Source: Mobula hypostoma
Lineage: Eukaryota
Assembly (NCBI RefSeq): GCF_963921235.1
Contig: NC_086108.1
Coordinates: forward strand, 37,078,001 to 37,142,000
Direction of reading: 5' to 3'
DNA length: 64,000 nt
Every line of letters begins with the position of its first letter. The stretch's first letter is position 1. Positions 1-64,000 of the stretch are shown here, piece by piece. The notes under the pieces are model-generated. The model did not search any database and was not told where the DNA came from. It was given only the letters and a program-made list of their open reading frames with translations. The position numbers were made by a program, and so were the translations under genes.

Positions 1-219
1 CTTTTGATGGCTTGTTATTGTCAAAGCAATATTAAACTGTTTGTAATTGTCCAAATGATCAGTGGGAGGCAGATGTCCCATGATAGTATTCAAAACAGAG
101 CAAAATAGGGCAGATGAATATTCACACGCAATCCATTAAAAAAATCTTGTCTTTTCAGTTTTGGGAAGCCATATTTCATACAACAGTGACTAAACTATGA
201 ACTATATTATTACACAATT

Positions 220-715
220 AGAATCAGGATCAAGTTTACTATCGCTGTGTGATATGCCATGAATTTTGTTTGTTCTGTGGCAACAGTACAGTACACAGAC
301 AAAGTTACTACAAATGATAAAATAAATAATTAGTGCAAAAATGGAATAATGAGGTAGTGTTCATAGGTTCATGGACTATTTAGAAATCTGATGGTGGAGG
401 GGAAGAAGCTGTTCCTAAATCATTGAGTGTGGGTTTTCAGTCTCCTGTACATCCTCCCTGATGGTACTAATGTGAAGAGGTTATGCCCCAGATGGTGAGG
501 ATGATGGATATCACGTTCTTGAGGCACCACCTATTGAAGATGTCCTTGGTAGGGAGGGTTGTGTCAGTGATGGACATGACTGAGGCTACAACACTCCGTA
601 GCCTCTTCCAATTTTGTGCATTGGAGCCTGCCTCACAGGCTATGATTTAACCAGTTAGAATGCTCTCCACCATATATCTATAGAAATTTGCAAGTATCTT
701 TGGTGACATACCCAA
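220..715 (-). mobile_element. Rex1/Babar-type LINE, decayed 3' fragment
   Basis: Shares blocks with the element at 39440-41580 (ggggaagaagctgttc, ctcctgtacatcctccctgatgg, atctatagaaatttgcaag). Confidence 0.65.
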
Positions 716-719
716 ACAT

Positions 720-1060
720 AAGATCCTAAGGGTGGTTGACAAAGTAGATGTTGAGATGTTCTCAATAATAGGATAGGGAAGATAGCTACACATTAAAGGG
801 CCTGTTAGTTAAAACTGAAGTGTCTAGAAATTTCTTCTCTTCTGGGGTAGTGGAATTATGGAATTCTCTTCTGAGGGTGATGAAGGCCACAATCATTATA
901 ATGTATAAGATAGATAGAGATTAATATTTGAAAGATCAAAGAATTGTGTATTACATAGAATTTAACAGAAGAGGAGCTGAGGATAGCATTGATCAGTTAT
1001 AATCATATAGCATAGAAAGACAGGCTTGAGGAACCTGGTTTTCTCATGTTCCCATAGTTT
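720..1060 (+). mobile_element. Old CR1 LINE 3' fragment
   Basis: Degenerate match to the CR1 ORF2 end seen in younger copies (agaaatttcttctct...gggtagtggaattatggaattctct). Confidence 0.55.
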
Positions 1061-1239
1061 TGTGTTCAATGTAGTTTCCATTTGGCCATAATGCAAAGAA
1101 TAAAACTAATACAAAATAAACAGTTCAAATCAAAGTGAAAAATCAAACACAGTATATTCCATACAATTACTCATAATTACTTTTGTAAAATTCCTCAGGG
1201 TCAGATTTGATGTCCCCGCACAGAGCAGCACCAATGTCC

Positions 1240-1951
1240 AAAGGTTCATTTATTATTATCAAAGTATACAACTCTGAAATTCTTCTTCTCTAAATAGCCA
1301 CGAAACCAAGAAAGAAAAGACTGGTAGCACAATCATCAAACTCTAAATCCCTACTCCCCACGCAGAAAAATGAACAAAACCAAAACAGGCATATTGACCC
1401 CCAAATATCCCCTCCCTTGCGCACAAAAATGAGGAAGATAGGGCAAAAAGCACAGAATACAAAAAAAAACGTAAGACTGAAAAAATGCCTACAGTTCAAG
1501 TCCACATGCAAAATGCAAAAAACTTGGGCAACGTTCTCCCTCTCCATAGCAGAGTAATCTCACCAGCGATAAAAAGGTAGTCTCCCCATCTCCAGCAGCA
1601 CAGCGATCCCCCAACGATAAAAAGACAGGCAGCCAGCATTTTAATTCCCCATGTTGCTTTAATCACTAAACAATGGAAGCTTTAATCCAGCAAAATGGAG
1701 TTGAATATTGGCTCACAACCATTTACCACGAGATTCCCACACGCTGCCTCTGCCTCCTGGAATCCCCTCGGAGACTGCAGAGCGCTGAAATAACCAAACA
1801 TTCTCCAAACTGAAAATGACAGGTTCCAACAATTCCAGCATCACATTCAAGATATAAACAAATGTAAGAGACATAAAAGAAGCGACATGTATGGCTTCAT
1901 AATCTATCCAGAAAATGTTGACGGAAGGAGTGTTGTACGCAGGCGCCATCT
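1240..1951 (-). mobile_element. Non-autonomous LINE-related element with AGATGGCG 5' end
   Basis: On the minus strand it starts agatggcgcctgcg (1951) and ends with AATAAA plus a tgaacct tail near 1240. There is no credible ORF. The layout resembles 29381-30047. Confidence 0.45.
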
Positions 1952-3224
1952 GAGTACCATATGAACACCATGGCTCATGAAAGGAAGTTGAATTTTCAGT
2001 GGATTGGTTCACAGAGGGATTTGGAAAATGGCCTGGAACAGACCTTGGGCCTAGAAAGCTCGGCTTAACATCGACTTCATCTCACCAAAAGTGATGGCAG
2101 TCTGAGCTGGCTCATTAGCAGACAATAGTAAGTCCACAGAGGGAGTAGCATGTATGTATTTTTGAATGATAGATTTATGCTTCATGAAGTCATTGACACT
2201 TCCCCAGAAAGCTGCTTATCAGAAGGCTGGATGCAGTATATACACTGCAAGTCCACCTGATGACTCAGATCAGAAGATAAATTGACAGCAAGTTAAGCTT
2301 GCATGACAGAAAATCTTCCACTGTACAAACAGCCACTGAGCATTTTCCGGAATAGCAGACAAAACATTAAACATCAGACATTAGGTCAGATTTTTTCCTA
2401 CTTAAGTGCTGGAAAGTATATTCTACAAGATTTCAGCTTTCACTTTCTAAAGTCTAATCCAGCCCCCTCGAGTTTATGCAATTCTATCCTTTGGAGATCT
2501 GGCACCTAAGACTCTGTTTTGGCAAAAGACTTCCTGTGTTCACTGGACATCCTCTAATAAATTCTTGTAATGTCAATATTTGAGCTGGTGAATGTAAGTC
2601 TGAAGTCTGAAAATAGTCAGACTGAAAATAGGGAACGTGTTTTCCTCTGAAAATAGGGAATGTGTTTCTTTTTCATTAATCTCATCTTGCTTTCCCATCA
2701 CTGCCAGGCCCAGCTGCAGTTACCTGCCTGAATGGACAATGACACAGGGCCTTGGCTGCTTTGGAAGAAGGTGTGAGGGAAGAAGAATCGCCTGTTTTTA
2801 TTAACTTTAATTTTCACACTAGACAAGTGTGTGGGATGAGGAGGAAGTGAGACACGAGAAGGGACTCACATTTGCAATACCACCAAATTTGATGTTTTCA
2901 GTCCCCTCACCATGTCTGCCAATGATCCTGCCCAGACCGCCATCACTTTTGGTGACATGAAGTCAATCTTAAACTGAGTTTTCTAGGCCCAGTTTATATA
3001 AAGAGCTGCACCTGATCTCCATTGTCTAATGTAGTGATGAACAATCTTGTCTTGCAAGAGAGGGAGGGAAGTGTGTCAAAAACTGATGCCTGAAATGTTT
3101 GATGACTATGTAGCAACAAAATTGACCGTGATTTGCGGATGCAAGAATTGTATCTGTGCTGAGTGAGTGTGCGGGGTGTGGAGCAATTGATTGATAGACC
3201 TGATTAACAATTATTGTTAATTGG

Positions 3225-3520
3225 TTTATTTTTGTTATATGTATTGAGGTACAATGAGAAAAATATAATTTCACAACATCTGTACATTGAAGCAGTACAA
3301 GGGAAGAACAATAATACAAACATTTGTAGAATGCTGAATATAATGTTTCAGTTACAGAGGAAGTGCAGTGCAGGTAGACAAATAAGCTTCAAGTTCATGA
3401 TGAGGTAGATCAAGAATCTATCCTATCATATATGAGTTCCGTTCAATAGTCTTATAACAGAAGGATAAAAGCTGGCCTTGAGCCTATTGGTAGGTGATTT
3501 AAGGTTTTTGTAGTTTCTGT
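3225..3520 (-). mobile_element. Rex1/Babar-type LINE 3' tail
   Basis: ORF 3426..3701 ends NRLKASFYPSVIRLLN, homologous to RLLNSFLPQAVRLLN in ORF 55934..56542. Confidence 0.6.
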
Positions 3521-4504
3521 CTGATACGAGGGGGAGAAAAGAGAAGAAAATAAGTGATATAGGTGGGATACATGGAACATTGTCTAAGACTCCTGGTAGA
3601 CAGCATTTGAAAATTGAAATAATTGAAGTTCTTACATCATTGTTCATATATTCTTGATGTTTCATACTGTATGTTATTGGCCACCATTGGTGTCTGATCA
3701 TGTTGCTGTCTGAGTCCAGAGAACCACCTGACTAAAATGGACAGAACTTTGCCTCTTTGATTCCGCAACCAAAGGCTGGAAAATCCTTTAGTCTTCCCTC
3801 TCCCATTCCATATTTAAGGCATATTTTTTCATGTCAAATGAATCCCATAAGATTTCCACCAAATACTGCAGCCATAATACAGCTACCATTGAAAATTACC
3901 TTCAGGTGCCCAAAATGAACAGAATTTAACTCCTCCTTTGGTATAGCAAATTATTACACACTATCAGAGTAATTATCAAGTAACAAAACATGGATGTACT
4001 GCCAGCATTCATTAATCCTGCTTCTTGGGAACTGGAATTGAACTAGATAAGCGACTCCAAGAACTTCTGGCTATATGAAAATAAAAAGAATCTATTTTTG
4101 CACCGATGCCAGTCACATAAAAGATACATGCTTCGTGAAACTAAAACCTGAGGTATTTAGAGAGAATATAATTTATAAACTATATGCTGATTAGTGATCA
4201 ACAAAAGCAACACTTAACAAATAGAAAGATTGGTTGGATTATTTTCTAAAATTATTAACCTGGAAGATAAGCTTTGGTAGGACAGAGCAACCTATAACTG
4301 AAGTTATTTTAAGTATCCCACATGTAAAACTAGTAATGTTGTTCAGATAATATCTGGAAGTGACACAAAGGCTGGAGGTATATTTATGCATGTTTGATTT
4401 CTTCAAAACATGAAAAATGAAAAGAACAATTGAGAACAATTTCAGGAGAAAATGCCTTTCAATCTATTATATAAAATATTTATCCTTTAGTTGTCAACAC
4501 TTCT

Positions 4505-4724
4505 AGGCCGACTGGTGGCATAGTGGCATCAGCGTCGGACTTTGGAGTGAAGGGTTCTGAGTTCGAACCCAGCCGGCTCCCAAGGCATGCTTTCCGTCCG
4601 TGCTGGGTTGAGCGTCGAGCTAGCAACTCGACCTCGTAAAAGGAAATTGCCTGCTACAGAAACATCAACAACAAAAATTTGATGGCCTATGCTCTCTTGT
4701 GAATTTAAAAGGAAATGTCCTTTT
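4505..4724 (+). mobile_element. tRNA-derived SINE with RTE-like body
   Basis: A box TGGCATAGTGG, B box GAGTTCGAACCC, and a perfect 14-bp TSD TTGTCAACACTTCT at 4491-4504 and 4725-4738. Confidence 0.85.
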
Positions 4725-4871
4725 TTGTCAACACTTCTGCAACTGAAACTATTTCTTTCAAACTAGTCTACCCAAAACACTCATGGTTTTGAACACCACT
4801 TTTATAACTCTTCCAAACTTTTCCTATTTATCCAAGCTTCCCTGGTCTCACCACATAACCAAAGACCTTAA

Positions 4872-6205
4872 TAGAAACATAGAAAATCTACTGCACAATA
4901 CAGGCCCTTCGGCCCACAAAGATGTGCCAAACATGTCCTTACCTTAGAACTACCTAGGCTTACCCATAGCCTTCTATTTTTCTAAGCTCCATGTACCTAT
5001 CCAGGAGTCTCTTAAAACGCCCCATCATTTCCGCCTCCACCACCACCGCTGGCAGTCCATTCCACGCAGTCACCACCCTCTGCGTAAAAAACTTACCCCT
5101 GACATCTCCTCTGTACTTACCTTCAAGCACCTTAAAACTACGCCCTCTCATGCTAGCCATTTCAGCCCTGGGGAAAAGCCTCTGACTATCCACGTGATCA
5201 ATGCCTCTCATTATCTTGTACACCTCTATCTCATCCTCCGTCACTCCAAGGAGAAAAAGCTGAGTTCACTCAACCTATTCTCATAAGGCATGCTCCCCAA
5301 TCCAGGCAATATCCTTGTAAATCTCTTCTGTACCCTTTCTATGGTTTCCACGTCCTTCCTGTAGTGAGGTGACCAGAATTGAGCACAATACTCCAAGTAG
5401 GGTCTAACCAGGGTCCTGTGTAGCAGCAACATTACCTCTTGGCTCTTAAACTCAATCCCAGGGTTGATGAAAGCCAATGCACTGTATGCCTTCTTAACCA
5501 CAAAGTCAACCTGTGTAGCAGCTTTGCGTGTCCTATGGACTCGGACCCCAAGATCCCTTCCATCCTCCATACTGCCAAGAGTCTTACCATTAATGCTACA
5601 TTCTGCCATCATATTTGACCTACCAAAATGAAAGTCTTCACACTTATCTGGGTTGAACTCCATCTGCCACTTCTCAGCCCAGTTTTGCATCCTATCAATG
5701 TCCCACTGTAACCTCTGACAGCCCTCTACACTATCCACAACATCCCCAACCTTTGTGTCATGAGCAAATTTACTAACCCATCTCTCCACTTCCCCATCCA
5801 GGTCATTTATAAAATCACGAAGAGTAGGAGTCCCAGAACAGATCCCTGAGGCACACCACTGGTCACCAAACTCCATGCAGAATATGAACCATCTACTACA
5901 ACTCTTTTCCTTTTTTGGGCAAGCCAGTTCTGGATCCACAAAGCAATGTCCCCTTGCATCCCATGCCTCCTTACTTCCTCAATAAGCCTAGTATGGGGTA
6001 CCTTATCAAATGCCTTGTTGAAATCCATGTACATTACATCTACTGCTCTACCTTCATCAATGTGTTTAGTCACATCCTCAAAAAATTCAATCAGGCTTTT
6101 AAGGCACAACCTGCCTTTGACAAAGCCATGCTGACTATTCCTAATCGAATTATGCCTCTCCAAATGTTCGTAAATCCTGCCTCTCAGGATCTTCTCCATG
6201 AACTC
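4872..6205 (-). mobile_element. CR1 LINE, 5'-truncated (frameshifted RT and C-terminus)
   Basis: ORFs 5807..6208, 5241..5939 and 4960..5244 carry QHGFVKGR, YMDFNKAFDKVPH, GVPQGSVLG and LEYCAQFWSPHY; (TTTCTATG)n-type tail at 4872. Confidence 0.92.
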
Positions 6206-6439
6206 CATTAATCTTCATTATAATTAATTTTTTTATGCAGATAAACAATCATTTTTGCAATGGCTAGGTTTCATTTTCAGAATACAGAAAATAATCACAT
6301 TATAGAAATTATCTATAAACATAATAAGGTTTACTGTTTATTGAAGCTACTTGAGAAATATAGGAATTCTGCGTGATTAAAGGCAGTAAAGGTGTTCAGG
6401 GTGTACTGCGTGTTAAGAAACCATATATGTTGATGGAAT

Positions 6440-6530
6440 TATTCAGGTAGTCATGATGAAGGGCCCTAGCCTGACCTGCTGAGTTCCTCCAGCAGTTTAG
6501 TTTGTGGCCAACAGTCTCTCGTATGTCTCT
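6440..6530 (+). mobile_element. Short degenerate Penelope-derived tail
   Basis: gatgaagggccct...cctgacctgctgagttcctccagca matches the other Penelope tails. Confidence 0.55.
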
Positions 6531-6839
6531 ATTATTCCTATAGTGCAGTGATGTGAGGTCAAATCAAACTTAAGACAATACCAGACCCAGGCATTGATGG
6601 TTGTGCCTGTCTTCAGCCTTCCTCTTATCATATGTAAATGAAACCTACCTTCACTTTAGTTCCTTATATTCTATTTGTGCCACCATGAAAATCAAAGCAG
6701 ACCATGGCTGTTATCAAAGATAATTTATACTCGTGCCAGGATTCTGCCTGAATGCACTTTTACAATGAGATAAATTTCCTTCATTAGCTGTACAGTATTA
6801 TTTTATAAACCTGGCCTTAGTCTATAGAAAGCTTGATCT

Positions 6840-7230
6840 GAAAAGCAGAGAAGTACATTAAATCTGAATCAAATCTTGGCCGTAATAATTTGAAGTACTC
6901 TATACAGTCAGGTAAACTTTATAAAAAGGACATGAACATACTGGAGGGGTTACAGAGAAGATACACAAGGATGATATTAAGGTGATGGTGTACATATCAG
7001 GGAAGGAGAGACACATGCTGTCTTCTTTTCTTGAAAAAAAGGGGCTGTGGGATGACCCAGTAGATTTTTTTTAATAATGTAAGATTTTGATAGAATTAAT
7101 ACAGACTGAAAGGTTTTGATTTTGAGAAAGAGCATAACTAAGGATTGATAATATAATAAACCCAACAGGAAGTTCAGAAGCAATGACTTGACCCAAAGAG
7201 TGGTGAGAATCTAGGACTTGCTGCCATGGG
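6840..7230 (+). mobile_element. Old CR1 LINE 3' fragment
   Basis: ctggaggggttacagagaagatacacaaggatgat and acccaaagagtggtgagaatct are degenerate CR1 ORF2 motifs. Confidence 0.55.
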
Positions 7231-7689
7231 AATTCTGATCAAGATGGCGCTGAGCTGTAGTCTTTGTCGAAATCACGGCTTAGACTTTACTGTTGTTTTA
7301 GATTTATAGGAAAGGTTTTGAGCACAGAGGGGTGAGTTAGGCGTTCACATTAGGATTTAAGGACAGGGATGCTGAGTAGTTAGAGGTCAAATTAAAGTTT
7401 AGGGACAGGGATGTGGAGGAATTGAGGCCACCACACTGCACTCCACATTCCTCAACATGGACAGATGATAAACAACATCCGCAGTCCAAAACCCCTGCTC
7501 TGCACTTGAAGGCCAGCGATGTGGACATGGGCCAAAGGATAACCACCATCTAGGCCTCTGTTCCATGCTTGAAGGCCAGCGACGTGGATGGATGATGCAA
7601 GGCATCTGTAGATGTAGGGCTGTCTCACATCAGTGAGTGCATGCATGTGTACTGCATTTATGACATGTTAAGAAGTCAACAGTATAAGG

Positions 7690-9885
7690 TTACTTGGTCT
7701 CAAATGTGATGAGACCTAGGTGGCAGAAGGGAGTTCATTACTTTCACGGTCTGGGGAAGATGCTGTTTTCCAGCTTAATAATCCTTGTCCTAATGCTACG
7801 ATGCTTCCTGCCTGATGGTAGGGGTTCAAAGAAATTTTTGGATGGATGGGAAGGAGCATTGACAATTGGCCTTGCATGCACAGCACTCCTGATAATTATC
7901 TCTAATGGGTGGAATGGGGGCCAGGATGATGCTGTCAGCTGTCCTCACAAACCTTAGCAGGGACTTGTGGTCAGGTGCCTTGCAATTCCCATACAAGACA
8001 ATGATGCATCTAGTCGGGGGAGTCTTGCTTGCCTCGCTCTCCTCAGGAAGAGGAGATGTTGCTGTGCTTTCTTGACTAAGGGGGACTAGGATTGCTATAT
8101 GCAATCCCAGAAACTTGGTGCTCCAAACTCTCTTCACAGGGGAGCCATTGTGAAGTGACCACAGTGAGGCTTGGTCAGATGCACCTTCCTAAAGTCCACA
8201 GTCATCTCTTTGGTGTTGTCCACATTGAGACTCAAGTTATTGTGCTCGCAGTGTTCTACCAGCCACTCTAACTCCTCTCAGTGACTAGTGGTGTTCCTCA
8301 GGGGTCTGTATTGGGACCGTTACTTTTCACATTGTTTGTCAATGATTTGGATAATGGAATTGATGGCTTTGTAGAGAAGCTGGTGGATGATACTAAGATA
8401 GGTGGGGGGTAGGTAGTACTGAGGAATTAATGCGTTTGCATTAGGACTTAGACAGATTGGAAGAATGGACAAATGGAAGTGGCAGATGGAATACAGTGTT
8501 GAGAAATGTATGATAATGTGATTTGGTAAAAGAAACAATAATGTGGACTATTATATAAATGGGGAGAAAGTTCAAATATCAGAGGTGCAGAGGGACTTAG
8601 GAGTCCTTGTGCAAGGCTCCCAGAAGGTTAATATACAAGTTGAGTCTGTGGTAAAGAAAGAAAATGCAATATTAACATTTATTTCAAGGGGAATAGAATA
8701 TAAAAGCAAGGAGATAATGCTGAGCCATTATAAGATTCGAGTCAGGCTGCTCTTAGAGTATTGTCAACAGTTTTGGACTCCATATATCAGAAAGGATGTG
8801 TTGTCATTGGAGACAGTCCAGAGGAGTTTCAAGAGGATGATTCTGGGAATGAAAGGGTTAACATATGAGGAGAGTTTGGCAGCTTTGGGTCTGTACTCAC
8901 TGAAATTTTGAAGAATGCATGGGGATCTCATTGAAACCTACCGAATATTGAAAGGACTAGATAAGGTGGATATGGAGAGGATGTTTCCTAAGGTGGGGGT
9001 ATCCAGACCTAGAGGACACAGACTCAGAATTGAGGGGCAACCTTTTAGAACAGAGATAAGGAAGATTATTTTTTAGCCTGAGAGTGGTGAATCTGTGGAA
9101 TGCTCTGCCACAGACTGGGTGGAGGCCAAGTTCATGGGTATATTTAAGGCAGAAGTTGATCGTTTCCTGATTGGTCAGGGCATCAAAGAATATGGGGAGA
9201 AGGCAGGTGTATGGGTTGAGTGGGATCTGGGATCAGCCCTGATGAAATAGTGAACAGACTTGATGGGCTGAATGGCTTAATCCTACTCCTATGTCTTATG
9301 GTCTCTCTGTATGCTGTCTCATCATCATTGTTGATGAGGCCATCCACTGTCGTGTCATCCGCGAACTTCATGATTCCGTTTGAACTGGTTCTAGCAGTGC
9401 AGTCAAGCATTAGCAGTGTGAAAAGCAGTGGGTTCAGCACACTGTACTGGCGTGCGCCAGTGCTCAGCTTGATGGAGCTAGAGATGTTGCTGCCAACACA
9501 GACTGACTGTCACGAAGTCCAGGTTCCAACTACCAAGAGAGGTGTCAAAGCACAACAAAGGCAGTTTACCCACCGTCTTCTGAGGGATGATCGTAATAAA
9601 CGCCAAGCTGAAGTCAGTAAACAGTATTCTGACGTACAGGCACCATTTTCCAGGTGGGACAGGACAGAGTGGAAAGCAGAGGCTATGGCATCATCAGTGG
9701 ACTGATTTGAGCGATAAGCGAACGGGAAAGGGTCCAATGTAGCGGAGAGATGGGATTTAATGAATTCATCACTAACCATACAAAGCACTTCATTATTGTC
9801 GAGGTCAGTACCACTGGATGGTCATTATCAAGGCAGGTCACTGTTGCCCAGTTGGGCACTGGGATGATGGTGGCTGCCTTGAATC
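7690..9885 (-). mobile_element. Rex1/Babar-type LINE split by a CR1 insertion
   Basis: RT fragments LDPFPFAYRSN and KFADDTTVDGLINNDDETAYRE (9300-9885) continue at 7690-8280 (KFLGLHI) across the CR1. Confidence 0.8.
8280..9303 (+). mobile_element. CR1 LINE, 5'-truncated
   Basis: Starts at the VTSGVPQGSVLGP codons; ORF 8543..8911 has LEYCQQFWTPY; 3' tail atgtcttatggtct. Confidence 0.9.
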
Positions 9886-9895
9886 CTGTGGGATT

Positions 9896-10790
9896 CAGTC
9901 CTTGGATTATGTTCCTGAGAACTGTCCATAAAGGGATTTCTCCATAGGTCAGAAATGTCTGTTTTCTATAGCCATCCACATTGTTTTGCTTTGCAAAACG
10001 CTTGCTGTAATTCTTTCATGTTATTGAATAAGCACGCTAACACTACTCATTATTAAAACAATGGCATTGTGTTGCCCTTAAGGCATTTATTTAACTTTAT
10101 TAAATTTGCACTTTAAATAATTTGTTTGTAACTATTTTCTAGTTAAAGTCAAAGGTTGATAACTACGTTACAGTTTAACAAAAGGTAAAATTTATTGTCT
10201 ATGGCATATCGCGGCATGTGACGACGTCACTTCCGGTTTCGCCACGTCTTGATGGTAACTTCTGGTTCGTAGAAAACATCGGAAGTGGGGTTCCCGCATG
10301 CAGCATGATTGTGAAAGACTCCATTTCTATCCACGAAGAAACATTATAGAGGCAATGCCGTAAGTTCATATGACAGTAGACATATTGAAGTAAGTACATT
10401 AATGCTGATTCTGTTAAAAGAAACGATGGTTGATGAGGATTTATTTATAAGTATTTACAACACAAGTGTGGTGTTGAGAATGAAACAGACACTGAATATG
10501 TTTTGTATTATCTTATCAACAGTTTTCACCATACGATGTTAATGTGGAAGAGTGAACAGTAAACGGTTAACCTTACTACGACTCTGTCTTCATTGGCTGC
10601 GGTTTAACTTGGTGTTTAGTCAGAGTTTCAACACACTGCATGAGAACACTACATGCATACATGCTGTATGCAGTCTTTAATAAATGCTATGGAACATTTT
10701 ATTATTCTTATTACTAACAGAAAAAATGCCTTAAAATGCATGGCAAAATCTGTGTAAAGTTAGATCGTTTGTAACCTGGAGAGACACTAT
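9896..10790. mobile_element. Probable non-autonomous Tigger/pogo-like DNA element
   Basis: Right end gtaacctggagagacactaTA looks TIR-like, and there are inverted sub-terminal motifs ttaaggcattt (10078) / aaatgccttaa (10724). The left TIR is not clearly seen. Confidence 0.4.
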
Positions 10791-11110
10791 ACTTTGAACT
10801 CCATTTTCACTCTACAAAGAAGATGCATGCCTAATTTGGCAGCACTAAAGCCTTAAAATTAAGTAAAAGTCTTTCATTATTTGTTATCAATCATTTCTTT
10901 GAAACAGGGCAGTGCCATGCAATTTGCTTTATATCACTTGGGTAGCGGTAGTTAAGAGGTGAAAAGTTGGAGCTATTTATACCGTTTTAAGGATTTGTTG
11001 CTTAGATTTAAAGAGTTTATTTCTTTTGGTGGGAGAGGTAAGAATAAACAGACAATCTTAAATTTAGAGATAGGATATTGAAAAGGGACATCAAGAAGAA
11101 TATTGGACAG

Positions 11111-11404
11111 CTTACATCATACACTGATGAGCTAACTAGCCTTTGGACAGGAGCAGATGTCGTCAGGTGGTGCCCAATCTTCATAGAATGTCTCGACCCC
11201 TAACCACTACACTCTCCAGCTGCTGGGTCGGCAGTGGTGGTCAGGTCACTGCCCATCTGCTCCTGACTTCCAGCTCAACTCCTCTCGCCTGCTCCAAATC
11301 CAGCAAGAGGCTCTTCCTGCTTCCTCCCCCATCCTGCCAGCTGCTTGGCTCTTGTTCTTTTCATCAAGGCCCAGCGCAACAGCAACCTCCATGCCAACCT
11401 TGCC
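11111..11404 (-). repeat. Terminal direct repeat of the Hero element, 3' copy
   Basis: Colinear with 14736-15053, roughly 80-85% identical by eye. Confidence 0.9.
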
Positions 11405-14400
11405 ATGAGCCCTCTACAGCCAATCCACAGCTGATCTCCATGGGGAATAGCCACGCCTGCCATCCTTTGTCCCTGCATTCCTGGACTAAGGACTGGCATT
11501 TCAGGGCTGACCTCTCATGAGCCTCCTTACGTCCTTCCTCCCTGTGAGTTCTACCAGGATGAGTTTCTTGTCTTCAATGGACCATAGTACGATGTGTGAT
11601 TGAAGTGTGCTTTGCACCACCTTCAGGAACTGCAGCTTCATCCCCACCTCGACCCTCATCTCCCGTGATTTGGCAGTTTGCAGCAGATTGGTATCAGGCC
11701 TTTTTGATATGACTGGTGTGGCTCTCTCCTTGATGAAAAGGACTGCCCTGTTTGCCGCTCTGCCAGCTGGTCTCCTTTTACACCTCTCCCATTCCAGTGT
11801 ATCAACCAGGGACAGCAGGACCTTGTGGTGCCACCTATACTGTCCTTGTGTTAAAGCTGTTTTGCATCCTGACAGCACATGTGCCAGTGAACCTTGCTGA
11901 CCACAAAGCTTGCAGTTAGGGTCCTCTCTCAGGCCCCATGTGTGCAGCTGTGATGGTGCAGGGACAGTGTCGTATACAGACTGCAGGAGAAAGGAAATGC
12001 GGTAGGGTTTCAGTCACCAAAGCTCTACCCAAATGATTGTGTACTTGGGAAGATTCCATTTTGTCCAAGCGGCCTGTGACCCCCAATTCCACTGCCTTCG
12101 ATAATCACCTATCGTCCTCGCGGTTCTGTAACTCTCCTTGAACCATGTCACGTCTATGCCTTGTACTTGCACTCCCCTATTGCTGGAAGTATGCAAAGCT
12201 GAGGCCTTGCCATCTGAGCCATGGGTTGCTGATGATGCCTCTCAGTTGCAGGGAGCCCACTGCCTGGTTTATGGCCGAGTTGGCAGCCCACTTTCGTCTT
12301 GTGACTCCTGCTTGGTTTATTAGCTTGTCTTCGGAACCCTTAGAGTTAACACAACTTTACATTTTGCCACCTTGAACTCCCCCACTACCGATGACAATGG
12401 GAGCTGTAGTTGACCTGATTTTAAGTAGAACCCCACTGAAGAAAAATTGAGGGAGGATCCCCAGCCATCTATGTGGGTGCTTTTTAACTTTCCTCTCAAT
12501 GCCTTCTACAGTGGTCGCGGGGAACTCATACGTTGTGAAAAGCCAGAGCAGCCTCGGTAGAAGACTACATATGTTGGTACAACCATGTCTTAAATTTACC
12601 AGGGAGTCCAGTTTTATTGATCTTCTTCAGCCATTCTTCAGTTGGCTTTACAGTGTCGGTGATATTGGTGCTGTCTGTCACTGTTGCATTAAACCATTTT
12701 CCAAGACACTTTACTGGGTTGCCCGCTATGGATGGAATGACTTCTCCCTGTACTTGAGACTGAACTTGCTAATAACCTTGCCCCTTTTGGTCATCATGCA
12801 TCTGGACTTCCTAGCCTTGAAGGTGATTCTAGCCCAGGTAGCTATGTTGTCTAGGGTTTCCAATACCCATCCTGCTTGGACATGGGTTACAGTGGTTACT
12901 GTGATATCCTCCATGAACCCCATATTGCAGGGTGTCGAATGCTGGGCTCCAACACTGGGCCTCAGGTTATGTCTGCTGCTGCTGATATGAAGAGGTTCAT
13001 ACCCATGACAAATAAGATGGAGAAGATGGTACAACAAGTCTGAATCCCATTTTGGTGGTCTTACCACCTGGTTGTAAAGTGGGCTGAAGTGAAGCGTAGC
13101 TTGAATCCTCCTAGATAGCTGGTGATCATCTCTTGTGTTACTGGCAGGATATGGTAGTGGTCCAGGCCAATCTGCATGAGGACGTGTGGAATTGATCTGT
13201 AAGCATTGTCTAGGTCTAACCAGACAACTGTTAAGTCGCCTTTCTTCTGCCTGGTCTCGCGGATCAATTGCCTGATTATTGAGGTGTGTTCAAGGCACCC
13301 AGAAAAACCCAGGATGCCACCTTTCTGGATGGATGTGTTGTGTTGATATAGTGGTTCTCCATTAATAAGAGATCATCCTTCTCACAAGCACTGAGCAGAG
13401 TATCTTGCACTCCATGGTTGGGGGGAGATTGTCCTAAACTGAGTGATTATGCAGGAATGTTTCTGCTTGGGAACAAAGCATCCTTCAGTTATTTTTCAGT
13501 TTGATAAGATAGAACCTTTGGTCCAAATCTTCCTCATTATCTTCCACAACCTCTGGAGGAGTTTTGGGCATTTCTTATATAATTAATAGGGCATACCACA
13601 TGGTCCTAGGTGGCAGATAACTTTGCTCACTTGATGATATCCTGGACCTCCTGCTATGTGGGCTCCGTCACGTTCAGATCAGTTGCTGGGATTCTTATTT
13701 GGGGGACTTTTGGATTGAATTCTAGTCCCTGACTCCTATGGGGATCGCTGTCGGGTTCCCATAGAAATTCTTCCACCTCCTGTTTTCAGCTGGTTAGTGT
13801 GCCAGATTTTTGTTGGCTGAGAAGAGCCCTGGTGAACCTGAATGGGTTTTTAACAAACTGTGCTCTCCTTCTCTCCTTCTCTCTTCTTCACTTTCGCAGT
13901 TGCTCCACTCTGGGTTGTTTGTTCAGGGTCTCTACCTCACTTCTCAGGTAACGAGTCTCGCTTTCCCTCCTGTTTGGTTGCTGTGATAGTTTAAATTCCC
14001 CTTTCTTCTCCATTGGTCTGAATCACTCTTTTACAAAGTGGAACGCAATGGCTGTGAGGGAGTTGATTCTCCTGTAGAAAGGTCCTGCCAATGTAGCTTC
14101 TAGGATGCAACCCAGGTCATCATCGAACTGCTTCCAAGATACATTGTTTGATAATCTAAGCAATCTGATCCTCTCTTTCCTTGATATATGGATTAGGGTG
14201 TCTGAGGGGGTACTCACTTGGTCCCTACTTTGGCACAGGGGCAGCTCAGGTGCAGAGAGATCTTCAGCTCTGTGGGGGCCTCCTGGCTGTAGTTCTCCAT
14301 CGTCTCACCAGATGTTAAGTCTGTACGTTGCACCTGAGTCACCACTGCTCCACAGCTGGACCTGCTTTGGTGTATCTTGAGGCCTTTGATGTTTTTGCAG

Positions 14401-14735
14401 ATTGTGTTGCAATGGCACTTTGCAATGAATGCCTCCCCAGTCTGTATTGTTTGCTTGAGCCTTCTTTTTATTGTATTTCCCGTCCTGGCCATTGTTGCTC
14501 TGTCCGTCCTATTTAGTCTTGCATCCTCTGCCCACTCTCGGGAGACTCTGGGGGTATTGCGTATTTAGTTCATCCATAGCTTGTATGGCGCCCTCTTGCG
14601 AGTGCTGCACACAAGATTGCTAGACTTGTCTGCCCGTGCCAGTCCTTCCTGCAGAACAGCTGTCTTTCCAGTGTCACCGACCTTTCTCGGTCGCCATCCA
14701 ATCTTTCCTGGAAGTCACTGGCAAAACAAATGCCA

Positions 14736-15053
14736 CTTGCATCATACACTGGGGTTCTCTCCTCAGTTACCTGATGAGCTAACCGTAGCCTTTGTCCAGG
14801 AGCAGATGGCATCAGATGGTGCCCAATCTTCATAGAGCCCTTTGACCCTTAACTACTACACTCTCCAGTCGGCGGGCCAATAGATGTGGCCAAGTCACTG
14901 CCCATCTGCTCCTGACATCCAGCTCAACTCCTCTCGCGTGCTCCAGATCCGGCAAGAGGCTCCTTCTGCTTCCTGCCCTATCCTGCGAGCTGCTTAATTC
15001 TTGCTCTTTCATCAAGGCCCAGTGCAGCCAGCAACCTCCACACCGACCTTGCC
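14736..15053 (-). repeat. Terminal direct repeat of the Hero element, 5' copy (ORF end + 3' UTR)
   Basis: Colinear with 11111-11404, with about 20 extra bp near 14751-14770. Confidence 0.9.
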
Positions 15054-15479
15054 GGTAGCAGCAATCCTCCCAGTCTGGCTAATTAGAATAGTCAAGATTG
15101 TAGTTAATTGACTGTTGTGGGAAAAGTTATCAAGGAATCTTTCACAAAGCTCATTAAGTAGTCCTCCAGCAAAGGACAACATGATAAAGTTGAATGACAG
15201 AGTAGAGTTGAGGAGATAACTGGCCTACCTCTACAGAAGTTCCCTTGCTGCAAGTTATGGACAGCTCATCTGTATCCATTACCTCAGCGTAATTACAGTA
15301 TGTTAAAATGCAAGCAGGTAAATTGCATCCTGTTTCTCCTCCTTTTCTCTGAATTTTTTTTTGGCTTTCACTAGAGAACTTCATGAGTTTCAGGGCGAAA
15401 TTTCTTTTCGAGAGCTCACAATAACACAAATCTGAATTGTTGGATCTGTGAAACAGTGGGTTTGCTAGATGGGCCATTC

Positions 15480-16420
15480 TGAGTTGATTCCTATTGGCCT
15501 TGAGAAGGTGCTGGTGACCTATCCTTGAATCACTGAAAACCTTCTGGTGAAGGTATTCTCACAATGTTTTGTGAATGGAGTTCCAGGACTTAGACCCAGT
15601 GATCATCAAGTTAAGGGACTGACACCACATTGCAAGCTGGTAGAAGACTAGAGGATTCTACCCAGCACTATAACACTATAATCTTACTTGGAGGGGAACT
15701 TGCATGTGGTGATTTTCTACTGCATTTGTTCTTGCCTTTCTACCAAAGAATCTTTGGTGAGTTGCTGCAATACACCTTGTAGATGGTCCACAGTGCACCA
15801 CGATGTGCCAATGTTGCAGTGAGTGGATGTTTAAGGACATAGGTAGGGAGTCAATCAAAGGCCCAACATAAATTAGGGGACCACTTTGTTGAGCACCTCC
15901 ATTCCCCTTCCTTTCCAGTCCAGAAGAGGAGTCTCAGCCTGAAATGTCAACTGTTTACTCATTTCTATAGATGCTGCCTGATCTGCTGAGTTCTTTCAGC
16001 ATTTTGTGTGTGTTGCTCTGATTTCCAGCATCTGCAGAATCTCTTGTGTTAATGCTATCCTGGATGGGTTAAACTTATTGAATTTTATTGAAGCTGGTCT
16101 CATTCAGGTACGTGGGCAGTATCTCAGTATACTCAAGACTTAGGCCTTGTAAATGCTGAAAAGATTTTGGTAGGATAATGTGGAAATAGTCACTCCATAA
16201 CATCATATCTCTTACAAATTTGTAGCCATGTTACTGATGTGACCGACCCAATTAACTTTCTGCTCAATCCTCTTTCCAAAATATTGATAGGATGTTGGTG
16301 ATGATAATGTCATTGCACATCAAGAAGATGGTTAGCTCTTGTTGGAGATGGTTATTGCATCATAACTGTATGGCATGAATGTTACTACTTCTCAGCCAGT
16401 CGAGTCTAGGTTCTGCTTCA
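15480..16420 (-). mobile_element. Old CR1-like LINE 3' region interrupted by a Penelope tail
   Basis: ccttgagaaggtgctggtga, ggagttccaggacttagacccag and acttggaggggaacttgca recur at 37860-38150. Confidence 0.55.
15865..16050 (+). mobile_element. Penelope-derived tail
   Basis: gatgctgcctgatctgctgagtt...ccagcatctgcagaatctcttgtgtt, with a degenerate hammerhead region. Confidence 0.7.
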
Positions 16421-17750
16421 GGTATTTTCCATTATTATTTCAAATTTACATTGCTTTGTCTTTTGAAAAAAAAATGGGACAGACTTTACTATCAAAGAGC
16501 AAATACCTACAATCACTCCTTATTTGATCAATATCTGGTATCAAGGCCTGAAATGGCAAGATTTCCAAAAGCGCACTAAAGAAACTTTGCCCCCAAATGC
16601 CTTCAGTAGCCAGGAAAATCTCTCCCAGCTTTGCCAGATGTCATGGTTTTAATACGTAAAATAGATTATTAAATAACTTTAAAGAATACCACCTTTAAAA
16701 TAAAAAATACGTAATATACATAATACGTAATGACTTTCACAGTTATAACTCACTAAATAATTTAGTTTTGAACATTGGTAGGAGCTTTTTCTAGACAAAA
16801 CTATTCATTTTCAAACAGGATCCAATCAGTATGCTTGGAATATTAGTTGAATTGCTTTAATTTATCTTGTTTCCTGACTCAGTAATAAATATAAATGTTA
16901 GCCATCCCTTACGCATGGTTCAGTGTCTGGTATGATCATCGCTGTGTTAGGGAATAATGTGACTAATAAGGCATTGATATTTTGGCAGTGTTACAAAATT
17001 CTTTGAAGATGAATAGCTTGGTTCGTTTCACGTTCTGCAAATTAAAATTTGTAATTATTTAAGATTAAAATTCTAAATAATAGTGCTGGCATTATTCTCT
17101 TCAGTTCTAGATATTTATTAGTGATATGTTGAAAGTAGTGTCATAATGTTAACAAATTAATTGGTTAGATTTGTTGAACTATTTGCCTTTTGAAAAATAT
17201 CTAATTATATTGGAAAGGATTATTAGCATGAATCAATGGACTTTAATTTTCATATTTGTTCAAATATATTTTTGTTGCAATAGAAAATACCCCTAAATCT
17301 ATTTTTTCCAGATAGATAATCTGAACAGTATCAATATGCACAGAACCATCAGTTGCATTAATTTTGAATTTCTTTTAATACATATGATATGAGGCCTTTG
17401 ACCTAGCAAAATAATGGGAATATTCACCTTATCAGGACTGACTTTCAGTGAAACTTTTAGGATGTCAGTATATGAAGCGATATAGCAACCCTGTGAAGTA
17501 GAAATTAATGAAGTAGAAATAGTCCAAAAAGAAAGGAAGGTGGAGAAAAGTGTTGGACCATTGACATGACTCTACCTTGCAAAATGAAAAAACAGCCATT
17601 AGGTCACTCTGTTACTCCCACCTTCTTTATGTTGCAGAGCCAGCCGTAGGTTTGGTTCATACTCTGTCACATGAGAAAGTACCACACCAAAGAACCAAGA
17701 ACCATTACCTGTCAGAGCTGATTAGTGTTTTCTTCTCTTCCCATTATTAG

Positions 17751-17890
17751 CAGCCAGCTTTCTTCCAACTATGGTTCACAAAAACATGATTCGTTGTTTG
17801 AAAAGTGTATTCTCTGAGGGAGATGTACTCACATCATTGGAAACTGAATGTGAAGCAAGAGATTACTTAACAGGTATGCCAAACTACTAA
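17751..17890 (+). pseudogene. RPS28: RPS28 (eS28) C-terminal-like segment: pseudogene fragment or exonised copy
   Basis: 17771-17890 translates MVHKNMIRCLKSVFSEGDVLTSLETECEARDYLTGMPNY*, aligning to eS28 [28 protein letters not shown] (recalled from memory). Confidence 0.6.
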
Positions 17891-17991
17891 GTGGAAATCT
17901 TTATTTAAATAACTGACTACAGTCATTGGGATTTTATATTGAACAAAAATGGAAAAATAAACTCTATAACTTACTCATTAACAAAATAATG

Positions 17992-19310
17992 CTTCTATCT
18001 CTGGAGACAGCTTATCTACTGATGTCACTATAAGCCTACGGACTCTCATAGTTACCTGGACTATTCCTCTTCTCACCCTGTCTCTTGCAAAAATGCCAAC
18101 CCCTTCTCGCAATTCCTCCATCTCTGCCGCATCTGCACTCAGGATGAGGCTTTTTATTCCAGGACGAGGGAGATGTCCTCTTTTTTTAAAGAAAGGGGCT
18201 TCCCTTCCTCCACCATCAACTCTGCTCTCAAACGCATCTCTCCCATGTCACGCACATCTGCTCTCACCCCATCCTCCCACCACCCCACTAGGAATAGGAC
18301 TCCCCTTGTCCTCACCTACCACCCCACCAGCCTCTGGGTCCAACAATTTTTTGTAACTTCTGCCACCTCCAAGGGGATCCCACCACTAAGCACATCTTTC
18401 CCTCTCCCCCTCTGCTTTCCGCAGGGATTGCTCCCCACATGACTCCCTTGTCCATTCGTCCCCCCTATCCATTCCCACCGATCTCCCTCCTGGCACTTAT
18501 CCTTGTAAGCGGAACAAGTGCTACACATGCCCTTACACTTTCTCCCTCACCACCATTCAGGGCCACAGACAGTCCTTCCAGGTGAGGCATCACTTCACCT
18601 GTGAGTCGACTGGGGTGATATACTGCGTCCGGTGCTCCCGATGTGGCCTTCTATATATTGGTGAGACCTGACACAGGCTGGGAGACCATTTTGTTGAACA
18701 CCTACACTCTGTCCGCCAGAGAAAGCAGGATCTCCCAGTGGCCACACATTTTAATTCTACATCCCATTCCCATTCTGATATGTCTATCCACGGCCTCCTC
18801 TACTGTCAAGTTGAAGCCACATGTAGGTTGGAGGAACAACACCTTATATTCTGTCTGGGTAGCCTCCAACCTGATGGCATGAACATTGACTTCTCTATCT
18901 TCCGTTAATGCCCCACCTTCCTTTCCTAACCCATCCTAACCCATCCCTTATTTGTTCATTTATTATTATTTTTTTTTCCGCTCTCTCTCCTTTTTCTCCC
19001 TTTGTCCCTTTCACTATACTCCTTGCCCATCCTCTGGGCTTCCCCCCTCCCCCTTTCTTTCTCCCTAGGCCTCCCATCCCATGATCCTCTCATATTCCTT
19101 TTGCCAATCAACTTTCCAGATCCCTCCCCCTCCTGTCTTCTCCTATCATTTCGGATCTCCCCCTCCCCCTCCCACTTTCAATTCTCTTACTATCTCTTCT
19201 TTCAGTTGGTCCTGACAAAGGATCTCGACCCGAAACGTCGACTGTACCTCTTCCTATAGAGGTTGCCTGGCCTGCTGCGTTCACCGACAATTTTTATGTG
19301 TGTTGCTTTA
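17992..19310 (+). mobile_element. Penelope-like element, 3' portion (RT end, GIY-YIG endonuclease, tail)
   Basis: YKPTDSHSYLDYSSSHP near 18030; GVIYCVRCSRCGLLYIGET at 18612-18668; LGSLQPDGMNIDF; CT-rich tract and terminal repeat. Confidence 0.9.
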
Positions 19311-21698
19311 AGAAAGCAGCGTCACTTGTGGGACTGAGGAACAAAATTTATGAATTCCAGGACTGAAAAATCATTCCACCACGTTTGGAAAGTTTTTATG
19401 AGCTTTTTGAACTTCTGACAAAGATGTTTTATGCACAGCGATTTTACATAATAGAAATTAAATCTCATGATAGTTTTCAAATACAGTAAATGATTTAATA
19501 AATATAAACTTTGCATTGTATGGTCAATGAACTTTCAGACAGTATTTCAATTTACTATTGAAGACTCACTTTAGTCACTTCCAGCCAACATCATTGCTGT
19601 CACATACTTTCTTGCGATATGTACTCCAACAACAACTCTACAGATTTTTGAGGTAAAAACTTTGGTTGTCATCATTAAACAAGTGTTAGAGATCTTGACA
19701 CTGCCCTTCCCCTTCGCTTCCCTCCCCAATTTCCCAACTCATGCATTCCATTCTTCTCTCAATAGGATCAATTGTTTCCTAAATAAACCTCGGTCATCTG
19801 TCTGTTGCTCTGACCACAGAGAACAGAAAATACATTGCTTAAAGCAACACAGTTTTATCAATATTACTCTTCAGTACAGAAGAACCATGAGTATATAAAC
19901 CTTCCAGGTTTTCACCAGCATAACCTGCACTTATGATGTTGAGGTTTTAATCTTCCATTTTCTAGTGAGAGCTTGTTGAGCTATGAGACCAAGTCTATGA
20001 TCACAGACTGAAAGGACAGTGTTAAATATATTCACTTCACTATCACAGTTTAAAAATGAACTGGGAGATCTGTGGTCAGAATTTTTGTGTTTCTGAAACT
20101 GAAGCTAACATTCATTAAAAGGAAATTTTCAGAAAATTAACTGCATTTAAAAGAGATAGAATTAATCTGTAAAACATGTGGAAAATATGATTTAACATAT
20201 GAAAATATGAGTCCTAACATGATCTAATTAAGAGACTGAGAAGAACAACTGAACTGTTTTAATTTTATGAGTGTTAAAGACAAATCTTGACATGGCACAA
20301 CGAACGAACAAGAGACTAATCTTAAAAATAGAAATCAACGTTGTCTGATTTGCAGGACGTCAGGTAAAGGTTTAGTTTGAGGGGTGAGGACCTGGGTTTC
20401 GTTCTGTCTAGATTATGACCCTCAGAAATACCTCCTTTGCTATAACATAGGATGGAGATAGGTAGTGTTGAGCGAACTGAGCAAAGATGTGATATTAAAA
20501 TACATTTAAAAGAACCCAAAAGCAACAAGTGATTGCAGTGCTGAATGTAATGGATCTGCTTTTGTACTGAATGGGATGGAGAAGTTTGAGGTTGGTCTCA
20601 GATATTAAGTATAATTAGTTGGAACACAAATCCAAAATACTGTAAATAATGTACATTAATCAATTCCCAGTGTTAACTTCTCTCTCATTTATACAAGGGA
20701 TTATGTACACGATGTCTTTTGTGATGTGATTGCAATTGATGGTTAAAAAGCTAATAATTCTCACAAAACTAAGGACTCAAAATACCTTAAATTCAGGAAG
20801 TCTGCATACTGAAATGCTACCAAACCAAGGATTCTCAAAATATTCTACAGATTGTAAAATAATGGAAAATAAAATGAGTTGGCTTTCCCTCCAAGTAGGG
20901 TTCATAAATGACTCAATATTTTCCTGTAAGCCAGAAATATTTACTCAGGTATGTTTATAATATCTACTTTTTGGCAGGTAACCCAAATTTGAGACCTAAT
21001 GAAAATCCATAAGCATCTAATTATCTCTGTTAGCACTGTTCTGAGTTAATGAATAAATAATGTATTAATTCTACACCTTTAACTCAACTCTTCAAATATA
21101 TGCCGTAGCAAAATATTTGCCAAGCCCCAGTTAAAAGAAAACAAAGGAATCATTTTCAGAGTCATGGAAACACAAGGAAATCTGTGGATGCTGGAAATTC
21201 AAGCATTTTGACTTTTTGTCATTTTGGCTTTTGAGATGTTCTTGAGCCATATAGGATGGAAACGGGCTGCTATCTTATAATAAAGCTGATATATTGATGC
21301 ATGATTGCAAGACCAGGTTTGGTAACTGTGGGCTGAGTTATTTCTTGAAGAGGAATGTTAAAATGGGCAGATTAGTAATTGAGGAGGAAATTGCAAAGCC
21401 ATTACAAATCTTCTAACTTGACTAGAGAAAAGCTGAACTTTTACCACTGTGATGCTCTGCAGAGCTGTTCTTCTATCACTTGCATCTCCGAGCCCTCTTC
21501 TTTGGAACAAATTCCCCACCCCACATCAGTGACCCCTTATCCCATCTCCAACCTTCCCTTTCTGCCGAAGAGACATCAACTAGCTCAACTTCAGCACTCC
21601 TCACTCCTCCCCTTGAACATTACCTCTCTGAAAGCATTGCCCTCCACTCCCTCCGTACCAATCCCAAGTTTATCATCAAACTTACAGATAAAAGGGGT

Positions 21699-22268
21699 AA
21701 CACACATAAAAGTTGCTGGTGAATGCAGCAGGCCAAGCAGCATCTCTAGGAAGAGGTACAGTCGACGTTTCAGGCCGAGACCCTTCATCAGGACTAACTG
21801 AAAGAAGAGCTAGTAAGATATTTGAAAGTGGGATGGGGAGGGGGAGATCCAAAATGATAGGAGAAGACAGGAGGGGGAGGGATGGAACCAAGAGCTGGAC
21901 AGTTGATTGGCAAAAGGGATATGAGCAGATCATGGGACGGGAGACCTAGGGAGAAAGAAAAGGGGGAGGCGGGGGAAAAAGCCCAGAGGATGGGCAAGGG
22001 GTATAGTGAGAGGGATAGAGTGAGAAAAAGGAGAGAGAGAAAAAGAATGTGTGCATATAAATAAATAAATACTGGATGGGGTACGAGGGGGACGTGGGGC
22101 ATTAGCGGAAGTTTGAGAAGTCAGTCTTCATGCCATCAGGTTGAAGGCTACCCAGACGGAATATAAGGTGTTGTTCCTCCAACCCGAGTGTGGCTTCATC
22201 TTTACAGTAGAGGAGGTCATGGACAGACATATCTGAATGCGAATGGGACGTGGAATTAAAATATAAGG
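21699..22268 (-). mobile_element. Penelope-like element 3' fragment nested antisense in the older Penelope
   Basis: Reverse-complement homologue of 18750-19300; near-TSD taaaaggggt (21689-21698) / taagaggggt (22269-22278). Confidence 0.85.
21759..21796 (-). ncRNA. Minimal type I hammerhead ribozyme motif
   Basis: Minus strand UAGUC-CUGAUGA-A-GGGU(CUCG)GCCU-GAAA-CG-UC-GACUG. Confidence 0.7.
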
Positions 22269-25200
22269 TAAGAGGGGTGTTGTTGTAATGTGGTGGACTG
22301 AGGCAACCCTCAGAAACCTCCTCTTACTTACCCCTTGAAAAGGACCACAGTTCAGACCATGAGAAATTTGTTTCCAACACTATCACTAATATCATCAACT
22401 CTGGAGAACTCCCAAATATTGCCACTAAACTCATAATGTGCTTATCTCCACACTGCTTATTTCTACCTCCGACCCAAGAGTTACAAACCTGACTTTCTGG
22501 GTAGGCCTATCATCTCTGCCTGCCCCAGCCCCATTGAACTCATGTCCTCATACCTTGACTCTATTCTATCACCCTTGATTTCGTCCCTTCAAACCTACAT
22601 CCATGGCACTTGGCACTTCACATGCTCTCTAGCTCAACAGCTTTCAATTCCCTGGCCCTGACTGCTTCATTTTCACCATGAATGTCCAGTCCCTATCCAC
22701 TTCTATCCCCCAGCAAGAAGGCCTTAAAGCTCTCCGCTTCCTTCTCAACAAAAAGCCCAACCAGTTCCCCTCCACCAGCACCTTCCTCCATCTGGCAGAA
22801 CTGGCCCTCTCCTCAACAATTTTTCCTTCAGTTCCTCCTACTTTCTCCAAACTCAAAGGGTAGCCATGAGCACCTGCACGGGGCCTGGCGATGCCTACCT
22901 TTCTGTTGGCTACTTAGACCTGGCCATGTTCCAAGCCTTTTCTGGTAATGTTCCCCAACCCTTCCTCCGCTACATTGACGACCGCATTGGTGCTGCTTCA
23001 TGCATCCATGCTGAGCTTGTCAATTCCATCAACATTGCCACCAGATTACACCCTGTCCTTAAATTCACTTGGTCTTTTGCTGGCACCTTCCTCCCATCTC
23101 ACAATCTCTCTGTCTCTATTTTTGAAGACAAACTATCCACTGACATCTTCTATAAACCCACTGATTCCCATAGCTATCTTGAGTAAACCTCCTCCCACCC
23201 CATTTCTCGTAAAAATGCTATTCCCATTTCTCCACCACATCTGTTCCCAGAATGAGGCTTTCCTTTCCAAGACTTCAGCGATGTCCTCCTTTTTCAAACA
23301 ATGAAGGTTCCCTTCCTGCACCATTATTGCAGCCTTCACCCACATCTCATCCATTTCCTGGAAATCTGTGCTCACCCCATCTTCCCACCACCTTAACAGG
23401 GATAGAGTTCCTCCTGACTTCATCAACCACCCCATGAGCTTCCGCATCCTACACACCTTTCTCCACAACTTTTGCCATCTTTAACGGGATTCTACCACCA
23501 AACACATCTTTACCTCCCCTCACCCAGTTCTCTGCTTTCTACCAAAGATCATTCCCTCTATGACTCACCTGTTCATTCATCTCACTCCACTAATCTCCCA
23601 CCTGGCACATATCCCTGCAAACGAAGAAACGTTACACCCACCCTTTTACCTCATCCCCTACCTCTTTTCAGGGCCCCAAACAGTACTTCTGGGTGAGGCA
23701 ACATTTCATCTGCAAACCTTTTGGAGTCGTCTATTGTATCCAATGCTCCTGATGTGACCTCCTCTATACTGGTGAGATCTGACATAAACTGGGGCACTGC
23801 TTTGTTGAGCACCTCTGTTCTATCTGCCAAAAGCTGAATTTCCTAGTGGCCAAATATTTTACTTCCTATCCATATTCCCATTCCAACATGTCGGTCCATA
23901 GCCTCCTCTTCTGCCACAATGAGAATATTCTCAGGGTGGAGGGCCACCTCTTCGTATTCCGTCTAGGTAGTCTCCAACCTGATGGCATGAACATTGATTT
24001 CTCCTTCCAGTTAATTTGTTTTCTCCATTCCTTCCTTCTTCCTCTATTTCCCACGCTGGCCTCTTATATCTTCTTCTCATCTGCCTATCACCTTCCTTGG
24101 TGGCCCTCCTTCATCCCTTTCTCTCTTGGTCCACTCTCCTCTTTTATCAGATTCCTCCTTCTCTAGCCCTTTACCTTTCCCACCCACCTGGCTTCACCTA
24201 TCACCTTCTAGCTAGTCTGCTTTTCCCTCCCCTCACCTTTTTATTCTGGTGTCTTCCCTTTCATTTCCAGTTCTGAAGAAAGGTCTTGGTCTATTCCTTT
24301 CCATTGCTGAGTTCCTCCAGCATTTTGTGGGTGTTGCTGATTATATGTATGTACCTAAGTCTTTTGCACAGTACTGTATGTACACTTACAATGCACACTA
24401 AACTCTTGTTATCCTATAAGCATTGTGGTTGTGAAATTGATCTTGTAGTAAATGTTGACTAGAGGAGCCTAGAGGAGGCTGATACTGATGTAAAAGGATG
24501 CTTAGCAGATTGTCTAATCTAACAGAGAATACAGGGAAGATATAATAGAGATTGGAAATCCTTCTCTAAAGTTTTCACCAAATGGCACTGGTATAGATTA
24601 TGATGAGTAGAACAAGAAACTGTGGATGATCAAAATCTGAAATAAAAACTGAAAATTCAGGAAATAACTCACAAGTCAAGAGCAATTTTCCCAACTATTT
24701 TTATGTCATGGACTCCTACCACTAACCGACAGGTCCACTGAACCCCTGCAGAGAGAGAAAGTATCAATATTTCAGATCAATGTTGTTTCAATGGGACCAG
24801 GAAAAGTTAGAAGGCTAGCTTGTTTTTAATTGCAGAAAAGAGAGGAGTGGAGAGATCAAAGGGAATGTTTGCGATGGGATGACTGTGATGTAAGTGGGGG
24901 TGTTTGACAGAAAATGGTGAATGCTTATTTCAGGCTACAAGTGGGAAATGCAAAATTTTACTCAATATGGTAACCAAACCTCCACAGTACTGTGAATTCA
25001 GCATTTAATAATATAATAGGAGCTCTTTCATAAGTGCAGGTGTCCATATATCAAGCATTTGTAACGTCAGGATGACTTGTAATTGCAAATAATTTGTCTA
25101 GAGGTGCGGTAAGTAGGAAATAAACATCAATATGTTTAAACAGGATATGAGTAAGTCCTAATTTTATATTTTAAACTGACATTATTGAAAGTATATTCAG

Positions 25201-25478
25201 TTTTGATTCTAATTTCAGTGTCAAAAAGAGTTAAGGGTGCAATACACCCTACTGAGTACATGTACAATTGAATAAAATAGTTCTAGTACATTTTTAAAAT
25301 TAGATAAAAGTATTGAAAGTTTTGATGAATACATCACCTCCATTGTTCATTTTCTTTTCAATTTTTGCATTATTTATTCATTCCTATGGTGATTCTTAAA
25401 TTTATTTAAATTAGAGTTGAGTTATAGGCAGTTATGAGACTTGAATCCATTCAAAAATAGATTAACGTAGCCTAACTC

Positions 25479-26274
25479 TGTCATGGTCCTGACTGTCATT
25501 TCCTCTTATTCTCCTAATTCCCTTTTTCCCATGTTCTCCTGGGCTCCTTGATTGAGGCGCCTGATTCTCATCTAAACCTGCAGCATAAATACCCCGGTTT
25601 TGCATCCACTCATTGCCAGATCGTTGCTTCAGACAGTGTGGTAATTCACGTTCCCAGCTGCTTAGAATGGTGTATTCTAAGTTTTACTTCAGTACTGAGG
25701 TTTACCTGTGTAACTCTGTCTCTCCGTGACAAGATAAGGATTGCCTGCCGTTGGTCTTTCCATTTGCCGCTCTGTGTCAAGATAAGGATTGCCTGCCGCC
25801 TGTCCCCTGTTTGCCGTTCAGCTCCAGCAATGCCCTGTGTCAAGAAAAGTTTTGCCTGCCTCCTGCTCTTCCATTCATCCGTGCTGTTTGCCTGTGTTAA
25901 CTCTGTCTCTCGGCTGCTTAGAGTTGTGTATTCTAAATTTTGTTTCTGCGCTGTTCTTTGCCTGTGTTAACTCTGTCTCTCCATGTTAACAGGAGCATGG
26001 CATGCCACCCACCGTTCTCCCCTTGTCCGCATCCCTGCTCTGCCTTGTCCCGCCGTCCGTCTACACTCTCCACTGGCTTAGTGGTTAAACGCCGCATTCT
26101 CACCGTAGCGACCCGGGTTCGATCCCTGGTCTAGCCTCGCTCACTCCTCGGCTTTCCTCTGCCTAATCCTCGATCCCTGGCCTTCCCTGCAACCATTAAT
26201 AAACACTCTTCTGATTACGCTACCTCCCTGTCAGTGTCCTGTATTTGGGTTCACCCGTTCTCTTCTCCACAACA
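25479..26274 (+). mobile_element. Probable solo LTR (Gypsy-type)
   Basis: TGTCA...AACA termini, TATA-like cataaata near 25584, AATAAA near 26198 and internal short direct repeats. The TSD is poor (aactc / aattt). Confidence 0.7.
26067..26134 (+). other. tRNA-Glu(CTC)-derived sequence inside the LTR
   Basis: A box TGGCTTAGTGG (26074), anticodon region ttCTCac, B box GGTTCGATCCC (26116); acceptor and anticodon stems are degenerate. Confidence 0.7.
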
Positions 26275-26529
26275 AATTTATTGAACATACAAATCATAAT
26301 TGTCATCAGAGGTTTTAAACAACCTGGTTATGGCCGCATTCAAAGCTCAATACAGTCTATATTTGGAATTTTAAATTAAAAAAGTAATTTTAAGGTTCTA
26401 TGACGTGAAAATACATCTTATATTCGTAGCTGTTTCTCAATAAACCAAAGAAGGTAAAAATTGCATAATGTACATTAGATAAGGTACAAGATAAATGCTA
26501 AAAAACCCAAATAGGAAATCAGAAGGAGC

Positions 26530-27340
26530 TTCTTTATCCAAAGATAATATGAATGAGACGACGCTACCACATAGTTGATGTGTTTAGTACAGAAGCATTT
26601 GATGTCAGGTTGGAAAGGTACATAAGTGATAAGGGAATTCAAGGCTTATGGATTTAGATGAGGAAAATTGGAGGGAGGCTCGCGTGGAACATATAGGTTG
26701 ATTGGACTGATCGGGCTAAATGGCTTGTTCCTATGTCATATAGCCTGTTATCTTATGTAATCCTGACTTTAAAAGGAATTTGATGTCATTGTTCAGAAAT
26801 AACAGAACAATAGTGAGTTGCTGAAGGATGAATTTCAGCAGTTAAGTACTATTTTATCCTTTTCTAAAGCAGGTAGGAATTGGAATAAATCTTGCTGCAA
26901 TTATATAGGACTTTGGCAACACAATATCTGAAGAACAGTTTGTAGTTTCCTTTGGAAAAAAGTAAATTTGGCTTGAAGGGATTGCACTCAAGTTTCATTA
27001 CAGTGACATCTTGAATGGAAAGGATGGTTATGAGGACAAATTGTATAGAGAGAGTGTATACCATTCAGAGTTTAGAAGAATGATCCAAATGAAACACTCA
27101 AGACTTTTGCCAGAGTAAATACAGAATGGTTTCCTCTGAAGAAATATCTGAAATTAGAAGTCATAAACCGAGGATGATTGAAGGTCATTTAGGACTGAGA
27201 CCTTCACTCAGAGTTCTGTCACTCTTTGGAATTCACAATCTCAGAAAATCATGGATGCTCAGTTAATGCATTCATGCTAGAGTACAGTTGATAGATATTT
27301 GGTCAGTAAGTGATTCGGGATTTTCTTATAGGGTATGAAA
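26530..27340 (+). mobile_element. Old CR1 LINE fragments
   Basis: aagcaggtagg...gctgcaattatataggactttgg, agagtttagaagaatga, and a CR1-like 3' UTR near 26700-26735. Confidence 0.5.
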
Positions 27341-27436
27341 ATTGTGTTAATGTAGAAGTTCAGTAATAACATTTTCAAATTATCTAAGTAGTATGGCCTA
27401 TGCCAAGTAGAAATAAGCAGGCATATTATTGGGTAA

Positions 27437-27586
27437 ACAACAGGAATCCTGCAGATGCTGGAAATTCAAGCAACACACATCAAAGTTGCTGGTGAACGCA
27501 GCAGGCCAGGCAGCATCTATAGGAAGAGGCGCAGTCGACGTTTCAGGCCGAGACCCTTCGTCAGGACTAACTGAAGGAAGAGGGAA
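27437..27586 (-). mobile_element. Short Penelope-tail element
   Basis: Near-identical to 21700-21805; candidate TSD TGGGTAA at 27430-27436 and 27587-27593. Confidence 0.85.
27532..27569 (-). ncRNA. Minimal type I hammerhead ribozyme motif
   Basis: Minus strand UAGUC-CUGACGA-A-GGGU(CUCG)GCCU-GAAA-CG-UC-GACUG. Confidence 0.7.
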
Positions 27587-28361
27587 TGGGTAATGTAATT
27601 TGGGCAATGAAGGATTAGTTCAAGGTTGGTGTCCACTTTGATATGAGTCAACGCAGCTGTCAGGAACTTATTCTGAGAAAGCGACTGGTAATAATAAAAG
27701 ACACATGGCTTGCATTGCCATTGAGCTGAATAAAATATTCAAGTACTTACAGTTTAATATACAGATACTAGAGTCAACGAAATAAAAGTCTTCAGCATGT
27801 AGTTGGGGCCTAATCCAGTGACTGAGGATGACTCAGTAGAGATTAATTTGATAATGAGAGAAGATAGATATTTCAGATCATCAGTTTCTGAAAACATCTG
27901 AATTTGCTTTACCGGGATACATAAAAAAGAGAAATATTGTATGAGATAAGTCATGGGCAGATAGCATAGTGTTGACTGCTTTATACCACCTTTGGGAGTT
28001 AAAACCAGACCAAAGGATAATATTTAGTAGATATAAATGATACACAGCATTGTCCAAGATGGAGTTCTTTGCTGCATGTAACAACTAGAATGTATTTTTG
28101 CTACAAAGCAAAAAAAAGACAATAAAAATTACTGCAGCTTTAAGCCTGTAGGTGATAGTTTTGCAGTTCTGTGTGTATTAATAAGGAAGCTTTAAAAACT
28201 CATATTGAACTGAATCCACTGTGCTGCTGCAACTTATCACCCTAGGCTTGACGAGTAGGGACAAACAAAAGAGTCAATCAATAAATTGTAACATGGCTTA
28301 GGTGGCAAACAGGTTTGGGGTTTTCCTGCCCTTCTAAGCTTAAACCCCTCCCATCCTGTCT

Positions 28362-28682
28362 TGTGAAATAGGATGCTCCCAACTGTGCTAGCTTCCAGGA
28401 TTTAGACGCTCTAACTTTCCGGAATACGGATAGCTAGTGCGGCCTCTTTGAGGGCTCAGGATGGTCCCACTAAGTGAAAATCATGATTTGGTCACCAAGA
28501 ATTGGGCACTTAAAGAGCACCTGAACTGAGGTTCGGTGCTCAATTGTAAGTCCTACTCGTGATATCGTCTAGCGTTTGTTTTGGACTCAGTTCTCGAGCC
28601 AGTTTGATACCATACCTCAATCATTGCTTTGGATACTCCAGCATTTGGGTCGAAACCATCCTTGTCCAGGACTCTTATCACA
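28362..28682 (+). repeat. 5' LTR of the Gypsy element
   Basis: TG...CA, followed by gtacaattgagccagt and the gag ATG at 28699; first ~140 bp are homologous to 33851-33992. Confidence 0.75.
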
Positions 28683-29380
28683 GTACAATTGAGCCAGTAT
28701 GGACGCAGTGGGGTATCAGAGTCTTTCGTCCGTTGTGGTCAACCGCAGCGAAAGGATCTCCAGACAGGTAGCCATTGGTCAACTTTTGCAAGAAGGAAGC
28801 CCGAGTCGCTCGAGAAAGCCAGTCAGTCTGCAGAGCCAGTACATCTTCCAACCACAGGTTCTTGCCACGGCTTCCTTATCCAATGTTCAGTAGTGTTTCA
28901 ACTCCAGCCATCCCGGTTCTCATCTGAGTGTGGCCTTCATTATCTCTCTTCTGACTGGAAGAGCCATGGCCTGGGCCACCACGCACTGGGAAGCAGGAAT
29001 GCAGGTCAGAGATTTGCTCAGACTTGGAGGAATTCATGGCCGCCATTAGGAAGGTGTTCCATCACTCTCCTTGGACAGGCTGGTGAAGACTTGACAGCGC
29101 CAACTATGAATTTCGGACCTTGGGCCGAGAGAGTGGTGGAAATGGGGTAGCCTTGGCCACTCTATATCACCACAGACTCCACCATGAACTGAAGGATGCC
29201 CTCATCTTCGGAGAGCCAGCGGAGAACTTAAAGGCTCTGGTTGACCAGACCATTCATCTTGATAATCGCCTGGCAAAATGAGAGTGGGGCTATTTCAGGA
29301 GGTCGAAGAGAGCCAGTCCAAGCCTGGCTCCATGCATTGCAGTTCCACTCGGACCATGACCAGCCCATCTCCTGCTCAAG

Positions 29381-30047
29381 AAGAGAAGATGGCGGCACGA
29401 CGCAGCTCGCAGCGGCTGTTATTTGTCAAGCAGGGTGCCGTGCACAATCCTGATTTGATGGAGACAGACGTGAGAGCACGGAGGAACATCTGGTGAAACT
29501 CTTGAAATGCCTGCTTCGCTGCTGCTGCTATTGTGTGGTCCAGAATCTCCGGAGGAGAAGGCTTTGAGTCTTCGGATTTGCTGGTTGCTCGGCGACCGGG
29601 GCAGGGTCGAAGCGCTTGGCAGAGGATGGTGCTCGGAGAGGCTGCGTCGGAGGGGCTGGTCAGAGGTTCGAAGTTTGTGGACGGACTCAGAGTCGGCTGC
29701 GGTCGGGTGCTTCCAATGGTGCTGCTTCAGCAAGTTAGCAGCGCTTGGAGGTTCATGGCGGGGAGAGTTCCTCCCTTCTGCCACCTGTGTGAGATGATGA
29801 GTCTATCGGGACTTTGAGACTTTTTTTTTACCGTGCCCATGGTCTGCTCTTTATCAAATTATGGTATTGCTTTGCACTGTTGTAACTATATTTTATAATT
29901 ATGTGGTTTTGTCAGTTTTAGCCTTGGTTTGTCCTGTGTTTTCTTGTGATATCATTCTGGAGGAACGTTGTACCATTTTTTAATGCATGCATTTCTAAAT
30001 GACAATAAACAAGGACTGAGTGTCCTCATAATCCAATCTAAAATCTA
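29381..30047 (+). mobile_element. Non-autonomous retroposon inserted in Gypsy gag
   Basis: CpG-rich 5' end agagaagatggcggc, T-rich 3' part, AATAAA at 30004 and (AATCT)n-like tail. gag resumes afterwards (EPMKVG). Confidence 0.7.
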
Positions 30048-33000
30048 AGACTCTGTAGAGCCCATGAAGGTCGGCTGCTCTGGATTCTCTGCCAATGAGA
30101 GGTCCCGGCATCAGAGTCAAGGTAGATGCTTTTGCTACAGGAAAACAGGTCTCTTATGGGCCAAATGTCCCTGGATACAACCGTCAGGAAAACTGCTAAC
30201 AGTGTTCGGAGGACTGTGATGGTAGCAGCCATTGCTCCCAATCCCACGGATTCTAGTTTCTTGCTGAAAGTGGTGTTCACCTAAGCTAAGAACTTGAGGC
30301 AAATGAAGGCTTTTGTGGATTCTGGGACAGTGGGTAACTTTCTGGATTTAGGAACTACTCATCAGCTTGACATACCGCTGCGAAAGTGGAGCTAGTCCAT
30401 GACTACAATTGTCTTGGACAACTGCCTGCTAGACTGCCGGCAGATCCAGCAGCAGACTGTGGAATAACAGATGAGAATTGAGGATCGGGGGAAGACATTA
30501 GTTCCTACATTATTGATTCTCCACTCGTACCCCTAATCCTTGGGCACCCTTGGCTGTCCAAGCATAACCCATCCATGAACTGGAGGGAGAGGAGAATCAT
30601 TGCTTTGTCCAGTCATTGTTAGAGGGTTTGTTTGCAAGCGTGGTGTTCTAACACCAGGACTTTCCCGAGACCAACGACCAACAAGAGGGCAGCCTTCAGT
30701 GCGAGGCAACCTGAGGCCTTGTAGAGACCTAGTCCGGTCCTCAAGAGCGGACAAGCCGGTTCCAACCAGTAGGACAGTGCGTGTCCTGACACAGTCTAGT
30801 CAGGATCCCACAGGAACTAGAGAGGGAAAATCTCTCGTTCAGGAGGAGACCAAGGAGATACCTGAGTATTCTGGAAGACTTGCAGCTAAGCCCAAGGAAT
30901 CCAACTGCTTGGTTTTGAGGAGAGGACGGACTGCTATACGCTGATCCTTGAAGCCTTATCTTAGGGGAGCGGGTGTGGGAGTAAGGACCATCTGTAACGG
31001 CTGAGGATACAGATGGGGATTTGGACTCTAACTTGGCCACAGTTTCTATAAATGAACTTTGTGAGCCTAGGGAGGGGACTCTGAGGTCTGCCAAATCACC
31101 CCTGCCACCTAAGAAGCCTCAGGAGTCATCCTCAAAAGAAGGTCTGGAGGAGATAGTAACACCAAGACCGTTCAAAATTCCTTCAGTTTACGAGGACTTG
31201 TAGGAAGTCTTCAGCAAGGGAAAGGCCTCGACTCTTCCACTGTATTGAGCCTATGACTGTGTTATAGACCTGCTGCCCAGTACTTGTCCACCCATCCCCA
31301 AGGTGATTGAATGCACTCTCTGGCCCAGAGAGAAGCACAATGGAAGAGTATATAAAGGAAGTTTCTTGCCATGGGCTTCATTTGGCCCTCCACCTCACCA
31401 GACAATGCAGACTTCATCTCATACAAAGGAAAGCTGGGAGCCTGTGGTCATGCATTGATTATAGGGGATCAAACTGCATAATGATCATGAATCTTTATCC
31501 CTTTCAACTCATGAATATGGCCTTTAAGATGCTCCAATGAGAGAGAGTATTCACAAAGTTAGACCTGCAGAGTGCATACAATCTAGTTTGTATAAAGGAC
31601 GGTGATGAGTGGAAAACCGCATTCAATACACCGACGGGGCATTACGAGTACCTGGTTATGCTCTTTGGTCTTGTGAATCCTCCAGCAATCTTTCAGGCCT
31701 TTGTCAATGATGTGCTCTGTGATACACTCCATAAGTACATCTTCATCTACTTGGATGATGTCTTAATCTTCTCGAAGTTCATGAAGGAGCACATAGCGCA
31801 CGCCAGAGATATCTTAAAGAAGCTTCTAGACCATGGACTTGGAGAAATTTGAATTTAATGCAGCGACCATTTCATTTCTGGGTTTCTTCATCTCCAATGG
31901 CAGTCTCAAGATAGACCCTACCAAGACCCGGGCTGTCAGAGACTGGCCACACCATTCAGTGTCAATCAAGTCCAATGACTCCTGGCGTTTGCATACATCT
32001 ACCAGAAGTTCATCAGGAACATTAGCTTGGTGGCAGCTCCGCTGATGGTGTTAAGAAATCCATGGGCCCTTTTGTCTGGACTATTGAAGCAGAGGCTGCT
32101 TTTGCAGAATTTAAACAGCGGTTCACATCAGCTTCCACCTTTGGTTTCTCCTATCCTGGACCTTCCCTTCATTGTGAAGGTGGATGCCTCAGACATTGGA
32201 GTGGGTGCAGTGTTGTCTCAACGATCACCTTCAGACAGTAAACTGTACCCGTGTGCATTCTTCTCCAGGTGGCTATCCCCAGCAGAGAGGAACTATGACA
32301 TCAGGACTCGAGAGCTTCTTGTGGCTAAGTTAGCTTTTGAGAAATGGCGTCAGTGGCTAGAGGGGGCCAAGAACCCTTTTATCATGTGGACAGACTGATC
32401 TATATTCAGGAGGCCAAGAGGCTGAATTCTAGGCAGGCCAGTTGGTCGTTGGTCTTTGTTCTTTAACCACTTTAATATCATCCTGACCGATCGACCGGGG
32501 TCAAAGAACCAGAAGCCAGATGCCTTGTCCTGAAAGTTTGACAAACTGGAATGAGAGGAGCAGCCTACCACCATTTTGCCCCAAGCCAAGATGGTAGCAC
32601 CAATTTATTGGGGAAATCGACGATCTTGTTCGCAAGGCCCAAGCACAAGGGGAGATTCCTAAGAACGGAACTCCGGGTTGGCTGTTTGTTCCAAGTTCCA
32701 TCTGGTCCAAGGATGGACCGGACACCCAGCAATTGCCAGGACCCTCGAGTTTATCAAGAGAAGGTATTGGTGGCCCAAATGATGAAAGAGGTTCGGCAGT
32801 ACATGCAGGCATGTGAGGTGTGTGCCTAGAACAAGGAGCCCCGTACCTGACCTCAACGCCTCCTCCACCCCCTACCTATTCCAGAAAGATCATGGACTTC
32901 GTCACAGGTCTTTCACCATCTAAGGGGAAGGCTATCATTGTGCTAATTGTTGATCACTTTTCGAAGGTCTGCTACCATCTGTCTCGGAGGCGGTCAAAAT

Positions 33001-33850
33001 TGTCCATGGTTTCCCAATAGACGTTGTCTCAGATAGTGGTCCACAATTTGCCTCAAATTTCTGGAGGGTGTTTTGTAAGCTGATTGGGACAAGAGCAAGT
33101 TTTTCCTCTCAGTTTCACCTGCAGTCCTGTAGGAGTGCAACCATTTGATTTGGGCAGAGGTTTCCCACAACATCTTAGAGTGTTCAGCACATGAGATGTC
33201 ACCATTCAAATGCCGGTTTGATTATCCTGTGCCTCTCCTTCCAGAACAGGAGGTTGAGGTTGGGGTCCCTGCAGCCAGAGGTCATCTAACGCTGCAGGCA
33301 AGAGAGATTTTGCTGGCTTCTACCCAGAGGATAGAAACCAAAGTGAACTGAAGGGAAATACAGAGACCCACTTTGTAGCCTGGGTAACAGGTCTGGCTGT
33401 CCACTCGTAATTTGCCTCTCCAGATGGAATCTAGAAAGTTGGTGCACAAGTTCATTGGACCCTTCAAAGTCCTGGGGAAAGTAAACCCAGTGGCTTACAC
33501 CTTGTAGCTCCCCAAAACTGTAAGGATCAACCCCACCTTCCACATCTCTAAATTACAACCTGTCTGCATCAGCTGCTTAGCCCCACCACCATCCGTCCCG
33601 CCACCAGGTTTATCAGTGGGGAACAGGTCCATGGTGAGAAGACTTTTGGACTCACATACTGTTTGGATTGTTTGGCAATTCCTCATGGACTGGGAAGGAT
33701 TTAGACCTAAGGAGAGGTATTGGGGGCCTGAAAGAGACATCTTGGATCCAGCTCTATTGTCTATTGTCTATTGGCTCTCATCCATGATTACCATCACTGT
33801 CTCTTCAAGCAGCTAGGACCATCGGGAGTCAGCCGTAGGAGAGGAGGTCC

Positions 33851-33992
33851 GGTTACGAGATGCTCCCAACTGCGCCAGCTTCTGGGATTTAGACACTTTA
33901 ACTCTCTGGTGTACGGATAGCTGGCGAGGCCCCTCTAAGGGTTCAGGAGGGTCCTGGTAAGTGGAAATCATGCTTTGGGCATCAAGACTGAG
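33851..33992 (+). repeat. Truncated 3' LTR of the Gypsy element
   Basis: gatgctcccaactg...ggatttagac...tacggatagct...aaatcatg, colinear with 28372-28500. Confidence 0.8.
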
Positions 33993-34179
33993 AACTATTT
34001 AAATTCATTTATTTTAACAGCAATTAATTGGAAATGATTGAACAAGCTAAAACACAATAAAATGAAGAATATGAATTCTGATCCTGAAGTGAGCTGGTAT
34101 AAGATCAGAGAAGCTGGTATGTCATGTAATGGAGAATTAGAATGCTTGAGCTCCATCCTTGGACTCCATATAGACACTA

Positions 34180-36302
34180 GCAACAGGATGGAGCATCAAC
34201 CTGCCACCACCCATCACGAAACTCATCCCAGACTTATGGTAGGTCTACATAAATCCATGCTTACATGGAAGAAACGTCACTAACTCCCACAGCCCTGATG
34301 AGACTGAGATTTTAGTCTCCGAGCCAGACATGAAAGCGTCCTTCAGGTGGGTGAACGCAGAAAGCATCCAGCCCAGATCGGTTATCTCGCTGATTACCAA
34401 AGGTCTGAGCTGATCAACTGGCTGGAGTGTTCACCAGAATGTTTAACGTCTCACTTCAGCAATCTGAAGTGCGCTCTTGCTTCAAGCAGGCTTCAATTAT
34501 GCTGGTGCCAAAGAAGAACATGGCAGCCTGCCTCAACGACTGTCGTGCAGTCGTACTTGCATCCAATGTGATGAAGTGCGTTGACTGGTTGGTGATGAAA
34601 CATATCAACTCCTACCTGACAGGCCACTTGGATTTACTCTAATTTGCCTATTGGCACAACATGTCCATAGCAGATGCCATTTCCATGGCTCTTCGCTCAA
34701 CCCTGGAACATCTGGACAGCAAAGATGAATACATCAGGATGCTCTTTATGGACTACAGGCCGGCATTAAATACCATGAAACCCTCAAAACTAATCAATAA
34801 GCTTCAAGATCTTGGCCTCAACACCTCCCTGTGCAATTAGATCCTCGATTTCCTCACTTGCAGACCCCAGGCATTATGGATTGGCAACATCATCTCCTCC
34901 ACAACCTCCATCAATGACTATCACCCAATACCACTTACATGCACAGTGATGAATGTTTTAAGAGGTTGGTGATGAAACATATTAACTCCTGCCTGAAATG
35001 TGACTTCGATCCATTCCAATTTGCCTACTGGTGCAACAAGTCCTCAGCAGATGTCATCCCATTGGCTCTACACCGAAGCCTGGAATATCTGTTCAGCAAA
35101 GATGTATATATTAGAATTCTCTTTATCAATTACAGCTCAGCATTCAGTACCACCATCCCCTCAAATCTAATCAATAAGCTCCAAGACCTTGGCCTCAGTA
35201 CCTCCTTGTGAATTTGGATCCTGGATTTCTGGATTTCATCACTTGCAGACCCCAATCAGTTTGGATCAGCAACAACATTTCTTCTAAATCTCCATCAGCA
35301 CAGGAGCACCACAAGCTGATAAGCTTAGCTCCCTGCTCTACTCGCTTTACACATATGGCTGTGTACCTAAGCACAGCTCCAATGCCATATTTAAGTTTGC
35401 TGACAATACCACTGTCATTGGCTGAATCAAAGGTGTAGAAGAATCAGCATATAGGAGGGAGATTGAAAATCTGGCTGAGTGGTGCCACAACAACAGCCTC
35501 TCACTCAACGTCAGCAAGATCAAGGAGCTGATTATTAACTTCAGGAGGAAGAAACCGTATTCCTCATCAAGGGATCAGAGGTGGAGAGGGTAAGTACAAT
35601 TACAACAAAAACAAGGCAGCACCTCTACTTCCTTAGGAGTTTGCAAAGATTCAGCATGACATATAAAGGCTTGACCAACTTTTATAGACGTGTGGTGGAC
35701 AGTATATTAACTGGTTGCATCACAGCCTGGTATGGAACCGCCAATGCTCTTGAATGGAAAATCCAAGTAGTGGATATGGTTAAAGCCCTTCCCACCATTG
35801 AGCATGTCTACATGGAGCACTGTTATTGGAAATCAGCATCCATTATCAAGGACCCCACCACCCAGGCCATGCTCTCTTCTCACTGCTGCCATCAGGAAGA
35901 AGATACAGGAGCCTCAGGACCCACACCACCAGGTTCAGGAATAGTTATTACCCCTCAACTATCAGGCTCTTAAACCAGTGGTGATAACTTCACTCAACCC
36001 CACTTGGCCTCTCACAGATCTGTTTTCACAACCTATGGATTCACTTTCAAGGACTCTTCATCTCATGTTCTCGATATTTATTGTTTATTTAATTATAGTT
36101 ATTATTTCTCTTTTTTTCCTTCTTGATTTGCACATTTTATTGACTTTTGCATATTGGTTGTTCATCTGTCCTGTTAGGTGCAGTCTTTCATTGGTTCTAT
36201 TATGTTTCTTTAATTTACTGTGTATACCTGCTTGAAAATGCACCTCAGGGTTATATATAGGAACATATAAAGAACGTGCTTTGATAATAAATTTACTTTG
36301 AA
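34180..36302 (+). mobile_element. Rex1/Babar-type LINE with a duplicated RT segment
   Basis: CFKQASIMLVPKK, RLVMKHINSCL..DPFQFAY and HLYFLRSLQRF; tail gataataaatttactttgaa. Confidence 0.85.
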
Positions 36303-36426
36303 TTTTCTGAGGTTGGCTGAATTTCAGCAGTTCTCTTCAAAACCGTCAGGTTCTGCTACACAACTCACCCCAAGTCTCCTTAGAGGTGTCTTTGCAGAAC
36401 ACAGTTGTGTCTCTGTGTGCTCATGT

Positions 36427-36456
36427 ACACACACACATATCTATCTATCTATCTAT
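36427..36456. repeat. Compound (CA)n/(ATCT)n microsatellite
   Basis: acacacacacat followed by atctatctatctatctatc. Confidence 0.75.
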
Positions 36457-37859
36457 CGGGCTGTTGTATATATAGCGACATATAGCTGTTGTATAAAGTG
36501 TTTTTACCCTCCATTCATCATTGTGATTTGCCAGCAAAATTATCATTCTTATAAGCCAAATATCATGGTTCCTTTTGCTTCCCAGCTGATTTGCAATGAG
36601 CTTCTGCTTACATGAAAGGAGAAAACTAATATTATAAAAAATAAAAACAATCTTGCAAAAGTATGAAATGATGAGTTGAGACAAGTTAAAGCTATGTAAT
36701 TAGTTTATTTAACAGCATAAGCTAAAATTTCATTATTGCAAGTACTGAATCAAATTACTCCATTGTAATTCATTCCTTTAGTTTCAGAGAAGGAACATTA
36801 ATGTAATCCATAATATAACTTGAAGATACTAGTGAAAACCATCAGGCTGGTGAAAAATGAATACTGAAGATTAAAAAAATAGATGCAGATAATGCATTTT
36901 TCTGTAATTTATTGATAACAATAACTATTGAATCTGCATTTCTTCAATTTTAAATTCAGCCTGTCATCATATTGTGCATTGAAAAATTAACATTCAGGTT
37001 ATTGGACGTGAAGAATATATATATAGACTTCTGACTTCCTCAGCATTAATTCAAATTCATCTCAGAAATTGCATTGCATAGCAGCAGGTTTTTCATGTGC
37101 CATGTGATCTGGCATAAATAAAAATCTGAAATTTGTAAGTTGTGCTGATGTGTCTTCCATGTACCTGAGCCCAAATATGTGCTGTACAGCATCCAACCTA
37201 GATCTCTAATTTTATACTCCTTTTTTTCCCAGAGCTACTCATACAAAAATCAATCATCACACCATTGGGGAGATTGTATCAGGCCCTGGCATTGAGTGCC
37301 TGTCTGTTCAATTTAAATGCTGCCCTTCTGTTTCCAAATCCTTTCCAGCTAACCTCCACTGACTCCCTTTTTATCCCTGATTACTTACAGCTACTGATTT
37401 CTGAACCCACTGATCACTGACCCCTGATGCCCCCTTTATGACTCCAAATTCTTTCCAATTACTCAAGACTGAAACCTTCTGATCTTTGAACACCTCAACC
37501 TATTGATCCTCCTTTCTCATCCCAGCTTTGTCTGACAGCCTGTCCCCTTTCCAGCCCTTTACCTCCTCTGACTGTTGTCTGCCAACCCCTTACCAATCTC
37601 CAATCCGCTTCATCCATCCCTGGGCTCCTCTGCCCCTCATTTCCCAAGTCTGTCTGCTGTTGAATTTTGCCCTGATAGCTCTGAAAGAAACTGTTCTCTG
37701 GCCCCAGACTCACAGTCAATACAGTATGCCATTAACAGTACCACTCAGGATGTCATGTTCTTTAGTTTGTGGAAAGCTTTTTAAGTAAAGTGAACCAGTT
37801 ACATTAGACTTTGATCTAAATGAGGGAAATTGTTATGACAACACTTTTTCTTGTGTATT

Positions 37860-38150
37860 CATTTTTTAGATCTGCCAACAAGCCAACAATTAATACCCAG
37901 TCATAAATGCCTTTGAAAGGTTGGTAATAAGCCACCTTTTTACGCCACTGCTTTTTTGTGGTGAAAGCATTCTATAGTACTGTTGTACAGGGAGTTCCAG
38001 GAGTTAGATACAGTCATGATGAAAGATGGCTGACTTCCAAGTCTCAATGGTGTATGACTTGGAGGGAGTCTGCAAATGGTGATGATCATATGTCCCTGAT
38101 ACCCTTGTCCTTCTTGAGGGCAGTGGACAGGAACTTGGGAGGTGCTGATA
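37860..38150 (-). mobile_element. Old CR1-like LINE 3' fragment
   Basis: Same family as 15480-15860. Confidence 0.5.
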
Positions 38151-38496
38151 ACTAGAGCCCTTAAATCAGAATTTACACATTATTGTGTAGAGTGGTGCTG
38201 GTGTTTCTATACTGAGTGATTAAGTTTGTAAAGATTGGTTCAAGAACTGATTGATTGAAGGGACGTAGTTGTCCTTGATGCTGGGACTTCAGGCTTCTGT
38301 ACCTGCTGTTCAGTGGCGGAGATGTGCACAGATAAAATAAAAAGCATCTACTATAAAAATAGGTAGATTAGTTTACTATTATCATATGTGACAATAAATA
38401 CAGTGAAAAAACTTTGTTTTGCATGCCATGCAAACAAATCATTCCAAACATAAATACATCACAATAGTTCAAGGAAAATATAACTGAGTCCAGAAT

Positions 38497-38785
38497 ACTT
38501 CACTCAACTTCACGTGCCCCATTAGTGAAATGCTCCTACAACCTATGGACTAACTTTCAAGGACTCTTCATCTCATGTTCTCGATATTTACTGCTTACGT
38601 ATTTATCATTATTATTATTTCTTTCTTTTTGTATTTGCAGTCGGTTGTCTTTTGCACACTGATTGAACACCCAGATTGGTGTGGTCTTTCATTGATTCTA
38701 TTATGGATTTATCGAGTATGCCTGCAAGAAAATAGTGACATGAATATACTTTGATAATAAATTTGATTTGAACTTTGAACTTTGA
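38497..38785 (+). mobile_element. Rex1/Babar-type 3' UTR/tail nested in an antisense tail fragment (38360-38955)
   Basis: Close match to 35987-36300; (ACTTTGA)n tail. Confidence 0.75.
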
Positions 38786-39439
38786 GTATAGTGTTACAGT
38801 CACAGACAAAATATAGTGAAGGTAGATCAATAAGACGCATTAAGGGCCAGGACAAGAGCAAGAATTCATGTATATTGTACAAGAGTTAATTTCAAGAATC
38901 ATAACAGCAGTATAGAAGCTGTCTTTCAGCCTGGTGGTATATGTTTTCAAGCTTATTTTGTAGAAATCATTTTAGGTTTATGGCCTTTTCATTCAACATG
39001 AAGCATCTGTAAACACATATATCGATAAGTAAACTGATATTTGAGAAGCTAATCTTTACATTTGCTCTTAGTTGCCCATTGGTTGTTCTGTGATACGACG
39101 AATGCATCATGCAAGCTTTTGAGCACATTGATTTGGCCACAAGTGTTTTTCTGCTGATGAACAGACACAATCAGATCAGTATGTTTATGGGACTGCAATG
39201 CTTATTATTTTGTACTCAGACACAAGGAGGAGAATTCTTCTGGTTTAAAGAGGAAGTAATCCTCCTGTTCCAAATGAGCTGAATTTATCAGCCTCAGTAC
39301 CTTGAATGATTCAGAAAGTCAAAAAAATAATAGTGCTGGTTTCTTCCATGGGCCCAAGTTTGCAATTACGCACACAGAAGGCGCAGAGTTAGATAACATT
39401 GGACTCAGAAAACAATATCCTCTAGGTACATTGCATTAT

Positions 39440-41580
39440 ATCATCAGAAAAAAAATCCAATAAATTACAACAGATAATTTTATTACATATAGCATTAAAT
39501 TAAATAAGAGAGCAAGGTATAAAGTACATAGTTCATGGGTTCATTGCCCATTCAGAAATCAAATTGTGAAGGGGAAGAAGCTGCTTCTGAAACATTGAGC
39601 GTGTGACTTCAGGCTCTTGTACCTCCTACCTGATGATAGCAATAAGAAGAGGGCATGAACTAGGTGATGGTCGTCCTTAAGAACAGATGCTGCCTGTCTG
39701 CAGCTTTTCCGATCCTGTGTGGTGGCCCTCCATACCAGATGGTGATGCAATCAGTTAGAATGATGTCCATGGTACATCTGTAGAAATTGCGAGTGTCTTT
39801 ATTGACATACCTAGTTTCCTTAAACTCTCGATGAAACATAACTGCTGTTGTGCTTTCTTTGTAATTTCATGAACATGTTGGACGCAGAATAGGTCTTCAG
39901 AGATTTTGATACCCAGAGACTTGACACTGCTGATCCTTCGATGAGTATAGTTATGTGTTTCCTCAACTTCCTCTTACTGAAGTCCACGATCAATTCTTAG
40001 GTCTTACTGACTTTGAGTGCAAGGTTGTTACTGCACCACTCAACCAGCTGATCTATCTCGCTCCTGTATACCTCCTCAACACCATCTGAAAATCTGCCAA
40101 CAGTAGTTGTGTCATCGGCAAATGTATACATGGTGTTTGAGCAGTGCCTAGACACAGTGTTGTGGGTGAAGAGAGAGTGGAGCAGTGGGTAAGCACGCAT
40201 CCTTGAAGTGTGTCGGTGAGTAGGAGATCTGCTTTTCTGATCCACACTTACTGTAGCCTCCCGATGAAGAAGTCAAGTATTCATTTGCAAAGGGAGGTAC
40301 AGAGGCCCAGGTCGTGGAGCTTGTTGATAAGAATAGAGGGTATGATTATGTTGAATGCTGAGCTGAAATCAATAAAGAACAGCCGGACATAAGTCCATTT
40401 GCTCTTGGCTGGGTGATTCAAGACCAAGTGGAGAGCCAGTGAGACTGGATTCACTGTAGACCTATTGTGGCGATATGCATATTGTAGCAGGTTCAGGACC
40501 TTCCTCAGGCAGAGGTGATTCCGGGCATGACCAACCTCTCAAAGCACTTCATCACAGTGGATCTGAGTGATAGTTGTTGAGGCAGCTCACATGCTGTTCT
40601 TATGAACAGATATGCTTGCTACCCTTTTGTAGCAAGTGGGAACCTTTGAATGCAGCAGTGAGATATTGATGATGTCCTTGAACACTCCTACCAGTTAGTT
40701 GGCACTGCTTTTCAGTGCCCTACCAGGTACATCCTCAGGGCCTGATGTCTCACAAGGGTTCACCTCTTGATTGATGTTCTGTCATTGGCTTCCGAGACAG
40801 AGATCACAGGGTCACCAGATGCTGCAGGGATTTGCATGGGTGAAATTTTATTCTTGCTTTCAAAAGTGTGCATAAAGGCATTGAGCTCACCTGGGAGTGA
40901 AGTATCACAGACACTCATGATGTTAGGTTTCACCTTGTACAAAGTAATGGCCTGCAAACCTTGCCAGAACTGATGTGCATCGGATTCCATCACCCCTGCA
41001 AGCTGGCCTGGATGAAATCCCCCACAAGGATAGGAAAGGCATCCGGGTGCGCTGTTTCATGACTGCTGATTACAGTGTTCAGCTCCTCCAGTGCTGGCCT
41101 GACATTGGCCTGAGGTGGAATATACACTGCTACCAATCAGATGGCGGAAAACTCCCTTAGCAGGTAAAATGGACGACATTTGATTGCTAGATGTTCCAGG
41201 TCAGATTAGCAGGATTGAGACAGAACTGCCATATCTGTGCTCCACGATGAGTTAATCGTAAAGTACACTGCAACTCTTCTGCCTTGAAAAGACTGAGCTC
41301 TCCTGTCTTTACACTTGGTCTGGAGGCCCTCCTGGTCAAACTCTTCTCTTCCTCCAGCTCCGACTTCCTTATCTTTGACCTCTTTTTTCTCCACTTTATC
41401 TTGAGCTGCGAGCCCAGTCGAAGCACAGCCAAAGCTCTCGTCATTTAGGGTTCAAGTGGTTTCTCAGTGGCTTCATCGAAGCAGTGCTCAGAAAACCCAG
41501 ATTTCTGCTGCTCTGAGATGCTGCATGTGTAAGTGACTCCTTGGCAAACTGGTGCCGATCCCAGGCACAGCTATATCCTT
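39440..41580 (-). mobile_element. Rex1/Babar-type LINE, internally deleted (AP endonuclease + RT)
   Basis: Minus 41330-41000 translates DLEHLAIKCRPFYL..VAVYIPPQAN..ILVGDF; RT YTFADDTTTVG..WCSNNLALKVSKT. Confidence 0.85.
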
Positions 41581-41585
41581 GCTTT

Positions 41586-41662
41586 AAACATGAGGAATTC
41601 TGCAGATGCTGGAAATCCAAAACAACACACACACACAAATGCTGGGGGAACTCAGCAGGTCA
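41586..41662 (-). mobile_element. Penelope-derived terminal fragment
   Basis: ttctgcagatgctggaaatccaaaacaacacac...gaactcagcaggtca. Confidence 0.7.
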
Positions 41663-42534
41663 CGTCCTTGCTTTCCTGTGAAAAGTCCATACTTGGTATT
41701 CATTGCAGCTTTGCTAATCAGTTTTCCATCAAAATCATCAATTGAGTGCTGGATGTGCAGAGGCAATCGACATTACCTCTTGTGTGCTTCAGGCGCATGC
41801 CTGTCACGTGCACAGAACACTACAATTGATAATCATATTGTGACAATACACGCCATGAAAAATCCAGTCACATAAGCGTAAAAACCATTGTGTTGGGCGC
41901 CTGAAATTCTTAAGCCTTTGTCATTTCATAATTTTTATTTGATAGTCAAAAAAATCCAAGTGCAATTGTCTGTAAGTGTTCAAAGGCTATGCATGTATGA
42001 GTGGAAATAGATTTTTTTTAATACACTGCAGAATTATTGAACTGATTTTGCCCTCAATGTGTGCTTTGACAATATTAGATTCATTAGTTTCTCAGTGTGA
42101 TTGTCATTTCATTTATGCAATGAACGACAGTACTGAAAAATATATGATTCATTTATCCAAAGCAATAAGTTAGAAAACATAGCGCTGCCAGAAGGGATCA
42201 ACATTCAATGGGATCTGCTAGCTAGAAATTTTGTTCATCATTATGGAATTAGTCTAGTAAGTACCAAGGGATTCTCAGTCAAGTGCGTTTTCTACATTTT
42301 TTCTCTCTGTTTTTTTCTAAATTATTAAACTGATGTACCTTTTAGTTATTCTCTCACTCTCAATTGCGACCTTGAGCAATATTGCACACACCACACAGAT
42401 TATTAAAATGATACTTCACATGCGTGTTTTAAAAGTGCATTCTCCCCTACTGTTTAATTCATTGGACTATGTGCTCTCATGTTTTATTTTACACTGAATA
42501 ACGTTCAAGGGAATAGAATCTAAATTGCATTATA

Positions 42535-42720
42535 GGATAGCATCCATCATTAAGGAACCGCATCACCCAGGACATGCCCTCTTCTCATTGCTACCATGAA
42601 GGAGGAGGTACACATACTCAACATTTCAGGATCAGCTTCTTGCTCTCTGCCATCAGATTTGTGAATGGATAATAAATCCATGAACACTACTTCACTTTCA
42701 TTTTCCTCGCTTTCTGCACA
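42535..42720 (+). mobile_element. Rex1/Babar-type 3' fragment
   Basis: gcatccatcattaagga...catgccctcttctcattgctacc, homologous to 35836-35900. Confidence 0.6.
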
Positions 42721-45054
42721 AATTGTCAAATCTGAGTCGGATCACACCCATGGCCAATGGCATCTAAGGGCTGTTTAAGAAGCTGTCAGCCCTTAATTTC
42801 TAAACATAACCCACAATATCCTACCACTGTATGAGCTATATAAGTGGGAAGGAATAATTATTCCTTTCCTTCCTTTACAGGAGTGATTCCAGTGCTTCCT
42901 CACCATGGTAACACTTATGTTGGTCTTTTGATGACAATCCCTACTGTTAAAGCTAATTAGGATGGTACCCTTCGGATATTAGAACATTTTGTTTCTGCAT
43001 ATGTCAATCCCCTTCAGATTCAATCCAGACTTGCCTAGACCAGTTCACGGTTTTTTGTATCCAAATGACTAGAAGACTCATGAGCCCACCGAGCAAGTGG
43101 TAATATTGGTATTTGAGGTTGAGGGCTAAATGTCACTGTGCCAACACAAACGAGTTTGTCAGCAATGTTGTCATTGATGAATCATCTTTCAAATAGGTGT
43201 CAACTTGTAAACTGTAATAATAATGTGCATTATGGTAGCCAATCAGCACGGTCCTGTGCTTCCCATGCTCTTTCATTTAAAATAGTGTTCTGAGAACTCA
43301 GAGGCCAACTTGCGCTGAAGTCGCTTGTCTTCCTCACCGAATTTAACTTTTCTTAGTATTCAACTTCTGCAATGCAGTCATAAAAATCAAACTTACCTGA
43401 GGCAGAGAAACCCTCTTAGAGGGAAAAGCTATGTACTTAAGGCACTATGATACTACACACAGAAGCTTAACATCAGGCAATTTAGTAAACTGTGTTCTCC
43501 CTACATCTGGGAGGTCCCCATTTACTCAGAACATTAGGCAGCGATCCAAAACCCTCAGAATTACCTGTCCATCCGGAGACTAGATAAGTCTCAGGTACGG
43601 TATCGCTCAATTCGCTTGTCCACTTCCACATTTTCCTGGACCCTGCTTGAGGCACCAAAGTGAAATGGGCTGGTTTGATCAAACCCAGCAATTAGAGAAT
43701 GCAGTAATAAGCGTACAAAACTAAGCAACTTATGCTTAATTTATTATCATAAAGTAGAAAGCACAAATAAACCTTGCAGAATACTACATAACAAGTCACA
43801 AAGATTTCTGGACTTATGATTCTTAGTCATGACTTAATTGTTGCTGTTGGGGGAACTTTGATTGATTTCAATTTGTGAAACCCTAGGCCCTAGGCATTAC
43901 TCACAATCTCAGTCCTTGGTGAAGTCTAAAGAAAATTCAAAACAACAGCTCAATATATCCACAGGATTCACAATTGCAGAGTAACCACGAGACAGACAAA
44001 CTCTTTGATCTTTTGTTTTCATGCCATTATCACAGCCTGTTTTCTTTATCAAACACATCATGTGTTCATTAACACAGCATTCAGCATACCCTTTTGAATC
44101 AATTAGACATTTTACTGCTCTCTTTGTTCATTAGTCTCCCAAATGTCTGGACACATAACATTCTTTAGGCTTTCAAAGTACATTAAAGCTGTATCCAGAC
44201 AGACATTCTACAGGCCTGCAGACCCCACATACCACAAGATCAGAAAGAGTTAAGATTGTCATTTTACCTGGCAGTTTCATTCATTGTTTGCATATCATGT
44301 ATGCTACAATTGCTGTCGCAGAGCAAATAAAAAAATCACGATATACTGTATGGCAAAGATATTAAACCTGATTTTGAAGCTGAATTAGTAACGCTATTAT
44401 TGCAGTGAATTGACTTCTCACAGCTGTGTGATAAGCCTTGCTACAATGAGCTGACTCTGCTGAGGTACGTTACCCATATATTTAAATTTCATATGTATAA
44501 TGTTGCCAATCTTCCCTTAACATTGTACTATTGTATAGCTTGTCCCTCATGAAACTAATATATCCTTAGATCCACATTAGCCTTTTATATACCTTTTGGT
44601 TTATGCCATAAAATCAATTGCACTCTTCATTCTATTTCATTTAATTTTATCTCCAAAAAAATAGAAATATGCAACGAAAGTTTCCAAGTACATATGCCTT
44701 TTGTAATCAATGATTATTTTGCTGTGAGTTTAAGACACTTATCGTAACTTCAGCACAAAAAAATGAATTAACTTTGGAGATTCACCCACAGCTGGCTATA
44801 TCATTGGATCAATTTTTTTTATGTTGATGATTTGAAACTTAATCAAAATTTATCTATTTCCTTCTACAGAATTAGTTCTGTGAATTAACGTTAACTGGTG
44901 ACAACTGATGACAACAAATTATTAAGAGAAGTTCTATGCAACTCTGTCATTAGTTGATGTGCGTGAAGGACAGTTTTACAAATTGAATAGTTAGGTTGAA
45001 CAAAGCATAAATTTTATTACACTGCTTTTTTAAGAAGTATTATTTACCTGTACA

Positions 45055-48000
45055 TGTGTTCTCAGAGAAATAGAAGACCTAGATGAGATAAAAATTGGAG
45101 GTGTTAACATCAACAATATAAGATATGCAGACGATACCACCCTAATAGCAAGTGCTGCAGAAGACCTACAAATCCTCCTAGACAAAGTAGTACAAACAAT
45201 TGTAGATTTTGGTCTGACCATCAACTGTAAAAAAACCAAATGTATGGTAATATCAAAACAGCAGGATACTCCCAATTGCCAATTGTACATCAGTAACCAA
45301 GAGATTGAATAAAAGATCAGCTTTAATTACCTCAGTAGCTTTATATAACAAGATGCTAGAAGTAAAGTAGAAATAAAAAGAAGAATTGCCATTACCAAAA
45401 CCAACTTCCAAAAAATGAAACCCATTTTTACCAACAGACACATTTCTATGACAACAAGGCTTAGGCTACTGAAAAGTTACATCTGGTCAATCTTGCTGTA
45501 TGCTTCCGAAACAGGGACTATAACACCAGAACTCCAAAGAAACTTAGAAGCAACAGAAATGTGCTTTCTTTGAAGAGTGCTGAAGAAATCATATAGAGAA
45601 AGGGTAAATAATGAGACAGTACTCCAATGTGCCCATACAAAAAGATCTTTAATGAATCCTAGGGGGACCAATATCCTGGCGGGGAGATTAGCGAGGGCTA
45701 CTGAGGTGACTTTAAACTAGAATGGTTGGGGGGTGGGAATCAAATTAAAGAGACTAGGAGAGAGGAGGTTAGTTCACAACAAGGGGATGGGAACAAGTGC
45801 AGAGAGACAGAGGGGTGTAAAATGAGGGTAGAAGCAAAAAATAGTAAGGTGAAAAGTAAAAGTGGCAGGCCGGCAAATCCAGGGCAAAAATCAAAAAGGG
45901 CCACTTTTCAACATAATTGTATAAGGGCTAAGAGTGTTGTAAAAGCCAGCCTGAAGGCTTTGTGTGTCAATGCAAGGAGCATTCGTAACAAGGTGGATGA
46001 ATTAAAAGTGCAGATTGTTATTAATGAATATGATATAGTTGGGATCACAGAGACATGGCTCCAGGGTGACCAGCGATGGGAGCTCAACATTCATGGATAT
46101 TCAATATTCAGGAGGGATAGACATGAAAGAAAAGGAGGTGGGATAGCATTGCTGGTTAGAGAGGAAATTAACGCAATAGAAAGGAAGGACATTAGCCGGG
46201 AGGATGTGGAATCGATATGGGTAGAGCTGCATAACACTAAGGGGCAGAAAACGCTGGTGGGAGTTGTGTACAGGCCACCTAACAGTAGTAGTGAGGTTGG
46301 GGATGGTTAGAAATTAGAAACAGGAAATTAGAAATGTGTGCAATAAAGGAACGGCAGTTATAATGGGTGACTTCAATCTACATATTGATTGGGTGAATCA
46401 AATTGGTAAGGGTGCTGAGGAAGAGGATTTCTTGGAATGTATGCGGGATGGTTTTTTTGGACCAACATGTCGAGGAACCATCTAGAGAGCAGGCTATTCT
46501 AGACTGGGTATTGAGCAATGAGGAAGGGTTAATTAGCAATCTTGTCGTGAGAGGCCCCTTGGGTAAGAGTGACCATAATAAAGTGGAATTCTTTATTAAG
46601 ATGGAGAGTGACATAGTTAATTCAGAAACAAAGGTTCTGAACTTAAAGAAGGGTAACTTTGAAGGTATGAGACATGAATTAGCTAAGATAGACTGGCAAA
46701 TGACACTTAAAGGGTTGACGGTGGATATGCAATGGCAAGCATTTAAAGATCGCATGGATGAACTACAACAATTGTTCATCCCAGTTTGGCAAAAGAATAA
46801 ATCAAGGAAGGTAGCACCCATGGCTGATAAGGGAAATTAGGGATAGTATCAATTCCAAAGAAGAAGCATACAAATTAGCCAGAAAAAGTGGCTCAACTGA
46901 GGACTGGGAGAAATTCAGAGTCCAGCAGAGGAGGACAAAGGGCTTAATTAGGAAGGGGAAAAAAGATTATGAGAGAAATCTGGCAAGGAACATAAAAACT
47001 GACTGTAAAAGCTTTTATAGATATGTGAAAAGAAAAAGATTGGTTACGACAAATGTAGGTCCGCTACAGACAGAAATAGGTGAATTGATTCTGGGGAGCA
47101 AGGACATGGCAGACCAATTGAATAACTACTTTGGTTCTGTCTTCACTAAGGAGGACATAAATAATCTTCCAGAAATAGTAGGGGACAGAGGGTCCAGTGA
47201 GATGGAGGAACTGAGGGAAATACATGTTAGTAAGGAAGTGGTGTTAGGTAAATTGAAGAGATTAAAGGCAGATAAATCCCCAGAGCCAGATGGTCTGCAT
47301 CCCAGAGTGCTTAAGGAAGTAGCCCAAGAAATAGTGGATGCATTAGTGATAATTTTTCAAAACTCTTTAGATTCTGGATTTGTTCCTGAGGATTGGAGGG
47401 TGGCTAGTGTAACCCCACTTTTTACAAAAGGAGGGAGAATGAAACCAGGGAATTATAAACCGGTTAGCCTGACATCGGTGGTGGGGAAAATTATAGAGTC
47501 AGTTATCAAAGATGTGATAACAGCACATTTGGAAAGCGGTGAAATCATCGGACAAAGTCGGCATGGATTTGTGAAAGGAAAATCATGTCTGACGAATCTC
47601 ATAGAATTTTTTGAGTATGTAACTAGTAGAGTGGATAGGGGAGAACCAGTGGATGTGGTATATTTGGATTTTCAAAAGGCTCTTGACAAGGTCCCAAACA
47701 GGAGATTAGTGTGCAAACTTAAAGCACATGGTATTGGGGGTAAGATATTGATATGGATAGAGAATTGGTTGGCAGACAGGAAGCAAAGAGTGGGAATAAA
47801 CGGGACCTTTTCAGGATGGCAGGCAATGACTAGTGGGGTACCGCAAGGCTCAGTGCTGGGACCCCAGTTGTTTACAATATATATTAATGACTTAGATGAG
47901 GGAACTAAATGCAGCATCTCCAAGTTTGTGGATGACATGAAGCTGGGCGGCAGTGTTAGCTGTGAGGAGGATGCTAAAAGGATGCAGGGTGACTTGGATA

Positions 48001-49110
48001 GGTTAGGTGAGTGGGCAAATTCATGGCAGATGCAATTTAATGTGGATAAATGTAAGGTTATCCACTTTGGTGGCAAAAACAGGAAAACAGATTATTATCT
48101 GAATGGTGGCCGATTAGGAAAAGGGGAGGTGCAACGAAACCTGGCTGTCATTGTACACTAGTCATTTAAAGTGGGCATTCAGTTACAGCAGGCGGTGAAA
48201 AAGGCGATTGGTATGCTGGCATTCATAACAAGAGGATTCGAGTACAGGAGCAGGGAGGTACTACTGCAGTTGTACAAGGCCTTGGTGAGACCACACCTGG
48301 AGTATTGTGTGCAGTTTTGGTCCCCTAATCTGAGGAAAGACATCCTTGCCATAGAGGGAGTACAAAGAATGTTCACCAGATTGATTCCTGGGATGGCAGG
48401 ACTTTCATATGATGAAAGACTGGATCAACTAGGCTTATACTCGTTGGAATTTAGAAGATTGAGGGGGGATCTTATTGAAACGTATAAAATCCTAAAGGGA
48501 TTGGACAGGCTAGATGCAGGAAGATTGTTCCCGATGTCGGGGAAGTCCAGAACTAGGGGTCACAGTTTGAGGATGAAGGGGAAGCCTTTTATGACCGAGA
48601 TTAGGAAAAACTTCTTCACACAGATAGTGGTGAATCTGTGGAATTCTCTGCCACAGGAAACAGTTGAGGCCAGTTCATTGGCTATATTTAAGAGGGAGTT
48701 AGATAAGGCCCTTGTGGCTAAAGGGATGATGGGGTATGGAGGGAAGGCTGTTACAGGGTTCTGAGTTGGATGATCAGCCATGATCGTACTGAATGGCGGT
48801 GCAGGCTCGAAGGACCGAAGGGCCTACTCCTGCACCTACTTTCTATGTTTCTATGTTTCTAGAACATTAAATTAGAGGAAACTTAAATTCCTGGACCATG
48901 TCGTCAGGGATAAATAGAGTGCCTTACATTACAATGCTGTATGCCTGGGAAACACGGAAGAGGAAGGCAAAGAAGAAAATATATGGACAATGTGAAAGAA
49001 CTAACAGATCTAAGTGTGCAAGATATCATTGATGCTGTGAGGGATCGTTCGATGCGGAGAGCCATGATTGCCCGAGCGTGTAACGTGCAAGGCACTTAAT
49101 GAAGAAGAAG
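45055..49110 (+). mobile_element. RTE-clade LINE 3' part, split by a CR1 (45055-45652 and 48862-49110)
   Basis: INNIRYADDTTLIA, GLTINCKKTKCM and LLYASET motifs; after the CR1, KLKFL.HV.R and GRGRQRRKYMDNV; (GAA)n tail at 49101. Confidence 0.88.
45653..48861 (+). mobile_element. CR1 LINE: ORF1 end plus complete but disrupted ORF2
   Basis: NPRGTNILAGRLARA* (esterase-type ORF1 end); EN LCVNARSIRNK..GITETWL; RT ORF 47025..48161; stops/frameshifts at ~46310, ~46450, ~46815 and 48161; (TTTCTATG)n tail. Confidence 0.95.
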
Positions 49111-49974
49111 ATGTGTGTTGCTAATTCATGCTTAAGCATAAGTTCTATATGTCATGAATGTGATCATTTGTAGTTTTCAGTAAGTTGTTTGTCAGTCTTT
49201 GTGTCGTTTTTCATTGATTCTTATTGTATTTCTTTGTTCTCTGTGAATGCCTACAAGGAAATGAATCTCAGGGTAGTATATGGTGATAAATATGGACTTT
49301 GATAAGAAATTTATTTTGAGTTAATATTTACTTTGAATTTACAAGAACAGAAACATTACGTGAAGGAGACACTAGTCGCCGTCAAATCAAAAGCAATGAT
49401 CAAAGATAGGCTCACAATAAGTGCAAATATGTCACATGTTCCCAAGGGTTAATTGAGGAGAAATGATACTCACGGATTTTCAAATCAGCAACAACTCACA
49501 AATTACAATAATATCAGTAAATGATCATACAATCACCATTATAATCGCTGATTTCAGCTAAAGATGGAGTGATCGCAGGAATATTTGGCAAACTACTAAC
49601 TTTAAATAGTAACACACAATCACTTATTCCAATTTAAAAGTCCTTGCCTCATAATTCAATATTCTCTTAGCATCCCACATCATCAGAAGGGTGGAACAAT
49701 GTTTTGAAATGCACAATGGAAAAGAATTTGAAATTTATGCGCTCAGAAGCATCATCGTGCAGGCCATCACCAGATTACCGCAGAGTTCTATTTTTGTGAA
49801 CTGTTTGTAACTTGAACCAGTCACAAGTCAGAAATGCAACCACGGACCTTGTTTCCAGGCAGCAAAAGATGCCTGCAGAAGCTGGAGAATCGATGCCACC
49901 TATCTCCCAAATACTTGTAGACTGTATATAAGTCATGAGCTTGTAAGCTAGGAAGGACCTTAACTGCAATTGTT

Positions 49975-50290
49975 ACTGCTGTTGCCACTGACATTCAGCA
50001 ACTTGGTTTCAATCCTGTACACAGGTGCCATCTATGTGGAGTTTGCAAGTGATCATGTGGGTTTCTAACCTGATGTTCTTATTTCCTCCCACATTTGAAG
50101 GACATGCTGGTGGTGGATAAATTGTTATGGTAAATTATTTCTTGTGTAGCTGGATGACAAGAGAATTGGATAGAATTGATAGGCTTATGAAATATAAAGG
50201 TTATAGGGAATAAAGTGGGGAAATGCGGCTGAATGGATTGTTCTGAGAGTCTGCATAAATTTGACAGACCAAGTGACCTTCTCCGTTGTC
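49975..50290 (+). mobile_element. Degenerate V-SINE (HE1-like)
   Basis: B-box remnant ggtttcaatcc, V-domain-like tgtggagtttgca...gtgggtttc...tttcctcccacat, and a CR1-like tail. Confidence 0.65.
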
Positions 50291-51366
50291 AGAAATCCAT
50301 GAAACAAATGATCAGAAATATTTGATCACAAACCACTCTTCTGAAGGAAACGTTCAGTCCTTTTATTGACAGGCACACCTAATTACATTGTGCATTCTAT
50401 TTTCTATAAAGTATAAGAAATCAGCTTTTAGTAATTTGCTTACGAAAGGTTCAAAAATCTAGGTAATGATAGAGATCTAGATCTAGATTCTAAGGCTAGC
50501 AGGAAGAAGCTTAAGAGTGAAATTAGGAGAGCCAGAAGAGGTCATCAGAAGGCCTGGGCGGGCAGCACTAAAGAAAACCCCAAGGCATTCTACAAGTATG
50601 TGAAGAGAAAGAGGATAAGGTGTGAGAGAATAGGACCAATCAAGTGTGACAGTGGAAAAGTGTGTATGGAACCGGAGGAGATAGCAGAAGTACTTAATGA
50701 ATACTTTGCTTCAGTATTCACTACGGAAATGGATCTTGATGATTTTAGGGATGACTTACAACGGACTGAAAAGCTGGAGCATATAGATACAGTATTAAGA
50801 AAGAGGATGTGCTGGAGCATTTGGAAAGCATCAAGTTGGATAAGTCACCGGGATGGGACGAGATGTAGCCTAGGCTACTGTGGGAGGTGAGGGAGGAGAT
50901 TGCTAAGCCTCTGGCGATGATCTTTGCATCATCAATGGGGACGGGAGAGGTTCCGGAGGATTGGAGGGTTGTGGATGTTGTTCCCTTATTTAAGAAAGGG
51001 AGTAGAGATAGCCCAGGAAATTATAGACCAGTGAGTCTTACTTCAGTGGTTGGTAAGCTGATGGAAAAGATCCTGAGAGACGGGATTTATGAACATTTGG
51101 AGAGGCATAATATGATTAGAAATCGACAGCATGGCTTTGTCAAAGGCAGGTCGTGCCTTACGAGCATGATTGAGTTTTTTGAGGATGTGACTAAATACAT
51201 TGATGAAGGTAGAGCAGTAGATGTAGTGTATATGGATTTCAGCAAGTCATTTGACCAGGTACCCTATGGAAGGCTTATTAAGAAAGTAAGGAAGCATGGA
51301 ATCCAAGGGGACATTAATTTGTGGATCCAGAATTGGCTTGCCCACAGAAGGCAAAGAGTGGTTGTA

Positions 51367-51776
51367 AACAAAAAATACTCTGCAGATGCTGGGGTCAAAG
51401 CAACACTCAGAACACGCTGGAGGAACTCAGCAGGTCGGGCAGCATCCGTGGAAACGATCAGTCAACGTTTCGGGCTGGAACCCTTCGTCAGGACTGAAGA
51501 GGGAAGGGGCAGAGGCCCTATAAAGAAGGTGGGAGGAGGGTGTGAAGGAGAAGGCTGGTAGGTGCCAGGTGAAAAACCAGTAAGGGGAAAGATAAAGGGG
51601 TGGGGGAGGGGAAGCAGGGAGATGATGGGCAGGAAAGGTGAAGAAGGAATGGGGGAGAGCACAATGGGCACTAGTAGGAGGCGGAACCATGAGGGAAGTA
51701 GTAGGCAGCTGGGGGAGGGGCAGAGTGAAACTGGGATAGGGGAAGGGAGGGGGAGGGTATTACCGGAAGTTGGAGA
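51367..51776 (-). mobile_element. Penelope-derived tail element
   Basis: Perfect 14-bp TSD AAAGAGTGGTTGTA at 51353-51366 and 51777-51790. Confidence 0.9.
51458..51497 (-). ncRNA. Minimal type I hammerhead ribozyme motif (best-preserved copy)
   Basis: UCAGUC-CUGACGA-A-GGGU(UCCA)GCCC-GAAA-CG-UU-GACUGA: 6-bp helix I and a G10.1-C11.1 pair. Confidence 0.78.
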
Positions 51777-52369
51777 AAAGAGTGGTTGTAGATGTGTCAT
51801 ATTCTTCATGGAGGTCACTGACCAGTGGTGTGCCTCAGGGATCTGTTCTGGAACTCCTTCTCTTCATGATTTTTATAAATGACCTGGATGAGGAAGTGGA
51901 GGGATGGGTTAGTAAATTTGCTGATGACACAAAGCTTGGGTGTGTTGTGGATAGTGTGGAGGGCTATCAGAGGTTACAGCAGGACATTGATATGATGCAA
52001 AACTGGGCTGAGCAGCAGCAGATGGAGTTCAACCCAGATAAGTGTGAGGTGGTTCATTTTGGTAGGTCAAATATGATGGCAAAATATAGTATTAATGGTA
52101 AGACTCTTGGTAGTGTGGAGGATCAGAGGGATCTTGGGGTCGAATCCATAAGACACTCAAAGCTGCTGTGCAGGTTGACTTTGTGGTTAGGAAGGCATAT
52201 GGTGCATTGGCTTTCATCAGCTGTGAGATTGAGTTTAAAAGCCGAGAAGTAATGTTGCAGCTATATAGGACCCTGGAAAGACCCCACTTCAAGTATTGTG
52301 CTCAGTTCTAGTCACCTCACTACAGGAAGGATGTGGAAACCATACAAAGGGTGCAGGGGAGATTTACGA

Positions 52370-53188
52370 TGTTACATACCCCATGGGTATCTTGTGACTG
52401 TCTTATGACCATGATGTGATAGTCTTGCGGAGGTCACATGATGTAATTTTCCCGCCAGTGAGGTCATATGATGACCTGTTCTCAACAGGTATATAAAGGA
52501 GACCCCTGATGTGACACCGTTAGTTTTCAGTTTAGTTTTGTGTTAGATACTCCGTTTTGCTGCATATTCAGCTTATGACGCAGTTTTATTTTAAAGTGGA
52601 ATTCTACTTTCTATTGTAAGTAGTATTGGAGAATGAAGACCTTACCGAAGTTCAGGAATTCGCCGAGTTGAGTAAAGCTGATATCGTTTGGCAGTTTTGG
52701 AGAGGATTGAACTTTATTGAATCTTTATTCAAGAAGAAGTGACCTGCAACTGAGATATCCCCTGCTAAAGTAGGAAGGATAGTGCAGTGTCTATTCTCCA
52801 GAGGAAAAGGTCAGTTCCTACAAACCGTTTTATTTCCGTCGTTGTGAATCCTGCGGACAAGGCAGGTTCCGGCTGGGATCAGCAGTAATGTCATGTCTTC
52901 GAGGAATTCTTTACTTCAGGAAAGTCTCTCCTAATTGACTGTATAAATCTCTTGGACTTTCGAATTTACCATTTTAAGTACTGTGTTCGAATTTACCATT
53001 TTAAGAACTGTTTTTTCATTTACCCTTTTAAGAACTATTCCAGAGTTGCCGTATAGCAGTTAACTTCTGGTTAAGTCAGTCGTTTAAATACATTTCGTTA
53101 TTTTTTTTGAGCAGAGTTTAATAAACGTTTGTTTGTTTCTGATAAAACCTGACTCGATTCTATATTCATTGTTGCCAGTCACGTGACA
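52370..53188 (+). mobile_element. Solo LTR (819 bp)
   Basis: TGTTAC...GTGACA inverted ends, TATATAAA near 52490, AATAAA near 53120, 4-bp TSD acga/acaa; interrupts the CR1 frame. Confidence 0.85.
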
Positions 53189-55972
53189 ACAAGAATGTTG
53201 CCTGGATTGGGAAGCATGCCTTACGAGAATAGATTAAGTGAACTTGGCCTTTTCTCCTTGGAGCGATGGAGGATGAGAGGTGACCTGATAGAGGTTTATA
53301 AGATGATGAGAGACATTGATCATATGGATAGGCAGAGGCTTTTTCTCAGGGCTGAAGTGGCTTAGATGAGAGGCCACATTTTTAGGGTGCTTTGAAGTAG
53401 GTACAGAGGAGATGTCAGGGGTAAATTTTTTTACACAGAGAGTGGTGAGTGCATGGAATGGGCTGCCGGCGACAGTGGTGGAGGCGGATACGATAAGGTC
53501 TTTTTTTTCCATACTTTATTTTCAAAATTTTCAAAAAAAAATAACGAAATCAACAAGAACATACCAGCTCAGACATGCGTAAAAATGAAATAAGTGAAAA
53601 AAAAGGGACATAACATTAGAGGGACGCCTATTTTACAAAGTGTTCAAAAATACTAAACATTAAATCTCAAATGAGGGCCGTGAGAAATCAGCTGGGCGGA
53701 AATTGCTCACCTGCCCCCGGCCTTGTCCAGGTAGGCAAGGAATGGATCCCAGATAGCCGAAAACGTTTTAATTGAATTGGTTCTCAGAACCTAAGTTTCT
53801 CCATCTGTATGACTGAGGTTATGTCAGCCATCCATCTCCGAAAGGAAGGGGGAGAGGGTGATTTCCATTCCCTCAAGATAAGTCTTTTGGCGACAATCAT
53901 CCCCAGCATCAGAGACTGTTGTATGGCTGCAGGGAAACAAATAGTAGATTGCGAGCAGCCAAATATGGTGAGACCAGCTTCCAAGAGGAAAGATCTTTTA
54001 TTGGCCTTTGAGTACCAGTCGAATATTTTGGACCAAAATCCAGTCAGTAATGGGCAAAACCAAAAGGTGTGTGACAACGTGGCCTCCGTCCCTTGGCATC
54101 TATCACACATTGGCAAGACAGAAGGATAAATCCTGCGCAATCTAAATTTAGAGTAGTGGAGGTGGTGGTCAACTTTAAACTGGATCAGTTGGTGCCTGTT
54201 GTTAACAGAGCAAGCCTGTATCATAGACAAACACTTGTCCCAGGCAGCTTCAGATAATTCAATGCCCAACTCCTCTCTCCAGATATCTCTAATCTTCACA
54301 GTAGTCGCTACAGTGCAATCATCAAACAAACGTACAAACTTAGAAACGAGATGCCTGGAGTCAGGAGGGTTCTTTAAAATATCAAAAAATATATGTCTCC
54401 CTGGAAGTATTTCAAAATTACAAATCTTAGATTGAATGTAGTGTCTAATTTGTAAATAACGAAAAAAGTGCGAATGTTGCAAACTGTCTCTCTATGTACA
54501 GCGCTTCAATAGAAACTAGACCCTTCTCCCTCCGAGCATGGTAGGTTTTATCTGACCGTGAGGGTAGAAAGGAGTGATTGAAACAGATTGGTGTTTGTAC
54601 AGAGGTCTCTGGTAAATTCAGAATGCTCCTAATCTGATTTAGAATTCTGACGGAATTTTTCAAACCAAAACTCAAACTTTTTGAAGTCCCAGCCTTCTCT
54701 AACTTAGAGTATCCCGATAGTCTGCCAAAAGAGGTGATTAAATCTAGAAGAAGAGGGACTGACTTTTCTAAGTTTTGTAGGTAAAGTATGACATCGTCAG
54801 CATATAAACTAATAAGTGTTTCAATACCTCCCACTTTCAAACCCACAATATTTGGTTGACTTCTTATTTTTAGGGCAATGGGCTCTACTGCGACGGCAAA
54901 AAGGGCCGGCGAGAGAGGGCACCCCTGCTGGACTGAACGGTGTAGGGGAAAAGAGTTGAATTGTCACCATTAGTTATAATAAAACACATTGGGCTGGCGT
55001 ATATCAGTTTTACCCAGGATATAAATGACTCGCCGAACCCAAACCTGTACAGTGACTCAAACATGTAAGGCCAATCAATCTGGTCAAAAGCCTTCTGTGC
55101 ATCAAGGGATAAAATTGCTGCCCCATTAGCTTTCCCATGATCAGCATATATAGTATTAAGGAGGCATCTGACATTGGAAAAAGAGAACCTACGCGGGACA
55201 AATCCTGTCTGATCAGGATGAATGATAGATGACAAATGCTTATTTAGACAGTTAGCCAGCATTTTAGTAATTACTTTTTTATTGAAATTCTGGAGTGCAA
55301 TGGGCCTATAGCTGGCCGGGTCTGTTTCCTCTTTACCTTTCTTTAAAATGAGGGAAATGTTAGCCTCGTACAATGTTTTAGGCAAGGCTTTATCTCTGTT
55401 AGAGCAAAATATCATTCTGAGGAGAAGTGGGGCAAAATATCACAAAATTTCTTCTAAAATTCACAGCCAAATTCATCTGGCCCAGCAGCCTAGTCGGACA
55501 GAAATGACTTAATGGCAGACGTTATTTCTTCCAATGTGAGGTCAGAATTTAGGTCCTCCCTAGCCTGCGTTACTAAGTTTCGGCATTACAGAAGAATCAA
55601 AGAAGTCATTCAAATCAGATTTGAGTGGCATTGCATTAGGAGGTGTAGAGTTCACTGTAAAATTCTTTAAGACCGTCATTTATCTCTCTGGGGTTAGTTA
55701 ACAGGGTACCCGTCCTCGATCTAATGCAGTGAATTGACCTTAGGGTCTGGGCGCCCCTGCACTACTGAGCCAGGAGCCCCTCAGGCTTGTCCCCCATTTC
55801 AAAATGCCTTTGTCTTAATTTTAAGAGGGGGTTATTTATTTGACTACCCAAGATACAATTGTACTCATATTTAAGCTTCATTTTTTTAAATAATCTTCAG
55901 AGGACTTTGAAACCTGGTATGTCGCTTTGAGAGTTGGGAGAGTATTCCCAATCTCTAATAATCGCCCTTCTC

Positions 55973-56754
55973 ACCAAAACCAAGGAGATGATCGTCGATT
56001 TCAGACGGTCTCAGCCTAAGCACACACCCCTCAGCATCAGCGGCTCCACAGTGGAGAGAGTGGAAAACACCAAGTTCCTTGGGGTGCAGATCTCGGACAA
56101 TCTCACCTGGTCCAGGAACACCACTGGGATTGTGAAACGGGCCCAGCAGAGATTGCACTTTCTGAGGAAGCTTAAACAAGCATCACTCCCCACTAACGTC
56201 TTAACTACATTCTACAGAGGCGTGGTTGAGAGTGTGCTGACCTTTTGCATCACAACCTGGTACTCCAGCTGCAGTGCTGTCGACAAAAAAGCCTTGCAGA
56301 GGGTGGTTAGGGGAGCAGGGAAGGTTATTGGGGTCTCCCTACTTTCTGTCCAAGACCTCTTTCAGAGTCGATGCCTCCAGAAGACACGGTACATCATTAA
56401 AGACCCCTCGCACCCTCTCCATGAACTGTTTGTTCTTCTGCCATCAGGCAAATGTTACAGCAGCATCAAAACTAAAACCACAAGGCTACTAAACAGCTTC
56501 CTCCCACAGGCAGTCAGACTGCTAAATAGCTTCTCCACCTGACTCTGCTTTGGACACTTTTAACTTGCACTGGACACTTATAGCTGATTTTAACTGACAT
56601 GTGGCTGTTGTGTTTTACTATTTATTGTTATGTTTGTTATTTAGTGTTGCGTTTGTTATGTTATGATTGCACTGCTCCTGGGAAATGCTGTCTCATTCTG
56701 CCCTGCAGAGCTGATGTATGGTTAGAATGACAATAAAGTTTTTGAATCTTGAAT
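55973..56754 (+). mobile_element. Rex1/Babar-type LINE 3' fragment nested in L1 ORF2
   Basis: Open frame KTKEMIVDFRR..FLGVQISDNLTW..QAVRLLN; AATAAA and (TTGAATC)n tail; candidate TSD cttctc. Confidence 0.88.
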
Positions 56755-58353
56755 CTTCTCTCTCCCCCTTAGCAGTGGACTTATATGAAATTATATACCC
56801 ACAAATTACAACTTTTAATGTCTCCCAGAGTGTGGTATCTGACACCTCGCCATTATTGTTAATTTCTATAAAATCTTTTAACCTGGTGGTGATATTTTCT
56901 ATAAATTTCTTATCGGCAAGTACGGAGAGGTTAAAATGCCAGGAATCAATTTGTTTGGAAAGGAAGAGATTTAGGGACATTGTCAAGGGGCTTTGGTCAG
57001 AAATTAATCTATTATTGTATTTTGTATTGGTAACACGAGATATTAAATGAGAGTCAATCAAAAAAATAGTCTATTCTACTATAATATTTGTGAACATGAA
57101 AATAATAAGAATAGTCCTTGTCGGTGGAATATTGAATTCACCAAATATCTACTAAATTCCTAGATTCAATCAAATTATTTAGGACCTGCACTGACACGAT
57201 ATTTGAGGACGGGTGGGAGGATAATCTATCTAAATATGGATCTAGGTAGCAATTCAAGTCACCGCTGATTATTATATTTGAATTACTGGCATCCGGAAGT
57301 AAATCAAAAACTTTCCTAAAAAAATTTGGCTGGTCTGTGTTTGGACCTTAAATATTAAGGAAGGTTAGAGCAAAAGAATTAATGGTGTCAGAGATCATAA
57401 TAAACCTGCCGAGAGGATCTGTGGTCATGGAAGTGAGTTGAAATGGAATATTTTTCCTAAAGAGGGTAGCCACACCACGGGCATGAGAAGTAAATGGTGA
57501 CTGGTAAACCTGCGATATCCAGCTCGACCTCAATCTGCGTAGCTCAGTTACTTTGATATGGGTTTCCTGTAGAAAAATCACATCTGCAGATAGAGATTTG
57601 AGATGTCTAAAAACTTTATCCCTCTTAGCAACATGACCAAGGCCCTTAACATTCCACGAGACTATTGTAATAGCTTTACCCCGCCGCCCCAGCTGCATAC
57701 TACCGCAAGGCCTCTGCATATGCGAACAAAAAAAGAGATTATTAGAGTTGAGCACAAACATAGTAAACAATGCAAAATAGCTGGCAGCCTCATAAAAACA
57801 CAACATACACAAAAAAAAAAGTCTGAGCCATAGACAAGAACAACACCCACCCTAACCCACCCCCCTTTGTCTCTCCCTAAACCAGACACATAGTTCCCCA
57901 TTTCCATCCCAAAAGGAGTTGCTGGGCAGGTAACTAACATTACAGAATTATCACAAACCCCCTCTCCAAGAAAATTTATAACACCAACTAAATAATACTG
58001 TTAAACAAATGCCATTAGGGCTGAGGAGAGTTATCCAATGTCCGCATCTGAAGCTGGACATTCATGACACCAACTCAAATTTAACCCTTATAATAACAGA
58101 AATACTTAGAACATTCTCTGCAATGAAATCCCAGCGTGGCATACAGCATTGTAAAACTACATATAACAAGCAGATCCCTCCCCTTATCCCAACATGGAAA
58201 CCGGCACAAATATAAGCTGAATGAGCAGTGTCAATATATCTACTCCCTTTTGCGTGCGTTATTCCTTTCAAAGAATTGTGCTGCTTCTATTGGGTCGTCG
58301 TATACTTTCGGTGCTCTTCCATCCTGAAGATAAATATAGAGCCTAGCCGGATA

Positions 58354-59942
58354 CAGGTTTCCCCCGCCATCCGAAGGTAGAGTGTTCCTACGAAACAGTT
58401 CGTAAGCCGAAATGTCGTAAAGTGAAGCAGCAATTACCATTTATTTATATGGGAAAATTTTGTGAGCGTTCGCAGACCCAAAAATAACCTGCCAAATCAT
58501 GCCAAATAACACAGAAAACCTAAAATAACAGTAATATATAGTAAAAGCAGGAATGATATGATAAATACACAGCCTATATAAATAGAAATACTTTTCTGCA
58601 ACGATTACCTGCACAGATCTCCGTAGCGAAAATCTCACGCAAGTGCTCTCGGCAGAAAATCTCACGCAAGCGCTGTTGGCATAAATGCGCTCTCCAGTAA
58701 CCTTTAAACTATGAAGCTGCCAAATCTACCAAATAACACGTAAAAATACACAGCTGATATAAAGTAGAAATAATGTATGTACAGTGTAGTATCACTTACC
58801 GGAATTGGGAAAGTGTGGAGCACACTGATGGTGGTGTGTTAGGGTGAGTCGTCACAGGTTGGGTGGTGCAGCGGCCCCACCCTCCGGGCCACCGACCCGA
58901 TACATTGCCGCGAAGCACGCAGGGGTAGCCAGGAGGCACACAGCACATCTTTAAGAAAAAAGCCGAAATAAACATGCTAATTAATTAGGTGCTGCCCAGC
59001 ACGTAAATGTCGGTGCAGATCAGAGGCGACTGCCGATTGCGTCGTCTCTGATCTGGGCCGACAATTAGGTGTCAGGCAGCACCTAATTAATTAGCATGTT
59101 TATTTCCGCTTTTTTCTTAAAGATGTGCTGTGTGCGTCCCGGCTACCGTTGCATTTTCCGCGAATCGGTATCTGTCCGTGGCCTGGGGGTTGGGGTGGTG
59201 GGACACCGGGGTGTCATCTTGTCATCTGTTTCCATTAGAGCAGGTGGCTCATCTTCTTCTATCTCTGCCCGGCTCGATGTTGAAGGTTGAGGTTCGTCGT
59301 CTGCTGTGGCTGATGTGGAAGGCTTGCTTGACTGCTGAGCCTCACGCATTTTTCTATCACACAGTTCTTTAATAAGGACTCAAACCATCCTGCAGATATC
59401 TCCTAAACCGATGTACCCTTTCAAAATTAAAGTCATACTTTATCATTACTCATTCGGTTTCGATTGTTATCCTTTTTTCTTCCAATTGCATCAGCTCTTC
59501 ATCTGTCAGTTCTTGGTGATGGGATGCCAAAACCTCTTCAACATCATGTTCATCAGCTTCCACAAGCCAAACTCACGTTGTCCTTACTTCGTTCACCATG
59601 ATCAAAAGGCTTAATTATGTCTAGTTTTAACATAAGTGTAACACCCTTACGAGCTCTTTCAGGCTTTTCCAATACAGTACCATAGAACTCATCTTGCAAG
59701 CGGCTGCTCACATGCACGTGTTTAAGTAATGCCGTTCCGAATCCAGGGAGAGCGGCTGCTCGGGGCGCGCTCTGCCTTTTATCGCGCGCTGATTTTTTCG
59801 CGTGCTGATATTTTGATCGCGCGCTGAATTATTTTTCGCAACAGTGAAAACACCTTCTGAAAGCGAAAACAGGGTACTAATGTAGGTCTTTCGTAACAGT
59901 GAGGTTTCGTAAAGCGAACGTTCGCAAAGTGGGGGACACCAG
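58354..59942 (-). mobile_element. Tigger/pogo-like non-autonomous DNA transposon nested in L1 ORF1
   Basis: TA TSDs; imperfect TIRs CAGGTTTCCCCCG / CTGGTGTCCCCCA; transposase C-terminal remnant EDVEEVLASH.QELTDEELMQL; L1 ORF1 rejoins as KHTLLY|PARL. Confidence 0.88.
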
Positions 59943-61349
59943 TACAATAGGGTGTGCTTGATTCCTCCATCACGCAGAGTTTGCAGTACATCACAAAAGG
60001 CACAACATTGAGACATCACCTCATTAGTATAATCCGGGAAGATCAAGACCTTGTTTCCCTTGTATCCATGGGTTGTAGCCTGCTGTGGCGCAGGATCAGC
60101 TCTTTCACTTGAAAGTGATGGATACGTGCCAAGATGGCTCACGGCTTAGCACCGGCAGCCGGCTCCGGCTGGAGAGAGCGATGTGCATGATCAACTTTAA
60201 CCAGGTACGAGAAATGTTTTCCCCAAGCAACTTGGGAATCAGTTTATAAACAAATTCAGCAGGTTTACCATCCTCCTCACCCTCTTGTATCCCTACAATC
60301 TTAATGTTATATCTCCGGGAATGAGCCTCTAAGTCATGCACTTTAGCTTCAAGCTGGCTATTTTGTCTCCTTAGCTCTGAATACTTAGATTCAAGCTCTT
60401 GCACGCGTGCTTCAAGGTTGCTAGTGGTTAGTTCTTGATTAGCCACACAGGCTTTTAAGTCAGCCTGTGAGGCCACAGGTGTCTGAAACTTGGTCGCAAA
60501 GACATCAAGGCGGTCGTTAATGCTGCGCAGAACTGACTCAGAAACCTCCTGACCTAATTCCTTGCACATGGCGTAAGTTGTATCTGGCGGTATCTCAGAT
60601 GCGGAAAAGTTCTTTACAGACCCATTGTTAACACTAACTCCAGTAGTTTGGCAGTCGGTGGTCTTGGCTTTATTTGTCTTCGGCATTGTCAAACTTTTTC
60701 AGACACTTAGTTTAGACATACACTGTTGGCCTATGAATGAATAAAACACGGTATAATAGTAATTTTATTGAGGCCTTGGAGAGGAGCACTGACCAAACAC
60801 GTCTAATCCATACACATGCGCACTGGCGTCCCCTCACGATAGGGTCTTTTAAGAGACTCCTGGATAGGTATGTTTCTATATTTCTAATTAATAAGTTAAA
60901 CTACTGAAAGCAAAAATTGACTTGTTTATAAAGAATATGCTGGTTTGGGGACACTCTCAGTCCAGTTTTCACTTTAACCAGGATAGAAAGTGCTGGAGAT
61001 AATTTCTGGATATCATATCAGACACAAATTTTGTGAGGCACTTCCATACAGTGTTACCACACAGCCCATAATCATTATTTCCATCATACCAGCATAAGTT
61101 AGAACCAAAACCTCTATATTATGAAAATGTCTATTACATTAGCTCTTATGATTGGCTACTCAAAGTGGGCCAGGAATTTCAGAGCAAGAAATAAAGACAC
61201 ACCTATCTGTGAGAGGTCTATTTCCATAGTCTTCAATAAAACCTACTTGGACCTCTTTGATGCACAATATATCTGTAGGCTCATGTTTCTTTAGTTTATC
61301 CTCACTGAGGTATGTGAGATGTTCCAAGAACTCAACAACTATCAACAAT

Positions 61350-61444
61350 TTGGGGTCCCATATCTCAGAAAGGATGTGTTGTCATTGGAGAGAGTCCAGA
61401 GGAGGTTCAGAAGGATGATTCTGGGAATGAATGGGATAACATAT
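61350..61444 (+). mobile_element. CR1 fragment, target of the adjacent insertion
   Basis: Near-identical to 8775-8865. Confidence 0.75.
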
Positions 61445-64000
61445 AGAAACATAGAAACATAGAAAATAGGTGCAGGAGTAGGCCATTCGGCGCTTCGAGC
61501 CTGCACCGCCATTTATTATGATCATGGCTGATCATCCAACTCAGAACCCAGCCTTCCCTCCATACCCCCTGACCCCTGTAGCCACAAGGGCCATATCTAA
61601 CTTCCTCTTAAACACAGCCAATGAACCGGCCTCAACAGTTTGCTGTGGCAGAGAATTCCACAGATTCACCACTCTCTGTGTGAAGAAGTTTTTCCTAATC
61701 TCGGTCCTAAAAGGCTTCCCCTCTATCCTCAAACTGTGACCCCTCGTTCTGGACCTCCCCAACATCGGGAACAATCTTCCCGCATCTAGCCTGTCCAATC
61801 CCTTTAGGATCTTATACGTTTCAATCAGATCCCCCCTCAATCTTCTAAATTCCAACGAGTACAAGCCCAGTTCATCCAGTCTTTCTTCATATGAAAGACC
61901 TGCCATCCCAGGAATCAATCTGGTGAACCTTCTTTGTACTCCCTCTATGGCAAAGATGTCTTTCCTCAGATTAGGGGACCAAAACTGCACACAATACTCC
62001 AGGTGTGGTCTCACCAAGGCCTTGTACAACTGCAGTAGTACCTCCCTGCTCCTGTACTCGAATCCTCTCGCTATAAATGCCAGCATACCGTTCGCCTTTT
62101 TCACCGCCTGCTGTACCTGCATGCCCACTTTCAATGACTGGTGTATAATGACACCCAGGTCTCGTTGCACCTCGCCTTTTCCTAATCGGCCACCATTCAG
62201 ATAATAATCTGTTTTCCTATTTTTGCCACCAAAGTGGATAACTTCACATTTATCCACATTAAATTGCATCTGCCATGAGTTTGCCCACTCACCCAACCTA
62301 TCCAAGTCACCCTGCATCCTCTTAGCATCCTCCTCACTGCTAACACTGCCACCCAGCTTCGTGTCATCCGCAAACTTGGAGATGCTGCATTTAATTCCCT
62401 CATCCAAGTCATTAATATATATTGTAAACAACTGGGGTCCCAGCACTGAGCCTTGCGGTACCCCACTAGTCACCGCCTGCCATTCTGAAAAGGTCCCGTT
62501 TATTCCCACTCTTTGCTTCCTGTCTGCTAACCAATTCTCCACCCACACCAATACCTTACCCCCAATACCGTGTGCTTTAAGTTTGCACACTAATCTCCTG
62601 TGTGGGACCTTGTCAAAAGCCTTTTGAAAATCCAAATATACCACATCCACTGGTTCTCCCCTATCCACTCTACTAGTTACATCTTCAAAAAATTCTATGA
62701 GATTCGTCAGACATGATTTTCCTTTCACAAATCCATGCTGACTTTGTCCGATCATTTCACCGCTTTCCAAATGTCCTGTTATCACATCCTTGATAACTGA
62801 CTCCAGCAGTTTCCCCACCACCGACGTTAGGCTAACCGGCCTATAATTCCCTGGTTTCTCTCTCCCTCCTTTTTTAAAAAGTGGGGTTACATTAGCCACC
62901 CTCCAATCCTCAGGAACTAGTCCAGAATCTAACGAGTTTTGAAAAATTATCACTAATGCATCCACTATTTCTTGGGCTACTTCCTTAAGTACTCTGGGAT
63001 GCAGACCATCTGGCCCTGGGGATTTATCTGCCTTCAATCCCTTCAATTTACCTAACACCACTTCCCTACTAACATGTATTTCACTCAGTTCCTCCATCTC
63101 ACTGGACCCTCTGTCCCTTACTATTTCTGGAAGATTATTTATGTCCTCCTTAGTGAAGACAGAACCAAAGTAATTATTCAATTGGTCTGCCATGTCCTTG
63201 CTCCCCATAATCAATTCACCTGTTTCTGTCTGCAGGGGACCTACATTTGTCTTTATCAGTCTTTTCCTTTTTACATATCTATAAAAGCTTTTACAGTCCG
63301 TTTTTATGTTCTCTGCCAGTTTTCTCTCATAATCTTTTTTCCCCTTCCTAATTAAGCCCTTTGTCCTCCTCTGCTGAACTCTGAATTTCTCCCAGTCCTC
63401 AGGTGAGCCACTTTCTCTGGCTAATTTGTATGCTACTTCTTTGGAATTGATACTATCCCTAATTTCTCTTGTCAGCCACGGGTGCACTACCTTCCTTGAT
63501 TTATTCTTTTGCCAAACTGGGATGAACAATTGTTGTAGTTCATCCATGCAACCTTTAAATGCCTGCCATTGCATATCCACCGTCAATCCTTTAAGTGTCA
63601 TTTGCCAGTCTATCTTAGCTAATTCACGACTCATACCTTCAAAGTTACCCCTCTTTAAGTTCAGAACCTTTGTTTCTGAATTAACTATGTCACTCTCCAT
63701 CTTAATGAAGAATTCCACCATATTATGGTCACTCTTACCCAAGGGGCCTCTCACGACAAGATCGCTAATTAACCCTTCCTCATTGCTCAAAACCCAGTCC
63801 AGAATAGCCTGCTCTCTAGTCGGTTCCTCGACATGTTGGTTCAAAAAACCATCCCACATACATTCCAAGAAATCCTCTTCCTCAGCACCTTTACCAATTT
63901 GGTTCACCCAGTCTACATGTAGATTGAAGTCACCCATTATAACTGCTGTTCCTTTATTGCACACATTTCTAATTTCCTGTTTAATACCATCTCCGACCTC
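61445..64000 (-). mobile_element. Young CR1 LINE (continues beyond the window)
   Basis: (TTTCTATG)n tail at 61445, 3' UTR and uninterrupted ORF2; inverted close copy of 46290-48861. Confidence 0.96.
61541..64000 (-). CDS. CR1 ORF2 endonuclease/reverse transcriptase, 5'-partial, open frame
   Basis: More than 800 codons with no stop: MGDFN, SDH, YRPVSLTS, LDFQKAFDKV, GVPQGSVLGP, FADD. The frame stays open to the window edge (EVGDGIKQEIRNV). Confidence 0.92.
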   Translation of the reverse strand, partial: EVGDGIKQEIRNVCNKGTAVIMGDFNLHVDWVNQIGKGAEEEDFLECMWDGFLNQHVEEPTREQAILDWVLSNEEGLISDLVVRGPLGKSDHNMVEFFIKMESDIVNSETKVLNLKRGNFEGMSRELAKIDWQMTLKGLTVDMQWQAFKGCMDELQQLFIPVWQKNKSRKVVHPWLTREIRDSINSKEVAYKLARESGSPEDWEKFRVQQRRTKGLIRKGKKDYERKLAENIKTDCKSFYRYVKRKRLIKTNVGPLQTETGELIMGSKDMADQLNNYFGSVFTKEDINNLPEIVRDRGSSEMEELSEIHVSREVVLGKLKGLKADKSPGPDGLHPRVLKEVAQEIVDALVIIFQNSLDSGLVPEDWRVANVTPLFKKGGREKPGNYRPVSLTSVVGKLLESVIKDVITGHLESGEMIGQSQHGFVKGKSCLTNLIEFFEDVTSRVDRGEPVDVVYLDFQKAFDKVPHRRLVCKLKAHGIGGKVLVWVENWLADRKQRVGINGTFSEWQAVTSGVPQGSVLGPQLFTIYINDLDEGIKCSISKFADDTKLGGSVSSEEDAKRMQGDLDRLGEWANSWQMQFNVDKCEVIHFGGKNRKTDYYLNGGRLGKGEVQRDLGVIIHQSLKVGMQVQQAVKKANGMLAFIARGFEYRSREVLLQLYKALVRPHLEYCVQFWSPNLRKDIFAIEGVQRRFTRLIPGMAGLSYEERLDELGLYSLEFRRLRGDLIETYKILKGLDRLDAGRLFPMLGRSRTRGHSLRIEGKPFRTEIRKNFFTQRVVNLWNSLPQQTVEAGSLAVFKRKLDMALVATGVRGYGGKAGF

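Follow-up and report, generated by a model that had tools for sequence, protein, structure and literature searches.

The 410-bp insert described here is very probably what remains of a Neptune-like Penelope element (PLE): a truncated copy that entered its target by target-primed reverse transcription of an uncut RNA. The minimal type I hammerhead that it carries is likely an inert relic of a dimer-type ribozyme. The insert lies in a 64-kb stretch of DNA, the whole of which is called the window below. An earlier interpretation made from the letters of this DNA alone (the sequence-only reading) had described an intact minimal hammerhead in a recently inserted Penelope tail, and had regarded the 410-bp copy as a mobilised, non-coding and potentially self-cleaving unit. 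Coordinates of the insert, its target and the related copies are collected in Table 1.

Table 1. Features of the 410-bp insert, its target site and related element copies in the window.
Feature	Position	Strand	Basis
5'-truncated copy of Neptune-like Penelope element, 410 bp	51367..51776	-	target-site duplication, homology, family depth
Minimal type I hammerhead motif	51458..51497	-	direct reading, published descriptor match, shuffles, fold
ORF-end remnant (part of F codon, S-N-F-R, stop)	51760..51776	-	translation
Pyrimidine-rich 3' untranslated region of the subfamily	51498..51759	-	nhmmer self-match
Sequence downstream of hammerhead, predicted stem-loop	51367..51457	-	fold
Optional terminal tail of ~30-35 nt	about 51367-51400	-	alignment of 8 ends
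Target-site duplication at the element's 3' end, 14 bp	51353..51366	.	exact repeat, empty sites
Target-site duplication at the element's 5' end, 14 bp	51777..51790	.	exact repeat, empty sites
Host LINE reverse transcriptase frame split by the insert	50869..52252	+	Pfam RVT_1, LINE ORF matches
Second hammerhead fitting the descriptor (GUC triplet), within a short sister-subfamily copy	27527..27570 (approximate)	-	
Third hammerhead fitting the descriptor (GUC triplet), within a truncated copy of ~560 bp with ORF end	21754..21797 (approximate)	-	
Linker and endonuclease region, decayed, within a longer copy spanning about 17.9-19.3 kb	18390..18908	+	CX4CXXC linker, IY-CXXC-YIG motif

Insertion of a Penelope copy into a host LINE

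The insert interrupts the reverse transcriptase frame of a LINE, which we take to be CR1-like. Pfam RVT_1 positions 4-107 are found to the left of the insert and positions 112-194 to its right, and another LINE ORF of the window aligns with the two flanks over its residues 163-326 and 325-445. Elsewhere in the window, a paralogous LINE copy that matches both sides contains the target once, with the two matches overlapping by 14 bp at 5894-5907. The public sequencing runs all (24 of 24) consist of contigs, and in 4 of 4 runs compared over the region 51150-52000 there are contigs (2, 7, 9 and 3) that join 51352 to 51777 and share 14 letters at the joint. These joints are most simply explained as paralogous LINE copies that lack the insert. 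Among the pieces listed (32 of about 247,800), no contig spans a junction of the insertion. Because the repeat is exact, the LINE paralogue has a single target and the joints correspond to empty sites, the 14-bp target-site duplication is real and the length of the insert is 410 bp. The perfect duplication noted in the sequence-only reading is thus a true duplication of the target, as demonstrated by uninterrupted sites in the window and in the four runs, and the insert arrived by retrotransposition. The same evidence of duplication and empty sites upholds the earlier view that a Penelope-type minimal type I hammerhead was carried in by this event.

The 3'-terminal 143 nt of the insert are homologous to seven other element ends in the window, and family depth covers the insert from end to end in each of the four runs. 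At the opposite end, 262 nt upstream of the hammerhead, the insert carries the last codons and the stop of the element ORF. The longer window copies and the homologous proteins share these codons, and the insert is therefore a 5'-truncated copy of a coding element rather than the non-coding unit of the sequence-only reading. The last T of the target appears to complete the F codon, which would correspond to 1-2 nt of microhomology. PLE copies of this kind, with only the 3' repeat, are listed as partial in Table S1 of PMC4209133. A search of the window with nhmmer found no second copy of the untranslated region (self-match only), and no full-length parent of the exact subfamily of the insert was seen. 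Downstream of the hammerhead, the insert is predicted to form a stem-loop with GAUGCUG/CAGCAUC as its closing stem, in which the arms of the inner hairpin are kept and the loop differs between subfamilies. This stem-loop is a candidate site for binding or initiation by the reverse transcriptase (RT).

Element group and clade placement

In the longer, decayed copies of the window (17.9-19.3 kb and 22.5-24.3 kb on the plus strand, 22.3-21.7 kb on the minus strand), remnants of RT come first, followed by a Cys-linker and then by a C-terminal GIY-YIG-like endonuclease (EN). The ORF ends with DFSNFR-stop in the 21.8-kb copy and with DFSIFR-stop at 18.9 kb, and in both it is followed by a pyrimidine-rich untranslated region and the same hammerhead end. 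The hammerhead is therefore situated in the terminal repeat of the PLE, downstream of the RT-EN ORF.

A protein search using the linker-endonuclease piece (18390-18905, one stop read as X, E up to 1e-10) retrieved 13 proteins among 98 candidates. The six best of these 13 homologues are 72-86% identical and carry the names of two rays, Mobula hypostoma and Hypanus sabinus, which makes a ray the probable source of the window. FSNFR forms the C-terminal end of three of the 13 and lies 8 residues from the end in a fourth. The linker reads CKRNKCYTC in P0001, and a CX2-5CXXC linker is present in 8 of the 13 homologues, either before IY-CXXC-YIG or at the end. According to PMC8557442, such a linker between RT and EN is a trait of Neptune and Nematis. 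Pfam reports GIY-YIG on the endonuclease region of the element at E 0.11, which is below the cut-off, and gave nothing useful on three decayed PLE pieces. With a Pfam GIY-YIG match as weak as this, we use the label Neptune-like. Several ray proteins that bear the names of host genes (mucin-2, divergent protein kinase domain 1C and isoforms of chitinase domain-containing protein 1) carry the PLE endonuclease piece, and these names suggest gene models that are contaminated by PLE repeats or exonise them.

The hammerhead and the other copies in the window

Direct reading of the minus strand confirms each part of the motif that the sequence-only reading had given, namely the strand, the core, helices I and II, the extra A and the ACGU palindrome. 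The two arms of helix I, 51497-51492 and 51463-51458, form six Watson-Crick pairs. The core CUGACGA occupies 51491-51485 and is followed by the extra A at 51484, which is placed between A9 and 10.1. Helix II is 4 bp in length (51483-51480 with 51475-51472) with a loop of 4 nt (51479-51476), and is composed of G10.1-C11.1 (51483 with 51472), two further G-C pairs and a closing U-G pair. GAAA is located at 51471-51468, the palindrome ACGU at 51468-51465 and U17 of the GUU triplet at 51464, and the predicted cut site falls between 51464 and 51463.

The published descriptor of minimal hammerheads (Fig. S7 of PMC4209133; stems of 3-7 bp, cuganga, loop of 3-10, gaaannuh), run on both strands, matches the window three times, with C3 at 51491, 27564 and 21791. 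All three matches are on the minus strand and have the ACGU palindrome in common. In total, eight 3' ends of the element group are present in the 64 kb, the 410-bp insert and seven more, two of the seven being intact. In the remaining copies, G8 is changed to A (~19.2 kb), U4 is changed to A (~16.0 kb), the hammerhead has suffered deletions (near 24.3 and 6.5 kb) or the motif is missing (near 41.6 kb), so that three ends match the descriptor, two have point changes in the core, two have deletions and one is without the motif.

The cleavage triplet is GUU in the 410-bp copy and GUC in all four other copies of the window that have the site. None of the difference rows listed (40 of 120) falls at 51464. 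The simplest origin of GUU would be deamination at a former CpG, either in the 410-bp copy itself or in its master.

Two further observations concern the arrangement of the copies. The copies at 22.3-21.7 kb (minus) and 22.5-24.3 kb (plus) lie head to head and are only about 73% alike over 150 bp; the pair recalls the inverted truncated partner of PLEs, yet the two are probably separate insertions. A very short copy at 27435-27600 (minus) has a 7-bp repeat on either side, ~50 nt upstream and 100 nt downstream of the cut site. This repeat may be a target-site duplication, which would place the 5' end of that copy just upstream of the hammerhead, or it may have arisen by chance.

Proposed mechanism of insertion

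The 410-bp insert extends 97 nt beyond the hammerhead cut site, and the RNA from which it was copied was therefore uncut at the hammerhead. All five window copies that have the cut site extend past it, by about 65, 69, 97, 100 and 100 nt, which means that the templates of those insertions were uncut as well. The terminal tail of ~35 nt is present in 4 of the 8 ends and the other 4 stop before it, matching the optional tail of 30-40 bp known in PLEs (PMC8557442).

In the reading that we prefer, a truncated Neptune-like PLE insertion from uncut RNA, a target of 14 bp was duplicated and the insert reaches from the last ORF codons to a point 97 nt beyond the cut site. Judging from the biochemistry of Anolis Poseidon (PMC11167929), the GIY-YIG endonuclease of the element would nick the target, and RT would initiate internally, about 100 nt beyond the cut site, on RNA that is still uncut. 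RT would then copy through the hammerhead and the 3' untranslated region and stop after 410 nt, and the insert would be joined at the 1-2 nt of microhomology. In the Anolis element PAc, as reported in PMC11167929, RT starts 111-118 nt into the ORF with the cut site at +26, and uncut RNA is the main template. By subtraction, the Anolis start lies 85-92 nt downstream of the cut site. With 3' ends at 65-70 and 97-100 nt beyond the cut site, the window copies suggest that the geometry of internal initiation known from one Poseidon element extends to a Neptune-like one. With its 14-bp duplication, tail, uncut template and truncation at the ORF end, the insert is a textbook Penelope insertion.

For the parent element, the literature leads us to expect that the hammerhead would work only when two copies pair their ACGU into helix III, as in tandem transcripts, and that its cutting, probably with the help of protein, would process a precursor RNA. 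The single truncated copy would have no partner in cis, and its core would be buried in the predicted rod.

It is also possible, though we consider it unlikely, that the hammerhead of the parent element is a passenger or a protein-binding fold whose cutting is not needed for mobility, and this would be compatible with an inert relic in the 410-bp copy. All window copies that retain a cut site derive from uncut templates, and in Anolis catalytic mutants did not alter insertion in vitro (PMC11167929). Naiad and most Chlamys elements amplify without canonical hammerheads, and the authors of that study raise the idea of hammerheads parasitizing PLEs (PMC8557442). However, the letters of the core are kept across animal phyla (Fig. 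S3 of PMC4209133), a U3-A8 covariant has been published from Schistosoma, and the C3G/G8C rescue demonstrates real catalysis in Anolis (PMC11167929).

Cleavage capacity of the 410-bp copy

The sequence-only reading considered the insert to be a potentially self-cleaving unit. We cannot support this description for a single copy without tandem array that has a predicted inactive monomer fold and extends 97 nt past the cut site. A monomer with ACGU and no loop cannot form helix III. In ViennaRNA, the monomer is predicted to prefer a rod of -14.8 kcal/mol over a form with an open core of -12.4 kcal/mol, a difference of 2.4 kcal/mol. The rod pairs G5-A6-C7-G8 with C-G-U-U, with pair probabilities of 0.58-0.70 in the full insert, and the two other intact window copies fold into the same predicted core-burying rod. 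Dimers were modelled in ViennaRNA as the palindrome duplex and as an unconstrained cofold, a kissing dimer being beyond its scoring. The self-duplex of the palindrome amounts to about -3.5 kcal/mol, and the unconstrained cofold also buries the core. No tandem array is present at the insert locus, where the hammerhead is single-copy, and its nearest intact partner is 24 kb away.

A dimer built from the 410-bp copy might still be able to cut. Lunse et al. are said to have reported dimer cleavage in 2017. In published experiments, a single minimal hammerhead of Schistosoma showed no cleavage, and dimers or trimers showed low cleavage. The Anolis hammerhead cut only in the presence of protein (PMC11167929). 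The belief expressed in the sequence-only reading, that minimal hammerheads of PLEs cut as dimers by way of a palindromic helix III, is in line with PMC4209133. In Xenopus, one of nine dimer elements cut in vitro (bioRxiv 10.64898/2026.07.22.740005).

The 410-bp copy might instead be a working ribozyme, which would pair in trans or with the 27.5- and 21.8-kb copies in a read-through host or LINE transcript and cut the RNA; we regard such activity as very unlikely. The core, helices and palindrome are intact, and the three intact motifs of the window, on the same strand and with a shared ACGU, could in principle form heterodimers. GUU is listed as a permitted, active NUH site (PMC3138052) and is common among the natural minimal hammerheads of Fig. 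S3 of PMC4209133, and the family sequence is present in one run (X16) guessed to be RNA. However, the intact partner is distant and the palindrome duplex weak as given above, both the monomer rod and the unconstrained cofold are predicted to bury the core, published activity is low even for tandem dimers, and no Anolis RNA-seq reads end at the hammerhead cut site (PMC11167929).

Comparison with retrozymes and dispersed partners

Non-LTR retrozymes (bioRxiv 10.64898/2026.07.22.740005) resemble the insert in having a type I hammerhead within a few hundred non-coding bases of a PLE repeat. They are tandem units, each with a hammerhead, whereas the 410-bp insert is a single copy with a target-site duplication and an ORF remnant. 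Hammerhead retrozymes have been reported in one chondrichthyan (same preprint). The insert fails as a member of the retrozymes, with no tandem units, an ORF remnant at its 5' end and a 3' end 97 nt past the cut site.

One may still ask whether 410 bp is the monomer of a non-autonomous mobile unit, a non-LTR retrozyme or a SINE-like family. The same preprint describes monomers of such families and gives a mean retrozyme consensus of 363 bp, close to the length of the insert, for one chondrichthyan species, and the 5' end of the insert lies right at the end of the ORF. Against this, the locus has no tandem array and neither end of the insert is at the cut site, as a unit released by the ribozyme would need. 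Moreover, the 5' end is inside an ORF codon, the truncation points of other copies in the window lie at many different places, and a contig of run X11 (1257 letters), whose positions 4-221 fall on 51554-51777, runs beyond the 5' end of the insert. We therefore find a non-autonomous unit highly improbable.

It is conceivable, but a very long shot, that ray genomes are strewn with intact ACGU-sharing hammerheads (three in this 64 kb, all on one strand) whose non-adjacent and non-identical copies, brought together in long host transcripts or by abundant repeat RNAs, cut host RNA genome-wide as heterodimers, the 410-bp copy being one partner. Should dispersed copies cut host RNA in this way, the finding would matter more.

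Support for the motif

The RNAMotif-type search that the sequence-only reading had suggested bears out the motif: the published descriptor matched at 51497-51458 and gave 0 matches in 500 block-wise dinucleotide shuffles of the window. A looser hammerhead pattern gave 0.047 matches per shuffled 64 kb (300 shuffles). The covariance-model search, suggested along with it, did not: Rfam matched no family anywhere in the window at the gathering score, and at E up to 10 over 51300-51850 it reported no hammerhead family and only two chance lncRNA matches. The silence of Rfam probably reflects a limit of its models, though it is still a negative result. The fold of the 40-mer 51458-51497 has a z of -2.95, with 2 of 200 shuffles equally stable, and this value weakens to -1.70 and then to -0.58 as flank is added.

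Across the eight window copies, 93.8% of 48 cells of helices I and II are paired, against at most 44.9% when the helices are slid. None of the nine helix pairs is changed on both sides and shuffles reach the same pairing scores, so these eight close copies give no evidence of covariation. The motif at 51458-51497 has, in addition to the descriptor match, an extra nucleotide after A9, G10.1-C11.1 and a palindromic 15.1-16.1. That the likeness to a hammerhead is accidental has next to no probability and was rejected on the shuffles and the genomic context: Rfam has no hammerhead match and no helix pair shows a compensatory double change, but three descriptor matches stand against none in 500 shuffles, every trait of PLE minimal hammerheads outside the descriptor is present, and a hammerhead is expected in just this place, the 3' repeat of a PLE.

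Age and decay of the insert

Because it is nested in the LINE, the insert is younger than its host LINE. The 40 difference rows listed, out of 120, divide into 22 inside the insert and 18 among the 441 bases of flank. Against run X1, at least 15 of the 410 insert positions differ from the family majority (more than half of the depth) and at least 12 differ in more than 90% of the depth, which gives a divergence of at least 2.9-3.7%; the LINE flanks have at least 18 majority differences in 441 (4.1%). These figures are lower bounds, as they come from 40 of 120 rows, and they may at the same time be overcounted if the insert derives from a minority subfamily, or if the species of the window is not organism A (in which 0.60 of the words occur), so that the age is a rough bound. 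All but one of the 15 counted insert differences fall in the 51498-51759 untranslated region. At the divergence of the insert, a 14-bp duplication is expected to be still perfect 35-44% of the time. The insertion was called recent in the sequence-only reading. This is not supported, the number of differences being close to that of the host LINE flanks and a perfect duplication having little weight at such odds.

Within the hammerhead, the differences among the 40 of 120 rows are at two loop II positions, 51478 and 51479, where 37-38% of the depth has another letter in X1 and 94-99% in X11. Among the same rows, no X1 majority difference falls in the 40 hammerhead positions, for which the chance P is 0.21; the intact hammerhead is therefore no evidence of selection. 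Selection would give an intact hammerhead, but chance gives it too.

Relation to known systems

Minimal hammerheads of this kind are known, and 51458-51497 adds a ray-like host to them. Cervera and De la Pena described the class in 2014 (PMC4209133), together with its place in PLE repeats, those of Neptune among them, and the dimer model. With the metazoan PLE hammerheads of that study, the motif shares the CUGANGA-H core, the extra nucleotide after A9, G10.1-C11.1, GAAA-CG-UH, the palindromic 15.1-16.1, the type I closure and a location in the 3' repeat of a truncated PLE. In its Fig. S3, the row for the Acropora Neptune agrees in the core, the extra A and a helix II of 4 bp, and cartilaginous fish are absent from the rows of Table S1 and Fig. 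S3 that were examined. The helices of the motif at 51458-51497, 6 bp (I) and 4 bp (II), are closer to canonical sizes than those found in Schistosoma (4-5 and 7-8 bp).

Similarities to Poseidon PAc of Anolis carolinensis (PMC11167929; Frangieh et al. 2024) are a hammerhead situated 65-100 nt before the 3' end of insertions, two alternative 3' ends, an optional tail and an uncut template. In contrast to PAc, the element group of the window has the Cys linker of Neptune/Nematis, and the target of the 410-bp copy is a purine-rich LINE site. The PAc ORF starts inside the hammerhead, while the 410-bp copy has no ATG there.

Other scans and neighbouring repeats

Viral contigs scanned for the motif downstream of the hammerhead gave 0 matches. 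Metagenome contigs gave 21 matches to this motif, which were set aside as chance, none being blastn-similar to the window and none having a hammerhead. The window also contains a second LINE family at 45705-48764 (plus) and about 61.7-63.4 kb (minus), the two copies being near-identical-looking, with endonuclease, RT and few stops. A fragmented LINE of a different type occupies 53784-60698 (minus), with an ORF1-like part (60105-60698), endonuclease and RT pieces, and is interrupted by another LINE remnant at 55931-56542 (plus). At 31979-32398 (plus) there is an RNase H-like remnant, presumably of the sort typical of a Gypsy-type LTR element.
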